Assembly: GCA_963700555.1 (NCBI GenBank)
Contig: CAVOXZ010000011.1
Span: 386,907 to 450,906 of the forward strand
DNA: 64,000 nt
Direction: 5' to 3'
Source of the DNA: an uncultured Chloroflexia bacterium
Lineage (GTDB): Bacteria; Chloroflexota; Limnocylindria; Limnocylindrales; CSP1-4
Shown: positions 1-64,000 of the stretch, in pieces
How positions within the stretch are numbered: position 1 is the stretch's first letter
Layout of the letters: every line of letters begins with the position of its first letter
Program-made: the position numbers and the translations under genes
The notes under the pieces: model-generated
The model's input: the letters and a program-made list of their open reading frames with translations, nothing else
Databases searched by the model: none
What the model was told of the DNA's origin: nothing

Positions 1-116
1 CGCCGCCGTTGCGGGGCGACGAGCCGCTCAGCTGCGAGTGGCGATCGGGCGACGTCTGGTAGGAGCCGGGTCGGGGATTGCCGGCGTCGGGATTGCCGGC
101 CCGCGGTGCCCGGCGG

Positions 117-689
117 TCAGACCTTGCGCAGCTCGTCGCCGACACGCACCGTGCCACCGCGCACGACGCGCGCGTTCACACCTCGCATCCGGAGCTCACG
201 TCCCAGCGGCGAGTTGATCCAGCGGAGCGCGTCCGACCCGAAGCGGGCGCTGAACTGCGAGCACCCGGTATGGGGCGTTGCGCTGACCTCCAGCTCGGCC
301 TCGCCGACGGCGATCCGGGTGCCGGGGGGGAGGTTCTGGATCGAGAGATCCGCGTCCACGAGGAGCTGGTCCCCGGCGAGCGGCCAGCGGGACTGGTCGG
401 GTTCGATGGCGGCCAGCACCCGGGTGCTCATGATCGTGACCTGGGCATCCGGGTTGGCGGAGCCGTCCGGGCGGGACGAGCTGCCTCGCGCCCGCCAGTC
501 GTCACCGACGACGCCCTCGTCGAGGTCGATCACCGCCTCGGTGACCACGTGGCGCTGCCCAGGACCGGTTCGGAGGACGATCAGCGCGACGTGGCCGCCA
601 TCGACTGGCGCGCCACGAACGGCATCGAGGTGCGGCTCAAAATCACGGGGCGGGGTGGGAGCGGCGGGTGCATCGGGCATCGGGTCCAT
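117..689 (-). CDS. MOSC domain-containing protein
   Basis: 190-aa ORF. It has a MOSC-type C-terminal signature with the conserved Cys (PHTGCSQFSARFG), preceded by GDQLLVDADL...IAVGEAELEV. Confidence 0.7.
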   Translation of the reverse strand: MDPMPDAPAAPTPPRDFEPHLDAVRGAPVDGGHVALIVLRTGPGQRHVVTEAVIDLDEGVVGDDWRARGSSSRPDGSANPDAQVTIMSTRVLAAIEPDQSRWPLAGDQLLVDADLSIQNLPPGTRIAVGEAELEVSATPHTGCSQFSARFGSDALRWINSPLGRELRMRGVNARVVRGGTVRVGDELRKV

Positions 690-815
690 GCCCGAGAGTG
701 TCGCCGACCGAGGGCGATCCTGCTCGCTGGGCCCGCGTCCCGGACCGCCTTCTCGGCGCCTCGCCGGTGCCGTATCGTTCGGCCATCACCGCCCCGCGAA
801 CGGAGCCTGACGGAC

Positions 816-1664
816 GTGGAGATCGCCCTCGTCGAACCCCGCATCTTCGGTATCGAGCCGCGCCTGCCGTTCGAGGAGCTCCAGCGCCGAGCGGAGGAGA
901 AGAAGACCGGTGCGCTGGGCAGCGGCATCGGCGGCCTCCTCGGGCGGCCGAAGGCGGAGGACGTGGTCCTGACCGCGAGCCAGCGCCGGGTGGAGCCGTT
1001 CTGGCACGTGGCCTGCGCGGCCCACTACGTATACGACCGGACGCGGCTGTACACCGTGCCGGCCAGCGCCGGCGATGTTCGATCGGTGACCGTCCTCGGG
1101 ACGGACTACCCCGTCGCCCCGTCGGGCAAGGGCGCTGCGACGTTCGGGATGGAGGTGCTCGAGCACTGCGCGGAGGACGTCCGCGACGAGCTCTACGTGG
1201 ACGGCATGACGGGGGACCCGATGGGCAACGGTCCCGCCCTGCTGGCGGGCACCCGGACCGAGGTCGCCGATCCGGGCGAGCTCGCTGCCGATGAGACCCT
1301 GGTGCTGGCGCCGGAGCAGCGGGCATCCGCCATCGTGCGCCAGCTGCTGGCGAAGCTGCTCAAGCCGCTCCAGGCGGACGCCGTCTTCGAGGAGTCGCTG
1401 GCCGTCGAGGTCCTGGAGCTCTGCTACCGGCCGGTGTGGGCCTTCGAGTTCCACCTGCCCGCGAAGGACCGGCGGGGCGTCGTGGAGGTGGACGCGCTGA
1501 CCGGCGAGACCCGGACGGCCGGCGCCCTCCAGGTCCGCCAGCTCGCACGACGGGTGAGCAAGGAGGCGCTGTTCGACATCGGGGCGGACACGGTGGGCCT
1601 GATCGTCCCGGGCGGGTCGGTCGCGGTGAAGCTGGCACGGGTGGCGATCGACCGCAGCTACTGA
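816..1664 (+). CDS. Hypothetical protein
   Basis: The 3' 282 codons of ORF 78..1664. The GTG at 816 is the first in-frame start clear of the antisense MOSC gene. Composition is non-repetitive and I recognise no family. Confidence 0.5.
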   Translation: MEIALVEPRIFGIEPRLPFEELQRRAEEKKTGALGSGIGGLLGRPKAEDVVLTASQRRVEPFWHVACAAHYVYDRTRLYTVPASAGDVRSVTVLGTDYPVAPSGKGAATFGMEVLEHCAEDVRDELYVDGMTGDPMGNGPALLAGTRTEVADPGELAADETLVLAPEQRASAIVRQLLAKLLKPLQADAVFEESLAVEVLELCYRPVWAFEFHLPAKDRRGVVEVDALTGETRTAGALQVRQLARRVSKEALFDIGADTVGLIVPGGSVAVKLARVAIDRSY

Positions 1665-1740
1665 AGCGCGCAGCGCGCCGATCAGCCGCCGCGCCGATCA
1701 GCCGAGACACGCCCCTCCCATCGCCCCGGCCTCGGGCAGA

Positions 1741-3180
1741 ATGGCCCGCGTGTCTGCGACCGCGAGTGCCACCCCCGCCCCGGCGCGGACGGCCGACCTG
1801 TTTGCCCCTGGGCTGCGCGGGTTGACGCTCGGGCTCGTCTCGACGATCACCCTCGTCGCGCTGGAGTCCCTCGCCATCGGCACCGTGATGCCGATCGTCA
1901 CCGACGAGCTGGGCGACCTCGCGCTCTACGGATGGGTCTACACGGCGTTCTTCCTGGGCAACCTGGTGGGGATCGTCCTCGCCGGCGGTGCCCTCGACCG
2001 GATGCCGCTCCACCGGCCCTTCGCAGCGGGCCTTGTGCTGTTCGCGCTGGGTCTGCTGGCCGGGGGCCTGGCCCCTTCGATGCCGGTGCTCGTGCTCGCC
2101 CGCTTCGTCCAGGGGCTTGGCGGCGGGGCCGTGGGTCCCACGGCCTATACCGCCATCGGCCGCTGCCTCCCCGAGCCGCTCCAGCCCCGGATGTTCGCCA
2201 TGCTGTCCACGGCGTGGGTGGTCCCGGGGATCATCGGTCCCACGCTCGCCGCCCTCGTCGGCGAGCTGACCAGCTGGCGCTGGGTGTTCCTGGGCCTGCT
2301 GCCGATGCTCCTGGTGGCGGGGAGCCTGGCGTTCCGTGCGCTCCGCCGGGTGGAGGGGTCGCGCCCGGATGGCGGCACGGCGGGCCAGGGCACCGGGGCG
2401 CGCTTCGTCCGTGCCGTGGCGGCAGCCGGCGGGGCGGGCCTGCTGGTCGCCGCGTTGGGGGCCACCACGCCCTGGGTGGTCCTCGTCGGGGCGCTTGCCG
2501 GCGGCGCGATCCTGGTGCCGGCCTTCCGGTCGCTCACGCCGCCCGGAACGCTGGTGCTCGCGTTGGGCGTCCCGGCAGCGGTGATGCTGCGCGCGGTGAT
2601 GACCTTCGCGTTCTTCGCCTCTGACGCCTACATCCCGCTGCTGCTGCAGACGTGGCGCGGAACCCCGGCGATCCTCACGGGCATCGTGTTCACGGCCACG
2701 ACCGTGGCCTGGACCGCGGGCACCTGGTACCAGGCCCGCCATATCGACCGGCGCGGCCCGGTCGTGTTCGTCGCGCTCGGGTTTGCCGCCGTCGGCATCG
2801 GGGCGGCGCTCACCCTGCCGGTGCTGATCCCGGGTGTTCCCCCCGAGATCGCGATCCTCACCTGGGTCCCGCCCGGGATCGGCATGGGCCTGATGTACTC
2901 GGCCGTGACGCTGGTGGTGCTCCGCGGCGTCGGGCGGGCCGAGCAGGGGAGCGCTGCCTCGTCGATCCAGCTCGCCGACATCCTGGGCACGGCCCTGGGA
3001 GCCGGGGTCGCCGGCGCCATCACCGCCGCCGGGGAACGGGCAGGGCCGGACGGGCTCGGCTGGGCCCTCGCCGCCGTGTTCTCGATGACCGTCGTTGCCA
3101 GCCTGCTGGGCCTGGCCGGCTCCCGCCGCGTGGCGACCGCATCGTCCGCGTGGGTGGGGCAGGGGGCTGCGGTAGACTAG
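1741..3180 (+). CDS. MFS transporter
   Basis: 479 aa with about 12-14 hydrophobic helices. Layout is MFS-like, with a GALDRMPLHRP loop after TM2. Confidence 0.8.
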   Translation: MARVSATASATPAPARTADLFAPGLRGLTLGLVSTITLVALESLAIGTVMPIVTDELGDLALYGWVYTAFFLGNLVGIVLAGGALDRMPLHRPFAAGLVLFALGLLAGGLAPSMPVLVLARFVQGLGGGAVGPTAYTAIGRCLPEPLQPRMFAMLSTAWVVPGIIGPTLAALVGELTSWRWVFLGLLPMLLVAGSLAFRALRRVEGSRPDGGTAGQGTGARFVRAVAAAGGAGLLVAALGATTPWVVLVGALAGGAILVPAFRSLTPPGTLVLALGVPAAVMLRAVMTFAFFASDAYIPLLLQTWRGTPAILTGIVFTATTVAWTAGTWYQARHIDRRGPVVFVALGFAAVGIGAALTLPVLIPGVPPEIAILTWVPPGIGMGLMYSAVTLVVLRGVGRAEQGSAASSIQLADILGTALGAGVAGAITAAGERAGPDGLGWALAAVFSMTVVASLLGLAGSRRVATASSAWVGQGAAVD

Positions 3181-3245
3181 CGATCCGGCTCGCCCGAAGC
3201 CCGGGCCCGGCCCAACCGCGCCACCACTCGGAGGTTCCGAACTCC

Positions 3246-3767
3246 ATGTCCGCCGAGACGCTTCGCGCGAAGATCCGCGAGATCCCCGACTTCCCGAAGC
3301 CCGGCATCCTGTTCTACGACATCACCACGCTGCTCAAGGATCCTGCCTCCTACAAGGAGTCGATCGACCTCATGCTGGAGCCCTACCGGGACGAGCAGGT
3401 GGACATCGTCGTGGGCATGGAATCGCGCGGCTTCATCTTCTCCGCCCCGATGGCCTACCAGCTGGGCACGGGTCTCGTCCCCGTCCGCAAGCTGGGCAAG
3501 CTGCCGGCGGAGACGCTGACCGTCGAATACGCCCTGGAGTACGGCTCGAACACCCTGGAGATCCACCGGGATGCGATCGCTCCCGGGCAGCGCGTCCTCA
3601 TCGTCGACGACCTCCTCGCCACCGGCGGCACGGTGCGCGGGACGATCGAGCTGATCGAGCGCCTCAAGGGTGAGGTCGTCGGCCTCGCGTTCCTCGTCGA
3701 GCTCGACTTCCTCAAGGGTCGCGAGCGGCTGGAGGGCCGAAAGGTCACCAGCGTCATCCAGTACTAG
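3246..3767 (+). CDS. apt: Adenine phosphoribosyltransferase
   Basis: ATG at 3246 preceded by GGAGG. PRPP-binding motif VLIVDDLLATGGT. Resembles Apt end to end (PDFPKPGILFYDIT...). Confidence 0.93.
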   Translation: MSAETLRAKIREIPDFPKPGILFYDITTLLKDPASYKESIDLMLEPYRDEQVDIVVGMESRGFIFSAPMAYQLGTGLVPVRKLGKLPAETLTVEYALEYGSNTLEIHRDAIAPGQRVLIVDDLLATGGTVRGTIELIERLKGEVVGLAFLVELDFLKGRERLEGRKVTSVIQY

Positions 3768-3812
3768 GCCGGTGAGGCGCGGCCGCGCGCGTCCCCGGCG
3801 CCCGGACCTCAG

Positions 3813-5246
3813 GTGAGCGAACCCGTCAACCCCTCCGATCCTGATCGCCGACGGTTCTTCCGGCGGTTCGCCGGCGAGGTCGCCACGTCGGTTGGCTCCA
3901 TGATGGGCGCGGCGCAGACCCTCCAGGCGTCGTCCACGGAGGCCGCCCGGGAGCTGCTCGGCAACTCGCCGGTGGCCGCGTCCCCGGCCGGCGTGCCGGT
4001 CGGAGGCATGTCCGGCCTGACGACCGCGGTGCCCTCGCTCGAGCCGCAGGATGCCTCGACCGCCGGGTGGCGCGCCCCCTTCCGCTGGGACGGCGACGTC
4101 TGCCGGATCGTCGACCAGCGCCGGCTCCCGGACACGCTCGTGGACATCGAGCTTCGCGGTGCCGCGGACACCGTGAACGCCATCAACGACGGCGCGCTCG
4201 TCGGGACGCTCGTCCAGGCCCAGGTCGGCGCGGTCGTCCTTGCGCTCGTCGCGAAGAACGGCACGGCCTCGAGGTCGTTCGCCCGGCGGGCCACCATCCG
4301 GGGGGCCGCCAACGCGCTCCGCCTCACCCGGCCGGGCTCGGCCGCCATGGGCGCGGCGCTGGACCGGATGCTCGCGCTCCTGGAGCTGGCCGGCCTCGAC
4401 GCGACCGGCGACGAGGTGGCGGCCATGCTCCACGATGAGGCGGAGCACCTCATCGGTGAGGCGATCGAGGACCACGGCAGCCTCGTCGGCCACCTGGTCG
4501 GGATGCTGCCCGGCGGCCCAGCGGACCCGCTGCGCGTGCTGGTCCTGGGGAGCACGGGGGCGATGGGTGGTGGCCAGTTCGGGACCGCGCTGTCCGCGGT
4601 CCAGGTGATGCACCACGCCGGGCGTCCGGTCCACGTGCTGGTGCCCGAGGGCCGCCCGGGCTTCGAGGGCTCCCGGATCGCCGCCTGGGAGCTCCGCCAG
4701 GCCGGGGTCTCCCACGCCGTCGTGACCGATGCCGGAGCTCCCGGCTGCATCGCTGCCGGCGAGGTCGAGGCCGTCCTCGTCGGCGCGGACCGGATCGCCG
4801 CCAACGGCGACGTCGTCGGGACGGCAGGGGCGTACCCGCTCGCGCTCGCATGCCATGCGTCCGGTCTCCCGTTCATCGTCTGTGCGCCGACCAACGTCAT
4901 CGACCTGGCGGTGGCTGACGGCGAGAGCGCGACGATCGAGGAGGGCCGGCCGACCCCGGTGCTGCGCGCCGGCGGCACCCGGATCGCCCCCGAGGGCACC
5001 CAGGTCCGGAACCCGGTCCAGGACCTGGTCCCGGCATCGCTGGTCACGGCCATCGTCACCGAGGAGGGCGTGGTCCGGGCACCGCTCGGGGATGCCCTCG
5101 AGGCCGCCGCGGCGGCCGCCACCGTGCGGCGAACGCGATCGAAGGGCTACGCGGCGCTGGTCGCCCAACGCGCCGCCGCCGTGCCCGCCCCGGCCCCGGT
5201 CGACGTGGCCGCCCTCCGCAACCCGCCGCGGACCCCGGGGCCCTGA
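3813..5246 (+). CDS. eIF-2B alpha/beta/delta family protein, methylthioribose-1-phosphate isomerase-like
   Basis: MtnA-like core (FGTAL, GADRIAANGD, PFIVCAP). The catalytic-Cys block THCN reads LGST. It carries an N-terminal extension of about 85 aa with RRRFFRRF. Confidence 0.75.
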   Translation: MSEPVNPSDPDRRRFFRRFAGEVATSVGSMMGAAQTLQASSTEAARELLGNSPVAASPAGVPVGGMSGLTTAVPSLEPQDASTAGWRAPFRWDGDVCRIVDQRRLPDTLVDIELRGAADTVNAINDGALVGTLVQAQVGAVVLALVAKNGTASRSFARRATIRGAANALRLTRPGSAAMGAALDRMLALLELAGLDATGDEVAAMLHDEAEHLIGEAIEDHGSLVGHLVGMLPGGPADPLRVLVLGSTGAMGGGQFGTALSAVQVMHHAGRPVHVLVPEGRPGFEGSRIAAWELRQAGVSHAVVTDAGAPGCIAAGEVEAVLVGADRIAANGDVVGTAGAYPLALACHASGLPFIVCAPTNVIDLAVADGESATIEEGRPTPVLRAGGTRIAPEGTQVRNPVQDLVPASLVTAIVTEEGVVRAPLGDALEAAAAAATVRRTRSKGYAALVAQRAAAVPAPAPVDVAALRNPPRTPGP

Positions 5247-6235
5247 TGGCCACCGCCGCGATCGGCTCCCGTACCGGTGTGCTCGCCCGGAGCACGACCG
5301 ACCGGGTCCTCCTGCGCGAGTTCCTGGAGCGGGACCGCCTGTTCGCCGCCTACGCGATCTGTGACCTCTCCGAGCGCGAGTTCGGCCGGACGCGGTGGGG
5401 GATCGCGATGTCCGGCGACGAGCCGGTCGCGGTGGCCCTCGAGTACAGCGGCGTGACCCCCCAGCCGATGTTCGTGATGGGCGAGCCCGATGGGATCACG
5501 GCCATCCTGGGCGACGTGGTCCGGCCTCGAGCCGCCTACGTCGCCGCCAAGTCGGAGTCGCTGCCGGCCGTCACCCAGCACTACCGGGTGGAGCCCGGGC
5601 CGGAGATGGTCCGGATGTGGGTCGATCGCTCGACGTTCCAGCCGGTGACCGCCCGGGTCGAGCGGCTCCTGGCCGTGGACGCGCACGAGCTCAACCGCCT
5701 CTACCAGCTGGGGTTCGCGGCCTGGCTGCCGTCGTCCGCCGTCGCGGAGGGCGTGTACTACGGCATCCGCGTCAACGGCCGGCTTGTCGCCGCGGCCGGG
5801 ACTCACGTCATCGGTCGCGAGGCCGGACTGGCGGTGGTGGGCAACGTCCTGACCCGCGCCGATCTCCGCGGACGCGGGTATGCGAAGGTGGTCACGAGCG
5901 CGGTGACCGCGGAGCTCCTCAGATCGTGCGAGCAGGTCGTCCTCAACGTGCGCTCCGACAACCCGCCGGCAATCGCCGCCTACCGCCGCCTCGGGTATCG
6001 GGATCATTGCCGGTTCGAGGAGCGCCTCGCCCGCCGGACGACGCCGTCCTGGCCGGATCTCGTGGCCCCGTTCCGGCGGCTGTTCTCGGGCAGGCGTCCC
6101 CCGCCCGTCGAGGTCGCTGCCCTGCACCAGGCCCATCCCATGCGACCGGCCGAGGCCGTGCCGCCCCCGCCATCCGATCCGTCGCCGGCGTCGCCCGCCG
6201 GTGCCGACCCCACCAATCCCCAGGAGCCCACATGA
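5246..6235 (+). CDS. GNAT family N-acetyltransferase
   Basis: Acetyl-CoA motif [11 protein letters not shown]...[14 protein letters not shown], in the C-terminal half. Pro-rich tail. 4-nt overlap with ahcY. Confidence 0.7.
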
Positions 6236-7509
6236 CCGACGCCGCATCCCACCTCCCGCATGACGTGACCGACCTCTCGCTCGCCGAGGAGGGCGTGCGC
6301 CGGATCGAGTGGGCGGAGCGCGAGATGCCCGTCCTGCGCCTCATCCGCGAGCGGTTCGAGCGCGAGAAGCCCCTGGCGGGCCTCCGGATCGGCGCCTGCC
6401 TCCACGTCACCACCGAGACCGCGAACCTGATGCGGACCCTGGCAGCGGGCGGCGCCGAGGTGCACCTCGCGGCCTCCAACCCGCTCTCGACCCAGGACTG
6501 GACGGCGGCGGCGCTGGTGGCCGCCTATGGCATCTCGACCTACGCCCGCCGTAGCGAGGACAACGACACCTACTACGCCCACCTCCGCACGGTGGCGGAC
6601 ATCCACCCGCAGATCACCATGGACGACGGCTGCGACCTCGTGTCGCTGCTCCACAAGGAGCGCCGCGACCAGCTGTCCGAGATCCTGGCGGGCACCGAGG
6701 AGACCACGACCGGGGTCATCCGCCTTCGGGCGATGGCCGCCGACGGGGCGCTCGCCTTCCCGGTCGTGGCCGTCAACGAGGCCGAGACCAAGCACCTGTT
6801 CGACAACCGGTACGGGACCGGCCAGTCCACCATCGACGGCATCCTGCGGGCGACGAACATCCTGATCGCCGGCCGCAACGTGGTGGTCGCGGGGTACGGC
6901 TGGGTGGGCCGCGGGATCGCGTCGCGGATGGCCGGCCACGGCGCCCACGTGGCGATCGTGGAGGTCAACCCCGTCCGCGCGATCGAGGCCCTGATGGACG
7001 GGTACCAGGTCATGACCGCCGGCCAGGCCGCGCCCTGGGGCGAGCTGTTCGTGTCCGCGACCGGCAACCTCAACGTGTTCCGACGCGAGCACTTCGCGGC
7101 CATGCGCGACGGCGCGATCCTGGCCAACTCCGGCCACTTCGACGCGGAGCTCGATCTGCCGGCGTTGCGCGCGATGGCCGAGGGCCACGTGCGCGACGTG
7201 CGCCCCAACGTCCAGGAGTTCGACCTCGGCGGCAAGCGTCTCAACCTGATCGCGGAGGGCCGGCTGGTGAACCTCGGCGCGGCCGAGGGCCATCCGGCGG
7301 CCGTGATGGACATGAGCTTCGCGAACCAGGCGCTGGCGGCCGAGTACGTCGCACGCCATCACGCGGAGCTCGAGGCGCGGGTCTACGTCGTGCCCGAGGC
7401 CATCGACGCCGAGGTCGCCCGGCTCAAGCTCGCGGCCATGGGCATCACGCTCGATCCCATGACCCCGGAACAGCTGGCCTACGTGTCCTCCTGGCAGCAA
7501 GGGACCTAG
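6232..7509 (+). CDS. ahcY: Adenosylhomocysteinase
   Basis: 425 aa. NAD-binding GYGWVGRG plus EETTTGV and HFDAE motifs. Similar to SAH hydrolase over the full length. Confidence 0.95.
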
Positions 7510-7512
7510 GAG

Positions 7513-9524
7513 ATGGCCGACGCGGCCACAGGCTCGGAGGGCTCCTCCGACGGGCGGCGGACCGCTCCGTACGGGAGCTGGGGATCGTCGATCGACGTCG
7601 AGCTCGTCGCGGGTACGGCCGTCGCGATCGGCGAGCCGTGGCTCGACGGGGACGACGCCTACTGGCTCGAGAGCCGGGCGGCGGAGGGCGGCCGTCGGAC
7701 CCTGCTGCGTCACGACCTCGATGGCCGGACCGTGGAGTTGACGCCGGCCCCGTTCCGGGTCGGCAGTCGCGTGCACGAGTACGGGGGCGGCTCGTATGTC
7801 GTCGACGCCGGTCGCGTGGTCGTGTCCTCGGTCTCGGACGGCCGACTCTGGCGGGTGGATCCCGATGGTGCCTCGGACCCGGTCGCACTCACGCCCGAGG
7901 GCCCCTGGCGATACGCGGACGCGCGGTTCGACCCGGGGGCCGACCGGATCTACGCCGTCCGAGAGACGCATGATGCGCAGCGCCCCGACGATCCGCTGCT
8001 GGTCGAGAACGAGCTGGTCGCGATCGCGCTCGACGGATCGGACGGCTCCGGGCGGCTCCTCGTGGGCGGGCAGGATTTCGTGGCCGGCCCGCGGCCTTCA
8101 CCGGACGGCCGGCTCCTCGCGTGGCTCGAGTGGGACCACCCGGAGATGCCGTGGGACTCGGTGCGCCTGCAGGTTGCCGAGGTCCTCGGCGATGGCTCGC
8201 TGGGCGAGGCGCGGACGGTGGCCGGCGGCCCCGGGATCAGCGTCGTCGAGGCCAGCTGGAGCCCGTCCGGGGTGCTCCACGCGGCCTGGGACACCACCGG
8301 CTGGTGGAACCTGTACGCGTTCGACGGCCCCGACGGGGTCGCGGGTCCCGCCCGCGGCCTCGCGCCGATGGAGGCGGAGATCGGCGGCCCATCCTGGCTC
8401 CTGGGAGACGCGTCGTACGGGTTCGCCGACGACGGCTCCATCCTCGCGGTCGCGCGCCGCGATGGCCGCGCCGGGCTGGTCCGGATCGCGGCCGACGGGA
8501 TCGTCACCCGCCCCGACACGCCGTGGACGGAGTACGGCGGTCTGCAGGTCCGGGGCAGCGGGGCGCTGGCGGCAGCCTCCGGGCCGCAGGAGGGCACGAT
8601 CCTCGTCCGCCTTGACGCCCGGACCGGCGAGGCCACCGGGGTGCTGGCACGTTCGCTGAACGTCCCCCTCGAGCCGGCCGTGCTGCCGGTCGCCGAGTCG
8701 ATCACGTTTCCCACCGGCGATGGCGCGACCGCGAGAGCCCTCTATTTCGCCCCGACGAACGGCGCCTGTCGCGGTCCGGACGGCGAACTGCCACCGCTGC
8801 TCGTCCTCGCGCACGGTGGACCGACGTCGGCCGCCACCTCGGCGCTGTCCCTTGATCGGGCGTTCTTCACGTCGCGGGGGATCGCCGTGGTCGATGTCGA
8901 CTACCGTGGCTCCACCGGATACGGACGCCCGTACCGGGACGCGCTCCGCGGCCAGTGGGGGATCGCGGACGTCGAGGACTGCGTGGCCGCGGCCGCGTTC
9001 CTCGTGGCCCGCGGCTCGGTCGACCCTCGCCGGCTCGCGATCCGGGGCGGCAGCGCCGGCGGCTATACCACGCTGGCGGCGCTCGCGTTCCGGCCGGAGG
9101 TGTTCGCCGCGGGCATCAGCCGCTACGGCATTGCCGACCTGGAGCTCATCCACCTCGACGGCCACAAGTTCGAGTCGCGCTACGACGAGGGCTGCTCGCC
9201 CCCTGGGACGAGGAGGGACGCAAGGTCTTCCGCGAGCGCTCGCCGATCCACTGCCTGGACCGCGTTCGGGCCCCGCTGCTGCTGCTGCAGGGGCTGGACG
9301 ACAAGGTGGTGCCGCCCTCGCAGCTGGATGCGATGGTCGCCGAGTTCTCCGCGCGCGGCCTGCCGCACGTCGCCATGCGGTTCGAGGGCGAGGGTCACGG
9401 GTTCCGCAAGGCGGAGACTCGACGGGCAACCTACCGGGCCGAGCTCGCGTTCCTCGGGCGGGTGTTCGGGTTCGCGCCCGCCGACGACGATATCGAGCCG
9501 ATGGAGATCCCCGGCCTCGCGTAG
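7513..9524 (+). pseudogene. S9 family prolyl oligopeptidase / acylaminoacyl-peptidase, frame broken near 9190
   Basis: The N-terminal propeller and nucleophile GGSAGGYT are in the frame of ORF 7513..9645. The Asp/His part (QGLDDKVVP, GEGHGFRK) continues in the frame of ORF 8955..9524. The junction HKFESRYDEG | LLAPWDEEGRKVFRERSP implies one missing base at gaggg/ctg. Confidence 0.85.
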
Positions 9525-10849
9525 CGACGCTGGCCGAACAGCCGGCTGCCGTGCCCGCCGGCCCGGCGCCGGATGGCGTCAGCCGGCGAGGAGCTCCCGC
9601 AGGACGTATCGGTGGCACGGCGCACGTCGGCGAACGATGTCGTGAGCGGCGAGAGCCCGAAGCGGATCACGTCCGGCTCCCGGAAGTCGGGCACGACCCC
9701 GCGCTCGACCAGCCGCCTCGTCAGCTCGCGGGCATCCGGGTGGCGGATCGCCACGTGGCCGCCCCTGCGGCTCGTCTCCCGCGGGCTCGCCAGCGCGCAT
9801 CCGAGCGGCGCGAGCTCCGCGTCAAGGAGCGCGACCGCGTAGGCGGTCAGCGCGGTCGACTTGGCCCGGATGGCCTCGATGCCGGCCTCGGCGGCGACGG
9901 CCGCTCCCTCCAGCACGCCGGTCATCGAGAGGACGGGCGGCGTCCCGACCAGCCAGCCCGTGATCCCCGGCCGCCGCCTGAACACCGGGCCCATCGCGAA
10001 CTGGTCCACCTGGGCGAACCACCCGTCAACCGGGGGCCGGAGCCGGTCCTGGAGACGGGGCGCGACGTACAGGAATGCCGGTGCGCCCGGGCCGCCGTTG
10101 AGGTACTTGTACGTGCAGCCGACTGCGAGCCCCACGTCGCGCGCGGCCAGGTCAGTCGGCACAATTCCGGCCGCATGCGACAGGTCCCAGAGCACGTGGG
10201 CACCGGCTGCCCGGGCCGCCGTCTCGATGCCCTCGACGTCCGCGATCGCGGCGGTGAGGTAGTTGACGTGCGAGAGCAGCACCAGCGCCACGTCGCTGTC
10301 GAGGACCGCGGCGACGTCGTCCGCCGAGGGCCCCAGCACCGGGTCGCCGTCCAGCCATCGGACCTCGAGGCCGCGGCGCTCGGCCAGCCCGTCGAGCACG
10401 TAGCGGTCGGTGGGGAAGTCGCCTCTCGCCGCGACGACCGCCCGTCGCTGCGGGAGATCGTCGAGAGCGGCCGTCGCCAGCCGGAACAGGTTGACCGTCG
10501 TGGAGTCCGTGACGGCGACCGTCCCCGGCGCGGCGCCCAGCACCGACGCCGCCAGCGCGTCGCCGGCCCGCGTCGGAAGGTCCGCCCAGTGGCTCCATGC
10601 CTCGACCAGCTCCCCGGTCCACTCGTGTTCGGCGACCGCGGCCATCCGGTCCAGCGTCCGGCGAGGCGGGCGCCCGAGGGAGTTCCCGGCGAGGTAGACA
10701 AGCCCCGGGTCCGGCATGGCGAAGCGATCGCGGAAGCCCGCCAGCGGGTCGGCGGCATCGAGCGCGGCGGCATCGAGCGCGGCGGCATCGACATCGGGTC
10801 CGGCGGTCTCCGGACTGGCGGTGGAGGCAGGGGTGGTCATCGCTTGCAT
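9431..10849 (-). CDS. kynU: Kynureninase
   Basis: Class V aminotransferase-fold kynureninase pattern ([33 protein letters not shown]). Start is ATG 10849 or 10840. The 3' end is uncertain and may truly end at 9579 (see findings). Confidence 0.8.
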
Positions 10850-10925
10850 CCTAGCCCACTGGCACGGGTCCCGGCCGGTGGTACTCTCGGCCGACTGCCC
10901 CCGCGACCGCAGCGCCCGGAGATCC

Positions 10926-12107
10926 ATGAGCATCGTCGACGCGTCCCAGTACCTGTTCACGTCGGAATCGGTGACCGAGGGTCACCCGGACAAGATGTGC
11001 GACCAGATCTCGGACGCCATCCTCGACAGCATCCTCGCGATCGACCCAAACGCCCGGGTGGCGTGCGAGACGGCCACCACGACGGGCCTCGTGCTCGTGT
11101 TCGGCGAGATCACCACGTCCAGGTACGTCGAGTTCCAGAACGTGGTCCGCGACACCGTCCGCGACATCGGCTACACGAAGGCCGAATACGGGTTCGACTA
11201 CGAGACGTGCGGCACGATCGTCAGCGTCAAGGAGCAGAGCCGGGACATCGCCCAGGGCGTGGACCGGGTGGACGAGCTCGGGGCCGGCGACCAGGGGATG
11301 ATGTTCGGCTTCGCCTGCCGTGAGACCCGGGAGCTGATGCCGCTCCCGATCGCGCTCGCGCACCGCCTCGCCCGGCGCCTGGCCGAGGTCCGCAAGGACG
11401 GGACGCTCCCGTACCTCCGGCCCGACGGCAAGACGCAGGTCACCGTCGAGTACGAGGGTGGCCGGCCGGTCGGGGTCCGGACGGTGGTCGTGTCCTCGCA
11501 GCACGACCCGGGCACCGAGGACCGGATCCGCGACGACATCATCGAGGCGGTGATCCTGCCCGTGATCCCGGCGCACCTGCGCGCGGTCGACCCGGTCATG
11601 CACGTCAACCCCACCGGGAGGTTTGTCGTCGGGGGACCGATGGGCGACGCCGGTCTCACCGGCCGCAAGATCATCGTGGACACGTACGGCGGGATGGCCC
11701 GCCACGGCGGCGGCGCGTTCTCGGGCAAGGACCCCACGAAGGTCGACCGCTCGGCCGCCTACGCGGCGCGCTGGGTCGCCAAGAACGTCGTCGCGGCGGG
11801 TCTCGCCGACCGGTTCGAGCTCGAGGTGGCCTACGGCATCGGAATTGCCGAGCCGCTGTCCGTGTCCGTGGACTCGTTCGGGACGGGTCGCGTCGGCGAG
11901 GAGGAGATCCTGGACCTCGTGAAGCGGCACTTCGATCTGCGCCCTGCGGCGATCATCCGAGACCTGGACCTGCTGCGGCCGATCTACCGCCAGACCGCAG
12001 CCTACGGGCACTTCGGCCGCGACGACCTCGACCTGCCGTGGGAGCGCACGGACCGGGCCGTGGCGCTGGCTGCGGATGCCGGCCTGCCGGAGCCGATCGC
12101 GGTCTAG
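10926..12107 (+). CDS. metK: S-adenosylmethionine synthetase
   Basis: Motifs [28 protein letters not shown] at 10926 with a GGAG 5 nt upstream. Confidence 0.95.
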
Positions 12108-12143
12108 GAGCGGGCTGCCGAGCCGGCTTCCGGCCGCTCGCGA

Positions 12144-13079
12144 TCAGCGCTCGGCGATCATCCCCGCGACGCCGCCGCCCCGCTGGCCCTGCTTGCGGGC
12201 CTGCCAGATGGCCCCGGCCTGGGCTGCGAGCAGCAGCGCGATGGTGAACGCGAGGATCATCGTGGCCACGGCGTTCGTCTCGGGCGTCACGCCCCGCTTG
12301 ATCTGGCCGAAGATGAACAGCGGCAGCGTCGAGGACCCCGGTCCGGACACGAACGTCGTGATGACGTAGTCGTCGAAGCTGAACGTGAAGGCGAGCAGGA
12401 AACCCGCCACGATGGCCGGCATGAGCATCGGCAGCGTCACCTGGCGGAAGGTGCGCCAGGGTGTCGCGAACAGGTCGTAGCTGGCTTCCATCAGGGTCCG
12501 GTCCATGCCCGACAGGCGGGCCCGCACCAGCAGCAGGACGAGGCTGGTGTTGAACAGCACGTGGGCGGCGATGATCGTCGGGTGCCCGAAGTTGAGCTTG
12601 ACCCCGGTCAGTGCCTGGACGACGTCGAAGCTCGTCGCGAACAGGACCAGGGTCGCGAGGGCGATCACGATCTCGGGCACGATGATGCTGGTGTAGACGA
12701 GGGCGTCGAACGCCAGTCGGGTCTTCTTGCCCACGCGCTGCAGGCCCAGGGCGGCCATGGTCCCGAACAGGGTCGCCAGGATGGCGTTCGGGACGGCCAC
12801 GAGGAAGCTGTTCGCGAGCGCCCGGTGGACGACCGAATCGGTGAGGGCCACGCCGAACCACTTGACGCTGAAGCCGTCCCACGCGGTCACCCGCCGGTTC
12901 GTGTCGTTGAACGCGAACAGGACCACCACGAAGATCGGCAGGTACAGGAACAGGTAGACCGCGATCGTGTGGCCCCTCAGCCAGCCTTCCACGACACCCG
13001 CCCAACGGTCCACCGCCCGACCCCGTCGGCGGCCCGCCGCCGGCACGGCTCCCGCCGACTTCACGACCTTCGTGCTCAC
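12144..13079 (-). CDS. potC: Polyamine ABC transporter permease (PotC-like)
   Basis: Six-helix ABC permease with an EAA-like loop (MEASYDLFATPWRTFRQVTLP). GTGA overlap with the upstream permease gene. Confidence 0.85.
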   Translation of the reverse strand: MSTKVVKSAGAVPAAGRRRGRAVDRWAGVVEGWLRGHTIAVYLFLYLPIFVVVLFAFNDTNRRVTAWDGFSVKWFGVALTDSVVHRALANSFLVAVPNAILATLFGTMAALGLQRVGKKTRLAFDALVYTSIIVPEIVIALATLVLFATSFDVVQALTGVKLNFGHPTIIAAHVLFNTSLVLLLVRARLSGMDRTLMEASYDLFATPWRTFRQVTLPMLMPAIVAGFLLAFTFSFDDYVITTFVSGPGSSTLPLFIFGQIKRGVTPETNAVATMILAFTIALLLAAQAGAIWQARKQGQRGGGVAGMIAER

Positions 13080-13978
13080 AGGACGCTCACCTCACGGGTC
13101 CGACGGCCACGGTTCACGAACCACAGGTACAGCGAGATCGTGACGAACATGATCAGGATCAGGCCGACCGCGCGGGCCGATCCGGACGGCCAGTTGCGCG
13201 CCTCGAGGAAGTCCGTGACCAGCGCGTTGCCCATCAGGTAGGTACGCCCGTAGCCCAGGATCTGCGGGATCACGTACTCGCCCATCATCGGGATGAACAC
13301 GAGGATCGTGCCCGTGACCAGGCCCGGCAGGGCGACGGGCAGGGTGATCTGGCGGAATGTCGCCAGGCGACCCGCCCCGAGATCCTTGGATGCCTCGACC
13401 ATCGTCCGGTCCATGCGTTCCAGCGTCACGTACAGCGGGAACACCATGAGCGGCAGGTAGCCGTACACGAGGCCGATGAGGACCGCGACCGGCGTGCCGA
13501 GGATCCGGAACTGCTCGTCGCCGGTGATCCCCTGGAACAGGCCGGCCAGCCCGTTGTCCGGGCCGAGCACGATCAGCCACGAGTAGGTGCGGATCAGGAA
13601 GCTGGTCCAGAACGGGATCACCAGCATCAGGACCAGCAGGCCCTTGCGACGGCCCGCGCGGGTGGCCAGGAAGTAGGCCAGCGGCAGCCCGACCAGCAGG
13701 CAGGACATCGCGCCGATGAACGCCATCACCAGGCTGGTGATGAACGGGTCGGACTTGTCGATCGCCCGCGCGTAGTTGTCCAGGACGAATGCCGCTTCGT
13801 AGCCGCCGTTCTTGGCCCGGACGCCGAACGAGAACACGACGACGATCAGGAGCGGAGCCACCAGCAGCACCAGGTACCACAGGCCGGCCGGCGCCAGCAG
13901 CAGCCCAGTGAGGAGCGCGCTGCGGAACCGGCCCGGGCGGGCCGGTTCCGCAGCGGTGGTGGCGGTCGCCGAAGCCAC
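13076..13978 (-). CDS. potB: Polyamine ABC transporter permease (PotB-like)
   Basis: ABC permease with EAA loop VEASKDLGAGRLATFRQITLP. Confidence 0.85.
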   Translation of the reverse strand: MASATATTAAEPARPGRFRSALLTGLLLAPAGLWYLVLLVAPLLIVVVFSFGVRAKNGGYEAAFVLDNYARAIDKSDPFITSLVMAFIGAMSCLLVGLPLAYFLATRAGRRKGLLVLMLVIPFWTSFLIRTYSWLIVLGPDNGLAGLFQGITGDEQFRILGTPVAVLIGLVYGYLPLMVFPLYVTLERMDRTMVEASKDLGAGRLATFRQITLPVALPGLVTGTILVFIPMMGEYVIPQILGYGRTYLMGNALVTDFLEARNWPSGSARAVGLILIMFVTISLYLWFVNRGRRTREVSVL

Positions 13979-14003
13979 GCGGTCAGTCTCCTCGTGCAGG
14001 CCG

Positions 14004-15212
14004 TCAGCCGCCGATGGACTGCTTGAACTCCTCCCAGATGTCGATGCGCTGGCTGTTGCCCGACGTGTCCTGGGCTCCCTCCAGGCTCGCGATCACGTCC
14101 TCGGGCGGGAAGATCGCCGTGTCGTTGAGGATCGCCGGATCCACGTACTGCTTGGCCTCGTCGTTGGGCGTCGCGTACAGGTTGAAGTTCGTCTCCTCGG
14201 CCTGGATCTCGGGCCGGTGGATGAAGTCCAGCCAGGCATACGCGGCGTTCGGGTGCGGGGCGTCGGCCATCATGACCCAGGTGTCCATCCAGAACAGCGT
14301 TCCCTCGGACGGCACCGTGTAGCCGGCGTCGCCGGCGGCGACGAGGTCGGCCAGCTCCTGGCCGAGCGGGCCGGTCCAGCCCAGGGTGAGCGAGGCCTCG
14401 CCCGACGCCATCTGGTCGCCGTAGGTATCGGAGTTCAGGGCCAGGATGTGGGGGGCGCAGTCGAGCAGGACCTTGCGGGCCTCCTCCAGCTCCTCCTTGA
14501 CGTCGGAGTTGAGCGAGTAGCCCAGCATCTTGAGCGGGAACACGAACACGTCGCCCATCGAGTCGACGAACACGGTCTTGCCCGAGCCCTCGCCCTTGAC
14601 CAGGTCGTAGAACTCCTTCCAGCTCGTCGGCACGGCCGGCAGCAGGCTCTTGCGCCACAGGATGCCCGTGGTCCCGTAGTCCTTGGGGACCTGGTACTCG
14701 TCGTTCGGGTCCCACCACAGGCCCTTGAAGGCCGCGTTGATGTACTTGGTGTTCGGGATGCGCGACATGTCCAGCTTGGAGAGGAAGCCCTCCTCCACCA
14801 TGCCCGGCACGTATTCAGCGGTCGGACAGGCGAGGTCGTAGCCGGAGGCGCCGCCCTGGAGCTTCGCGATCAGCTCCTCGTTGTTGGCGAACACGTCGTA
14901 CACGAAGTTCTCGACCCCGAACTCCGCCTTGAAGGCGTCGATGTTCGCGGGCGAGATGTAGTCGCTCCAGTTGTAGACGAACAGCTCGTTCTCCACGTCA
15001 GCGGGAGGCGCCGCCGTCGCCGGCGCGCCGCTCGCCCCCGGCGTCGCCGGAGCGCTGCTCCCCCCAGTCGGGGCGCTGGGCCCCGAGCCGCCGTTGCTGC
15101 AGGCCGCGAGGAACGCGCTGGTGCCGATCAGGCCGCTCGCGGCCAGGAAGCTGCGGCGCGGCACCCGGGTTCGGGCTGCACGAGCCAGGATCTCGTCGAG
15201 CGTCTCTGCCAT
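14004..15212 (-). CDS. potD: Spermidine/putrescine ABC transporter substrate-binding lipoprotein (PotD/PotF-like)
   Basis: Tat-type RRSFL signal plus lipobox LAAC. PotD-family body (YNWSDYI...). Confidence 0.85.
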   Translation of the reverse strand: MAETLDEILARAARTRVPRRSFLAASGLIGTSAFLAACSNGGSGPSAPTGGSSAPATPGASGAPATAAPPADVENELFVYNWSDYISPANIDAFKAEFGVENFVYDVFANNEELIAKLQGGASGYDLACPTAEYVPGMVEEGFLSKLDMSRIPNTKYINAAFKGLWWDPNDEYQVPKDYGTTGILWRKSLLPAVPTSWKEFYDLVKGEGSGKTVFVDSMGDVFVFPLKMLGYSLNSDVKEELEEARKVLLDCAPHILALNSDTYGDQMASGEASLTLGWTGPLGQELADLVAAGDAGYTVPSEGTLFWMDTWVMMADAPHPNAAYAWLDFIHRPEIQAEETNFNLYATPNDEAKQYVDPAILNDTAIFPPEDVIASLEGAQDTSGNSQRIDIWEEFKQSIGG

Positions 15213-15249
15213 GTCTCCTCCTCCAGGGGCCGGGGTTGGGACGGTCTCG

Positions 15250-16437
15250 TCAGGCGACGAGGATCAGGTTCGCCGATTCGTCCCAGCGGACGACGACGGG
15301 GTCGCCGGGGCCGATCCCCAGCGCCTCGCTCGCCCCACTGGCGTTCTGGCGGCGGACGACGAGCTCGCCCGCCTGGTCGGTCCTGATGCGGAACTCGGTG
15401 GTATCGCCGAGGTAGGTGCCCTGGTGGACGCGTCCCTCGATGGCATGGCCGTCGTCCGTCGTGGCCGCGTGCTCGGCGTGCTCGACCCGCATCCGCTCGG
15501 GCCGCACCGCCACGACGACCTGCTGGCCGATCGCCGGCCGGGCGTCGGGGTCGGTCACGGTGCCGGTCAGGCGCAGCCCGCGGTCGCTCTCGACGATCCC
15601 GCGCCCCGTGGCCCGGTCGTGCTCCACCAGCTTCCCGTCGAACGGGTTCGATACGCCGATGAAGTCGGCCACGAATCGGTTCACCGGCCGCTCGTAGAGC
15701 TCGGCCGGGCCCCCCTGCTGCTGGATGCGTCCCAGCTTCATGACGACGATCACGTCGCTCATCGTCAGGGCCTCCTCCTGGTCGTGGGTCACGTACACGA
15801 ACGTGATCCCGACCTCCCGCTGGAGCGCCTTGAGCTCGAGCTGCATCTCCTTGCGCAGCTTGAGGTCGAGGGCGCCGAGCGGCTCGTCGAGGAGCAGCAC
15901 GGTGGGGTGGTTCACCAGCGCCCTGGCGAGCGCGACCCGCTGTTGCTGCCCACCGGAGAGTTCCCACGTGCGTCGCGAGTCGTAGCCGGTGAGGCGGACG
16001 AGCTCGAGCGCCTCGCCCACGCGGCGCGTCTCGTCGGCCTTGGAGACGTGCTGCTGGCGGAGCCCATAGCCCACGTTCTTGGCGACGTCCATGTGGGGGA
16101 ACAGCGCGTAGTGCTGGAACACCGTGTTCACGTGGCGCCGGTACGGGGGGACACCGGCAACCGGCTCGCCGGCAAGGTAGATCTCGCCCGCGGTGGGCTG
16201 CTCGAACCCCGCGATCATCCGCAGGGTCGTCGTCTTCCCGCAGCCGGACGGCCCCAGGAACGAGTAGAAGGAGCCGCGCTCGACCGAGAGCTGCATCCGG
16301 TCCACCGCGACGACCCCCCCGAAGCGCTTCGTGACGTCGACGATGTCGACGTCCGGGATCTCGTCGTGGTCGGCATGGACCCCGGCTGGATGGCGCAGCG
16401 TGTCCGGGTGAGATGCGGGCACCTCCGTCTCCGACAC
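15250..16437 (-). CDS. potA: Spermidine/putrescine ABC transporter ATPase (PotA-like)
   Basis: Walker A GPSGCGKTT, signature LSGGQQQRV, Walker B LLLDEP, and a TOBE-like C-terminus. Start taken at the in-frame GTG at 16437. Confidence 0.88.
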   Translation of the reverse strand: MSETEVPASHPDTLRHPAGVHADHDEIPDVDIVDVTKRFGGVVAVDRMQLSVERGSFYSFLGPSGCGKTTTLRMIAGFEQPTAGEIYLAGEPVAGVPPYRRHVNTVFQHYALFPHMDVAKNVGYGLRQQHVSKADETRRVGEALELVRLTGYDSRRTWELSGGQQQRVALARALVNHPTVLLLDEPLGALDLKLRKEMQLELKALQREVGITFVYVTHDQEEALTMSDVIVVMKLGRIQQQGGPAELYERPVNRFVADFIGVSNPFDGKLVEHDRATGRGIVESDRGLRLTGTVTDPDARPAIGQQVVVAVRPERMRVEHAEHAATTDDGHAIEGRVHQGTYLGDTTEFRIRTDQAGELVVRRQNASGASEALGIGPGDPVVVRWDESANLILVA

Positions 16438-16666
16438 GTGCTGATGGAATCCCTGGGGGGTGTCGGGATTCGCCGGTCTCGTCAAGCGGGGGCCCTCGGC
16501 AGCGGTTCGGCGGCGTGGCTGCAGCGTGCGCGGATCGTACGGACCGCCACGCCTCGCGTCAACGCGCAGGGCCAACTGGACGCCGATTGGGTGCCGAAGG
16601 TCCGTTGTGCGGAACGTTCAGCCCGCCGCCACGCGCCGCGGAGGTCGTCGGCCGGCTGCCGTCACC

Positions 16667-16672
16667 TAGAAT
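16667..16672 (+). promoter_or_regulatory. Candidate -10 hexamer TAGAAT for a leaderless manC-like mRNA
   Basis: The TAGAAT ends 7 nt before the A of ATG 16679. No Shine-Dalgarno sequence lies in between. Confidence 0.35.
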
Positions 16673-16678
16673 GCCGCG

Positions 16679-17764
16679 ATGTACGTGGTCATCATGGCGG
16701 GCGGCGGCGGGACGAGGCTTCGGCCCGTCAGCACCGCCGGGCGCCCCAAGCCGTTCCTGCCGCTGCTGCCCACCGGCGAGACGCTCCTGCAGCGAACCGT
16801 CCGCCGACTCGACGGCCCGGAGCTCGGCCTCGAGCCAGGGTCGGTGGCCATCGTCGCATCGGCCGCGTACCAGCCGCTGGTCCTGGCGCAGGTCCCGGAG
16901 GCAGCCGTCGTGGTGGAGCCGGTCGGGCGGAACACGGCTGCCGCCATCGCCCTCGCGGCCCTCGCCATCGACCGCGACGACGACGAGGTGATGGTGGTCC
17001 TGCCTGCCGACCACCGCATCGACCCCGCTCGAGAAGGCGCCTTTCGGGCCGTCCTGCGGGCGGCAGCCGACCACGTGGCAACCGGGCGGTTCGGTGTGCC
17101 GAGCCCCCTGGTGACGATCGGCGTGGGCGTCACCCGCCCCGCGACCGAGTACGGCTACCTGCGGGCGGTGCCGGCCCGCACCGACCGGGTCGCGGGCATC
17201 GAGGTCTGCCCGCTCGAGGCCTTCGAGGAGAAGCCGGACCCGGTCCGTGCGCGCGAGCTCGCGACCCTGCCCGGGATCGCCTGGAACGCCGGGATGTTCC
17301 TCTGGCGACGGGGGGCCATCCGGGCGGCCTTGACCGCGTACGCACCGGACGTCATGGACGCGGTGGCTGCGGGGCTTGCCGCTGGCGACCTGGCCTCGGC
17401 CTACGAGACCATCAACCCGCGCTCGATCGACTACGCGGTGATGGAGCCGGCGGCGCAGGCGGGAACGGTCGCGATGGTCGCGCTGGACGTGGGCTGGACG
17501 GATGTCGGCACGTGGCCCGCCCTGCTCGAGGTGCTCGGCGCACCGGGGATCGACGGCGCCGTGGTCGAGCCCGGGTCGTCCGCTGATGTCCGGCCGGGAG
17601 ACCTGCTGGTCGAGCGCGGTCGAGACGGGCTGGTCGTCACGGAGCCGGCGGGCGGTACGATCACCGTCGACCAGCCGGTCGCACTCCTGCGCGAGGCCCG
17701 CGCGGCCCGTCCCCTCGTCCAGGCGCTGCTTGACCGGTGTGCCGCAGTGGAGGACCACGCGTGA
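16679..17764 (+). CDS. Mannose-1-phosphate guanylyltransferase-like nucleotidyltransferase
   Basis: N-terminal VIMAGGGGTRLRP sugar-nucleotidyltransferase motif. 361 aa. Confidence 0.8.
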   Translation: MYVVIMAGGGGTRLRPVSTAGRPKPFLPLLPTGETLLQRTVRRLDGPELGLEPGSVAIVASAAYQPLVLAQVPEAAVVVEPVGRNTAAAIALAALAIDRDDDEVMVVLPADHRIDPAREGAFRAVLRAAADHVATGRFGVPSPLVTIGVGVTRPATEYGYLRAVPARTDRVAGIEVCPLEAFEEKPDPVRARELATLPGIAWNAGMFLWRRGAIRAALTAYAPDVMDAVAAGLAAGDLASAYETINPRSIDYAVMEPAAQAGTVAMVALDVGWTDVGTWPALLEVLGAPGIDGAVVEPGSSADVRPGDLLVERGRDGLVVTEPAGGTITVDQPVALLREARAARPLVQALLDRCAAVEDHA

Positions 17765-19242
17765 CCAACAGCCCGGAGGCGCCCGCGCCGACCACGATCA
17801 AGTTCGGGACCGACGGCTGGCGGGCACGGGTGGCGGACGAGTACACGTTCGAGAACGTCCGCCGCTGCGCGGACGGCGTCGCGCGCTACGTCGTCGATCG
17901 GGGCGAGCAGGCCAAGGGCGTCGTGATCGCCTACGACCGGCGGTTCGCCTCGGAGCACTTTGCCGCGGCGACCGCCGAGGTGCTGCTCGCCCACGACATC
18001 CCGGTCGCGATCTCTAGCACCGGCGTCCCGACCCAGATGAGCTCCTACGAGGTCGTGCAGCGCGGGGCGGCCGCGGGCGTGGTGATCACCGCCTCGCACA
18101 ACCCGTGGACCGACAACGGGTTCAAGATCAAGGCACCCACCGGGGCGGCCGCCGGGGCCGACATCCTGGCCGCGGTCGAGGCCGGGATCGTGGCCAACGC
18201 GGGCCAGGCGATCGACCGGCGCCCGTTCGCCGACGCCGAGGCCGCGGGGCTCGTGGAGTGGTTCGACCCGTTCGATGGCTACGAGCAGTTCGTGCGCCGG
18301 ACCATCGACCTCGACGCGCTCAGGGCAGCCGACGCATCGATCCTGGTAGAGCCGCTCTACGGCGTCGGGTCGGGCTGGATCCCGCGCCTGCTCGCCGGCG
18401 GCCGGATCCGGGTCACCGAGATCCACGGCGAGCGGAACCCATTCTTCGGCGGCGTGAACCCGGAGCCGATCCGGCCGCACGTGGACGCAGCGCTCGCCCA
18501 GATCGCGGGCGGCGGGTACGACCTTGGGCTGCTGCTCGACGGCGACGCGGACCGGGCCGGCGCCGCCGACGAGCGGGGCGTGTTCCTCCACCAGCTGGAG
18601 GTCACCGGGCTGCTGATGTACTACCTCGCGGAGCACCGGGGCCTGCGCCAGCCGGTGGTGGTCAGCGTCAACAACACCTCCACGGCCGCGACCCTCGGGA
18701 AGCACTACGGCATCGAGACCCATGAGGTGCCCGTCGGGTTCAAGTTCATCGGCCCGCGGATGATCGAGACCGGGGCGATGCTGGGTGCCGAGGAGTCGGG
18801 GGGCTACGGCTTCGGGATGCACCTGCCGGAGCGCGACGGGATCTACGCGGACCTCATGCTGCTCGACCTGTTCCTGCGCGAGAAGGCCCGCGGTCATGCC
18901 CCGGTCTCGCGCGCCGTGGAGCTGTTCCACGAGCTGGCCGGGCCATCGTTCTACCGGCGGATCGACGTGCACTTCGACCGGCCGTCCTACGAGGGGGTCA
19001 AGGCGCGGGTCCTCGGAGACCTGCGCGACCAGCCCCCGCAGGCGCTGGCGGGTGAGCCGGTGGCCAGGACCCAGGTCCTGTCCACGAACGACGGCTTCAA
19101 GTGGTTCCTCGCCGACGGGTCCTGGCTGCTGGTCCGTGCGAGTGGCACGGAGCCCCTGGTCAGGGTGTACACGGAGGCGAGCTCCGCGGAGCTCCGCGAT
19201 GAGCTGGTGCTGACCGGCGAGAGGGTCGTCCGCGGGGGCTGA
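17761..19242 (+). CDS. Phosphomannomutase/phosphoglucomutase
   Basis: Catalytic TASHNP motif with FGTDGWR at the N-terminus. GTGA overlap with the upstream gene. Confidence 0.88.
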   Translation: MTNSPEAPAPTTIKFGTDGWRARVADEYTFENVRRCADGVARYVVDRGEQAKGVVIAYDRRFASEHFAAATAEVLLAHDIPVAISSTGVPTQMSSYEVVQRGAAAGVVITASHNPWTDNGFKIKAPTGAAAGADILAAVEAGIVANAGQAIDRRPFADAEAAGLVEWFDPFDGYEQFVRRTIDLDALRAADASILVEPLYGVGSGWIPRLLAGGRIRVTEIHGERNPFFGGVNPEPIRPHVDAALAQIAGGGYDLGLLLDGDADRAGAADERGVFLHQLEVTGLLMYYLAEHRGLRQPVVVSVNNTSTAATLGKHYGIETHEVPVGFKFIGPRMIETGAMLGAEESGGYGFGMHLPERDGIYADLMLLDLFLREKARGHAPVSRAVELFHELAGPSFYRRIDVHFDRPSYEGVKARVLGDLRDQPPQALAGEPVARTQVLSTNDGFKWFLADGSWLLVRASGTEPLVRVYTEASSAELRDELVLTGERVVRGG

Positions 19243-19396
19243 CGGTCCTCGCCGACCGGGACGATCTGGGGGCTGACCGCCTTGCCTGCTGGGGTGTAGG
19301 CTTGGGGTAGCGACCGCCATCACCGGTCCGCGGATCCGACCGGACGGCGGCCCCCGTGGACGCCCCGTCGCAGGGGCGACTGGAGGTTGATCGGCG

Positions 19397-19675
19397 ATGC
19401 ACTCCTCTCTCATCGGCAAGGTCGAGAAGGCGAATCGCTACGCTCGTGAGCTGGACCGCATCTCGCTCGAGCGTGTCGCCCTGACGTTCCGCGGTGACAA
19501 CGACACCCACCACGTCAGCCTCGATGCCGGCCAGTGGCACTGCACGTGTCATTACTTCGAGAGTTGGGGTTCCTGTGTCCACCTTCTCGCGCTGCAGAAG
19601 GTCTTCGGCGTGATGCTGCCCGAGGAGGCGCAGGTCTCGATCTTCGACGCGACGGCGGTGGGTGCCACTGCCTGA
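19397..19675 (+). CDS. Small SWIM zinc-finger protein
   Basis: 92 aa with a CxC...CxH pattern (HCTCHYFESWGSCVH). GGAGG upstream. Confidence 0.65.
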   Translation: MHSSLIGKVEKANRYARELDRISLERVALTFRGDNDTHHVSLDAGQWHCTCHYFESWGSCVHLLALQKVFGVMLPEEAQVSIFDATAVGATA

Positions 19676-19697
19676 GGCCAGGCCCGTTGAACAGGAT

Positions 19698-19728
19698 GAT
19701 GACGCCGCCGGCCACCGGCGGCGTCATC
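19698..19728. terminator. Bidirectional GC-rich hairpin between convergent genes
   Basis: A 14-nt arm gatgacgccgccgg and its exact reverse complement ccggcggcgtcatc, separated by 3 nt. No clear U tract. Confidence 0.5.
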
Positions 19729-19739
19729 GATTCGGCCGG

Positions 19740-20390
19740 CTATCGGGCAGGCTCGAGGCGCCAGTAGTACACGGCGCCGCCGCCGGCGAAGGTGACCTCG
19801 ACCTTGAGCGTCCACGGTCCCGGTCCGGCCGGGCCGGCGAACGCGATCGGGCCGGCTGTGCCCTGCTCATACCCCGCGACCGGACCGGGCCGGTCGTTGC
19901 GGATCGCCGCCCAGGCGGCAGTCCAAGTGCCGACGGAGATCTCGGGCTCGAACGACAGCGTCCAGGGACCCGCGCCGGCTGCGGCCCGGCTGGCCTGGAC
20001 CACGATCCACGGGGAATCGGAGCCGCCGTCTCCCCACGTGTAGCTGCCCAACGCCCCGGGGACCGAGGCGTCGCCTGCGTCCGCCAGCAGCGCCCGCGGG
20101 GGGCTCGCCGGCAGGTCGGTCTCCTGGGCGGGGGCGGTCGCCGAAGGCAATCCCGCCGGCGAGCGCCCCGGCGTGGCCGGCGGGGTCACCGGCGCGGATG
20201 CGGGAGCCGTCGTTCCCGCCGCCGACCCCTCCGGGGAGGCTGCCGGCGACGTGGGTGCGGCGGCGCCCGATGTGCAGCCGGCCGCAAGCACGGCCCCCAG
20301 CGCGGCGGCGACGACCAGCCCGGCTGCGGGCCGGTGGATGCGATGTCGAGCAAACGGCCGGAGTGACATCAGGGACCTCTCGTGGGACAT
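19740..20390 (-). CDS. Hypothetical lipoprotein
   Basis: Signal peptide with lipobox LAAGC, a Pro/Ala/Thr linker and a C-terminal domain of about 110 aa. Last gene of a three-gene minus-strand operon. Confidence 0.6.
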   Translation of the reverse strand: MSHERSLMSLRPFARHRIHRPAAGLVVAAALGAVLAAGCTSGAAAPTSPAASPEGSAAGTTAPASAPVTPPATPGRSPAGLPSATAPAQETDLPASPPRALLADAGDASVPGALGSYTWGDGGSDSPWIVVQASRAAAGAGPWTLSFEPEISVGTWTAAWAAIRNDRPGPVAGYEQGTAGPIAFAGPAGPGPWTLKVEVTFAGGGAVYYWRLEPAR

Positions 20391-20402
20391 GCCGTGGACA
20401 GA

Positions 20403-21410
20403 TCAGCGGGCCTCGACGGACATCGGGCAGATGCCGCTGGGACAGGGTGAGACGGTGATCGTGAGCGGGATCGACGAGGAGCCGCGCAGCCCCTCGTTCG
20501 ACGGCCGGCGGAAGGTCGCGCGGACGTCCGTGGGTGACATCAGGTACAGGCTCGCGGTGTAGGTGCCGGCCGACCCCGGGGCCATGGTGAGGGCGTCGGT
20601 CCAGCCCGACGACGTCCGCCGCTGGAGCACCACCACCCGCCCGGACACCAGGTTGTTCGACAGCTTCCCGGTTCCCGCGCTGCGCACGGTGGCCGTGAAC
20701 GAGACCCAGCCGGCTCCGGGCATCCAGGTGGCCGACGCCTCGATTGCTGTCCCGCTCGGCACGTCGAGGCAGGTGCTATAGAGCGTGCTCGCGGTCTGCA
20801 CGTCGTAGACCTGCTGGAGGGTCGCCACGTCGCAGCGCCCGAAGGCGTGGGCGTCGTAGAAGGCCTCGGGCTTGACGCGCGAGTACGTCTGGACCACGGC
20901 GTCGCCGTAGTCCGAGTCGTCGGGCAGGTTCACGTGATGGTCCAGCCCGAGGACGTGGCCAAGCTCGTCGAGAGTGATGTTCTCGGCGTCATAGCAGCCC
21001 TTGGGCCGGCCGGTCGCCTCGCACCAGCGCAGGGTTCCCCAGTCGAACCGGTGGCCGTTCTCGCGCAGGTAGACCGCGAACCAGGTTGGAGCGTCGCGAC
21101 GGAAGCAGGCGAGGCCGTTCTCGCCGCACGGTGCGCTGGTGCCGTACGTGATCGTCGAGCTGGCGCTGCTCGAGTAGGCGAAGGTCGGGGCCTTGCTCTG
21201 GTGGGTCGTGTTGGCATCCTCGATCGCATCCTTGATGGCTGTCTTGATGGCGCTTGGCGGCGCGCCGCCCGCGCCCCACCGGTAGGTGAGCACCTGGTTC
21301 TGGTCGAAGGGGTTGCCCATGAACGGGTCGGGCGTGGCAGCCACGGCGACCGGGACGATGACCGCCGAGACGGCCAGGGCGAGGCTGATGGTGCGGACAA
21401 GGTCCTTCAT
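20403..21410 (-). CDS. Secreted metzincin-like zinc metalloprotease homologue (variant DELGHVLGLDHH motif)
   Basis: ATG at 21410 (MKDLVRTISLALAVSAVIV signal peptide). The HExxHxxGxxH-type block has its first His replaced by Asp. Ten Cys after the signal peptide. ATGA overlap with the upstream gene. Confidence 0.65.
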   Translation of the reverse strand: MKDLVRTISLALAVSAVIVPVAVAATPDPFMGNPFDQNQVLTYRWGAGGAPPSAIKTAIKDAIEDANTTHQSKAPTFAYSSSASSTITYGTSAPCGENGLACFRRDAPTWFAVYLRENGHRFDWGTLRWCEATGRPKGCYDAENITLDELGHVLGLDHHVNLPDDSDYGDAVVQTYSRVKPEAFYDAHAFGRCDVATLQQVYDVQTASTLYSTCLDVPSGTAIEASATWMPGAGWVSFTATVRSAGTGKLSNNLVSGRVVVLQRRTSSGWTDALTMAPGSAGTYTASLYLMSPTDVRATFRRPSNEGLRGSSSIPLTITVSPCPSGICPMSVEAR

Positions 21411-22477
21411 CGTGCGGCTCCGGATTGCGGGCGGGAGGGCAGGCCGTCCAGGTCGAGCAGGCGGATGCCCCTGCCCCCGGGCCAGTCGCGTGGGACGAGG
21501 GCCATCGTGCCCGGCCGTCCCTCGGCGCCCGCGGTCGCTGTCGATCCCCGCACGAGCGGCACGCCGGGCCCGGCCGTCGTGGTCAGGCCGGCTCCGGTGA
21601 GCTCGACGACCGCGACCTGGTCCCCGGCCGTCTCGACGACGAGCCGGTCCCCGGCCCGCCCACCGATGGCGGCGGCGTAGGCCTGGGCGGCGAGGATCGC
21701 CCGGTGGCCGGACGCGAGATCCACGGACACGACCGGGCAGGGCAGCCCGCGGCAGGCCTCTCGGGCGATCAGCGTCTCCCCGATGGTTCCGAGGCCGGCT
21801 CCGACCTCGCGCACGAGCGTCACGGCGCCGCTGGCCGGGTCCAGGACGCGGACGCGACAGCCGGCCGGAGCGCACGAGGACACCGTGAGTCGTCCATCCG
21901 CGGCCAGCACCAGCGCGGTGGTGAACGTCGGCCCCAGTCGCCGGTCCGGCGCCAGTCCGGCCAGGACGCGAACCGCACCTCCATCGAGCGATCGGCGCCA
22001 GACGCCGAGGTCCTCGCGCGTCATGCGATCGACGCGGTGCTCGTAGAGCGTCTGCCCGTCCGCGGCCAGGATCGCGCTCCGGATCACATCGGCCTCATCG
22101 GCGACGGCCGTCGCGCAGCCACGAGCGACGTCCACCAGCCGCAGGTGGGACGCCGTGCCATCGTCCTCGCCGGTCAGCACGATGCCGTTCACCGGCCCCG
22201 AGGCGAACGACTCCGGCGCCAGGTCCAGTGACCGACCCGCTGCCTCCTCCAGACCGATCGTGAGCGTCCGACCCGCCAGCGTCCCTGTCCGGTCCAGCGT
22301 GGGATCCAGCCGGTACCAGGTCGTCCGGCCGGGCGGCACGCCGGCTTCCGCCGGACAGGGCGGCGGCTCCCACGCGGGTTCCGCCGCAATCGGGCCCGTG
22401 ATCCTCACAGTCCCAGGCGAGCCCGCGGCAACCGCGACCAGGAGCGGCAAGAGGGCCGGCCATCGCGCGATCTCCAT
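21407..22477 (-). CDS. Secreted hypothetical protein
   Basis: 356 aa with an N-terminal signal-like helix. First gene of the operon. No family recognised. Confidence 0.55.
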   Translation of the reverse strand: MEIARWPALLPLLVAVAAGSPGTVRITGPIAAEPAWEPPPCPAEAGVPPGRTTWYRLDPTLDRTGTLAGRTLTIGLEEAAGRSLDLAPESFASGPVNGIVLTGEDDGTASHLRLVDVARGCATAVADEADVIRSAILAADGQTLYEHRVDRMTREDLGVWRRSLDGGAVRVLAGLAPDRRLGPTFTTALVLAADGRLTVSSCAPAGCRVRVLDPASGAVTLVREVGAGLGTIGETLIAREACRGLPCPVVSVDLASGHRAILAAQAYAAAIGGRAGDRLVVETAGDQVAVVELTGAGLTTTAGPGVPLVRGSTATAGAEGRPGTMALVPRDWPGGRGIRLLDLDGLPSRPQSGAAR

Positions 22478-22589
22478 TGCTGATACCTCCTCCGGCGGGT
22501 GACTGGTGGGCGGGAGGAGGGCGAGGTGGCCATCTTCGCGGTGACCAATTACCTGCCACTTATGCGGGGGCCGGGTGGTACGCTCCGCG

Positions 22590-22716
22590 GGTCAACGGGA
22601 CCTGCGTGTCCCTGCACATCCGACGCGGTCTGGTCGCGAAGCCGGTGCGATTCCGGCACAGTCCCGCTACGGTGACCGCCCCTTTGGGGCGGAAGTCCGG
22701 TCGCCGACCTGCCGTC
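22590..22716 (+). promoter_or_regulatory. Cobalamin (B12) riboswitch
   Basis: Core GAAGCCGGUGCGAUUCCGGCACAGUCCCGCUACGGUGA and B12 box AGUCCGGUCGCCGACCUGCC at 22693-22713. It sits upstream of a btuF-like gene. Confidence 0.8.
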
Positions 22717-22835
22717 GCCGCTCGAGCCTTCGAGAGAAAGGTCAGGCGCATCGTGCGATCCACCGCCTGACCCCCGCTTCGATCCAGAAGCGAGGGTCTT
22801 CCGTTTTCAGCCCCAACCCCAATCGGAGTTTCCGC

Positions 22836-23885
22836 GTGGCCGCACGTCCTTCCCGTTCCATCCCCGCCCTGGCCGGCATCCTGCTGGCTGCCATCCTCGC
22901 CGCCTGCTCGGCGACGCCCGCCGGATCGCCCAGCGGAGAGCCCTCCGCCCAGGTCCCGTCCGTCGTCCCTGCCGCAACCGAGGCGCCGACCGCAGCTCCC
23001 ACCGAGGCCCCCGCCTTTCCCGTCGAGCTGACCGACGACGAGGGCACGGTGGTCGCGATCCCGGCGGAGCCGACGAGGATCGTCACCCTGACGCCCGCCG
23101 TGACCGAGACCGTGTTCGCGCTGGGGGCCGGCGACCGCATCGTCGGCAAGAGCGAGGACATCCTGCTCTACCCGCCCGAGGCGGCCACGATCCCCGACGT
23201 CGAGAAGTTCGACGGCTCGGCGATCGTCGTCGACATCGAGCAGATCGTGGCCGCAAAGGCCGACCTGGTGATCGCCGGTGGCAACTTCGGCACCCCCCCC
23301 GACGCCGTGCAGAAGCTGCGCGACCTGGGCATCCCGGTCCTCGTCGTGTATGCCCCGGACGTCGCCACCGTGTTCACGGACATCGAGCTGATCGGCCGGG
23401 CGATCGGCACGCCCGATGAAGCAGCGGTGATCGTCGACCGGATGCGCACCGAGTTCGCCGCCGTGGCCTCAGCCGTCGCCGGCGCCCCGACGCCGCGCGT
23501 GTTCTACGAGATCGACGCGACCGGCGCCTTCTACGGCCCCGCCGACGAGTCGTTCCTCGCCGAGATGATCTCGCTCGCGGGCGGCGACCCGGTCACAACC
23601 GGCTCCCCGGACAAGTACGACATCCCCGCGGAGCGGCTGCTCGAGGCGAACCCGGAGGTGATCCTGCTGGGCGACGCCGCGTACGGCGTGACCGCGGCCG
23701 ATGTCGCCGCTCGCCCGGGGTGGGACACGATGACCGCCGTCAAGGACGGAGCGATCCGCCCGATCGACGACTCGACCATCACCCGGCCGGGTCCGAGGCT
23801 GTTCCTCGGCCTCCAGCTGCTGGCCTCGACGATCCACCCGGATCTCGAGATCCCTGCCTCCAGCCCGATCCCGCCGGCCCCGTGA
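22836..23885 (+). CDS. Cobalamin/siderophore-type ABC transporter substrate-binding lipoprotein (BtuF-like)
   Basis: GTG at 22836 with a GGAG 7 nt upstream. Lipobox LAAC. PBP type 8 pattern (IVTLTPAVTETVFALGAGDRIVG). Confidence 0.82.
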   Translation: MAARPSRSIPALAGILLAAILAACSATPAGSPSGEPSAQVPSVVPAATEAPTAAPTEAPAFPVELTDDEGTVVAIPAEPTRIVTLTPAVTETVFALGAGDRIVGKSEDILLYPPEAATIPDVEKFDGSAIVVDIEQIVAAKADLVIAGGNFGTPPDAVQKLRDLGIPVLVVYAPDVATVFTDIELIGRAIGTPDEAAVIVDRMRTEFAAVASAVAGAPTPRVFYEIDATGAFYGPADESFLAEMISLAGGDPVTTGSPDKYDIPAERLLEANPEVILLGDAAYGVTAADVAARPGWDTMTAVKDGAIRPIDDSTITRPGPRLFLGLQLLASTIHPDLEIPASSPIPPAP

Positions 23886-24961
23886 CCTCGTCCGCGACCA
23901 CGGTCGGCGACACGGGGGCACGGCTCGTTGCCGCGTCGCGCACGCGCGACCGGCGGACCGTGCTGATCGTGGGCGGGCTCGTGGTCGCGGCGATCGGCGC
24001 TGTCCTGGGCATCGGCCTGGGCAGCGTCGCGGTCCCGGTGGGGGACACCGTCACGATCGTCCTGGATCGGCTCCTGGGCACCCGCCTCTCGAGCGCCGAC
24101 GCGGCGCTGGCCGCCATCGTCTGGGACCTCCGCGTGCCGCGGGTGCTGACCGCGATGGTCGTGGGCGCGGGCCTCGCCGTCGCGGGCGCCACGTTCCAGG
24201 GCCTGCTGCGGAACCCGCTGGCCGATCCCTACGTGCTGGGCACGGCGTCGGGCGCCGCCCTCGGGGCGGCGCTCGCCCTGCTGATCCCGGTCCGGACGCT
24301 CCTGCTGGGCTTCGGCCTCGTGCAGGTGTTCGCCTTCGTGGGGGCCCTCGCCGCGATCACCACCGTGTACAAGCTGTCGCGGGTCAGCGGCCTCGCGCCG
24401 CTGACCAGCCTGCTGCTCACCGGCTACGCGGTGGCGTCGCTCCTGGCGGCCGGGCTCGCGATGGCGATGTACGTCTCGGGCGCGGCGCTCCGCCAGATCT
24501 TCAACTACCTCCTCGGCAGCTTCCAGATGGCCTCGTGGGAGCGCCTGCTGGGGGCCCTGCCGATCGTCGTCCTGGGGACCATCCTGATCCTCTCCCGGGC
24601 GAAGTCCCTCAACGGCCTGCTGTTGGGAGAGGAGCCGGCCAGCAGCCTCGGTATCAACGTCGGGCGGGAGCGGGCGCTGCTCCTCGCGCTCGCCTCGCTG
24701 GTCACCGCGGCCGCCGTCACTGTGAGCGGGCTGATCGGGTTCGTGGGCCTCGTCGTGCCCCACGTCGTGCGCCTGCTCACGGGTCCCAATGCGCGCTCGG
24801 TGATCCCGATCGCGGCGATCTGGGGCGCGAACCTGCTGGTGTTCGCCGACCTCGCCGCGCGGGTCCTGGGCGACATCCCGGTCGGTGTCGTGACCGCCGT
24901 CATCGGGGCTCCATTCTTCCTCGCGCTGTTGCGCCGGGCGCGCACCGGGTACGAGCTGTGA
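23882..24961 (+). CDS. FecCD-family ABC transporter permease (BtuC-like)
   Basis: About 10 TM helices. FecCD motifs (RNPLADPYVLGTASGAALG, VGVVTAVIGAPFFL). GTGA overlap. Confidence 0.9.
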   Translation: MTSSATTVGDTGARLVAASRTRDRRTVLIVGGLVVAAIGAVLGIGLGSVAVPVGDTVTIVLDRLLGTRLSSADAALAAIVWDLRVPRVLTAMVVGAGLAVAGATFQGLLRNPLADPYVLGTASGAALGAALALLIPVRTLLLGFGLVQVFAFVGALAAITTVYKLSRVSGLAPLTSLLLTGYAVASLLAAGLAMAMYVSGAALRQIFNYLLGSFQMASWERLLGALPIVVLGTILILSRAKSLNGLLLGEEPASSLGINVGRERALLLALASLVTAAAVTVSGLIGFVGLVVPHVVRLLTGPNARSVIPIAAIWGANLLVFADLAARVLGDIPVGVVTAVIGAPFFLALLRRARTGYEL

Positions 24962-25725
24962 CCGGGGCGGCACTCTGGGTCGACGGCGTCACGGTCGTGG
25001 CGCGCGAGCGGGCCATCCTGTCCGACGTCTCCTTCCGCCTGGATCACGGCGAGCGGGTCGCCCTCATCGGGCCCAACGGCGCGGGCAAGTCCACCCTCCT
25101 CCGCGTGCTGGCGGGCGTCCTGCGGCCGGCCGCCGGCCGCGTGGAGCTCGACGGGGTGCCGATCGCGGGGCTGGACCGTTCCGCCGTCGCCCGGCGCCTC
25201 GCCGTGGTCCCGCAGCAGACGGCGCTGCCGTTCTCGATGCGGGTCGAGGAGGTCGTGGCCCTCGGGCGCCTTCCGCACGAATCCGCGCTGCGTGGCGCGG
25301 GTCCGGCGGATCGGGCGGCCGTCGCGGCCGCGATCGACCGCGTGGGCCTTGGGCACCTCCTCGGCCGCGACGCCCGAGAGCTGTCGCTGGGTGAGCGACA
25401 GCTGGTCCTGCTCGCCCTCGCCGTTGCCCAGGAGGCGCCGGTGCTGCTGCTCGACGAGCCGACGGTGCACCTGGACCTGCGACACCAGGTGGAGGCGATG
25501 GAGCTCCTGTGCGACCTCAACGAGCGCGATGGCACGGCGCTGGTGGCCGTCCTGCATGACCTTGGCCTCGCCGCGCACTTCTTCCCGCGCCTGGTGATCA
25601 TCGAGCACGGGCGGATCGTGGCCGACGGCCCGCCTGACGAGGTCCTGACCGACGACCGGATCCGCGACACGTTCGGGGTCGCGCCGGGGCTGGTGCGGCT
25701 GGCGGCGGGGGTCAACGGCGGCTGA
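24958..25725 (+). CDS. ABC transporter ATPase (BtuD/FepC-like)
   Basis: Walker A GPNGAGKST, signature LSLGERQ, Walker B LLLDEP. GTGA overlap. Confidence 0.9.
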   Translation: MTGAALWVDGVTVVARERAILSDVSFRLDHGERVALIGPNGAGKSTLLRVLAGVLRPAAGRVELDGVPIAGLDRSAVARRLAVVPQQTALPFSMRVEEVVALGRLPHESALRGAGPADRAAVAAAIDRVGLGHLLGRDARELSLGERQLVLLALAVAQEAPVLLLDEPTVHLDLRHQVEAMELLCDLNERDGTALVAVLHDLGLAAHFFPRLVIIEHGRIVADGPPDEVLTDDRIRDTFGVAPGLVRLAAGVNGG

Positions 25726-25775
25726 CCTCGGGTTGCCACTACGCACCATGAGCGCCGTCCCGGTACCCTGACCCG

Positions 25776-26489
25776 GTGCTCCGGCTCCGAGCTGCGGTCC
25801 TTGGTCTCGTGCTCACGCTGCTGTTCGCTGCGTGCGGCGCTGTGGCGCCCTCCTCGGGTGCCACGTCGGGACCGGTTGCGACGCCCGGCGCGACGCCGGC
25901 GCCGGGCGACTCCGCCTCTCCGCTGGACACGGCACCGCCCGCCGAGAGCGGGGCGCCGGCCGCCACCGACGACGGAACCCCGATCGACTCGCCCGCCACG
26001 ACGGACGAGCCAACGCCGACCGAGATCCCCAGCGACCCGCTCGAGACCACTGAACCCACCCCCGCCCCCGGGACCGCCGACGCCTGCTCCGGCACGGACG
26101 AGAACCGGGCCTTCTTCGAGGAGTTCGCCACCAAGGTCGAGTGGGCGGTCCTCTGCGGTGTGCTGCCCAGGGGCTGGTTCGTGTCCCAGGGCAACTACCG
26201 GCTGGCGAATGGCGGCAGGCTCTTGATGTCGTACAAGGGCCCTGGCGGTTCCACGCTCGGACTGTCCGAGGGTGCCTGGTGCGCCGTGGGGGACGGATGC
26301 GTCCCGGCGGGCTCGACGCTTGGCGGCGCGCCGCTTGGGCCGCTCGCAGGCACCCTGTACCAGACCGCCGATGGCTTCGCCATCCATGTCGCCCCGGGCG
26401 AGAACCCCTCCTGGCTGATGACCACGACGGGCCTGGACCAGGCGACCACGCTCGCGCTGGCGGCGAAGGTCGCCGAAGTCGGCGGCTAG
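25776..26489 (+). CDS. Hypothetical lipoprotein
   Basis: Lipobox LFAAC, a long Pro/Thr/Ala linker and a Cys-containing C-terminal domain. Confidence 0.55.
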   Translation: MLRLRAAVLGLVLTLLFAACGAVAPSSGATSGPVATPGATPAPGDSASPLDTAPPAESGAPAATDDGTPIDSPATTDEPTPTEIPSDPLETTEPTPAPGTADACSGTDENRAFFEEFATKVEWAVLCGVLPRGWFVSQGNYRLANGGRLLMSYKGPGGSTLGLSEGAWCAVGDGCVPAGSTLGGAPLGPLAGTLYQTADGFAIHVAPGENPSWLMTTTGLDQATTLALAAKVAEVGG

Positions 26490-26527
26490 GGGTTCAATGG
26501 CGCCCGCGGCGGGCGCACAATGACGGC

Positions 26528-27658
26528 ATGCAGATCGCGGACTTCGAGCTCGAGCGCTTCTTCGCCCGGTACGAGTTTGCCGTGCGCCACCTCCTCTGCG
26601 CCTCGGACGTGGAGGGCTGGCCGATGGGGGACCTGCTGGCCCTCGCCGATGCCGAGACCGCGGCCATGTGGCGGGATCTCCGCCTGGGCTACTCGGAGGC
26701 GCCCGGCCACCCGCTGCTCCGTGCCGAGATCGCCACCCTGTACGAGTCCATCACGCCCGACGAGGTGCTGGTCTTCAGCGGCGCCGAGGAGGCGATCTTC
26801 GTCACGGCCAACGTGGTGCTCCGGCCGGGCGACCACGCCATCGTGGCCTGGCCCGCGTACCAGAGCCTGCACGAGGTCGCCCGCGCCGTCGGCGCGGACG
26901 TGACGCTGCACGAGCTTCGGGCGGAGAACGACTGGGCCGTCGACCTCGACCGGCTCCGCGAGCAGGTGACGCCGCGAACCCGCCTGATCGTCCTCAACGT
27001 GCCCAACAACCCGACCGGGTCGATCCCGGATCCGGCCACCTATCGGGCCATCGCGGACATCGCCGCGGATGCCGGCGCCACGCTGCTGGTCGACGAGGTG
27101 TACCGGTTCCTGGAACATGATGGCCTGGCCCTGCTCCCGGCCGGCGCGGATGTCGGCCCGCACGGCGTGAGTCTCGGCGTGATGTCCAAGTCGTTCGCGC
27201 TCGCGGGCCTGCGGATCGGCTGGCTTGCCACGCACGACGCGGGCCTCCTGGATCGCGCGACGCGGTTCAAGGACTACACGACCATCTGCGCGTCGGCACC
27301 CGCGGAGATCCTGGCGCTGATCGCCCTGCGAGCGCGGGATCGGGTGCTCGCGCGGTCGCGGGGGATCGTGGATACGAACCTCGCCCTGCTCGATGCGTTC
27401 TTCGGCCGCCACGCCGACAGGATCGGATGGGTGCGCCCCAGCGGTGGCCCCGTCGGCTTCCCGGAGCTGCGGACCGGCATCCCGGTCGACCGCTTCGCAC
27501 AGGATCTGCTCGAGACGGAGGGCGTCCTGGTCGCGCCGGGCTCCATCTTCGGTCACCCCGGCCACCACTTCCGGCTCGGCTTCGGGCGCACCGACATGCC
27601 GGTGGCGCTCGCGGGGCTCGAGCGCTTCCTCGAACGCGGCACAGGAGCCGTTCGCTGA
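26528..27658 (+). CDS. PLP-dependent aminotransferase, class I/II fold
   Basis: NNPTG motif and the PLP-Lys context SKSFALAGLRIGW. 376 aa. Confidence 0.82.
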   Translation: MQIADFELERFFARYEFAVRHLLCASDVEGWPMGDLLALADAETAAMWRDLRLGYSEAPGHPLLRAEIATLYESITPDEVLVFSGAEEAIFVTANVVLRPGDHAIVAWPAYQSLHEVARAVGADVTLHELRAENDWAVDLDRLREQVTPRTRLIVLNVPNNPTGSIPDPATYRAIADIAADAGATLLVDEVYRFLEHDGLALLPAGADVGPHGVSLGVMSKSFALAGLRIGWLATHDAGLLDRATRFKDYTTICASAPAEILALIALRARDRVLARSRGIVDTNLALLDAFFGRHADRIGWVRPSGGPVGFPELRTGIPVDRFAQDLLETEGVLVAPGSIFGHPGHHFRLGFGRTDMPVALAGLERFLERGTGAVR

Positions 27659-27780
27659 CCACGCAGCTGATCGGCCCGCGACCCGGGGACCACCGGCCCC
27701 CCGAACGGGACGTTCCGGCACTCCGCACCCGGCGGCCGGGAGGGCATCCTCCCGGAGCGCCCACTGCACGGAGTCATGAC

Positions 27781-28485
27781 ATGCGTTCTCGCGCGCCACG
27801 CCGCGCCATCCGCCGCCTTGCCCTGGCCCTCGTCCCGGCCCTCCTACTGCTGCCGGCCATCGCCTCCTGCGGAGCCACCCCCGAGGTCCCGGAGACCAGC
27901 GACACGATCGTGGGGACCGGGGACGTGGTCACCGAGTTCCGCGACCTTGCGCCGTTCACCCGTGTCAGCGTCGGCGCCGGGCTCAAGGTGGTCATCGGCG
28001 AGGCCGCCGAGCAGGAGGTGAAGCTCGGGGCGCAGCAGAACCTGCTGCCGATCATCCGGACGGAGGTCGTCGAGGGCCAGCTGATCGTCACCATCCCCTC
28101 TCCGGGCGTGACCGCGACGCAGCCGATGACCCTCACGCTGCGCATGACGCAGGTCGAGTCCGTCGCCCTCTCCGCCGGGTCCGTGGGCTATGTCGAGCAC
28201 ACCGGGGGCGGCATCAACCTCGATGTCTCGGGCGGCGCGGAGGTCACCGCGATCGGCGACACCACCGACCTGACGCTGACGGCATCCACCGGCTCGCACG
28301 CCAGGCTCGACGAGCTGGTCGCCCAGAACGCGGAGATCGTCGTGAACGACGGGTCTTCGGCGGAGCTCAACGTCGTCGTCTCCCTGACCGGCACCGCGGA
28401 TGGTGGCGCGACCGTGGTGCTGACGCACAAGCCGGCGCAGGTCAGCGTGACAACCAGCTCCGGGGCCACGATCCAGGGCGGATAG
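27781..28485 (+). CDS. DUF2807-like (GIN-domain) lipoprotein
   Basis: Lipobox IASC, followed by repetitive beta-strand units typical of head-domain-of-trimeric-autotransporter-like DUF2807 proteins. Confidence 0.6.
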   Translation: MRSRAPRRAIRRLALALVPALLLLPAIASCGATPEVPETSDTIVGTGDVVTEFRDLAPFTRVSVGAGLKVVIGEAAEQEVKLGAQQNLLPIIRTEVVEGQLIVTIPSPGVTATQPMTLTLRMTQVESVALSAGSVGYVEHTGGGINLDVSGGAEVTAIGDTTDLTLTASTGSHARLDELVAQNAEIVVNDGSSAELNVVVSLTGTADGGATVVLTHKPAQVSVTTSSGATIQGG

Positions 28486-28526
28486 GGCCAGCCCGGCCGA
28501 TCGGGTCGCCGGAGCCCGGGGGGCGA

Positions 28527-29720
28527 TCAGGCCCGCTTGCGCGGCAGGTCGAGGAACGGCAGCTCCACGACGTCCGCCGCCACGCGCCCGCGGCGACCCT
28601 CGACGGTCCACTCGACCTGGAGCCTGGTCCCGATCCGCTCGTGGCGGGCCGGCACGTAGGCCAGCGCGATCGCCTGCTTGAGGATCGGGCTCCAGCCGTG
28701 CGAGGTGGACTTGCCGACCTGGCGGCCGTCGGCGAACACCGGGACCGGCGACCGGTCGACATACGCGACTGAGGCCCGGCGGCAGGCCCTGGGCGTCGAA
28801 CAGGCCCTCGATGTCGTACCAGTCGAGCTGCAGGCCGACGAGGCGGCGGTCCGGCCCCCCGGCGGCGACCTCGGCCGCCAGCGCGCGGCGGCCCACGTAG
28901 TCGCCCTTCTCGAACGAGACCAGCTTGCCCAGGCCGAGCTCGAACGGGCTGTAGTTCTGCTCCGGGTTCATCGCGTGGCGAGCGGACGTGTAGTCGACGT
29001 CGAGCATGATCAGCCCGGCCTCGAGGCGCACAACATCGAGCGCGTACATGCCGGCCGGGCGGATCGCGTACGCCTTGCCCGCGGCGAACAGCGCATCCCA
29101 GACATCGGGCGCGGACTCCGGCCGGGATCCAGCAGCTCGTAGCCAAGGTCGCCGGTGTAGCCGGTCCGGCTGACGTCGATCGCGACGCCACCGATCGTGG
29201 CCTCACGACGACGGAAGTACCGCAGGTCCTCGAAGCTCTCGCCGCTGGCGGCCTCGAGCACGGCCCGGCTGAAGGGGCCCTGGAGCGCCAGCGCCGCAAC
29301 CGCCTCTGAGACGTCCTCGATCTCGACGTCGAGCCCGGCGGCGTTCAGGGTGAGCCACCGGTACTGCGGGTCGGCCGCGGTCCAGCGGAGCTCCTCCTCC
29401 CCGACGCGGTGCACGGTCCCGTCGTCGATGACCTTGCCGTGCTCGTCGCACCACGGCGTGTAGAACACCTGGCCGACCTGCATCCGCGACGCGTCGCGCG
29501 TGATGACCCGGTCGGCGAGGCGGAGGGCGTCGGGGCCGCTGATCCGGTACTTGAACAGCGGGCTGACGTCGATGACCGCAGCCGCCTCGCGGATCGCGTT
29601 GTACTCGATGTCGTGGAAATCCGCGTACACCGAGGACGCGAAGTAGCCCGCCCACTCGCGCCACTGCATCTTCCGGTTCATGGCCGCGGCGCGCGGATGG
29701 AACGGGGTGCCGACGCTCAC
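28527..29720 (-). pseudogene. Aminomethyltransferase (GcvT) family gene with two frame changes
   Basis: Homologous sequence runs through three ORF pieces: 29720-29125 (GYTGDLGYEL), 29125-28780 (ESAPDVWDALF...MYALDVVRLEAG...) and 28780-28527 (VAYVDRSPVPVFADGRQVGKSTS...). GTG at 29720 with a GGAGG 6 nt upstream. Confidence 0.8.
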
Positions 29721-29803
29721 GAGGACCCTCCAGGCTGGTGACCGGCCAAGAGTATGCAGGAGATCCATGCAGGCTGGATGAGGCGGGCCGGTTCGGTGGG
29801 ACC

Positions 29804-30205
29804 TCAGAGCGCCCGGACCGGGATCGTCGGAGAGGTCAGGCGCTCGTCGAAGGTCACGATGACCTCGCACCGCGCATGTTCCGCCGCGGCCGCGATGATC
29901 GCATCCGGGATCCGCCGCGCCGAGGCCCGCATCGACCACCGGATCGCGGCGATCGTGGTCGCCTGGTCGGCATCGATGAGCTCGACGTTGTCGCGGGTCA
30001 GGAAGCGCACCAGCCCTTGTGCGAGCGCCGGGTTCGTCGCTCCGTAGTCCGTGCGCAGCACGTGGACGAGCTCGAGCAGGGCGGCCGTCGACACGACCAG
30101 GGAGTCGTCGCCATCGACCACGCCGGCGGCGGCGAACGCCCGGCCGGGGTCGTCTTCGGCGAAATACCGGATCAGGACGCTCGTGTCGACGAACACGCGC
30201 GTCAT
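29804..30205 (-). CDS. vapC: PIN-domain toxin VapC
   Basis: 133 aa with the N-terminal VFVDTSVLI acidic PIN motif. ATGA overlap with the upstream antitoxin. Confidence 0.85.
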   Translation of the reverse strand: MTRVFVDTSVLIRYFAEDDPGRAFAAAGVVDGDDSLVVSTAALLELVHVLRTDYGATNPALAQGLVRFLTRDNVELIDADQATTIAAIRWSMRASARRIPDAIIAAAAEHARCEVIVTFDERLTSPTIPVRAL

Positions 30206-30507
30206 CTGCCTTCCTCGTGGTGGCGCCGACTGTCCTCCTCGAGCACCTCGCGGATCTCGTCAGCACGTCTCGCCCATGCCCGGTCCCTCACCTCCTGCCA
30301 GTCCGTGATCGGCGGGCGGCCCGGATCCCGGAAGATCCCGAGCAGCGAGTCCCGGTGCGGCCGCGGGATGAACTCCACGACCAGCCGGCCGTCCTCCACC
30401 CGCTCCACCGCGCGATCGCCTGGCTGGATGTCCAGCTGCTCACGCACGTGCTTGTCGATGGTGATCTGGTACCGCTCGCCGACGACGTTCGACATACTCC
30501 CCGCCAT
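30202..30507 (-). CDS. vapB: AbrB/MazE/SpoVT-type antitoxin VapB
   Basis: Swapped-hairpin AbrB-like N-terminus (YQITIDKHVREQLDIQPGD). Start is ATG 30507 or 30495. Confidence 0.72.
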   Translation of the reverse strand: MAGSMSNVVGERYQITIDKHVREQLDIQPGDRAVERVEDGRLVVEFIPRPHRDSLLGIFRDPGRPPITDWQEVRDRAWARRADEIREVLEEDSRRHHEEGR

Positions 30508-30635
30508 GGATATGAAATCCGATCTGCAGTATGGCAATCAGCACGCGTCTCAGCAACTGTCGACCGGCACCGTCGCGCTCGGGCTACGTTCCTGACCGCC
30601 GCGGGCATCGCCCGGTCTGCCACGATTGGGCGGTG

Positions 30636-33580
30636 ATGGCTACGAACCCCTTCGACGGCCACGAGCACCGCCGCCCCGCCGTTGGCGTTGACGAGGCCGC
30701 ACGCCTGCTGCGGGTGCACTTCGGACGCGAGGGCACGCTCCGCGAGCTGGGCAGCCACCAGGACCGCAACTACCTCGTGACCACGCCGGCCGGCGAGCGG
30801 CTGGTGCTCAAGGTCGCCCGGCAGGGGCTGGCTCGCGCGGCGCTCGAGGCCGAGAACGGGGCGATGCTCCGAGCGGCCGCGGCCGGGCTCCCGTTCGCGG
30901 TTCCGGTGCCGCAGCCCGCCCTGGACGGGTCGCTCATTGCCGCCGCCGTCACCGCGACGGGCGAGCCCACGACCTGCGCCTGGTGACCTGGATCGAGGGC
31001 GAGCCGCTGGACCGGGCCGGATACCTGGCGCCGCCGGTGCTGCGAGCCCACGGCGCGATGGCGGCGCGGATCGCCCTCGCGCTCGACGGGTGGGATCACC
31101 CGGCGCTGGACCGGGCGCTCCAGTGGGACGTGCGGCATGCGGGTGCGGTTGTCGAGGCGCTGCTGCCGTTTGCCACGACGCCTGCACGGCGGTCGCTGGC
31201 GGAGCGGGCGATGGCACGAGCTGCGGCCGCCCTCGGGGTCCTGGAGCAGCAGCTGCGCGTCCGAGTCGTCCACCAGGACGTCACCGACCTCAACACCGTC
31301 GCCCGCCGCGATGCCGGCGGCCGACCGATGCCCGTCGGCCTCATCGACTTCGGCGACCTGTCGCGGACCTGGCTCGCGGCGGAGCTTGCCGTCACCATCG
31401 CGGCCGACCTGTTCCACGACCTTGCGCGGCCGCTGCACGTGGCCCGTGAGATCGCGAGCGGCTTCCTGCCGTTGCTCCCGCTGGTGGAGCCGGAGCTGGC
31501 GGCGATCTGGCCGATGGTGGTCGCCCGGTCCGCGGCGGTGGCGATCAGCGGGGACCAGCAGGGCGCCCTCGAGCCCGACAACGCCTACGTGCACGCGACT
31601 CGCGACGAGGAGTGGGCTGCGCTCGAGGCGGTGGCCGCCGTCCCGTTCCCGCTCGCGCCGGGAGGTGCTCCGCGAGGCAGCGGGCCTGGGACCGGTGTCA
31701 GCAACCGATCGCGAAGCTCGCCGTGCGCCGATGGTGCCCTGGCTGCACGACGCGACCGTCCTCGACCTGTCCACGACGTCCGACGCCCTTCCGGGTGCCG
31801 CGACCGGCGATGCGGGCGCCGTCGAGGCGCTCGTGGTGGCTGCCGGCGGGCGGGCACTGGGCCGGTGGGGAGAGGCGCGCCTGGTCGACACGGTCCTGGA
31901 CGCGGCCGACGAGCCCGCGACCGTCCACCTCGGGATCGACGTCTTCGCGCCGGCGGGCTCGGCGGTCACGGCACCCGTCGGGGGGCGGGTACGGGTCGGG
32001 AGCGACGGCGTGGTCATCGAGGCCGGCCCGTTCGACCTGCGACTCGACGGGCTGGCGGTCGACATCGCCGACGGCACGACGGTGGCAGCGGGCGATCCAC
32101 TCGGCACCGTCACCGCGACAGGGCTCGACGGGCTGCCGCCGCACGTGCACGTCCAGCGGATCGACGAGCCGGGCCTCGACGCGCCGCGAGCAGCCGTGGC
32201 GTCCCTGGCCGGGGCGTGGCGGCGGTTGTGCCCGGACCCGTCCCCGCTGCTCGGCCTGCCTGCCCGGCGTCGCCGTTGGCCCCGCCCGACGACCCGGCGG
32301 CTCTCCTCGCGCGGCGAGACGCCGTCCTCGCCCACGTCCAGGAGCACTACTTCGCGGCCCCACCCCGAATCGAGCGCGGGTGGCGCCACCATCTCGTCGA
32401 CACGGGCGGCCGCGCCTACGTGGACCTCGTCAACAACATCGCCGTCCTCGGCCACAGCCACCCGGCCGTCGACGCCGCGGTCCGGCGCCAGCTGGCCCGG
32501 CTCAACACCAACTCCCGGTTCCTGTACGGGATCATCGTCGAGTACGCGGAGGTGCTCGCGGCCCGCTTCCCGGCGCCGCTCGACACCGTGTTCCTCGTCA
32601 ACACCGGCTCCGAGGCGAACGAGCTCGCCCTGCGCCTCGCCCGCATCGCCACCGGGGGCACGGAGGTCATCGCGGTGCGCGGCGCCTACCACGGCTGGAC
32701 CGCGGCGACCGATGCCATCACGACCTCCGCAGCGTCGACAATCCGCGTGCCGTCGGCACCCGGCCGGGCTGGGTCCACACTGTCGAGGCGCCCAACACGC
32801 TACCGCGGCCTCCACCGCGGCCCGGATGCAGGCGCCCGGTACGCGGACGATGTCCGGGCGACCCTCGCCCGCCTCGCGGACGCCGGCGCGCGGCCGGCAG
32901 CGTTCATCGCCGAGCCGCTGTTCGGCAACGCAGGCGGGGTCGTCCTGCCGGACGGGTACCTGCGCGAGGTCTACGCGGCCGTCCGCGCTGCGGGCGGGCT
33001 CGCGATCGCCGACGAGGTCCAGACCGGCTACGGCCGGCTCGGGGCGTTCGAGTGGGCGTTCGAGCAGCAGGGCGTGGTGCCCGACATCGTGACCGTGGCC
33101 AAGGCCGCCGGCAACGGCATGGCCGTGGGCGCGGTCATCACCACCCGGGCCATCGCCGACGCGTTCGCTGCCGAGGGCTCGTTCTTCTCGTCGGTCGGCG
33201 GGTCACCGGTGGCGTGCGCCGCGGGGCTGGCGGTCCTGCGGGCGATGGACGAGGAGGGGCTGCGCGAGAACGCCCGGGTCGTGGGCGCCCATCTCAGGTC
33301 GGGGCTCGAGGCGGTCCGCGCCCGCCACCCGATCGTCGGTGCCGTGCACGGGATGGGCCTCTACATGGGCGTGGAGCTGATCCGCGACCGCGAGTCACTG
33401 GAGCCCGCCACTTGCGAGGCACTGGCCATCTGCGAGCGGATGCTCGAGCTCGGCGTCATCATCCAGCCCACCGGCGATGGGAACAACGTCCTGAAGGTGA
33501 AGCCGCCGCTGTGCCTCACCGGGGAGTCCGCGGACCACGTGATCGCGGCGCTCGACCGGACGCTCGCCGGGGGCTGGTAG
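30636..33580 (+). pseudogene. Tri-domain fusion of APH-type kinase, M23 peptidase-like domain and class III aminotransferase (phospholyase-like), with five frame changes
   Basis: The APH part (HQDRNYLV, VVHQDVTDLN, IDFGD), the M23 part (VHLGIDVFAPAGSAV, PPHVHVQ) and the class III aminotransferase part (NTGSEANE, ADEVQTGYGR, VAKAAGNG) are spread over three reading frames. Switches lie near 30967, 31659, 32265, 32732 and 32799. Confidence 0.8.
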
Positions 33581-33589
33581 GTCCGATGC

Positions 33590-34687
33590 TCACTCACCGA
33601 TGGGCGTGTCGGCGGCGACCCGGATGTGGACCCGCGGCACCTCGTCCTCGCTGACCACGACCGGCTCCGACTCGCCCCAGACAACGGTGCGTTTCAGCTC
33701 CCGGTCGAAGGTCCAAACCGTGATCACCCACGTTCCGACGGTGCACGGGATGGTGAACCGCCCGTCCGCATCGGGCCCGACCCCGAAGGGCTCCGTGTAG
33801 CACCTGCCGGGCCCCTCGCTCCGTCCGCCGATCATCAGGCCGTTGTCGGGGCCTGGCCCGGAGCCATCGGCGAGGACCACGATGCCTTTGACCTTGCCGA
33901 TCGGCATCCGCGAGACGCCGGTGCCGTCGGACTCAACCCGGAACATGGCCCGGGGAACGCCGAGGCGGCTCGCGAGCGCCGTCGCGATCAGGGACGGGGC
34001 CTCGGGGTTCGCGCTCGAGATCTCGATGTGGACCGCGTTGCCGGAGATGTCCACGCCGACGCCCTCGAGGTCCGCATCGACCCGCTCCCACAGTGGCGAG
34101 TCCCAGCCAACGCGCTTCTTCACGTCCTTCAGCTGGCGCTCGGTCCACCGCACGAGCCGCGCTGCGATCGGCGCCCCCGGGCCAGCATCGGCCAGCATCG
34201 CGGCGAGGTGGCCCGCAGGGTCTGTCGTCCACAGGGTCATCACCTGGCTGTTCGCGTTGTCGAGGTACAGACCGCCGAACACGTCGGCATGCTTGTGGCC
34301 GTACTCGAGGGCGGCCGCGACGACCGGCGACAGCCGGGCCTGGCGGTCCCAGATGAACCGATCCTCCTCGGGCAGGATCGGATAGGCCCACGCGTCGATC
34401 GCCGAAGGATCCTCGGCGACCAGCAGCACCCACTCGGGATCCGTCCGCAGTCCCATCCCTCGTCGCCACTCGATGGCCGCGACGATCTCGGCGGGGAGGC
34501 TCGAAGTGGCGGGCTCGACGGTCGGCAGGTCCAGGCTGGGCGATGGCGACGGCGCGACGTCCGGTGACGGTTTCGTGGAGGGCGTCACGTTGTTGGTCGG
34601 GGCCGACGTCGGGGTCGTTCCGCCCGTGCAGCCGGTGACCAGCGCCATGACCAGGATCCAGAGCGCTGATGGGCCCATGCGCCGCAT
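33590..34687 (-). CDS. Hypothetical lipoprotein
   Basis: ATG at 34687 (MRRMGPSALWILVMALVTGC lipobox), a Pro/Ser/Thr linker and a body of about 300 aa with no recognised family. Confidence 0.55.
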   Translation of the reverse strand: MRRMGPSALWILVMALVTGCTGGTTPTSAPTNNVTPSTKPSPDVAPSPSPSLDLPTVEPATSSLPAEIVAAIEWRRGMGLRTDPEWVLLVAEDPSAIDAWAYPILPEEDRFIWDRQARLSPVVAAALEYGHKHADVFGGLYLDNANSQVMTLWTTDPAGHLAAMLADAGPGAPIAARLVRWTERQLKDVKKRVGWDSPLWERVDADLEGVGVDISGNAVHIEISSANPEAPSLIATALASRLGVPRAMFRVESDGTGVSRMPIGKVKGIVVLADGSGPGPDNGLMIGGRSEGPGRCYTEPFGVGPDADGRFTIPCTVGTWVITVWTFDRELKRTVVWGESEPVVVSEDEVPRVHIRVAADTPIGE

Positions 34688-34706
34688 CTTCGCGACCTCC
34701 CTGCCG

Positions 34707-35252
34707 TCACCTGTGACGACCGTCCGACCGACGGCTCCGCGCTTGTGTGACGCGTGCGGCCGCACGATCACGACCGGGTGTGGCGCCACCTCGATCAGCC
34801 AGGAGCCATGATGCGCGTTCCAGATCGGCCGCGTGTGCCGCGACATGGTCGGCCGTCACCCGGAGGTGCTCCGTCGGACCGTATGGGCGCGAGCCACGCC
34901 GGTACGGGATGAGCCCGAGCGCGGGCGAGCCGATGTCGCGCCTGATCGCCGCCTGCGCGGCATCGAGCCGGACGAGCAGCTCATCGATCTCCATGTGCCC
35001 CAGCGATTCGAGAGCACGCTCGCCCAGGAGGGCGTACGTCCCGCGCAGCGGGGTCGGCGCGCGCCCGGCTGTGAGATCCACCACGTTGCGCGCGAAGCTC
35101 TCATGCCAGAAGACGACGTGCGCCAGGACCATCCGGGCAGACCATTCGCCCCTGGTGGCCACGTCCGGGTCCGGCAGCGCCCGGGCTGCCGCGGCGAGCC
35201 TGGCGACAACGTTCTCGAGATCCGCGAGGGCCTCGGCCGTCTCGGCGGTCAC
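34707..35252 (-). CDS. DinB-family (DinB_2-like) protein
   Basis: Four-helix-bundle-like sequence with VLAHVVFWHESF and a TADHVAAH His pattern. Its GTG start overlaps the vapC stop (GTGA). Confidence 0.55.
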   Translation of the reverse strand: MTAETAEALADLENVVARLAAAARALPDPDVATRGEWSARMVLAHVVFWHESFARNVVDLTAGRAPTPLRGTYALLGERALESLGHMEIDELLVRLDAAQAAIRRDIGSPALGLIPYRRGSRPYGPTEHLRVTADHVAAHAADLERASWLLADRGGATPGRDRAAARVTQARSRRSDGRHR

Positions 35253-35647
35253 CCCGCCGGCTGCCCGTAGACAAGCACGGGAACCCCGTGCCCCTCGAAG
35301 TCGCGCGGGTTGCGGGTGACGATAGTGGCACCGAGGCTCCAGGCAACGCCGGCAACGAGCGCATCACCGAGGTGGCGCCGGCCCGAGCGCCCCCGGCGCC
35401 TCCGAAACGCCGCCGCCCAGTCCGCGGCCTCAGGGCTGGTTGAGACGTACTCCAGGGCCTGCACGAGCTTGCGGATGACGGTCAGCTCGTCTTCCGATCC
35501 GCTGGACAAGGCCTCCACCACAGCCGCGTCACATGTGTAGATGTCGCCGGTCTCGGAGAACAGCCGCACGAGGAGGTCGTCGGCGCCGAAGCGGCCAAGC
35601 GCGTGGTCGATCAGGACGGTGGTGTCCAGCAGGTATCGCTCGGCCAC
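35249..35647 (-). CDS. vapC: PIN-domain toxin VapC
   Basis: 132 aa with YLLDTTVLID at the N-terminus and TRNPRDF near the C-terminus. Confidence 0.85.
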   Translation of the reverse strand: MAERYLLDTTVLIDHALGRFGADDLLVRLFSETGDIYTCDAAVVEALSSGSEDELTVIRKLVQALEYVSTSPEAADWAAAFRRRRGRSGRRHLGDALVAGVAWSLGATIVTRNPRDFEGHGVPVLVYGQPAG

Positions 35648-35920
35648 CTACCAGTCCTTGCCGTAGAGCATCCGGTCGCGTTCGGAGCTGTCGCGGAGCT
35701 CGCGCAGGATGCGGTCCGTCTCCTCCGGCGTCTCCCCCCAGGCCTTGGACCCCTTCAGCGCGCCGGCCGTCTCCCGGACGACCTTGATCGCGTTGTCCCG
35801 GCGGACCTGTTTCGCCACCAGGTCCGCGATGTAGGCGCTCCGCCCACGGGGTCCGGCAACCTCGTCCACGAGCGCCAGGATGTCCTCGGGGAGCGTGATG
35901 TTGGTTCGCACCAGGGGCAT
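35648..35920 (-). CDS. vapB: Ribbon-helix-helix (CopG-like) antitoxin VapB
   Basis: MPLVRTNITLPEDILALVDE is a typical RHH N-terminus. Its stop codon abuts the vapC GTG. Confidence 0.72.
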   Translation of the reverse strand: MPLVRTNITLPEDILALVDEVAGPRGRSAYIADLVAKQVRRDNAIKVVRETAGALKGSKAWGETPEETDRILRELRDSSERDRMLYGKDW

Positions 35921-36005
35921 CGTGTGCATCTCCGTGTGCGTTGGATCGCACATACGCTAGCACACACCGGGCGCCTCGGCCTCGCCGAACGCCGGGTCGG
36001 CTAGA

Positions 36006-36024
36006 CTGCATGGGCTTCATGCAG
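36006..36024. promoter_or_regulatory. Inverted repeat CTGCATG-N5-CATGCAG, candidate operator
   Basis: A perfect 7-bp inverted repeat in the divergent spacer between vapB (minus) and the oxidoreductase gene (plus). It is flanked by direct AGACTG copies. Confidence 0.3.
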
Positions 36025-36070
36025 ACTGGATAGCGACCGCCTTGGGCGCGTCGCCGGGACCGACGGGAGG

Positions 36071-37717
36071 GTGGGCGTGCCGCAGCGCTACGACGCGGTG
36101 ATCATCGGCGGAGGGCACAACGGCCTCATCTCCGCCGCCTACCTGGCGCGCGCCGGGCTCAAGGTCGTGGTGCTCGAGCGCCGGCATGTCCTCGGCGGCG
36201 CGGCGGTTACCGAGGAGATCGTCCCCGGGTTCCGGTTCTCGGTCGCGAGCTACGTCGTGAGCCTGCTCCGCCCGGAGATCATCCGCGACCTCCAGCTGCC
36301 CAAGTTCGGCCTGGACATCCTCCCGCTCGACGGCACGTTCACGCCTCTGCGCAAGGGCGAAGGCCCGGGTTCGACCAAGCGCAAGCCCGTCGGCGACTAC
36401 CTGTGGCGGGTCAACGACCACGCCCGGACCGTCCGCGAGCTGCGTCGCTGGAGCAAGAGCGACGCCGAGGCGTACGAGGAGTACGGCCAGCTCATGGTGG
36501 ACATGGCGAGGTTCATCAAGCCGATCCTCGGGATCGTGCCGCCGGATCCCACGGACAACGACCCGCGCCCGCTGATGCCGCTGGCCGGCCTCGCCCGCCG
36601 CTTCGCCCAGCTCCCCGAGCGCCAGCAGGCCGTGTTCGTCCAGCTGATGACGATGTCCGCCAAGGACTTCCTTGACCAGTGGTTCGAGACGGACCCGCTC
36701 AAGGCCACCATGTCCGCGTCCGGGATCATCGGCACCTACCAGGGCATCAACTCGCCGGGCACGGCGTACGTCCTGCTCCACCACTACATGGGCGAGATCG
36801 ACGGTGCCTTCCGGGCGTGGGGCATCCCCAAGGGTGGCACCGGCGGCGTGTCCTACTCGATCGCCCGCGCCGCGCAGGCCCTGGGCGCGGAGATCCGCAC
36901 CGAGGCCCCGGTCGCGCGGATCGTGGTCAAGAACGGCAGGGCCACCGGCGTCGCGCTCGAGAGCGGCGAGGAGATCGAGGCTTCGGTTGTCCTGGCCTCC
37001 ACGGACGCCAAGGTCACCTTCCTCGACCTCCTCGAGCCCGGCTCGCTCCCCGCTGAGTTCGAGCAGGAGGTCCGCCGCTTCAAGTTCCGCGGCAGCTCGG
37101 GCAAGGTCAACCTCGCGGTGGACCGGCTGCCGGACTTCACCTGCCTGCCGGGCGAGGGCGAGCACCTCCGGGGCGCCATCAGCTTCAGCCCGTCGACGCG
37201 CGAGATGGAGCAGGCCTACGACGACGCGAAATACGGCCACTGGAGCAACCGGCCCTACGTGGACATGATCATCCCCACCCTGGTCGATCCGGAGATGGCG
37301 CCGCCGGGCAAGCACGTGATCAGCTGCTTCGTCCAGTACGCGCCGTACAAGCTGGCGCCCGAGCTGGGCACCTGGGACGACAACGGCAACCGCGAGGCGT
37401 TCGGCGACGCCGTGATCAACCGGATCGCCGAGTTCGCCCCCAACATCCGCGACATCATCATCGGCCGCCAGGTCCTCACCCCCCTCGACATCGAGCGGAC
37501 GATGGGCCTCACCGAGGGCAACATCTTCCAGGGCGAGCTGACCCTCGAGCAGCTGTTCTTCAACCGGCCGGTGCCCGGCTATGCGCGGTTCAGAACACCG
37601 GTCCAGAACCTCTGGCTGTCGGGCTCGTCCACGCACCCCGGCGGTGGCCTGATGGGCGCCAACGGGCGCCTGGCCGCGCTCGAGGTCCTCAAGTCCCGCG
37701 GCCGGAAGGTGGCCTGA
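36071..37717 (+). CDS. Phytoene desaturase-family NAD(P)/FAD-dependent oxidoreductase (CrtI/PYROXD2-like)
   Basis: N-terminal dinucleotide fold DAVIIGGGHNGL...VVVLERRHVLGGAA. About 545 aa. Confidence 0.82.
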   Translation: MGVPQRYDAVIIGGGHNGLISAAYLARAGLKVVVLERRHVLGGAAVTEEIVPGFRFSVASYVVSLLRPEIIRDLQLPKFGLDILPLDGTFTPLRKGEGPGSTKRKPVGDYLWRVNDHARTVRELRRWSKSDAEAYEEYGQLMVDMARFIKPILGIVPPDPTDNDPRPLMPLAGLARRFAQLPERQQAVFVQLMTMSAKDFLDQWFETDPLKATMSASGIIGTYQGINSPGTAYVLLHHYMGEIDGAFRAWGIPKGGTGGVSYSIARAAQALGAEIRTEAPVARIVVKNGRATGVALESGEEIEASVVLASTDAKVTFLDLLEPGSLPAEFEQEVRRFKFRGSSGKVNLAVDRLPDFTCLPGEGEHLRGAISFSPSTREMEQAYDDAKYGHWSNRPYVDMIIPTLVDPEMAPPGKHVISCFVQYAPYKLAPELGTWDDNGNREAFGDAVINRIAEFAPNIRDIIIGRQVLTPLDIERTMGLTEGNIFQGELTLEQLFFNRPVPGYARFRTPVQNLWLSGSSTHPGGGLMGANGRLAALEVLKSRGRKVA

Positions 37718-37719
37718 CG

Positions 37720-39333
37720 ATGGCGAGCACGGAGAACGGGTACGACGCGATCGTCGTCGGAGCCGGCCACAACGGCCTGACCGCGGCCGCGTACATGGCG
37801 AAGGCCGGCCTGCGGGTCCTGGTCCTCGAGGCCCGGCCCGTCGTGGGCGGCGCCGCGGTGACCGAGGACCTGGGCGGCGTCCGCGTGCCGGCCCTTGCCC
37901 ACACCGTCGGCCGCCTCAAGCCGTCCGTTGCCCGCGAGCTGGACCTCGCGGCACACGGTCTGTCGCTCGTCGCTCCGGAGGTCCGGGTCTTCGCGCCGCA
38001 GGCCGACGGGAGGGCGGTGACCCTGTACGCGGAGCTGGCCAGGAGCGTCGAGGCGCTGCGGACGTGGTCCGAGGATGACGCCACCGCGTTCGTCGAGCAC
38101 GACCGGCGGGTCCGCTCGCTGTCGCGGTTCCTGGCGGACCTGGGCGAGGAGGCCCCGCCGGACATCGCCGGCCCCGGGTTCGGGGACGCACTCCTCGGCC
38201 TGCGCCTGGGCCGGGCGTTCCGCGGCCTGGGCAGGCAGGACGGCCGCACGATCCTGCGCGTGCTCGCGATGGCGGCCGCCGACTTCGTGGCCGAGTCGTT
38301 CGAGTCCGAGCCGATCCGGGCGACGACCGCCTGGCGCGGCGTCCGCTACACCGCGATGGGCCCCTGGTCCGCGGGCACGACGTCGGTGCTGCTTGCCGAC
38401 GCCGCCGGCAACGACGGCGGGGGTGCGGGCGAGACGGTGTTCGCCAGGGGTGGCCCCGGGGCGCTCTCGGAGGCCCTCGCATCCGCCGTCCGGGCCGCCG
38501 GCGGCGAGATCCGCTGCGACGCGAAGGTCATCGCCGTCACCACGGTGGACGGCGCGGTGACCGGCGTCGCGCTGGCCTCCGGCGAGGAGATCGCCGCCCC
38601 GGCGGTTGTCTCCGGACTCGATCCCAAGCAACTGCTCACCACGCTCGTGGACCCGGTGACCGTCGGGCCGACGATGCGCTGGCGGGCCGGCAACATCCGG
38701 ACGCCCGGCACCGTTGCCAAGGTGAATCTCGTGCTCGAGGGCCTGCCCGAGTTCCCGGCGGCCGGCGGCGACAATCGGAAGCTGCGGGGCCGGATCCAGG
38801 TCGGCACGACGTCCATCGACCATGTCGAGCAGGCGTTCGACGCCAGCAAGTACGGCCTCCTGCCGGCATCCCCGGTCCTCGAGGCCACGATCCCGTCGCT
38901 GGTCGATCCGTCGCTGGTTGCCGGGGCACCGGAGGGCACCCAGGTCATGAGCGTGCTCATGCAGTGGATGCCGCCGGGCCTCACGGCGAAGGACTGGGCG
39001 GGACGCCGCGACGAGGTGGGCGACCTCGCGATCAGGACGCTCGAGACGGTGGCGCCGGGTCTTGGCGCTCGCGTCACGGCCCGAGGGGTGCTGACGCCGG
39101 CGGACCTCGAGGCCGAGTACGGCCTCACTGGAGGACACCCGCTCCACACCGAGCCCGCCCTCGACTCGTTCTTCCTGTGGCGCCCGCTCCTGGGCTGGGC
39201 ACGCTACCGCATGCCGGTGGACGGGCTGTACCTCGCCGGGTCCGGGGCGCACCCCGGCGGCGGGGTGACGGGCGTCCCCGGTCGGAACGCGGCGCGCGAG
39301 GTCGTGGCGGACCGGAAGAAGCGGCGCCGGTAG
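37720..39333 (+). CDS. Phytoene desaturase-family NAD(P)/FAD-dependent oxidoreductase, tandem paralogue
   Basis: DAIVVGAGHNGL...VLVLEARPVVGGAA. Collinear with the upstream paralogue, 2 nt away. Confidence 0.82.
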   Translation: MASTENGYDAIVVGAGHNGLTAAAYMAKAGLRVLVLEARPVVGGAAVTEDLGGVRVPALAHTVGRLKPSVARELDLAAHGLSLVAPEVRVFAPQADGRAVTLYAELARSVEALRTWSEDDATAFVEHDRRVRSLSRFLADLGEEAPPDIAGPGFGDALLGLRLGRAFRGLGRQDGRTILRVLAMAAADFVAESFESEPIRATTAWRGVRYTAMGPWSAGTTSVLLADAAGNDGGGAGETVFARGGPGALSEALASAVRAAGGEIRCDAKVIAVTTVDGAVTGVALASGEEIAAPAVVSGLDPKQLLTTLVDPVTVGPTMRWRAGNIRTPGTVAKVNLVLEGLPEFPAAGGDNRKLRGRIQVGTTSIDHVEQAFDASKYGLLPASPVLEATIPSLVDPSLVAGAPEGTQVMSVLMQWMPPGLTAKDWAGRRDEVGDLAIRTLETVAPGLGARVTARGVLTPADLEAEYGLTGGHPLHTEPALDSFFLWRPLLGWARYRMPVDGLYLAGSGAHPGGGVTGVPGRNAAREVVADRKKRRR

Positions 39334-39345
39334 GCGTTCGCCCGA

Positions 39346-39813
39346 TCAGCCGCCGAGCAGCTTGCCGAGGCCTCCCAGCGGTGAGCTGGGGCCGGCGTTC
39401 GCCGCGTCCGACAGGCCCTTGAGCATGCCGCCGATGTCAAAGCCCTCGGCGGCGTCGCCGTCGGGGACCTTGCCGTCGGGGGTCAGCGCATCGATGACCG
39501 CCGGCAGCGCGCTGGCGAGCAGCGGCAGCAGGGCGTCGATGGGCAGGCCGCTCTGCTCGGAGAGGGAACGCACCTTGTCATCGCCGAGGGCCTCGCCGAG
39601 CTTGGCCGGCTCGACCTGGCCGTTGCCGCCCATGCCGACCCAGGACTTGGCGACGTCGTCGAGCCCGCTCTTGCCGAGCGAGTCCAGGAGACCCTTGAGG
39701 CCGCCCTGCCCGCCAACGAGGCCGCCGATGGCCCCGACGATGTCTCCGCCCCCACCAGCGCCGCCGCCCGTGACCCCTCCGAGCATCTTGCCGAGATCGT
39801 CCATCCTGCGCAT
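39346..39813 (-). CDS. YidB/DUF937-like Gly-rich protein
   Basis: Gly-rich N-terminus plus a conserved WVG.G.N..V core and LPAVIDALTPDG. Confidence 0.6.
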   Translation of the reverse strand: MRRMDDLGKMLGGVTGGGAGGGGDIVGAIGGLVGGQGGLKGLLDSLGKSGLDDVAKSWVGMGGNGQVEPAKLGEALGDDKVRSLSEQSGLPIDALLPLLASALPAVIDALTPDGKVPDGDAAEGFDIGGMLKGLSDAANAGPSSPLGGLGKLLGG

Positions 39814-39891
39814 CTCCTCGTCGTGGGTGTCGTGATCTGAGGGTCCATCCTCGCATCTGCGAGCCGGTCGTGCGCTCGACGGGCTCGCAGC

Positions 39892-40944
39892 CTAGCGACG
39901 GTCCATGCGGGCCTCGTCGCTGAGGCGCTCCTCCTCGGCGCGGCTGGACTCCGGGACGGCCTCGGGGCCGGCCTCGTGCTCCAGCGACCAGTCCCACTCG
40001 CGCAGCTGGCGGAGCAGGCGGCGACCCGTGAGGTCGAGGTGGATGGGGGTCACGGAGATACGCCGGTTGACGACGGCGTTGAAGTCCGTGCCGGGGACGG
40101 AGATCCCCGACGGCGGCGGTCCCCCGATCCAGTAGTAGGGGAGGCCACGCGGGTCGAACCGCCGGATCAGCTCGTCCTGGTAGACGCGCTTGCCGACCCG
40201 GGTGACCTCGAAGCCGCCGCACGCCTCGATCGGGACGGCGGGGACGTTGACCGACACAAGCTCGCCCCGCCGCAGACCGTGCTCGAGGATGTTCCGCGCG
40301 ACCACGGCCGCGGCCTTGGCGGCAAGCGCGAAGTCGATCGGATCCTCGTACTCCTGGCTGATCGCGAACGCCGGCGCCCCCAGGATCACGCTCTCCATCG
40401 CGGCCGAGACGGTTCCCGAGTAGGTGATGTCATCGCCCAGGTTGGCGCCGTAGTTGATGCCCGACGCCACGAGGTCGAAGCGCTCGTCGAAGAAGCCCAG
40501 GAACGCGAGCGAGACGCAGTCGGTGGGGGAGCCGTCCACCGAGTAGCCGGTCGAGCCGTCGGCCAGGGTCCGCTCACGGACGCGGAGCGGGCGCATCAGG
40601 GTCTTGGTGTGGCCGACGGCGGACTGGTTGAGGTCCGGCGCCACCACCGTGACGTCGCCGATCGGGTCGAGAGCGAGCTTGAGCGCGAGCAGGCCGCGCG
40701 ACTCGATCCCGTCGTCGTTGGTGACCAGGATCCGCGGCCGGCTGGTCCACGACCCGAGCGGCCGTCCCACGCGCTTGAGGGTGCGTCGCTTGCCGCGCGG
40801 TCCGGCGACAGGCTCACCGCGCTCCTTGTCCAGGTCGCGGCGCTCCGATCGCGCCCGCTCCCGGGTCATCTCGGGGGCGTCTGGCTGCGCGTCGGCCTCG
40901 CGGCCCGGGGCGTCGTTCTCGTGGTCCCCGCGCTGGTCGCTCAT
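39892..40944 (-). CDS. surE: 5'/3'-nucleotidase SurE, with N- and C-terminal extensions
   Basis: ILVTNDDGI and GINYGANLGDDITYSGTV motifs. The ATG at 40944 overlaps the upstream stop (ATGA). Confidence 0.82.
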   Translation of the reverse strand: MSDQRGDHENDAPGREADAQPDAPEMTRERARSERRDLDKERGEPVAGPRGKRRTLKRVGRPLGSWTSRPRILVTNDDGIESRGLLALKLALDPIGDVTVVAPDLNQSAVGHTKTLMRPLRVRERTLADGSTGYSVDGSPTDCVSLAFLGFFDERFDLVASGINYGANLGDDITYSGTVSAAMESVILGAPAFAISQEYEDPIDFALAAKAAAVVARNILEHGLRRGELVSVNVPAVPIEACGGFEVTRVGKRVYQDELIRRFDPRGLPYYWIGGPPPSGISVPGTDFNAVVNRRISVTPIHLDLTGRRLLRQLREWDWSLEHEAGPEAVPESSRAEEERLSDEARMDRR

Positions 40945-42191
40945 GCAGGTTCCGTCCCCGCATCCTCCCCGGGCGACCCGACGGGATGCGCCTGGAGCGT
41001 CCTGGCCGCCAGCACCTCGTCCACGTCCTCGTCCAGGCCGGGAACGGGCTCGCGCGGGCGTCGGACGGCCCGGCCCTCGCGCCGGGCAAGCCGTCTTGCG
41101 GCCCGGTCGGCCACGGTGCCATGCTCGTGCGACCTCGCGACCCAGTGGAAGAACAGCGCGGAGATCACCGCGGCGATCGGAATGCCGAAGATGCCGCCGG
41201 CGATGCCTGCGATGCGCAGCCCGACGATGACCGACCCCAGCACCACGATCGGATGGATGCCCACCGCGCCCGCCATCAGGCGCGGCTGGAGGACGTTCAT
41301 GGTGACGAACCAGGCGACCGCCATCAGGATCAGCACGGGTGCCACGGGGCCGTCCGGCGTCAGCAGCACGACCAGGACGGGCGGCGCCCAGGACACGAAC
41401 GGTCCGAAGAACGGGATCATCTGCAGGAGGCCCGCAACGACGGTCGTCACGGCGGCGTACTGGAGGCCGAAGACGATGTTGACGAGGGCCGTGAACACGC
41501 CGAAGACGACGCCCATGATCAGCTGGCCACGCAGGAACCCTCCGAACGAGCGCGCGACGCTGGCCTGGAGCACCTTGGCCTGTGGCACATACGCGGGCGG
41601 GACGAGGCGGAACAGGAAGGCCATGATGTCGCCGCGATCGAGCGCCATGTAGATCGACAGGATCACCAGGATCAGGACGTTGCCGAGGACCCCGATGCTC
41701 GCGACCGCGACCGACTGGAGCGGCTGGACCAGCTCACTGGCGAACACCTGCAGGTTGCGCACGATCTCCGGGGCCTGGGCCTCGAGGTCCACGTTGAGGC
41801 CGAACGACGTGAGGCGGGCCTGCAGCTCCGCGAGCAGTGATGCCAGCTCGGCCTCGAGCGTGGGAGCATCGCGGATGAACTGGGTGATCGAGGCCAGCAG
41901 CGAGGCTGAGAGCTGGATGATGATCCCGACGACGATGCCCACGATCGCGACGTAGACCAGGATCACGGCCGCTGCCCGCGGGACCATCGGCACCCTCGCG
42001 ACGGCCCTGATCAGCGGCAGCAGGGCGAACGCCAGCAGCCAGGCGAGGAAGAACAGCAGGATGATGTCGCCGAAGGCGGTCAGCACGGCGCCCGCGTCGC
42101 TGACGACCACGAACGCGAGCGCGACAACCGCCAGGATCAGGACGGCATCGACCAGGCGTCGCTGGCGTTCCGTGAGCAGGTTGTCGGGCAT
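40941..42191 (-). CDS. AI-2E family transporter (PerM/YhhT-like)
   Basis: About 8 TM helices, with the LLQMIPFFGPF and GIFGIPIAAV motifs typical of the family. Confidence 0.82.
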   Translation of the reverse strand: MPDNLLTERQRRLVDAVLILAVVALAFVVVSDAGAVLTAFGDIILLFFLAWLLAFALLPLIRAVARVPMVPRAAAVILVYVAIVGIVVGIIIQLSASLLASITQFIRDAPTLEAELASLLAELQARLTSFGLNVDLEAQAPEIVRNLQVFASELVQPLQSVAVASIGVLGNVLILVILSIYMALDRGDIMAFLFRLVPPAYVPQAKVLQASVARSFGGFLRGQLIMGVVFGVFTALVNIVFGLQYAAVTTVVAGLLQMIPFFGPFVSWAPPVLVVLLTPDGPVAPVLILMAVAWFVTMNVLQPRLMAGAVGIHPIVVLGSVIVGLRIAGIAGGIFGIPIAAVISALFFHWVARSHEHGTVADRAARRLARREGRAVRRPREPVPGLDEDVDEVLAARTLQAHPVGSPGEDAGTEPA

Positions 42192-42233
42192 GTGCGAAGC
42201 CTACGACGACCGGCGTCGTGGGTGCGAGGGCTT

Positions 42234-43253
42234 CTAGCGCAGCCCCATCTTCGTCCTGACCTCGGTCATCGTCGCCTCGGCAAGGGGCTTGAGGCGGTCA
42301 GCGCCGGCCTCGAGGATGCCGTCGATCTCGCGCGGGTTGGCCATCAGCTCCGCATAGCGCTCCCGCGCCGGACCATAGCGGTCGATGATCCGCTGGGCAA
42401 GCAGCTTCTTGGTGTCCACGCAGCCCGTGCGCGCGGTGCGCTCGCCGTCCTGGATCTCCTCCCAGTCGTCGCCGAAGAAGCGGTGCAGTCCGCAGACGTT
42501 GCACACCTCGGGGCGGCCCGGGTCGGTGCGCAGGATCCGCTGGGTGTCGGTGACCATGCTCATCACCTGGCGCCGGATCTCGTCCGGCGAGGCCAGGATC
42601 TCGATGGTGTTGCCGACCGACTTGCTCATCTTCTTCACGCCGTCGGTGCCCAGGACGACGGGCGCGGACGTGAAGACCGCCTGCGGCTCCGGGAACGTCT
42701 CGCCGTAGCGATGGTTGAAGGCCCGGACGATCTCGCGCGACAGCTCGAGGTGGGCCGCCTGGTCCTTGCCCACCGGAACCAGCGAGGCCTTGTAGATGAT
42801 GATGTCGGCTGCCTGCAGGACCGGGTACGTGAGCAAGCCATGGTTCACGTCGTCGGGCTGGCTGGCGATCTTGTCCTTGTACGTCGGCGTCCGCTCCAGC
42901 CAGCTCACCGGCGTCACCGTGGACAGCAGCCACATCAGCTCGGTGTGCTCGGGACGGTGGCTCTGGACGAACAACGTGCAGCGCTCCGGCTCCAGGCCCA
43001 GTGCAAGGAGGCTGGCCGCCAGCTCGCGCGTGCGCACCCGCATGGCGTTCGCATCGTGGGTGCTGGTCAGCGCGTGGTAGTCGACGATGCAGTAGATCGC
43101 CTCGTACTCGTACTGGAGCATCACGTAGTTCCGGATCGCCCCCAGGTCGTTGCCGAGGTGGACGATCCCGGACGGCTGGATGCCGGAGAAGATGCGCGGA
43201 CGGGGTGCCGGTGCCTCCGCGGGGGCGGGGGACGGCATGAGCTCGACGGTCAT
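42234..43253 (-). CDS. trpS: Tryptophan--tRNA ligase
   Basis: HIGH-type GIQPSGIVHLGN and KMSKS (VKKMSKS). An alternative start lies at 43238. Confidence 0.9.
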   Translation of the reverse strand: MTVELMPSPAPAEAPAPRPRIFSGIQPSGIVHLGNDLGAIRNYVMLQYEYEAIYCIVDYHALTSTHDANAMRVRTRELAASLLALGLEPERCTLFVQSHRPEHTELMWLLSTVTPVSWLERTPTYKDKIASQPDDVNHGLLTYPVLQAADIIIYKASLVPVGKDQAAHLELSREIVRAFNHRYGETFPEPQAVFTSAPVVLGTDGVKKMSKSVGNTIEILASPDEIRRQVMSMVTDTQRILRTDPGRPEVCNVCGLHRFFGDDWEEIQDGERTARTGCVDTKKLLAQRIIDRYGPARERYAELMANPREIDGILEAGADRLKPLAEATMTEVRTKMGLR

Positions 43254-43328
43254 TGGGCCGGAGTGTATCGGAGCGGAGGGCAGGCCAGTCATGCCGCCAC
43301 CGATGCGATCATGCCGGCGGCCCAGGCC

Positions 43329-43556
43329 CGTGGCGCGGGACGCCACGCCGGCCGGCATCGGACCCCGCGGACGGTCTGGACGCCCGAGATCGTGGCGCGG
43401 GACGCCACGCCGGCCGGGATCGGACCCCGCGGACGGTCTGGACGCCCGAGATCGTGGCGCGGGACGCCACGCCGGCCGGCATCGGACCCCGCGGACGGTC
43501 TGGACGCCCGAGATCGTGGCGCGGGACGCCACGCCGGCCGGCATCGGACCCCGCGG
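43329..43556. repeat. 62-bp tandem repeat, about 3.7 copies
   Basis: Copies start at 43329, 43391, 43453 and 43515. Only one mismatch (ggcatc versus gggatc). Each unit holds a perfect hairpin CGTGGCG-cggga-CGCCACG. Confidence 0.95.
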
Positions 43557-43643
43557 CCGACCGGCCCACGCCCTCGCCTCGCCTTCCGGCGCTTCCGTTC
43601 GCTACCATCGCGCCCACACCATCCCGCTGCGAGAGCCCCCACT

Positions 43644-44765
43644 GTGAGCGTTCAGCCCCTGCGCGTCGGCGTGATCGGCGCCGGCACCGTCGGCCGCGAG
43701 GTCGTCAGAGCCTTCCTCGAGCGGTCGCCCCGGCTCCTGCCGGCGGACGGCGCGCCACTGGTGCTGACCGCGGTTGCCGAGAAGTTCACCGACCGGGCGA
43801 TCGCCGGCGGGATCCCGGCGGAGCTGCTGACGGACGCACCCGCGCACCTGGTCGCGAGTGACGACGTCGACATCGTCGTGGAGACGATGGGCGGTGACGA
43901 GCCGGCCCGCACGCTGGTGGCCGCCGCGCTCGCGGCGGGCAAGCACGTGGTCACTGCGAACAAGCACATCGTCGCCCACCACGGCCCGGAGCTGGAACGA
44001 CTCGCCCGTCACACCGGCGCCACCTTCCGGTTCGAGGCGGCGGTCGGCGGCGGGATCCCGGTCCTCGGCCCGATCGCGCAGGACCTCGCGGCAAACCGGA
44101 TCTCGCGCGTGCGCGGGATCGTCAACGGCACCACCAACTACATGCTCACCGCGATGACCCAGGAGGGCCGGCAGTACGCGGAGGTGCTCGCCGAGGCCCA
44201 GGCGAAGGGGTACGCGGAGTTCGACCCGACGGCGGATGTCGAGGGGCTGGACGCGCTCAACAAGCTGGTGATCCTGGTGCGGCTGGCGTTCGGCGCCTGG
44301 GTGCCGCTCGACGCCATCGACAACCGGCCCGGAACCACGAGCGGCGCCCCGGGCAGGCCCGGCATCACCGGCGTCACGGCGGACGATGTGGCCGCGATGA
44401 GCCGCGAGGGACGAGTGCTTCGGCTGATCGCGACCTCGCGCGTCGCCGAGGACGGCGCCATCGAGGCCTCCGTGGTGCCGACCGCCGTTCCCGCGGAGAG
44501 CGCGTTCGGCCGGTGCGACGGGGTGCTCAACCGGATCGAGGTCGATGCCACGCCGGTGGGCCGCGTCGCGTTCGAGGGACCGGGTGCGGGCGGTCCGGCA
44601 GCCGGTGCGGCCGTGCTGGGCGACCTGGTCTCGATCGCCCGGGGGCTCGGGTCCACGTGGGCAGGCTCGGCCGCCGCGACCGAGCTGTCGGCGATCGAGG
44701 TCCGGCCGGTCGCCGCCGAGTGTGTCGCCGCGCCGTCGGGTGCCTGCTACCCGGTCGGGGACTGA
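43644..44765 (+). CDS. hom: Homoserine dehydrogenase
   Basis: NAD fold [10 protein letters not shown], plus VVTANKHIV and [11 protein letters not shown] motifs. GTG start at 43644. Confidence 0.9.
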
Positions 44766-44770
44766 CCAGC

Positions 44771-45850
44771 GTGTCCGCCCCGCTGCCGCCCCGGCCCAGC
44801 CTCGTCCAGCGCTATCGCGAGTTCCTGCCGCTGACCGATGCCACGCCCATCGTCTCCCTGGGCGAGGGCGCGACGCCGCTGATCCCGGCCCGGCGCCTCG
44901 GAGCGAGCATCGGGGTCCCGAACCTCCACCTCAAGTTCGAGGGGATGAACCCCACCGGGTCGTTCAAGGACCGGGGCATGGTCCTGGCCGTGGCCAAGGC
45001 CCTCGAGGGAGGGGCCCAGAGCGTCATCTGCGCCTCGACCGGCAACACCTCGGCATCGGCCGCCGCCTATGCCGCCGCCGCCGGGCTCGAGTGCGTGGTG
45101 GTCCTGCCGGCGGGCAAGATCGCCCTGGGCAAGCTGCTCCAGGCGCTGGTGTTCGGGGCGCGGGTCGTGAGCGTGGACGGCAACTTCGACGACGCGCTGC
45201 GGGTAGTCCGCTCGCTGTCCGAGCAGGACGAGCATCCGATCACGCTGGTCAACTCGGTCAACCCGTACCGGCTCGAGGGCCAGAAGACGGCGGCCTTCGA
45301 GGTCTGCGACGACCTCGGCCGGGCGCCCGACATCCTCGCGATCCCGGTCGGCAACGCGGGCAATATCAGCGCCTACTGGCGGGGATTCCGCGAGTACCGC
45401 GATGCAGGCCGTGTGGATGCCGTGCCGCGCATGTGGGGGTTCCAGGCCGCGGGGGCGGCGCCGCTGGTGCTGGGGCACCCGGTCGAGGCCCCCGAGACGA
45501 TCGCGACCGCGATCCGCATCGGCAACCCGGCGTCGTGGGACCTCGCCATCGGCGCGCGCGACGACTCGGGCGGCCGGATCGACGCCGTCACCGATGACCA
45601 GATCCTGCACGCCTATCGCGAGCTCACCCGCCTGGAGGGCGTGTTCTGCGAGCCGTCCTCGGCCGCATCCGTGGCGGGTGTGACCATGGCGGCGGCGGCG
45701 GGCGAGGTCGATCCCGACGCACTCGTGGTGTGCGTCCTGACCGGGAACGGTCTCAAGGACCCGCACACCGCGGAGAGCGGTCTCAGCGTGGAGATGCTGG
45801 AGGCCGAGCCCACGATCGCGAGCGTGTCGAAGGCTCTCGGCTGGTGGTGA
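44771..45850 (+). CDS. thrC: Threonine synthase
   Basis: PLP-Lys motif [10 protein letters not shown], plus STGNTSAS and LTGNGLKD. Confidence 0.93.
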
Positions 45851-45946
45851 TGCCGTCGGGCAAGGTCCCGATCGCCAACCCGCCGATTCCGCCGCCAGCG
45901 TCCGCTCGACGAGGCCGCCTGGGCGTCGCTCGTCGGCCGCCGCCTG

Positions 45947-46864
45947 GTGATCGACGTGCCCGCCTCCACGGCAAACCTCGGCGCCGGCTACGACTGCCTG
46001 GGACTCGCGCTCGACGTGTGCAACACGGTCACCGTCGAGGTGGTCGAGGACGGCGGCGGGCTCTCGATCGACGTCACCGGCGAGGGTGAGGGCGAGCTGC
46101 CGGCGGTGCGGGACAACCGGTTCGTCGCCGGGCTGGAGAGCGCGCTCGAGGCGTCGATCGGGCCGCGGCCCACGGCGATCGGCTGGCGGATCGCGATGCA
46201 CAACCGGATCCCGCTGGCGCGCGGCATGGGCTCGTCGGCAGCGGCATCGGTCGGCGGGGTGGTGGCCGGTCACGTGCTGGGGGGACGGCGTCTCGCCGAG
46301 GGCGATCAGCTGCGGCTGGCGACCGCGCTCGAGGGGCATCCGGACAACGCGTCGGCGGCGCTCCTGGGCGGGTTCGTGGTGTCGGCGCACCTCGGCGAGC
46401 GGGTGGAGGCGGTCCGGTTCGATGCCCCGGAGGGGCTGCGGGCCGTGCTGTTCATCCCCGAGCGACGGCTGTCCACGGCGGACATGCGGCGCGTCCTGCC
46501 CGCCGAGGTCCCGCTGCGGGACGCCGTGAGCAACATGAGCCGGATCGCGATCGGCGTGGCCGGCATCGCGAGCGGCCGGTACGAGCTGCTGGCGGACCTG
46601 ACCGTGGACCGCATCCACGAGCCGTACCGGTCGGTCGCCTACCCGCAGCTGCCGCGGCTCACTGGCGCCGCGCGAGCGGCCGGCGCCCTGGGCGCGTTCC
46701 TCTCGGGGGCCGGGTCCACGGTGCTGGCCTTCGTTGCGCCGGGTGCCGACGCCGGGCCCGTGGAGCGAGCCCTCGGCGAGGCCGCGGCGGCCGTGGAGCT
46801 CGAAGGGCGCACGGCCATCGTGTCGCCGCGCAACGCGGGTCCGGCGGTGGTCGAGGGCGGCTGA
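45947..46864 (+). CDS. thrB: Homoserine kinase
   Basis: GHMP kinase motifs PASTANLGAGYD and PLARGMGSSAA. The start is uncertain (see findings). Confidence 0.88.
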   Translation: MIDVPASTANLGAGYDCLGLALDVCNTVTVEVVEDGGGLSIDVTGEGEGELPAVRDNRFVAGLESALEASIGPRPTAIGWRIAMHNRIPLARGMGSSAAASVGGVVAGHVLGGRRLAEGDQLRLATALEGHPDNASAALLGGFVVSAHLGERVEAVRFDAPEGLRAVLFIPERRLSTADMRRVLPAEVPLRDAVSNMSRIAIGVAGIASGRYELLADLTVDRIHEPYRSVAYPQLPRLTGAARAAGALGAFLSGAGSTVLAFVAPGADAGPVERALGEAAAAVELEGRTAIVSPRNAGPAVVEGG

Positions 46865-47089
46865 CGCCCCGTGCGGCCGGGCTCGCGCGCAGGCCATGGC
46901 CTGGGGGTCAGGAGAACCGACCCGCGTACGTTGAGATCGTGCTTGCTGGGCACGAATGCAATCGGATTCCGTCCGGCTGGCCACCGATTTCGGGTCGATT
47001 GGCGCCCCGCAGGCAGGAAGCCGCCGCCGCCCCGTCGATTCCATTGACTGTCAGACAGGGAGCCTGCGGCGACATCAGCCGCCTGACGG

Positions 47090-47764
47090 CTACGGCAGCC
47101 GGACCTCGGGTGCCGCCATCCCGTCGGGCACGTTCGCGTCCGGCTCCGGATCGCCGCGGACCATCGCCACCGGGATGACGCCACCCCACGCCGGCCACGT
47201 CTCGTCGCCGTCGTCCTCGTGCAGGCCCTCCGCGCGCACCTTGGCCGAGGCTTCGGACAGGTCGATCCACATCACGGAGGTCGCCTTGCGGTCCGCCACG
47301 GTCATGGGCCGCAGTTGCGACCAGCGACCGGGGAACAGGTGCTCCACGAACGCCTCCAGCGCGGCCTCGGCCTCGGCGTCGTCCGTCACCAGGTGCGCGG
47401 TCCCGAGGGCCATGACCGACCGGTAGTCGAGCGAGTGGTTCATGCCGGTCCGCGACAGGACCAGCGAGTCCAGGTGGGCCACGGTGATGCACACGCGCTG
47501 TCCATCGGTCGCGCGGAGCACCCGGCTGGCGGCAGACCCGTGCCAGTACAGCCGGTCGCCCTGGCGCCAGACGGCGGTCGGCGTCGCGTACGGCTGGTCG
47601 TCCTGGACCCAGGCCACGGTGCCGCTGATCGCCCCGTCGAGGATCGCATCGACCGTGGCGCGGTCATACCGGCCGCGCTTCGGCTTGCGGCGCACGCGAA
47701 CACGATCCGACGGCGGTCCGGCGACCTCCCCCGGCCGGCGTGGCTCGGGACGCGTGGGGCTCAC
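47090..47764 (-). CDS. Pyridoxamine 5'-phosphate oxidase-family (flavin-binding split-barrel) protein
   Basis: RGRYDRATVDAILD...YATPTAVWRQGDRLYWHGS is typical of the PNPOx-like family. The GTG at 47764 overlaps the upstream stop (GTGA). Confidence 0.65.
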   Translation of the reverse strand: MSPTRPEPRRPGEVAGPPSDRVRVRRKPKRGRYDRATVDAILDGAISGTVAWVQDDQPYATPTAVWRQGDRLYWHGSAASRVLRATDGQRVCITVAHLDSLVLSRTGMNHSLDYRSVMALGTAHLVTDDAEAEAALEAFVEHLFPGRWSQLRPMTVADRKATSVMWIDLSEASAKVRAEGLHEDDGDETWPAWGGVIPVAMVRGDPEPDANVPDGMAAPEVRLP

Positions 47765-47988
47765 TTGCGGTACACGATCCAGAGCGTGACGCCCGTCGGC
47801 GGCGGCGCGTACCCGTAGGCGGGGTTCGGCGCGCCCGCGCCCGTCGACACCGCGCCGATGTTCGCGATGCGCCAGCCATCGGGCGCGCGTCGCGCCGCAT
47901 CGGCGGCCACCCAGTCCCAGAGTGGATCGCCCAGGGTTGTGTCGGCGGTGACGAGGAGCTGGTCGTCGCCGATGAGCCGTTCCTTCAT
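47761..47988 (-). CDS. Small hypothetical protein (75 aa)
   Basis: ATG at 47988. Its stop overlaps the downstream GTG (GTGA). No family recognised. Confidence 0.4.
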   Translation of the reverse strand: MKERLIGDDQLLVTADTTLGDPLWDWVAADAARRAPDGWRIANIGAVSTGAGAPNPAYGYAPPPTGVTLWIVYRK

Positions 47989-48149
47989 CGAGGCCTCGTT
48001 GCACAGCTGCGTGGAAGTGGACGGGGACAGGGTACGCGGCCCAGGCGGCGCCGGGAGCGTCGAGTCGACGCGGCATCGCCCAACACGCGGCATCGCCCAA
48101 CCGCACGCGGCCTCGCCCGGAGTTGACGCTCACGTGCAGACTGCGTGGC

Positions 48150-48335
48150 ATGGACGGCCTGATGCGCACCATCGGTGACGGGATCACGGGTCTCGTTGGC
48201 GGGGCCCTGGGCTTCATCTGGTCCGTGTTCAGTGGGATGGTGTCGGCCCTGAGCGCGGCGCTGCCGGCCGGCGCGCTGCCCGTCATCGTCGTGGCCGTGG
48301 TGCTGATCGCCTTCTGGCGAGTCCTCCGGCACTGA
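48150..48335 (+). CDS. Small hypothetical membrane protein
   Basis: 61 aa with two hydrophobic segments (GLVGGALGFIWSVF and LPVIVVAVVLIAFW). Confidence 0.35.
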   Translation: MDGLMRTIGDGITGLVGGALGFIWSVFSGMVSALSAALPAGALPVIVVAVVLIAFWRVLRH

Positions 48336-48500
48336 CCCGCCCCAGCCCGGGCGGCGGCCGGTGCCGGGAGGCGCCTGATCGCGATCTGGATCAGATCCGA
48401 CGCCTGCTCTCAGGGACTGCGTGCCGCAACCGGGGTTTGCCCTGCCAGCTCCCGCGTGCACGGGCCGATCCTGATGCAGATGGCGATCAGCAGGACGGCG

Positions 48501-48637
48501 GGCGCAGCGGACCGCGGGCGCAGCGAGGTGCGCCGGGCGCAGCGGACCGCGGGCGCAGCGAGGTGCGCCGGGCGCAGTGGACCGCGGGCGCAGCGAGGTG
48601 CGCCGGGCGCAGTGGACCGCGGGCGCAGCGAGGTGCC
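48501..48637. repeat. 35-bp tandem repeat, about 3.9 copies
   Basis: Copies of the unit ggcgcagcggaccgcgggcgcagcgaggtgcgccg start at 48501, 48536, 48571 and 48606. One C/T polymorphism (agcgg versus agtgg). Confidence 0.9.
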
Positions 48638-48674
48638 CGCATCGGGGCGCCTGCACGATGGGTCGGCGGTCAGC

Positions 48675-48768
48675 GAGGATGGACGGCAGGAGCGCGGTTG
48701 CCCGCGAGGGTGGCCGGCAGGAACCCGGCGATTCCGCAAGGATGGCCGGCTACGCACCCGGCGGTCGT
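48675..48768. repeat. Degenerate repeat of about 31 bp, 3 copies
   Basis: gaggatggacggcagg, gagggtggccggcagg and aaggatggccggctac begin at 48675, 48706 and 48738. Confidence 0.45.
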
Positions 48769-49019
48769 CCGGAACCGTCCTCGTCGCCCTCCGTGTCATC
48801 CGCGCGGCGTGACCCGCCCTGCGGCGGAGGCGTCCATGAGCGATCCGCGAAGCGGAGCTGGCGCTGGACCAGGTCGTTGTCGAGGCGGCGAGCATCCTCG
48901 AGCAGCAGCTCCCGGTCCCTCGCCTGCTCATCGGCGACCGCCCCCGGATCGGGCTCGGCGCCCGCGACCGGCTCGTCTGACGGCTCCCGGTCGCCCAGCA
49001 GCCTGCGCAGGAATCCCAT
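48750..49019 (-). CDS. Small acidic hypothetical protein (89 aa)
   Basis: ATG at 49019, 2 nt after the upstream stop. Begins MGFLRRLLG. Confidence 0.45.
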   Translation of the reverse strand: MGFLRRLLGDREPSDEPVAGAEPDPGAVADEQARDRELLLEDARRLDNDLVQRQLRFADRSWTPPPQGGSRRADDTEGDEDGSGRPPGA

Positions 49020-49021
49020 GG

Positions 49022-49786
49022 TCAGCCTCCGTGCTCCCGTCCGATGAACGCGAGCACCTCGTCCCAGGCCGCCGCCGACGCCTCCTCGAACTCCGCCTGC
49101 TTGCGGTCGAAGAACGAGTGCGGCGCGTCCGGGTAGGTGACCACCCGGCGCTCGACGCCTGCGGCCTCGAGAGCCGCGTCGAATGTCGCGACAGCCGCGG
49201 CATCGATGCCCTGGTCGGCCCCGCCGAAGATCCCGAGCACGGGTGCCTCGAAGGTGTCGGTGACGTCGGCCGGCGCCGGGGTGCCGTTGCTCGACCGGCC
49301 GGTCGGCCACCCGTAGAACCCGACGACGCCCGCCAGGCCGAGCCCGAACCCGTCGCTCAGGAACGCGAGCCGCCCGCCCATGCAGAAGCCGATGGTGAAC
49401 GTCCGGGTGACGCCCGTTGTGGCTCGCAGGTGCTCCACGGCGGCCGACACATCCGCGCGGAGACCGCCGTAGGTCGTCTGCGGGACATGTGACGCCCAGT
49501 CGAACCCGGGTCCCCGGTCACCAATGCCGGCGGTCCGTCCGAAGTAGTCGATGGCGATGGCGTCGACGCCGTGCTCGGCGAACCGCAGGGCCAGGTCCCG
49601 GTAGTAGGCATGGAGGCCGCGGACGTCGGGGAGGACGACCATGCCGGCGCCCGTCGGCTCGGCGGCTCGAGCCAGGTAGCCGGCGACTCGGTTGCCGTCC
49701 GAGGCCTCGAGGATGAGGTCCACGGCATCGAGCGAGCCCCCCTCGATCGAGGCGATCGGAGGCCGGGAGTCGTGGTCGAAGCACAT
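49022..49786 (-). CDS. Dienelactone hydrolase family protein
   Basis: Alpha/beta hydrolase with a nucleophile elbow GFCMGG and C-terminal YPDAPHSF. Only the 3' 254 codons of the 926-aa track ORF are used. Confidence 0.82.
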   Translation of the reverse strand: MCFDHDSRPPIASIEGGSLDAVDLILEASDGNRVAGYLARAAEPTGAGMVVLPDVRGLHAYYRDLALRFAEHGVDAIAIDYFGRTAGIGDRGPGFDWASHVPQTTYGGLRADVSAAVEHLRATTGVTRTFTIGFCMGGRLAFLSDGFGLGLAGVVGFYGWPTGRSSNGTPAPADVTDTFEAPVLGIFGGADQGIDAAAVATFDAALEAAGVERRVVTYPDAPHSFFDRKQAEFEEASAAAWDEVLAFIGREHGG

Positions 49787-49923
49787 GGACGGACACCTCC
49801 TGGAGGCAGGACGACGGCGCAGCGGCCGCCCCCCGTGCGGCTGATTGTGGCGCAGGCGGGCGATCCGGGGCGCCGGGCGGGCTTCCGCAGCCACTCGTTC
49901 CCGGGCTTCCGCACCCCCTCTTG

Positions 49924-49929
49924 TAGAAT
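49924..49929 (+). promoter_or_regulatory. Candidate -10 hexamer TAGAAT for a leaderless ask mRNA
   Basis: The TAGAAT ends 8 nt before the A of ATG 49937. No Shine-Dalgarno sequence. Confidence 0.35.
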
Positions 49930-49936
49930 GCGCGCC

Positions 49937-51241
49937 ATGCCCAGCCCCCTCATCGTGATGAAGTTCGGCGGGTCGTCCGTGGCCGGCGCCGAGCGCATCA
50001 AGCGCGTCGCCCGCCGGATCTCCCGCGAGCACGCCGGCGGCTCCGGCCTGGTCGTGATCGTGTCCGCGATGGGCGACACCACCGACGAGCTCCTTGCCCT
50101 GGCCGCCGCCATCACCGATGATCCCGACGCCCGTGAGCTGGACATGCTGCTGGCGACCGGCGAGCACCAGAGCGCCACCCTGCTGTCGATGGCCCTCCAT
50201 TCGATCGGGGTGCCGGCGATCAGCCTCACGGGCCCCCAGGCCGGCATCACCACCGATGGCCGCTACGGCAAGGCGCGCATCGCGGGCATCGACCCCCGCC
50301 GCGTCCGGGCGGAGCTGGCGGCGGGCAAGGTCGCGATCGTCGCCGGCTTCCAGGGGATGAGCGCAGCGGCGCTGGAGCACATGGAGATGACGCCCTCGGC
50401 CAGCGACGTCCACGGGGCCGAGATGACGACGCTCGGCCGCGGCGGCTCGGACACCACGGCGGTCGCGCTCGCCGCCCAGCTGGGAGCCGACCGCTGCCAG
50501 ATCTTCACCGACGTCAAGGGCATCTACACTGCGGACCCGCGGATCGCCACCGATGCCTGCCAGCTCCCCGTCGTCGGCTACGAGGAGATGATGGAGCTCG
50601 CCCACCAGGGCGCCCAGGTCATGCAGGTGCGGGCGGTCGAGCTCGGCTGGGTCAACAACGTCGTCATCGAGGTCCTCAGCTCGTTCGAGGACGCTCCCGG
50701 AACGCAGATCAGGGAGGACCCGCTCGTGGAGCAGCGGAACAAGGTCCGGGGGATCGCCCACGACCGCAACGTGGCCAAGGTCACCCTGGTCGACGTGCCC
50801 GACAAGCCGGGCGTCGCCCGGGGCGTGTTCGGCCCGCTGGCCGAGGACGGCATCAACGTGGACATGATCGTCCAGAACGTCGGCCACGGCGGCTCGACCG
50901 ACCTGTCGTTCACGATCCCACGGGTGGAGCTCGCGAAGGCCAAGCGGATCCTGGACCCGCTGGTGCACGAGCTGGGCTTCCGCGACATGACCACCGATTC
51001 CGCGGTGGCCAAGGTGTCGATCGTCGGCGCCGGCATCCACAATGCGCCGGGCTACGCGGCGACGATGTTCGGCACGCTCGCCGATGCCGGGATCAACATC
51101 GAGATGATCTCGACCTCCGAGATCCGGATCACCACCATCATCTCGGAGGATCGGGTGGAGGAGGCGGTGCGCGCCCTGCACGCCGCGTTCCAGCTGGAGC
51201 AGCCCGAGAGCGTCGAGGCGGCCGGCGCTGGCGCGAGCTGA
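49937..51241 (+). CDS. ask: Aspartate kinase
   Basis: KFGGSSV, TLGRGGSDTTAVALA and two C-terminal ACT domains. An alternative ATG lies at 49928. Confidence 0.93.
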   Translation: MPSPLIVMKFGGSSVAGAERIKRVARRISREHAGGSGLVVIVSAMGDTTDELLALAAAITDDPDARELDMLLATGEHQSATLLSMALHSIGVPAISLTGPQAGITTDGRYGKARIAGIDPRRVRAELAAGKVAIVAGFQGMSAAALEHMEMTPSASDVHGAEMTTLGRGGSDTTAVALAAQLGADRCQIFTDVKGIYTADPRIATDACQLPVVGYEEMMELAHQGAQVMQVRAVELGWVNNVVIEVLSSFEDAPGTQIREDPLVEQRNKVRGIAHDRNVAKVTLVDVPDKPGVARGVFGPLAEDGINVDMIVQNVGHGGSTDLSFTIPRVELAKAKRILDPLVHELGFRDMTTDSAVAKVSIVGAGIHNAPGYAATMFGTLADAGINIEMISTSEIRITTIISEDRVEEAVRALHAAFQLEQPESVEAAGAGAS

Positions 51242-51251
51242 CGGCGCCAGG

Positions 51252-52154
51252 GTGCCGGACGCCGTTCCTGCCAGGGCGATGCTGAGCCGCGTGGAGCGGT
51301 TCACGTCGGTTCCCAGCACCAACGACGAGGTCCGGGAGTGGCTGATGGACGCCACGCCCGAGGTCTGCCTTGCCGTCGCCGACGAGCAGACGGCGGGACG
51401 CGGGCGGTTCGACCGGGCCTGGACGGCGCCCGCCGGTGCCGCGCTGCTGCTCTCGCTCGGCTTCCGGCCCACGTGGCTGGAACCGGACCGCGCCTGGCGG
51501 CTGGCCGCCACCGTCGCGCTCGCGATGTGCGATGCGGCCGAGGACACCGCGGGGCTGCCGGTCGGCGGGATCCGCCTCAAGTGGCCGAACGACCTGGTGG
51601 TCGAGATCGGGGGCCCCAATGCGCTGCTGGCGGGAGAGCTCACCCCCGGAGAAGCGGCCGCGCGCCTCGCCGGACCGCTCGAGCTGCGCAAGGTGGCCGG
51701 GATCCTGGGCGAGACCGACGGCCTCGGGACGGAGAGCCCGACGGTCGTGGTCGGGATCGGGATCAACGCGGACTGGGAGCGGGCCGACTTCCCGCCCGAC
51801 ATCGCGCACTCGATGACCAGCCTCCGCGAGACATCGGGCGGCCGTCCGATCGACCGGGAAGCGCTCCTCGAGTCGTTCCTGGACCACCTCGAGGGCCGGC
51901 TGGATGCCCTGCGGGCAGGCTACTTCGACATCGCTGCATGGCACCAGCGCCAGGTGACGACCGGACGGCTGGTGACGGTCCAGGCCGGCGACGGATCGGC
52001 CTCGGAGCCGCTTCTCGCCGTGGGCGTGGATGCGTCGAGTGGCGCGCTGGTGGTTGAGGACGCGACGGCCACCGGCGGCGAGCGCCGCATCCATGCCGGG
52101 GAGGTTGTGCGGGTCCGGCTGGCGGACGACACGGCACCGATGGGCCAGGTGTAA
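51252..52154 (+). CDS. birA: Biotin--[acetyl-CoA-carboxylase] ligase (group I, no HTH domain)
   Basis: GRGRFDRAW biotin-binding loop, KWPNDL, GIGIN. No N-terminal wHTH domain. Confidence 0.82.
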   Translation: MPDAVPARAMLSRVERFTSVPSTNDEVREWLMDATPEVCLAVADEQTAGRGRFDRAWTAPAGAALLLSLGFRPTWLEPDRAWRLAATVALAMCDAAEDTAGLPVGGIRLKWPNDLVVEIGGPNALLAGELTPGEAAARLAGPLELRKVAGILGETDGLGTESPTVVVGIGINADWERADFPPDIAHSMTSLRETSGGRPIDREALLESFLDHLEGRLDALRAGYFDIAAWHQRQVTTGRLVTVQAGDGSASEPLLAVGVDASSGALVVEDATATGGERRIHAGEVVRVRLADDTAPMGQV

Positions 52155-52158
52155 CGCG

Positions 52159-52806
52159 ATGGCTCGCCCGGTGTTTGGAACTCGTGAGCGTCAGACGGGA
52201 ACCGTCGTCGTCCTCGATCGTGATCGTCATCTCGTCGAGGCCGCGCGCCGGGATCCTGCCCAGTTCGACGCCCTGTACCGGAAGTACCTCGCCCAGGTGT
52301 ACAGCTTCGCCCTCTACGAGCTCGCGGACCATCACGCCGCCGAGGACGCCACCGAGCGCACCTTCCTCCGTGCGCTGGCGGCGCTCCCCCGGTTCCGCGA
52401 GCAGGCCCTCCCCGAGGACGGCCCCGGGGCCTCCTCGTTCCGGGTCTGGCTGTTCCGGATCGCCCGCAACGTGGTGGCCAACGAGCGCCGCGCCCGACGC
52501 CGCCGCCCGGCCGAGTCGCTGGACGTCGCCCTGGGTGCCGGGCTCGCCCTCGCGGACGGCACGGACCTCGAGGCGATGGCCGTGACCCGCGACCAGGCGT
52601 CCGAGGCGCTGCTCGCCCTGCAGTCGCTCCCCGACGACCGGCGCCGGGCCCTCACCCTGCGCTTCGTGGACGAGATGAGCACAGCCGAGATCGCCGGGGT
52701 GCTCGGCCGGTCGGAGGGTGCCGTGCGGGTGCTCATCCACCGGGCGCTTGGTGCCGTCGCCCGCGAGCTGGGTCACGACCGGACCTCGCGCGGATCCGGC
52801 GGGTGA
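52159..52806 (+). CDS. ECF (sigma-70 family, group 4) RNA polymerase sigma factor
   Basis: Region 2 (DAEDATERTFLRA, WLFRIARN) and region 4 (LPDDRRRALTLRFVDEMSTAEIAGVLGRSEGAVRVLIHRA). Confidence 0.85.
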   Translation: MARPVFGTRERQTGTVVVLDRDRHLVEAARRDPAQFDALYRKYLAQVYSFALYELADHHAAEDATERTFLRALAALPRFREQALPEDGPGASSFRVWLFRIARNVVANERRARRRRPAESLDVALGAGLALADGTDLEAMAVTRDQASEALLALQSLPDDRRRALTLRFVDEMSTAEIAGVLGRSEGAVRVLIHRALGAVARELGHDRTSRGSGG

Positions 52807-53414
52807 GCGCGCCGCGACCGCCCGACCTCGAGATGGACCAGGTCCACGCCCTGGTGGCGGACCGGTATCTGGACGCGCTGCTGGCCGCCGGTGACCGGCA
52901 CGCTCTCGACACGCCGGCGGATCCGGCGCTCGATGAGAGGCTCCGTGCGACCGTGCAGGTGCTGCGCCGATCGCTTGTGCGGGTCCACCCCTCCTTCCGG
53001 TTCGAGGAGCGCCTGGCCGGCCGGCTCGCCGACCTCGCCGCTGCCCGGTCGAACGCCGGCGTGGACGCCGGCGAGCGTGGCGCGCTGATCCCGTTCCCGG
53101 GCGGCTCGACACCCGGGCCTGCCCTGGACGCGGACCCGCTGTTGATGGCCATCCTTGCCGGCGACCTCGACCCAGCCGATGAGACCGCGCTCGACCCGAC
53201 CGGGGTGGTGGGCCCCGGACGTCGCCCGCTGCTCGTCGGCGGCGCGATCACGTCGGCCGCGCTGTCGATCGTCGGTGTCGCGATCGTGGCCTGGCGCGCC
53301 TCTCGACCGGCGACCCGGGCCGCGACGGCGACGACGATGGCCCGTGCCGCGCGGGCGGCGCACGCGCGCCGGGCTGCGGCCCTTGCCGCCGCCCTGCCCG
53401 GAGGTTCGGCCTGA
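52803..53414 (+). CDS. Putative anti-sigma factor (single-pass membrane protein)
   Basis: GTGA overlap with the sigma gene. One TM helix (LLVGGAITSAALSIVGVAIVAW). No Zn-binding HxxxCxxC motif. Confidence 0.5.
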   Translation: MSAPRPPDLEMDQVHALVADRYLDALLAAGDRHALDTPADPALDERLRATVQVLRRSLVRVHPSFRFEERLAGRLADLAAARSNAGVDAGERGALIPFPGGSTPGPALDADPLLMAILAGDLDPADETALDPTGVVGPGRRPLLVGGAITSAALSIVGVAIVAWRASRPATRAATATTMARAARAAHARRAAALAAALPGGSA

Positions 53415-54265
53415 TGCCGGTCAAGTTCCCGCAGTTCCGGGCCCGCCGGGACACGATCCCGGACAAGATGTGGACCCGATGCCCCTCCTGCGAGGAGCAG
53501 CTGTTCAACAAGCACCTCGAGAAGGCCATGAACGTGTGCCCGTCCTGCGGGCACCACTTCCGTCTCGCCGCGCCGGTCCGCCTGGGCCAGCTCCTCGACG
53601 AGCACACGTTCGAGGAACGCGATCCCGGGCTGATCAGCGTGGATCCACTCGGGTTCACGGACCAGAAGCCCTACCCGGACCGCCTTGCCGCCGCCCAGCT
53701 CGCGACGGGTCTCAAGGATGCGGCCGTCTGGGGCTACGGGACGATCGAGGGGCAACGCATCGCGATCCTGGTCATGGACTTCGGGTTCATGGGCGGCTCG
53801 ATGGGCGCGGTCGTCGGGGAGAAGGTGGCGCGGGCCGCGGAGGGCGCCCTCGCCGAGCGCCTCCCGCTGGTCATCGTGTCCGCGTCGGGCGGCGCCCGGA
53901 TGCAGGAGGGGACGATGGCGCTGATGCAGCTGGCCAAGACCATGGCCGCCCTGGAGCGGCTGCGCGCGGCCGGCCTGCCGTTCGTGTCGGTGATGAGCGA
54001 TCCGACCACCGGCGGCGTGTTCGCGTCGTACGCGGCGATGGGTGACGTGAACCTCGCCGAGCCCAACGCGCTGATCGGCTTCGCCGGGGCCCGGGTGGGG
54101 GCGGGCACGATCGGCCAGGAGCTCCCTCCGGGGTTCCAGCGCTCCGAGTTCCTGTTCCGGCACGGGTTCGTGGACCGCATCGTGGCTCGCCCCGACCTGC
54201 GAGGCGAGCTCGCCAGGATCCTCCGCTATCTGGCGCCCCGCCCGCTGGAGGCCGGCCGTGGTTGA
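53414..54265 (+). CDS. accD: Acetyl-CoA carboxylase carboxyltransferase beta subunit
   Basis: N-terminal C4 zinc ribbon (CPSCEEQ...CPSCGHH) and FGFMGGSMG. Its ATG shares a base with the anti-sigma stop (TGATG). Confidence 0.9.
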   Translation: MPVKFPQFRARRDTIPDKMWTRCPSCEEQLFNKHLEKAMNVCPSCGHHFRLAAPVRLGQLLDEHTFEERDPGLISVDPLGFTDQKPYPDRLAAAQLATGLKDAAVWGYGTIEGQRIAILVMDFGFMGGSMGAVVGEKVARAAEGALAERLPLVIVSASGGARMQEGTMALMQLAKTMAALERLRAAGLPFVSVMSDPTTGGVFASYAAMGDVNLAEPNALIGFAGARVGAGTIGQELPPGFQRSEFLFRHGFVDRIVARPDLRGELARILRYLAPRPLEAGRG

Positions 54266-55283
54266 CCGCCTGCTGGGCCGCAAGGAGGCTGCCCCCGAGC
54301 CGGCTCCGACCCCCGAGCCTGACACCCCCGCCGACCGCAAGGCGGAGGTCTGGAGCCGGGTCCAGCTGGCCCGCAACCTGCGCCGGCCCCGGATCCTGGA
54401 GTTGCTCGCCGTCATGGCGGACGAGTTCGTCGAGCTCCACGGCGACCGCCTGTTCGGGGACGACGAGGCGATCGTGGCCGGGTTCGCGATCATCGGCGGC
54501 CACCGGGTGGCGGTCGTCGGCCAGCAGAAGGGCGCGGACACGGAGGAGAACGTGCGGCGCAACTTCGGGATGCCCCACCCGGAGGGATACCGCAAGGCGA
54601 TGCGGATCATGGAGCTCGCCGAGCGCTGCCGGCTTCCGGTCGTCACCTTCGTGGACGTGCCGGGTGCGCACCCTGGTCCCGAGAGCGAGGAGCGGGGCAT
54701 CGCGGAGGCGATCGCCCGGTCGGTCGGCCTGATGACTCGGCTCAGGACGCCGATCGTGACCGTGATCACGGGCGAAGGGGGGTCGGGCGGTGCGCTTGCG
54801 ATCGCCGTGGGCGACGTGGTGCTGGCGCTCGAGAACGCCGTGTACTCGGTCATCAGTCCCGAGGGCTGCGCGAGCATCCTGTGGCGGACCACGGACGAGG
54901 CCGCGTCGGCGGCGTTCGCGATGCGCATGACCGCCCAGGACCAGCAGGCGCTCGGCGTCGTCGACCAGGTCATCCCGGAGCCGGCGGGCGGAGCGCACAC
55001 GGATCCCGGCGAGACCGGCCGACGCCTCAAGACCGCCGTCGTGGGCGAGCTCGATCGCCTGACGACCTTGCCGGTGGACGTGCTGCTCGAGCAGCGCTAT
55101 CGCCGCTACCGGGCGCTCGGCCCCTACGTCGAGACCGAGGCGCCGCCCCAGGTCCCGCCGACGCCGCCCCGCCAGGGCCTCGCGGACCGCCTCCGCGGCC
55201 TGATCGAGGCCGGCCAGCGCGCCATGCCCGCGCCCCTCCCGGTCGGGCGCCGCCAGGAACCCCCCGCGCGCGAGGACGTGTAG
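54258..55283 (+). CDS. accA: Acetyl-CoA carboxylase carboxyltransferase alpha subunit
   Basis: Motifs FGMPHPEGYRKA, TFVDVPGA, GEGGSGGALA. Confidence 0.9.
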   Translation: MVDRLLGRKEAAPEPAPTPEPDTPADRKAEVWSRVQLARNLRRPRILELLAVMADEFVELHGDRLFGDDEAIVAGFAIIGGHRVAVVGQQKGADTEENVRRNFGMPHPEGYRKAMRIMELAERCRLPVVTFVDVPGAHPGPESEERGIAEAIARSVGLMTRLRTPIVTVITGEGGSGGALAIAVGDVVLALENAVYSVISPEGCASILWRTTDEAASAAFAMRMTAQDQQALGVVDQVIPEPAGGAHTDPGETGRRLKTAVVGELDRLTTLPVDVLLEQRYRRYRALGPYVETEAPPQVPPTPPRQGLADRLRGLIEAGQRAMPAPLPVGRRQEPPAREDV

Positions 55284-55286
55284 CCC

Positions 55287-56021
55287 ATGCCCGAACCCGG
55301 TCAGCCCACCGACCGCAGTGCCGCCGAGCGCCAGGCGGATCACGCCGCCCTGGCCCGGCTGTCCGAGACGCTCGTGCCCGCGCTCGTCGCCAAGCTCAAC
55401 ACATCCGGCCTCGGCGAGCTGGAGGTCCGCGAGGGCTCGTGGCGGATCCGGCTGCGTCGCCCGGTGGGTCCCGCACCCGCCCGGCGTGAGCGCCCGCGCG
55501 CGGGCGGCCTGATGGGCGGCGCTCCTGCCGTCGCCGGCCCCCTCGTGGCCGGAGAGCCGCCGGAGCCGCGCGATCCCCACCGGGTCTCGGCAACGGCGCC
55601 CGCCGTCGGCGTGTTCCGCACCGTCGGCAAGATCGGCGCTCGTGTCCGGCAGGGCGATCGGATCGCCGTCGTCGACCTGCTGGGCATCGCCCAGCCAGTG
55701 GTGGCACCGGGCGACGGCATCCTCGTGGAGTTCCTCGTCGAGAGCGGCGAGCCCGTCGAGTACGGCGAGGAGGTGGCGGTCGTGGCCGAACCGGTCGTCG
55801 ACCTGAGCGGCGGCCGGCCCGGGGCCGGGCGACCACCGCGGACGGGGAGGGCTGACCATGGTCTCCCGTGTCCTGATCGCCAACCGCGGCGAGATCGCGC
55901 TCCGGATCCTGCGGGCCTGCCGGACCCTCGGCCTCGAGGCGGTCGTCGCCTACTCGGAGGCGGATCGCACGTCGCTGCCCGCGATGATCGCCGACGAGGC
56001 GATCTGCATCGGGCCGGCTGA
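55287..56021 (+). CDS. BCCP-like protein lacking the biotinyl-lysine motif
   Basis: Collinear with AccB, but EAMKM is replaced by DLLGI. The ORF overlaps accC by 164 nt, so the 3' end is uncertain. Confidence 0.65.
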   Translation: MPEPGQPTDRSAAERQADHAALARLSETLVPALVAKLNTSGLGELEVREGSWRIRLRRPVGPAPARRERPRAGGLMGGAPAVAGPLVAGEPPEPRDPHRVSATAPAVGVFRTVGKIGARVRQGDRIAVVDLLGIAQPVVAPGDGILVEFLVESGEPVEYGEEVAVVAEPVVDLSGGRPGAGRPPRTGRADHGLPCPDRQPRRDRAPDPAGLPDPRPRGGRRLLGGGSHVAARDDRRRGDLHRAG

Positions 56022-57228
56022 CGCCCGTCGCTCATACCTCTCGGCCCCCGCGATCATCTCGGCGGCCCTGGTGACCGGCTGCGACGCCATCCACCCGGGC
56101 TACGGCTTCCTGTCGGAGGACGACGCCTTTGCCGACGCCGTGCGCGCCCATGGGCTCACCTTCATCGGACCCAGCGCCACGGTGCTGGAGCGGTTCGCCT
56201 CCAAGGAGGAGACGCGCCGGCTGCTGGCACAGCACGGCCTGCCGACGATCCCGGGCTCGGGGCTCCTGATCGACGAGCAGCAGGCGCTCGACGATGCCGA
56301 GCGGATCGGATACCCGGTGCTCCTCAAGCCGTCCGCCGGCGGCGGCGGCAAGGGGATGCGCATGGTCCGGTCGCCCCGCGAGCTGGCGGCGGTCCTCCCG
56401 ATCTGCCGCTCCGAGGCGAAGGCGGCCTTTGCCGATGACTCGCTGTACCTCGAGAAGTGGCTGGAGGACAACCGGCACGTCGAGATCCAGGTGGCCGTGG
56501 ACCGCTTCGGACGCGGCGTCCATCTCTGGGAGCGTGACTGCTCCGTCCAGCGCCGGCACCAGAAGATCCTCGAGGAGTCGCCCTCGCCGGCGATGACCGC
56601 GGCGGGTCGCGCCGAGCTTGCCGAGCGGGCGATCCGCGCCGTGGTCGCGGCCGGCTACGAGAACGTCGGCACGCTCGAGTTCCTGGTCGACGCCGAGGGC
56701 AGCGCCTACTTCATCGAGATCAACTGCCGGATCCAGGTGGAGCACCCGGTGACCGAGATGCTGACCGGCATCGACCTCGTGGCGCTCCAGATCCGGATCG
56801 CCTCCGGCGAACCCCTGGGCCTCACCCAGGCCGAGATCCCGCAGCGGGGCCACGCGATCGAGTTCCGGATCAACGCCGAGGACGCGGAGCACGACTTCCG
56901 GCCCGGCGCCGGCACGATCGAGCGGTTCAACTCGCCCGGCGGCCCGGGGGTGCGGTTCGACAGCCACGCCTATGCCGGCTACGAGGTTCCGCCCTACTAC
57001 GACTCGCTGCTGGGCAAGCTCGTCGTCTGGGGACCTACCCGCGAGTCGGCGATCGCCCGCGGCCGCGCCGCCCTCGCCGAGCTCGTGATCGACGGCGTCG
57101 TGACGAACGCCCCGATCCATCGCGCCATCCTGTCCTCCGAGCCGTTCCTGGAGGGCCGGTTCACGACGAACCTGCTCGACCGGATCGGCAGCGCCGCCTT
57201 CCTGGCGGCCGAGGAGCGCGTGTCGTGA
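55858..57228 (+). CDS. accC: Acetyl-CoA carboxylase biotin carboxylase subunit
   Basis: Begins VLIANRGEIALRI. ATP-grasp fold, with EINCRIQVEHPVTE. GGGAGGG Shine-Dalgarno sequence upstream. Confidence 0.95.
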   Translation: MVSRVLIANRGEIALRILRACRTLGLEAVVAYSEADRTSLPAMIADEAICIGPADARRSYLSAPAIISAALVTGCDAIHPGYGFLSEDDAFADAVRAHGLTFIGPSATVLERFASKEETRRLLAQHGLPTIPGSGLLIDEQQALDDAERIGYPVLLKPSAGGGGKGMRMVRSPRELAAVLPICRSEAKAAFADDSLYLEKWLEDNRHVEIQVAVDRFGRGVHLWERDCSVQRRHQKILEESPSPAMTAAGRAELAERAIRAVVAAGYENVGTLEFLVDAEGSAYFIEINCRIQVEHPVTEMLTGIDLVALQIRIASGEPLGLTQAEIPQRGHAIEFRINAEDAEHDFRPGAGTIERFNSPGGPGVRFDSHAYAGYEVPPYYDSLLGKLVVWGPTRESAIARGRAALAELVIDGVVTNAPIHRAILSSEPFLEGRFTTNLLDRIGSAAFLAAEERVS

Positions 57229-57310
57229 GGTGCAAGCCTGCACGCAACGGCGAGGCTGCGACGCTCGCCAGCCAGCACACTGCCAGCCGACCCAGTTCTT
57301 GGAGCCAGCC

Positions 57311-57811
57311 GTGACCGATCCCTCCGCCGCCGACGCCTCGCCGGACGCGACGACCGCCCTCGCCGCCCCGTTCTCCGTCAAGGACATCCAGGGCCTGATC
57401 CCGCACCGCTGGCCGTTCCTGCTGGTGGACCGCATCGTGGAGTACGAGCCGGCCGAGAAGCGGATCGTGGGCATCAAGGCCGTGACGGCCACGGAGTGGT
57501 TCTTCCAGGGCCACTTCCCGGGCCTGCCGGTCATGCCGGGCGTCATCCAGATCGAGGCGCTGGCGCAGACGATGGCCGTCTACGTGTCCAGCCAGCCGGG
57601 CTTCGGGGACCGGATCGGGCTGTTCGCCGGGATCGACGAGGTCCGCTTCAAGCGCGTCGTGGTCCCCGGCGACACGCTCCGGCTCGAGATCACGATGGAG
57701 AAGCTGGGCAGCCGGTTCGGCAAGGGCCGGGGCGTGGCGTCGGTGGACGGCGAGGTGGCCTGCGAGGGCCTCCTGTCGTTCGTCATCCCGCCGGCCGGGG
57801 TCCTGCGGTGA
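57311..57811 (+). CDS. fabZ: 3-hydroxyacyl-ACP dehydratase
   Basis: LPHRWPFLLVD and FFQGHFPGLPVMPGV hotdog motifs. GTG at 57311 with a GGAG 6 nt upstream. Confidence 0.9.
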   Translation: MTDPSAADASPDATTALAAPFSVKDIQGLIPHRWPFLLVDRIVEYEPAEKRIVGIKAVTATEWFFQGHFPGLPVMPGVIQIEALAQTMAVYVSSQPGFGDRIGLFAGIDEVRFKRVVVPGDTLRLEITMEKLGSRFGKGRGVASVDGEVACEGLLSFVIPPAGVLR

Positions 57812-58554
57812 CCCGGATCGCCGTCCTGTCCGACGTCCATGGCAACTCGGTTGCGCTCGAGGCCGTGCTCAAGGAGCTCAAGCGCGAGAAGCCGGACTTC
57901 GTGCTCGTCGCCGGCGACCTCGTCCTCAACGGGCCGGACCCGAATGGCGCGATCGACGCGCTGCGTGGTCTCGAGGGCGACGGCGGGATCATCGTGTCCG
58001 GCAACACCGACATCGCGGTCGGGGACTTCGACTACGGAGCGGCGTTCCCGCAGTACCAGGACGGCGTCCCCGACACCGTCACGGCGGCCGCCGAGTGGGC
58101 CCACGACGAGCTGGGTGACGAGCAGCTGGACTGGCTTCGGCGGCTCCCGGCCGAGCGCCGCATCCGGGCCGGGGACGACCAGCTGGTGCTGGTCGTCCAT
58201 GCGTCGCCCGGCTCGCAGACCAGCGGCTTCGACCAGGCGCTGGACGCCAACATCGTCTTCGAGCGAGCCGCGGCGACCGATGCCCGGGTGATCTGCGTCG
58301 GCCACACCCACCTGCCCGAGGTCCGCGATCTCGGCTGGAAGGTGATCGTCAACGATGGATCGGCCGGCTTCGTGTTCGATGGCGACCCGACCGCGTCGTG
58401 GGCGATGGTCACCATCGACGGCGCCGACGTTTCGGCCGAGATCCGGCGCACCGAGTTCGACGTGCTCTCGGTCGCCAACGCGATCAGCGCCCGGGGCCTG
58501 CCGGGTGACGTCTACCGCGCTGCCACGGTGCGGACGGGGAAGCTGGTCCGATGA
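57808..58554 (+). CDS. Metallophosphoesterase (YfcE/MJ0936-like)
   Basis: Motifs IAVLSDVHGN, VAGDLV, GNTD, GHTH. Overlaps fabZ (GTGA) and fabF (ATGA). Confidence 0.78.
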   Translation: MTRIAVLSDVHGNSVALEAVLKELKREKPDFVLVAGDLVLNGPDPNGAIDALRGLEGDGGIIVSGNTDIAVGDFDYGAAFPQYQDGVPDTVTAAAEWAHDELGDEQLDWLRRLPAERRIRAGDDQLVLVVHASPGSQTSGFDQALDANIVFERAAATDARVICVGHTHLPEVRDLGWKVIVNDGSAGFVFDGDPTASWAMVTIDGADVSAEIRRTEFDVLSVANAISARGLPGDVYRAATVRTGKLVR

Positions 58555-59822
58555 GCTGGCAGTGGCCGGCGCGGCCACCGCGCATCGTGATCACCGGGAT
58601 GGGGGCGGTCACAGCGCTGGGACAGGACGTGCGGTCCACCTGGGAGGGGCTGGTCGCCGGCCGATCGGGTGTCGCCCGGATCACCCAGTTCGACCCGGAC
58701 CGGGTGAGCTCGCGGATCGCCGCCGAGGTCAAGGACTTCGACCCGTCTGCCGTGCTGGACCGCAAGGACATGCGCCGGACCGACCGCTACATCCAGTTCG
58801 CGCTGGTCGCCGTGCGCCAGGCGATGGACCAGGCGGGGCTGCCCGGCCGGCTTGACGACGCGCTGGCCGCCCGGACCGGCGTCATCCTCGGATCGGGCCT
58901 GGGCGGCGTCAACACCCTGTTCGACAACGTGCTGCTGATGGCCGAGCGCGGTCCGGACCGGATCTCGCCCTTCTTCATCCCGATGGGCATCGCCAATGTC
59001 GGGGCCGGTCAGATCGCGATCGCGACGGGCGCCATCGGTCCCAACTTCGCGACCGTGTCCGCCTGCGCGAGTGGCGGCCACGCGCTGGGCGAGGCCTGGG
59101 AGACCATCCGCCGCGGCGACGCGGACATGATGTTCGCGGGCGGTGTCGAGGCCGGCGTCCACGAGGCCACCGTCGGCGGGTTCGCCTCGATGAAGGCGCT
59201 GTCCACCCGCAACGACGACCCGGAGGCTGCCTCTCGACCCTTCGACAAGGGCCGGGACGGCTTCGTCATCGGCGAGGGCGGTGGCGTGCTGGTGCTCGAG
59301 ACCCTTGAGCACGCCGAGGCCCGCGGGGCCATCCCCCTCGTGGAGCTGGTCGGTTACGGGGCAACGGCCGATGCCTCCCATATCACCCTGCCGGCGCCCG
59401 GCGGGATGGGCGCGGTCCGGGCCGCCCGGCGCGCCCTCGAGAAGGCCGGCATGGAGCCGGCCGAGATCGTCCACGTCAACGCCCATGCCACCTCCACCCC
59501 CGAGGGCGACAAGGCGGAGCTGCAGGCGATCCGCACCATCTTCGGCGACCACGCACCGGCGGTGTCGGTGGCGGCCCACAAGTCCATGATCGGACACACG
59601 CTGGGCGCGGCCGGAGCCATCGAGGCGATCGCCACCATCTGCGCGATCCGCGAGGGGTGCGTCCCGCCCACGATCAACCTCGTGGACCCCGACGACCTAG
59701 CCGAGGGCCTTGACCTGACGCCCAACACCGCCGTGCACCGGCCGATCCCCGCCGCCATGTCGAACTCGTTCGGCTTCGGTGGGCAGAACACGGCGCTTGT
59801 CTTCCGGAGGTGGGACGGATGA
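58551..59822 (+). CDS. fabF: Beta-ketoacyl-ACP synthase II
   Basis: Active-site SACASG, NAHATST and HKSMIGHTLGAAG motifs. Confidence 0.93.
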   Translation: MSWQWPARPPRIVITGMGAVTALGQDVRSTWEGLVAGRSGVARITQFDPDRVSSRIAAEVKDFDPSAVLDRKDMRRTDRYIQFALVAVRQAMDQAGLPGRLDDALAARTGVILGSGLGGVNTLFDNVLLMAERGPDRISPFFIPMGIANVGAGQIAIATGAIGPNFATVSACASGGHALGEAWETIRRGDADMMFAGGVEAGVHEATVGGFASMKALSTRNDDPEAASRPFDKGRDGFVIGEGGGVLVLETLEHAEARGAIPLVELVGYGATADASHITLPAPGGMGAVRAARRALEKAGMEPAEIVHVNAHATSTPEGDKAELQAIRTIFGDHAPAVSVAAHKSMIGHTLGAAGAIEAIATICAIREGCVPPTINLVDPDDLAEGLDLTPNTAVHRPIPAAMSNSFGFGGQNTALVFRRWDG

Positions 59823-60529
59823 CCGGCAACGAGCCGACGCCTGAGCCCGTGGAGGACCCGATGACCGAGCCCGGCCTGGTTGAGCCCATCGCGGTGGGTC
59901 CCGGCGAGCCCGATGCGGCCACCGGAAACGGCGCGGACGGCGACGCCTCCCCCGCGCACGCGGCAGCCGACCCCGGTCCCGATGCCGCTGTGGCCGCCGC
60001 CGAGCTCGCTCCCGGGCCGTCCGACCCTGCGGCGGACCCGGCCGACGCCTCGCTCCTCGCGCTGGTGGACAGGCTGACCGCGCTCCTGGAGCGGAGCGAC
60101 CTCGGCGAGCTCGAGGTTGCCGCCGGCGACACGACGGTCATCCTGCGGTCGCCGGCCGCGATCGACCGTCCGGCCGCGGCGGCCCAGGCCCCCGGAGCCG
60201 AGCACGGCACCGGTGCCGATGGGGGTCCAGCGACCTCGCCCGTCGTTCCCGATGCCGTCCAGGCGCCCGCCGCGCCCGCCGCGCCCGTCAGGCCGTCGGT
60301 GAAGGCACCCCTCACGGGCATCTTCTACGGGGCGCCGTCTCCCGGGGCCACCGCGTACGTGGCGGTCGGGGACCACGTCGCCGTCGGCCAGATCATCGGC
60401 CTGATCGAGGCCATGAAGCTGTTCAACGAGATCAAGAGCGACCTCGCCGGCCGCGTCGTGCGCGTCTGCGCCGACAATGGGGCGCTGGTCAAGGCCAAGC
60501 AGCCACTGATCGAGGTCGAGCCCGCATGA
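59819..60529 (+). CDS. accB: Acetyl-CoA carboxylase biotin carboxyl carrier protein (canonical)
   Basis: C-terminal biotinyl domain with IEAMKLFNEI. Long Pro/Ala linker. ATGA overlaps on both sides. Confidence 0.85.
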   Translation: MTGNEPTPEPVEDPMTEPGLVEPIAVGPGEPDAATGNGADGDASPAHAAADPGPDAAVAAAELAPGPSDPAADPADASLLALVDRLTALLERSDLGELEVAAGDTTVILRSPAAIDRPAAAAQAPGAEHGTGADGGPATSPVVPDAVQAPAAPAAPVRPSVKAPLTGIFYGAPSPGATAYVAVGDHVAVGQIIGLIEAMKLFNEIKSDLAGRVVRVCADNGALVKAKQPLIEVEPA

Positions 60530-61722
60530 CGTCCCCTGTGGTGCGCTCCGTGCGCCTCACGGGCTGGGGTCGCTACGCCCCTGCCCAGGTGCTCACCAAC
60601 GCCGACCTCGAGCGCATGGTCGACACCTCCGACGAGTGGATCGTGTCCCGCACCGGCATCCGGGAGCGCCGCGTCGCCGCGGCCGACGAGACGACCGCGT
60701 CGATGGCGGCCGTTGCCGGCCTGAGGGCGATCCACACCGCGGGCCTTGTGCCCGAGGACATCGACCTGATCATCCTGGCCACGCTCACGCCCGACTACTG
60801 GATGCCCTCGACCGCCGCGCTGGTCAAGGAGGCGATTGGCAACTCCAGGGCAGCCGCCTTTGACGTTGCGGCCGCGTGCTCCGGCTTCGTCTATGCCTAC
60901 GCCACGGCGTCCGCGTACATCGCGTCGGGAATGGCCCGCAACGCGCTCGTCATCGGCGCCGAGCTGCTCACCCGGTTCCTGGACTACTCGGACCGGGGCA
61001 CCTGCATCCTGTTCGGCGACGGCGCGGGCGCCGTGGTGCTCAGCGGCAGCGACGAGCCGACGGCGCCGGTGGGGATCGAGATGACGACCGAGCCCCAGGG
61101 CGCGTACATGATCTGGCTGCCCGCCGGTGGGTCCAAGAGCCCGCCCTCGGCAGAGACCATCTCGCGAGGGGAGCACAAGATCCGCATGGAGGGCCGCGAG
61201 ACCTACCGGTTCGCGACCAGGACCCTCGCGTCCACCGCCCTCGCGGCCGTCGGCAAGGCCGGCCTCACCCAGGACGACATCGACCTGATCGTCCCGCACC
61301 AGGCGAACATCCGGATCATCGAGGCGGTCGCCAAGGGCCTGGATCTGCCGATGGAGCGGATCTACGTCAACCTGGACCGCTATGGCAACACGTCGGCGGC
61401 GTCGGTCCCGATCGCGCTCGCCGAGGCGGTGAACGAGGGTCGCGTCCAGGTCGGCGACAAGATCGTGTTCGTGGCCTTCGGTGCCGGCTTCACGTCCGGC
61501 GCCGTGGCGATGGAGTGGACCGCCGATCCGGCCCGCGGCCGCGATGCGGACGATGCGGTCCCTGCGGCCGACGTCCGGATCCGCCTGCCGCAGGACTGGG
61601 ACTCCGTGGATCCCATCCCGCCTGCGCTGGCCGAGATCCTCGCAAGGCCGTTGCCCGGCCACATGGACCTCTCGGACGTCGCGCCCGGCGAGCCCGAGCA
61701 CGCCCACCAGCCCACGCACTGA
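60526..61722 (+). CDS. fabH: Beta-ketoacyl-ACP synthase III, with a C-terminal extension of about 64 aa
   Basis: Motifs AAACSGF, HQANIRI, GNTSAASVP. Extra sequence follows AMEW. Confidence 0.88.
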   Translation: MTSPVVRSVRLTGWGRYAPAQVLTNADLERMVDTSDEWIVSRTGIRERRVAAADETTASMAAVAGLRAIHTAGLVPEDIDLIILATLTPDYWMPSTAALVKEAIGNSRAAAFDVAAACSGFVYAYATASAYIASGMARNALVIGAELLTRFLDYSDRGTCILFGDGAGAVVLSGSDEPTAPVGIEMTTEPQGAYMIWLPAGGSKSPPSAETISRGEHKIRMEGRETYRFATRTLASTALAAVGKAGLTQDDIDLIVPHQANIRIIEAVAKGLDLPMERIYVNLDRYGNTSAASVPIALAEAVNEGRVQVGDKIVFVAFGAGFTSGAVAMEWTADPARGRDADDAVPAADVRIRLPQDWDSVDPIPPALAEILARPLPGHMDLSDVAPGEPEHAHQPTH

Positions 61723-61766
61723 CCGCCCGGGCCCCGGCCCGGTTGAGCTCCGGAGGAAGGAACCAG

Positions 61767-62516
61767 ATGCTCGATCTCAGCAACAAGGTCGCTCTCGTCA
61801 CCGGCGGGTCGCGCGGCATCGGCCGCGCGGTCTCGCTGATGCTCGCCCGGCAGGGCGCCAACGTGGCCTTCATCGATCGCGAGGCGTGCCTCATCGACGA
61901 CCACACCAAGGGCGATGTGGAGGCGATGGGCCGCCGGTCCGTGTGCGTGGGCGGCGATGTCACCAGCCCGGCGTCGTGCGCCGAGACGGTCGAGGCCACG
62001 CTCAAGGAGTTCGGGCGCATCGACATCCTGGTCAACAACGCCGGGATCACGCGTGACGACCTTGCCATGCGGATGAGCGACCAGGCGTGGGCAGACGTCA
62101 TCAACGTCAATCTCACGGGCTCCTTCTACATGGCCCGGGCCGTCCTCCGCCCGATGCTCAAGCAGCGCTCCGGACGCATCGTCAACATGTCCAGCGTGTC
62201 CGGGCAGATGGGCAACGCGGGCCAGGCGAACTACTCGGCCTCGAAGGCCGGGCTGATCGGCCTCACCAAGGCCCTCGCCCGAGAGGTCGCCTCGCGGGGC
62301 ATCACGGTCAATGCCATCGCCCCCGGGTTCGTGGTCACGGAGCTCACGGACACGCTCCCGGACGGCGTGAAGGATGCGATCAAGGGCGCCACCCCGCTGG
62401 GCCGCTTCGCGACCCCCGACGAGATCGCTGCCGCCGTCACCTTCCTCGTCTCGGACGAGGCCGCCTACATCACGGGCCAGGTGCTCGGGGTGGACGGTGG
62501 TCTCGCGATGATGTAA
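61767..62516 (+). CDS. fabG: 3-oxoacyl-ACP reductase
   Basis: SDR motifs TGGSRGIG, NNAG, YSASK. GGAGGAAGG Shine-Dalgarno sequence. Confidence 0.88.
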   Translation: MLDLSNKVALVTGGSRGIGRAVSLMLARQGANVAFIDREACLIDDHTKGDVEAMGRRSVCVGGDVTSPASCAETVEATLKEFGRIDILVNNAGITRDDLAMRMSDQAWADVINVNLTGSFYMARAVLRPMLKQRSGRIVNMSSVSGQMGNAGQANYSASKAGLIGLTKALAREVASRGITVNAIAPGFVVTELTDTLPDGVKDAIKGATPLGRFATPDEIAAAVTFLVSDEAAYITGQVLGVDGGLAMM

Positions 62517-62519
62517 GCG

Positions 62520-63092
62520 GTGCCGTTCAGCATCGAGGAGACCGCGATCCCGGAGGTCCGGATCGTCCGCCCCCAGCGGTTTCCGGACGACCGCGGGTGG
62601 CTGGCCGAGATCGTCGCGATCTCCGCGTTCGAGCAGCTGGGCCTGCCGACAGGGTTCGTCCAGGTCAACCAGTCCCGCTCCGCTCGCGCCGTGGTCCGCG
62701 GGCTGCACCTCCAGTGGGACCCGCCGCAGGGCAAGCTCATGCGCGTGGTCCGGGGACGGGCGTTCATGGTCGCGGTGGATGCCCGGCCCGGGTCGCCGAC
62801 GCTTGGCCGGTCGGTCACCCTCGAGGCCTCCGACGAGGACCTGGTGCTGTTCTGGGCGCCCGCCTCGTTCGCGCGCGGGTTCTGCGCCCTCGCGGACGTG
62901 ACCGAGGTCGAGTACTTCTGCACGAACCCGTACAACCCTGCGTGCGAGACCGGCCTGCGCTGGGACGACCCGGCCCTGGGGATCGACTGGCCGATCACGG
63001 ATCCCCGGCTGTCGGCCAAGGACGCCGCCGCGGGCACGCTCGCGGACTGGCTCGCCCGGCCGGAGTCGGAGGCGTTCCGCTACTCCCCCTGA
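62520..63092 (+). CDS. rfbC: dTDP-4-dehydrorhamnose 3,5-epimerase
   Basis: Cupin fold with DDRGWLAE, RGLHLQ and KLMRVVRGRAFMVAVD. Confidence 0.82.
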   Translation: MPFSIEETAIPEVRIVRPQRFPDDRGWLAEIVAISAFEQLGLPTGFVQVNQSRSARAVVRGLHLQWDPPQGKLMRVVRGRAFMVAVDARPGSPTLGRSVTLEASDEDLVLFWAPASFARGFCALADVTEVEYFCTNPYNPACETGLRWDDPALGIDWPITDPRLSAKDAAAGTLADWLARPESEAFRYSP

Positions 63093-63217
63093 GCCACCCG
63101 CAGCCTCGGTGCCGGACCTTCCGTCCGGGGCGGCTCGGTACCTTCAGTTGGTGCCCCCTGGCACCCGGCGGGTGCAGCATCACCGCCGTGGAGCCCCGCA
63201 GTGTCCTCCAGCGCCGC

Positions 63218-64000
63218 ATGCGCCCCCGGTCGCGCCCGTATCCGGCCCCGGGCCGCTTCCATGTGCTCGTGTTCGTCGGCGGCCTGGTCGTCCTCGCGCT
63301 CGGCCTGGTGGGCTGGATCGCGCATGGCGGGCCGCAGGCGCTCGAGGACATTGTGGTCGTCCTGGACCTGACGATCGGCGGCACCATCCTGTGCACGGGA
63401 TCGCTGGTCGGACGCGCCCGCTCCGCTGAAGCGCGGCGCAGCGCCCAGCTGTCGATGCTGCAGCAGGTCGCTCGCCGGATGACCGCGAGCCTGACCCCCG
63501 AGGACGTCGGCCGGGCCGTGGTCGAGGAGACGCGCCGCGTCATCGACTATCACAACGCCCGCGTCTACCTGCTCGAGCCGCCCGACGACCTGGTTCCCAT
63601 CGCGTTCGAGGGCCGCGTCGGCGCCTACGACCAGGTCGACCTCGAGATCCTGCGAACCAGGGTCGGGACCGGGTTCACGGGCTGGGTTGCCCAGCACGGC
63701 ACGCCGATCCGGACCGGCAACGCCACGGCTGACCCGCGCGGGGTCACGATCGCCGGCACGGCGATGGTCGACGAGTCGATGCTGGTCGTCCCGATGCAGA
63801 GCGACGACGTCCTCGTGGGCGTGGTGACCCTGTCCAAGCTGGGGCTCAACCAGTTCGACGACCAGGACCTTCGCCTGCTCACGACGCTCGCCGACCAGGC
63901 CGCGACCGCCTTCACGCGCGCACGCCACCTCGCCGACGCCGACCGGCTGACCGCCGAGCTCCGGCAGCTGCTCGAGATGAGCTCGGCGCTCTCCCGCTCG
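63218..64000 (+). CDS. Membrane-anchored GAF-domain sensor protein (3' partial)
   Basis: My own translation of a frame that stays open to the window end, so it is absent from the ORF track. ATG at 63218, two TM helices, then a GAF-like region (VIDYHNARVYLLEP...GFTGWVAQHGTPIRTGN...SMLVVPM...VGVVTLSK). Confidence 0.65.
   Translation, partial: MRPRSRPYPAPGRFHVLVFVGGLVVLALGLVGWIAHGGPQALEDIVVVLDLTIGGTILCTGSLVGRARSAEARRSAQLSMLQQVARRMTASLTPEDVGRAVVEETRRVIDYHNARVYLLEPPDDLVPIAFEGRVGAYDQVDLEILRTRVGTGFTGWVAQHGTPIRTGNATADPRGVTIAGTAMVDESMLVVPMQSDDVLVGVVTLSKLGLNQFDDQDLRLLTTLADQAATAFTRARHLADADRLTAELRQLLEMSSALSRS

Follow-up and report, generated by a model that had tools for sequence, protein, structure and literature searches.

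In Limnocylindria-type Chloroflexota, the gene between accA and accC encodes a paralogue of the biotin carboxyl carrier protein (BCCP, AccB) in which glycine occupies the position of the biotinyl-lysine. We refer to this protein as X. On balance, its sequence and genomic setting favor the reading that X is a non-catalytic subunit of acetyl-CoA carboxylase (ACC) which would work much as the plant BADC proteins do while having a separate origin, and for which a constitutive scaffold (‘glue’) role is likelier than that of a conditional inhibitor.

The X gene lies in the window, by which we mean the whole 64,000-nucleotide stretch of DNA analyzed here, within a tight fatty-acid-synthesis cluster that occupies the forward strand from 53.4 to 62.5 kb and was delineated from the window ORFs and their Pfam matches (Table 1). 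The ATG of X is positioned 3 nt past the accA stop codon. A canonical BCCP gene carrying the motif IEAMKLFNEI, which a preliminary description of this DNA had reported between fabF and fabH some 4 kb downstream of X, is indeed present there; its ATG overlaps the TGA of fabF, and its product bears an acidic, Pro/Ala-rich N-terminal extension of ~80 aa. The biotin protein ligase gene upstream of the cluster is conserved in 74 of 83 loci. The 203-aa ORF that abuts accD is possibly an anti-sigma factor, judged on its position only. A scan of the 51–63 kb region for promoters and terminators returned nothing exceeding the shuffled expectation.

Table 1 Features of the acc/fab region of the window and of the X gene
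Feature	Position	Strand	Basis or remark
Biotin protein ligase (BPL_LplA_LipB family)	51252-52154	+	Domain match; upstream of the cluster
ECF-type sigma factor	52030-52806	+	Domain match; just upstream of the cluster
203-aa ORF without Pfam match, directly after the ECF sigma factor	52803-53414	+	
accD (carboxyltransferase beta, with Zn ribbon)	53414-54265	+	Pfam
accA (carboxyltransferase alpha)	54258-55283	+	Pfam
X (lysine-less BCCP paralogue), corrected CDS, ~189 aa	55287-55855	+	One base restored at 55827/55828
X N-terminal module, aa 1-60	55287-55466	+	Leader peptide, helix aa 12-40, beta-hairpin aa 44-57
X Arg-rich disordered linker, aa 61-100 (RRERPR...PRDPHR)	55467-55586	+	pLDDT <50
X biotinyl-type beta-barrel, aa 101-166, without thumb, nearly lysine-free	55587-55784	+	PF00364, AlphaFold2, Foldseek
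X hairpin tip D-L-L-G-I, replacing E-A-M-K-M/L	55674-55688	+	Aligned to two AccB sequences (E. coli, window)
1-nt gap, frameshift site	55827-55828	+	Versus closest relatives; G/C run
Spurious out-of-frame extension of the listed ORF	55856-56021	+	Runs 164 nt into accC
accC (biotin carboxylase, three of three BC domains)	55858-57228	+	Pfam
fabZ (FabA-like dehydratase)	57230-57811	+	Domain match
Calcineurin-like metallophosphoesterase	57826-58554	+	Domain match and locus comparison
fabF	58551-59822	+	Window ORFs and locus comparison
Canonical accB (IEAMKLFNEI, with thumb)	ORF 59810/59819-60529	+	Pfam, TIGR00531, alignment
fabH	60526-61722	+	Window ORFs and locus comparison
fabG-like short-chain reductase	61767-62516	+	TGGSRGIG / YSASK motifs, read by eye

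The listed ORF for X (55287-56021, forward strand, 244 aa) is present in the window and overlaps accC, which starts at an ATG at 55858, by 164 nt. An alternative reading frame ends in ATTADGEG*, with a TGA at 55853-55855 that precedes the accC start by 2 nt. The preliminary description had pointed to both of these features, which are seen in the sequence, and had suspected that the C-terminus was mis-read; a DNA alignment substantiates this suspicion, as the window lacks one base between 55827 and 55828, in a G/C run, relative to its two closest relatives, loci L161 and L001. The X homologues are nearly all 180–200 aa in length and end in DGEG or similar. Because the base is missing relative to both close relatives and the other frame matches the homologue ends, residues 182–244 of the listed ORF, that is, its last 63 codons, are out of frame and the real X comprises ~189 aa. 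As scattered frameshifts across several genes occur in many of the long-read MFD metagenome-assembled genomes (MAGs) in the comparison set, an assembly error is a plausible source of the missing base, a real mutation being the alternative. A programmed frameshift was considered as well and is unnecessary: in L161, the locus carrying P0001 with a 92% identical X protein, the base is present and the frame closes at a stop codon. The frameshift touches only an 8-residue, non-conserved acidic tail.

The collinearity of the ORF with BCCP, proposed earlier from the sequence, is borne out across both domains. For a profile built from 23 X sequences, the top-scoring PDB sequence is full-length E. coli BCCP (4hr7_B; E 2.7e-15), and the alignment takes in both the N-terminal and the biotinyl domain, over residues 27–175 of E. 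coli BCCP. The TIGR00531 (BCCP) model matches X over aa 32–166 with an E value of 4e-7 and 30.5 bits, which does not reach the equivalog cutoff of 115.2; the window's canonical AccB scores 104.9 bits against the same cutoff. The Pfam Biotin_lipoyl model PF00364 matches the window's X at aa 104–165 and just passes, as its 23.0 bits exceed the gathering threshold of 22.1, and PF00364 is precomputed for most X homologues. X thus possesses the domain layout of AccB, in which a linker joins an N-terminal alpha/beta/beta domain to a biotinyl domain at the C-terminus, and lacks the AccB lysine, the thumb and the TIGR00531 score.

AlphaFold2 modeling on the family alignment returned pLDDT values >90 for the barrel (aa 100–170), and the Foldseek top PDB match of the X model was the E. 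coli biotinyl domain 1bdo with an rmsd of 1.1 Å. The N-terminal helix (aa 12–40) and beta-hairpin (aa 44–57) were modeled with a pLDDT of ~78; the hairpin carries the motif LGELEVREGxWRIRLRR, and the LGELEV strand is common to the N-domains of X and of the window's AccB. Judged by these alignments, the N-module of X and the alpha/beta/beta N-domain of AccB are homologues. The linker has a median pI of 11.3 and ~7 Arg in the window's clade, while the barrel is acidic.

The absence of a biotinylation site is the defining feature of X. When X is aligned with the AccB proteins of E. coli and of the window, the reading of D-L-L-G-I at the biotinylation site is upheld and Gly133 (GGC, 55683-55685) falls in the biotinyl-lysine column; the eight-residue AccB thumb (YxxPSPxA) appears in X as a clean eight-column gap against both sequences. 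Both changes are also visible in the profile alignment with 4hr7_B. The substitution is shared by the whole family. Glycine stands at the lysine column in 120/120 close homologues, and in all 144 hairpin-covering members among the best 150 of the 653 clusters (50% identity) that an exhaustive HMM screen of 1.84 billion representative proteins returned at E≤1e-10. Overall, glycine was found in 264/264 alignable homologues, none of which has a lysine at the position corresponding to EAMK. No lysine-keeping intermediate was found among the best 150 in this HMM search. The hairpin motif in the 144 cluster representatives reads V-(D/E)-(L/V/M/C)-L-G-(I/V), and the surrounding VDLLGIxQDVxAPxDG region is among the best-conserved segments of X. 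Lysine is scarce throughout, with 1.5 Lys vs 18.8 Arg per protein, and with 0.2 Lys per barrel in X vs 5.0 in AccB; the sole nearly invariant lysine is K36, located in the N-terminal helix and replaced by Arg in the divergent member L060. From its sequence, X is a protein that cannot accept biotin.

The preliminary description had asked whether relatives hold the same gene in the same slot under purifying selection, and they do. A search of 5.8 billion proteins returned 606 matches, and those in the top 120 that bear names are from Candidatus Limnocylindrales or Chloroflexi. When 185,579 species genomes were scanned twice, the second time with divergent X members, X was located in ~110 Limnocylindria-type Chloroflexota MAGs; the loci compared were L001–L061 and L081–L133. 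All carriers of X are uncultured MAGs, and Limnocylindria are soil and freshwater bacteria. As a check for X beyond Limnocylindria, the second scan yielded only Chloroflexota MAGs, below which canonical AccB proteins ranked. A few short contigs with X bear the labels of other taxa, probably through mis-binning.

Gene order is equally consistent. The order accD-accA-X-accC-fabZ-(phosphoesterase)-fabF-accB-fabH was retained in every Limnocylindria-type locus recovered, even as accC identity drops to ~65%. The exception is one deep subclade in which fabD lies between X and accC; the phosphoesterase gene between fabZ and fabF, kept in most loci, is missing in this clade. The fabD insertion therefore identifies accA-X, and not X-accC, as the invariant adjacency. 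In most intact loci, the distance from the X stop codon to the accC start is −4 to +5 nt. A canonical accB with the motif (L/M)IEAMKL(F/Y)N co-occurs with X in every locus. The X ORF is intact in most of the ~110 genomes, and the broken copies are mostly from long-read MFD MAGs in which neighboring genes are also split.

Selection on X was queried by the Nei-Gojobori (NG86) method on codon alignments of 33 loci. The dN/dS ratio for the whole X gene was 0.21–0.42, next to 0.29–0.36 for canonical accB, 0.14 for accC and 0.21 for accA. Within X, the ratio was 0.26–0.29 for the N-terminal domain, 0.36 for the barrel and 0.67 for the linker; the folded parts of X are under purifying selection. X diverges faster than its neighbors, with 35–45% identity between loci for which accC is 65–78% identical, and it is about equally distant from the AccB of its own genome and from AccB proteins of other organisms, with ~28–36% identity throughout.

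The known proteins closest to X in kind are the plant BADC subunits, non-catalytic proteins that bind biotin carboxylase (BC) and BCCP (PMC11926652). Like Arabidopsis BADC1–3, X is a BCCP paralogue that lacks the biotinylation motif, the plant proteins being ~25–30% identical to BCCP, and like them it coexists with a functional BCCP in a heteromeric ACC; X falls within the operational definition of a BADC. Two differences set them apart: i) BADC is nuclear-encoded and plastid-targeted, whereas X resides in the acc operon of one bacterial class, and ii) X is apparently co-translated with accA and accC, whereas the expression of BADC is under regulation of its own, with WRI1 as one example of a regulator (bioRxiv 10.1101/634550). 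Because X is confined, among named records, to Limnocylindria-type Chloroflexota MAGs, we infer that it is a convergent analogue of BADC with an independent origin; it is this distribution, and not sequence comparison, that separates the two. In a 2025 paper, BADC is termed ‘unique to the plant htACCase’ (PMC11926652). In keeping with the preliminary description, which knew of no bacterial equivalent, we found no bacterial lysine-less BCCP paralogue described in the full-text literature searched, the coverage of which was incomplete, so that an earlier report may exist.

Relative to bacterial AccB (E. coli, PDB 4hr7/1bdo; TIGR00531), X shares the three-part architecture, and its slot directly upstream of accC is the place of accB in many bacteria. 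X also has the C-terminal G-x-x-VEYGE motif of proteobacterial AccB, where the window's own AccB has GALVKAKQP. In contrast to AccB, X has glycine for the lysine, a deleted thumb, a linker that is Arg-rich and not Ala/Pro-rich, and an extra conserved N-terminal peptide of ~25 aa. The AccE/PccE epsilon subunits of actinobacterial acyl-CoA carboxylases are not known to be BCCP-like and belong to carboxylases of the fused BC-BCCP alpha/beta type. X resembles them by functional analogy only, as a small non-catalytic ‘glue’. With the epsilon subunits acting in this manner, a bacterial biotin carboxylase complex is put together and becomes active (PMC11926652).

For X, a scaffold role is favored over conditional inhibition because its gene is embedded in the operon. 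In the mechanism that we propose, X would be produced in step with AccA and AccC by co-translation and, as homology and gene order suggest, would join the ACC complex via the contacts used by AccB. In E. coli, the first ~30 residues of BCCP comprise an alpha/beta/beta motif that has been modeled as an oligomeric barrel at the center of active ACC tubes, with BC as the docking site of the biotinyl domain (PMC11160672). Since X retains both modules, it could co-oligomerize with AccB and fill BC sites. The N-module of X would thus associate with AccB N-modules, and its barrel would sit on biotin carboxylase with no carboxyl shuttling. Carrier-shaped and without a swinging arm, X may thereby organize or stabilize the assembly of BC, BCCP and CT and determine the ratio of active carriers within it.

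A direct X–AccB contact is hinted at by the charges of the two proteins. The acidic Pro/Ala-rich N-terminal extension of AccB measures 35–80 aa in the window's clade and is missing in deep clades. The net charges of the linker in X and of the extension in AccB are anticorrelated (Spearman −0.55, n=63 loci, kinship ignored), with the paired values of linker and extension by clade being +5/−10.5, +3/−4, +1/−3 and +0.5/−2.5. This anticorrelation hints at physical pairing between X and AccB; a clade effect could explain the same pattern.

Among the alternatives, the one that fares best, and which we nevertheless regard as unlikely, is that X is a competitive decoy which occupies the BCCP sites on biotin carboxylase or on the AccB oligomer and so reduces flux through ACC, with no role in assembly. 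Retention of the BCCP shape without the carrier function is what such a decoy would require, and the strong conservation of VDLLGIxQDVxAPxDG looks as if docking persists; the same role was proposed for plant BADC by Salie et al. in 2016, as that work is cited in PMC11926652 and bioRxiv 10.1101/634550. However, an inhibitor translated stoichiometrically from the operon of its own target has no obvious regulatory handle, and the plant inhibitor model is itself disputed, an assembly-factor (‘glue’) model being set against it (PMC11926652). Sequence data alone do not separate the decoy from the scaffold model.

It is considerably less probable that X binds nucleic acids and autoregulates the acc/fab cluster, reusing the AccB N-terminal domain together with the Arg-rich segment. 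In E. coli, this domain is implicated in accBC autoregulation. A role of the AccB N-terminus in regulating expression is discussed in PMC11160672, and the X linker, with a pI of ~11 and ~7 of the ~19 Arg in the whole protein, has a composition in line with this idea. However, the linker is the least constrained part of X by dN/dS, its charge falls to ~0 in deeper clades, and the conserved biotinyl-type barrel would be left unexplained; searches of X with Pfam and NCBIfam profiles found no DNA- or RNA-binding domain.

Two further explanations are very improbable. That X is a decaying accB duplicate or pseudogene, or that the Lys-to-Gly change is a sequencing artefact of the window, could be prompted by the frameshift near the 3′ end of the window copy and by the faster evolution of X relative to accC and accA, yet both notions are contradicted by conservation, dN/dS and the invariant glycine: the ORF is intact in most of the ~110 species genomes, dN/dS is 0.2–0.4 overall with 0.26 and 0.36 in the folded domains, all 264 alignable homologues have Gly, and the frameshift, limited to the tail, is missing from the 92%-identical copy in L161. 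Use of X as a carrier or acceptor for another modification, or at another residue, would suit the strong conservation of barrel and hairpin and is scarcely credible, because the only near-invariant lysine, K36, belongs to the N-terminal helix and gives way to Arg in L060; in addition, the C-domain averages 0.2 Lys, and glycine is without attachment chemistry.

BCCP-like proteins with a replaced lysine were also observed in two other bacterial families, which share the overall architecture of X. In Ktedonobacteria, a BCCP-like family has a hairpin reading I-Q-S-L-N-V-I-N, in which Lys is replaced by Asn in 120/120 top matches; unlike X, it keeps a thumb-like insert, and its gene adjoins an xseA-like gene (translation read by eye) and not acc genes. 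This family occurs in the cultured genera Dictyobacter, Ktedonosporobacter and Tengunoibacter. An Armatimonadota-type family of 12 clusters has A-L-G-I-A-N at this site, is, like X, thumbless with Gly for Lys, and is encoded just upstream of accC; hhalign scores for X were 113 against this family and 91.7 against its own AccB family. No mention of either the IQSLNVIN or the ALGIAN family was found in the literature searched. Lysine-less carrier look-alikes may be a recurrent bacterial theme. A bolder extension, which we put forward tentatively and hold to be less probable than the scaffold reading of X itself, is that pseudo-BCCP subunits are a recurrent and unrecognized part of bacterial heteromeric ACC, with at least three families (VDLLGI, IQSLNVIN and ALGIAN) convergent with BADC, and that the Limnocylindria member might be an obligatory assembly subunit pairing with AccB via the N-module that both have and via complementary charged tails.

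For annotation, the consequence is immediate. IMG and PGAP name X-like proteins ‘acetyl-CoA carboxylase biotin carboxyl carrier protein’ or ‘biotin/lipoyl-containing protein’; such naming is wrong without an acceptor lysine and may mislead metabolic reconstructions. X can reasonably be regarded, from its sequence features, as a new bacterial form of non-catalytic carrier paralogue that may be BADC-like in its working. The ACC literature consulted treats non-catalytic BCCP look-alikes as a plant peculiarity, for which the choice between inhibitor and glue is still debated. The Limnocylindria genes would offer a minimal four-plus-one-gene system, reconstitution of which in E. coli could settle the question of inhibitor versus scaffold, and the presence of the Ktedonobacteria family in cultured strains makes genetics possible. 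If the reading proposed here is true, X would be an independent bacterial device, class-wide and fixed in the operon, and the dummy carrier would be a general way to organize or tune heteromeric ACC.

The lysine-less BCCP paralogue X (window 55287-55855) is nearly lysine-free, averaging 1.5 lysines against 18.8 arginines per protein across 33 orthologues; AccB proteins from the same genomes keep approximately six lysines. This scarcity could result from selection that removes stray acceptor lysines, or from nothing more than drift driven by GC content. The X reading frame is not intact at every locus: X and its neighbouring genes are frameshifted in several long-read (MFD) MAGs, and at one related locus, L014, loss of the X stop codon has joined X to accC in a single reading frame. 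The simplest account of the L014 fusion and the MFD frameshifts is that they are indels from assembly, like the window's own 1-nt gap.

Two further BCCP-like families without the biotinyl lysine were observed. The first, separate from X, occurs in Ktedonobacteria, cultured species among them; its hairpin reads I-Q-S-L-N-V-I-N, with asparagine replacing lysine in all of the best 120 homologues (120/120), and a thumb-like insert is still present. This family has 973 matching proteins at E<=1e-5, is labelled 'acetyl-CoA carboxylase biotin carboxyl carrier protein' by PGAP, and is adjoined not by acc genes, but by an xseA-like gene, as read from its translation. The other, Armatimonadota-type family has the hairpin A-L-G-I-A-N, with glycine replacing lysine, and lacks the thumb; downstream of the gene lie a small ORF, prepilin-like by its sequence, and accC. 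Comparison using hhalign gave 113 for the X family versus the Armatimonadota-type family, and 91.7 for X versus its own AccB family.

The start codon of canonical accB in the window overlaps the fabF stop codon, and the acidic extension that follows carries the motif MTEPGLVEPxAVGPGEP. In the window's clade this extension is 35-80 aa long; deep clades almost lack it. Net charges of the AccB extension and the X linker are anticorrelated (Spearman -0.55, n=63, uncorrected for phylogeny).

Features and loci of the acc/fab clusters and of the lysine-less families
Feature	Locus or protein	Coordinates	Remark
Ligase (BPL_LplA_LipB), ECF sigma factor, 203-aa ORF	window	51252-53414	directly upstream of accD
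Calcineurin-like metallophosphoesterase	window	57826-58554	between fabZ and fabF
AccB N-terminal extension	window	59819-60058	N-terminal 80 aa; acidic, Pro/Ala-rich
X-accC fusion	L014	8001-9941	in frame
Listed with L014 for broken X	L010, L049, L051, L055, L056, L059, L120, L128, L130
fabD insert	L115	6330-7382	example
fabD-insert loci	L104, L108-L113, L115-L119, L122-L124, L126, L127, L131-L133, L135
Ktedonobacteria BCCP-like gene	L139	5926-6459	Dictyobacter aurantiacus S27
Ktedonobacteria BCCP-like gene	L159	4281-4811
Ktedonobacteria BCCP-like gene	L160	5839-6483
Armatimonadota-type BCCP-like gene	L147	5803-6216	Armatimonadota MAG
Armatimonadota-type proteins	P0393-P0404

In one deep Limnocylindria subclade, X and accC are separated by an inserted fabD gene (~1 kb, with the motif GHSVGEY), and the adjacency of accA and X is kept. 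The metallophosphoesterase, an unusual fab cluster member, is retained in most Limnocylindria loci and is missing from its position in the fabD-insert subclade. At the other end of the cluster, the 203-aa ORF returned no Pfam match. Of the 83 related loci, 74 have both the biotin protein ligase and the sigma factor upstream in the same orientation, which suggests that these two genes form a conserved regulatory and cofactor-loading module of the acc/fab cluster.
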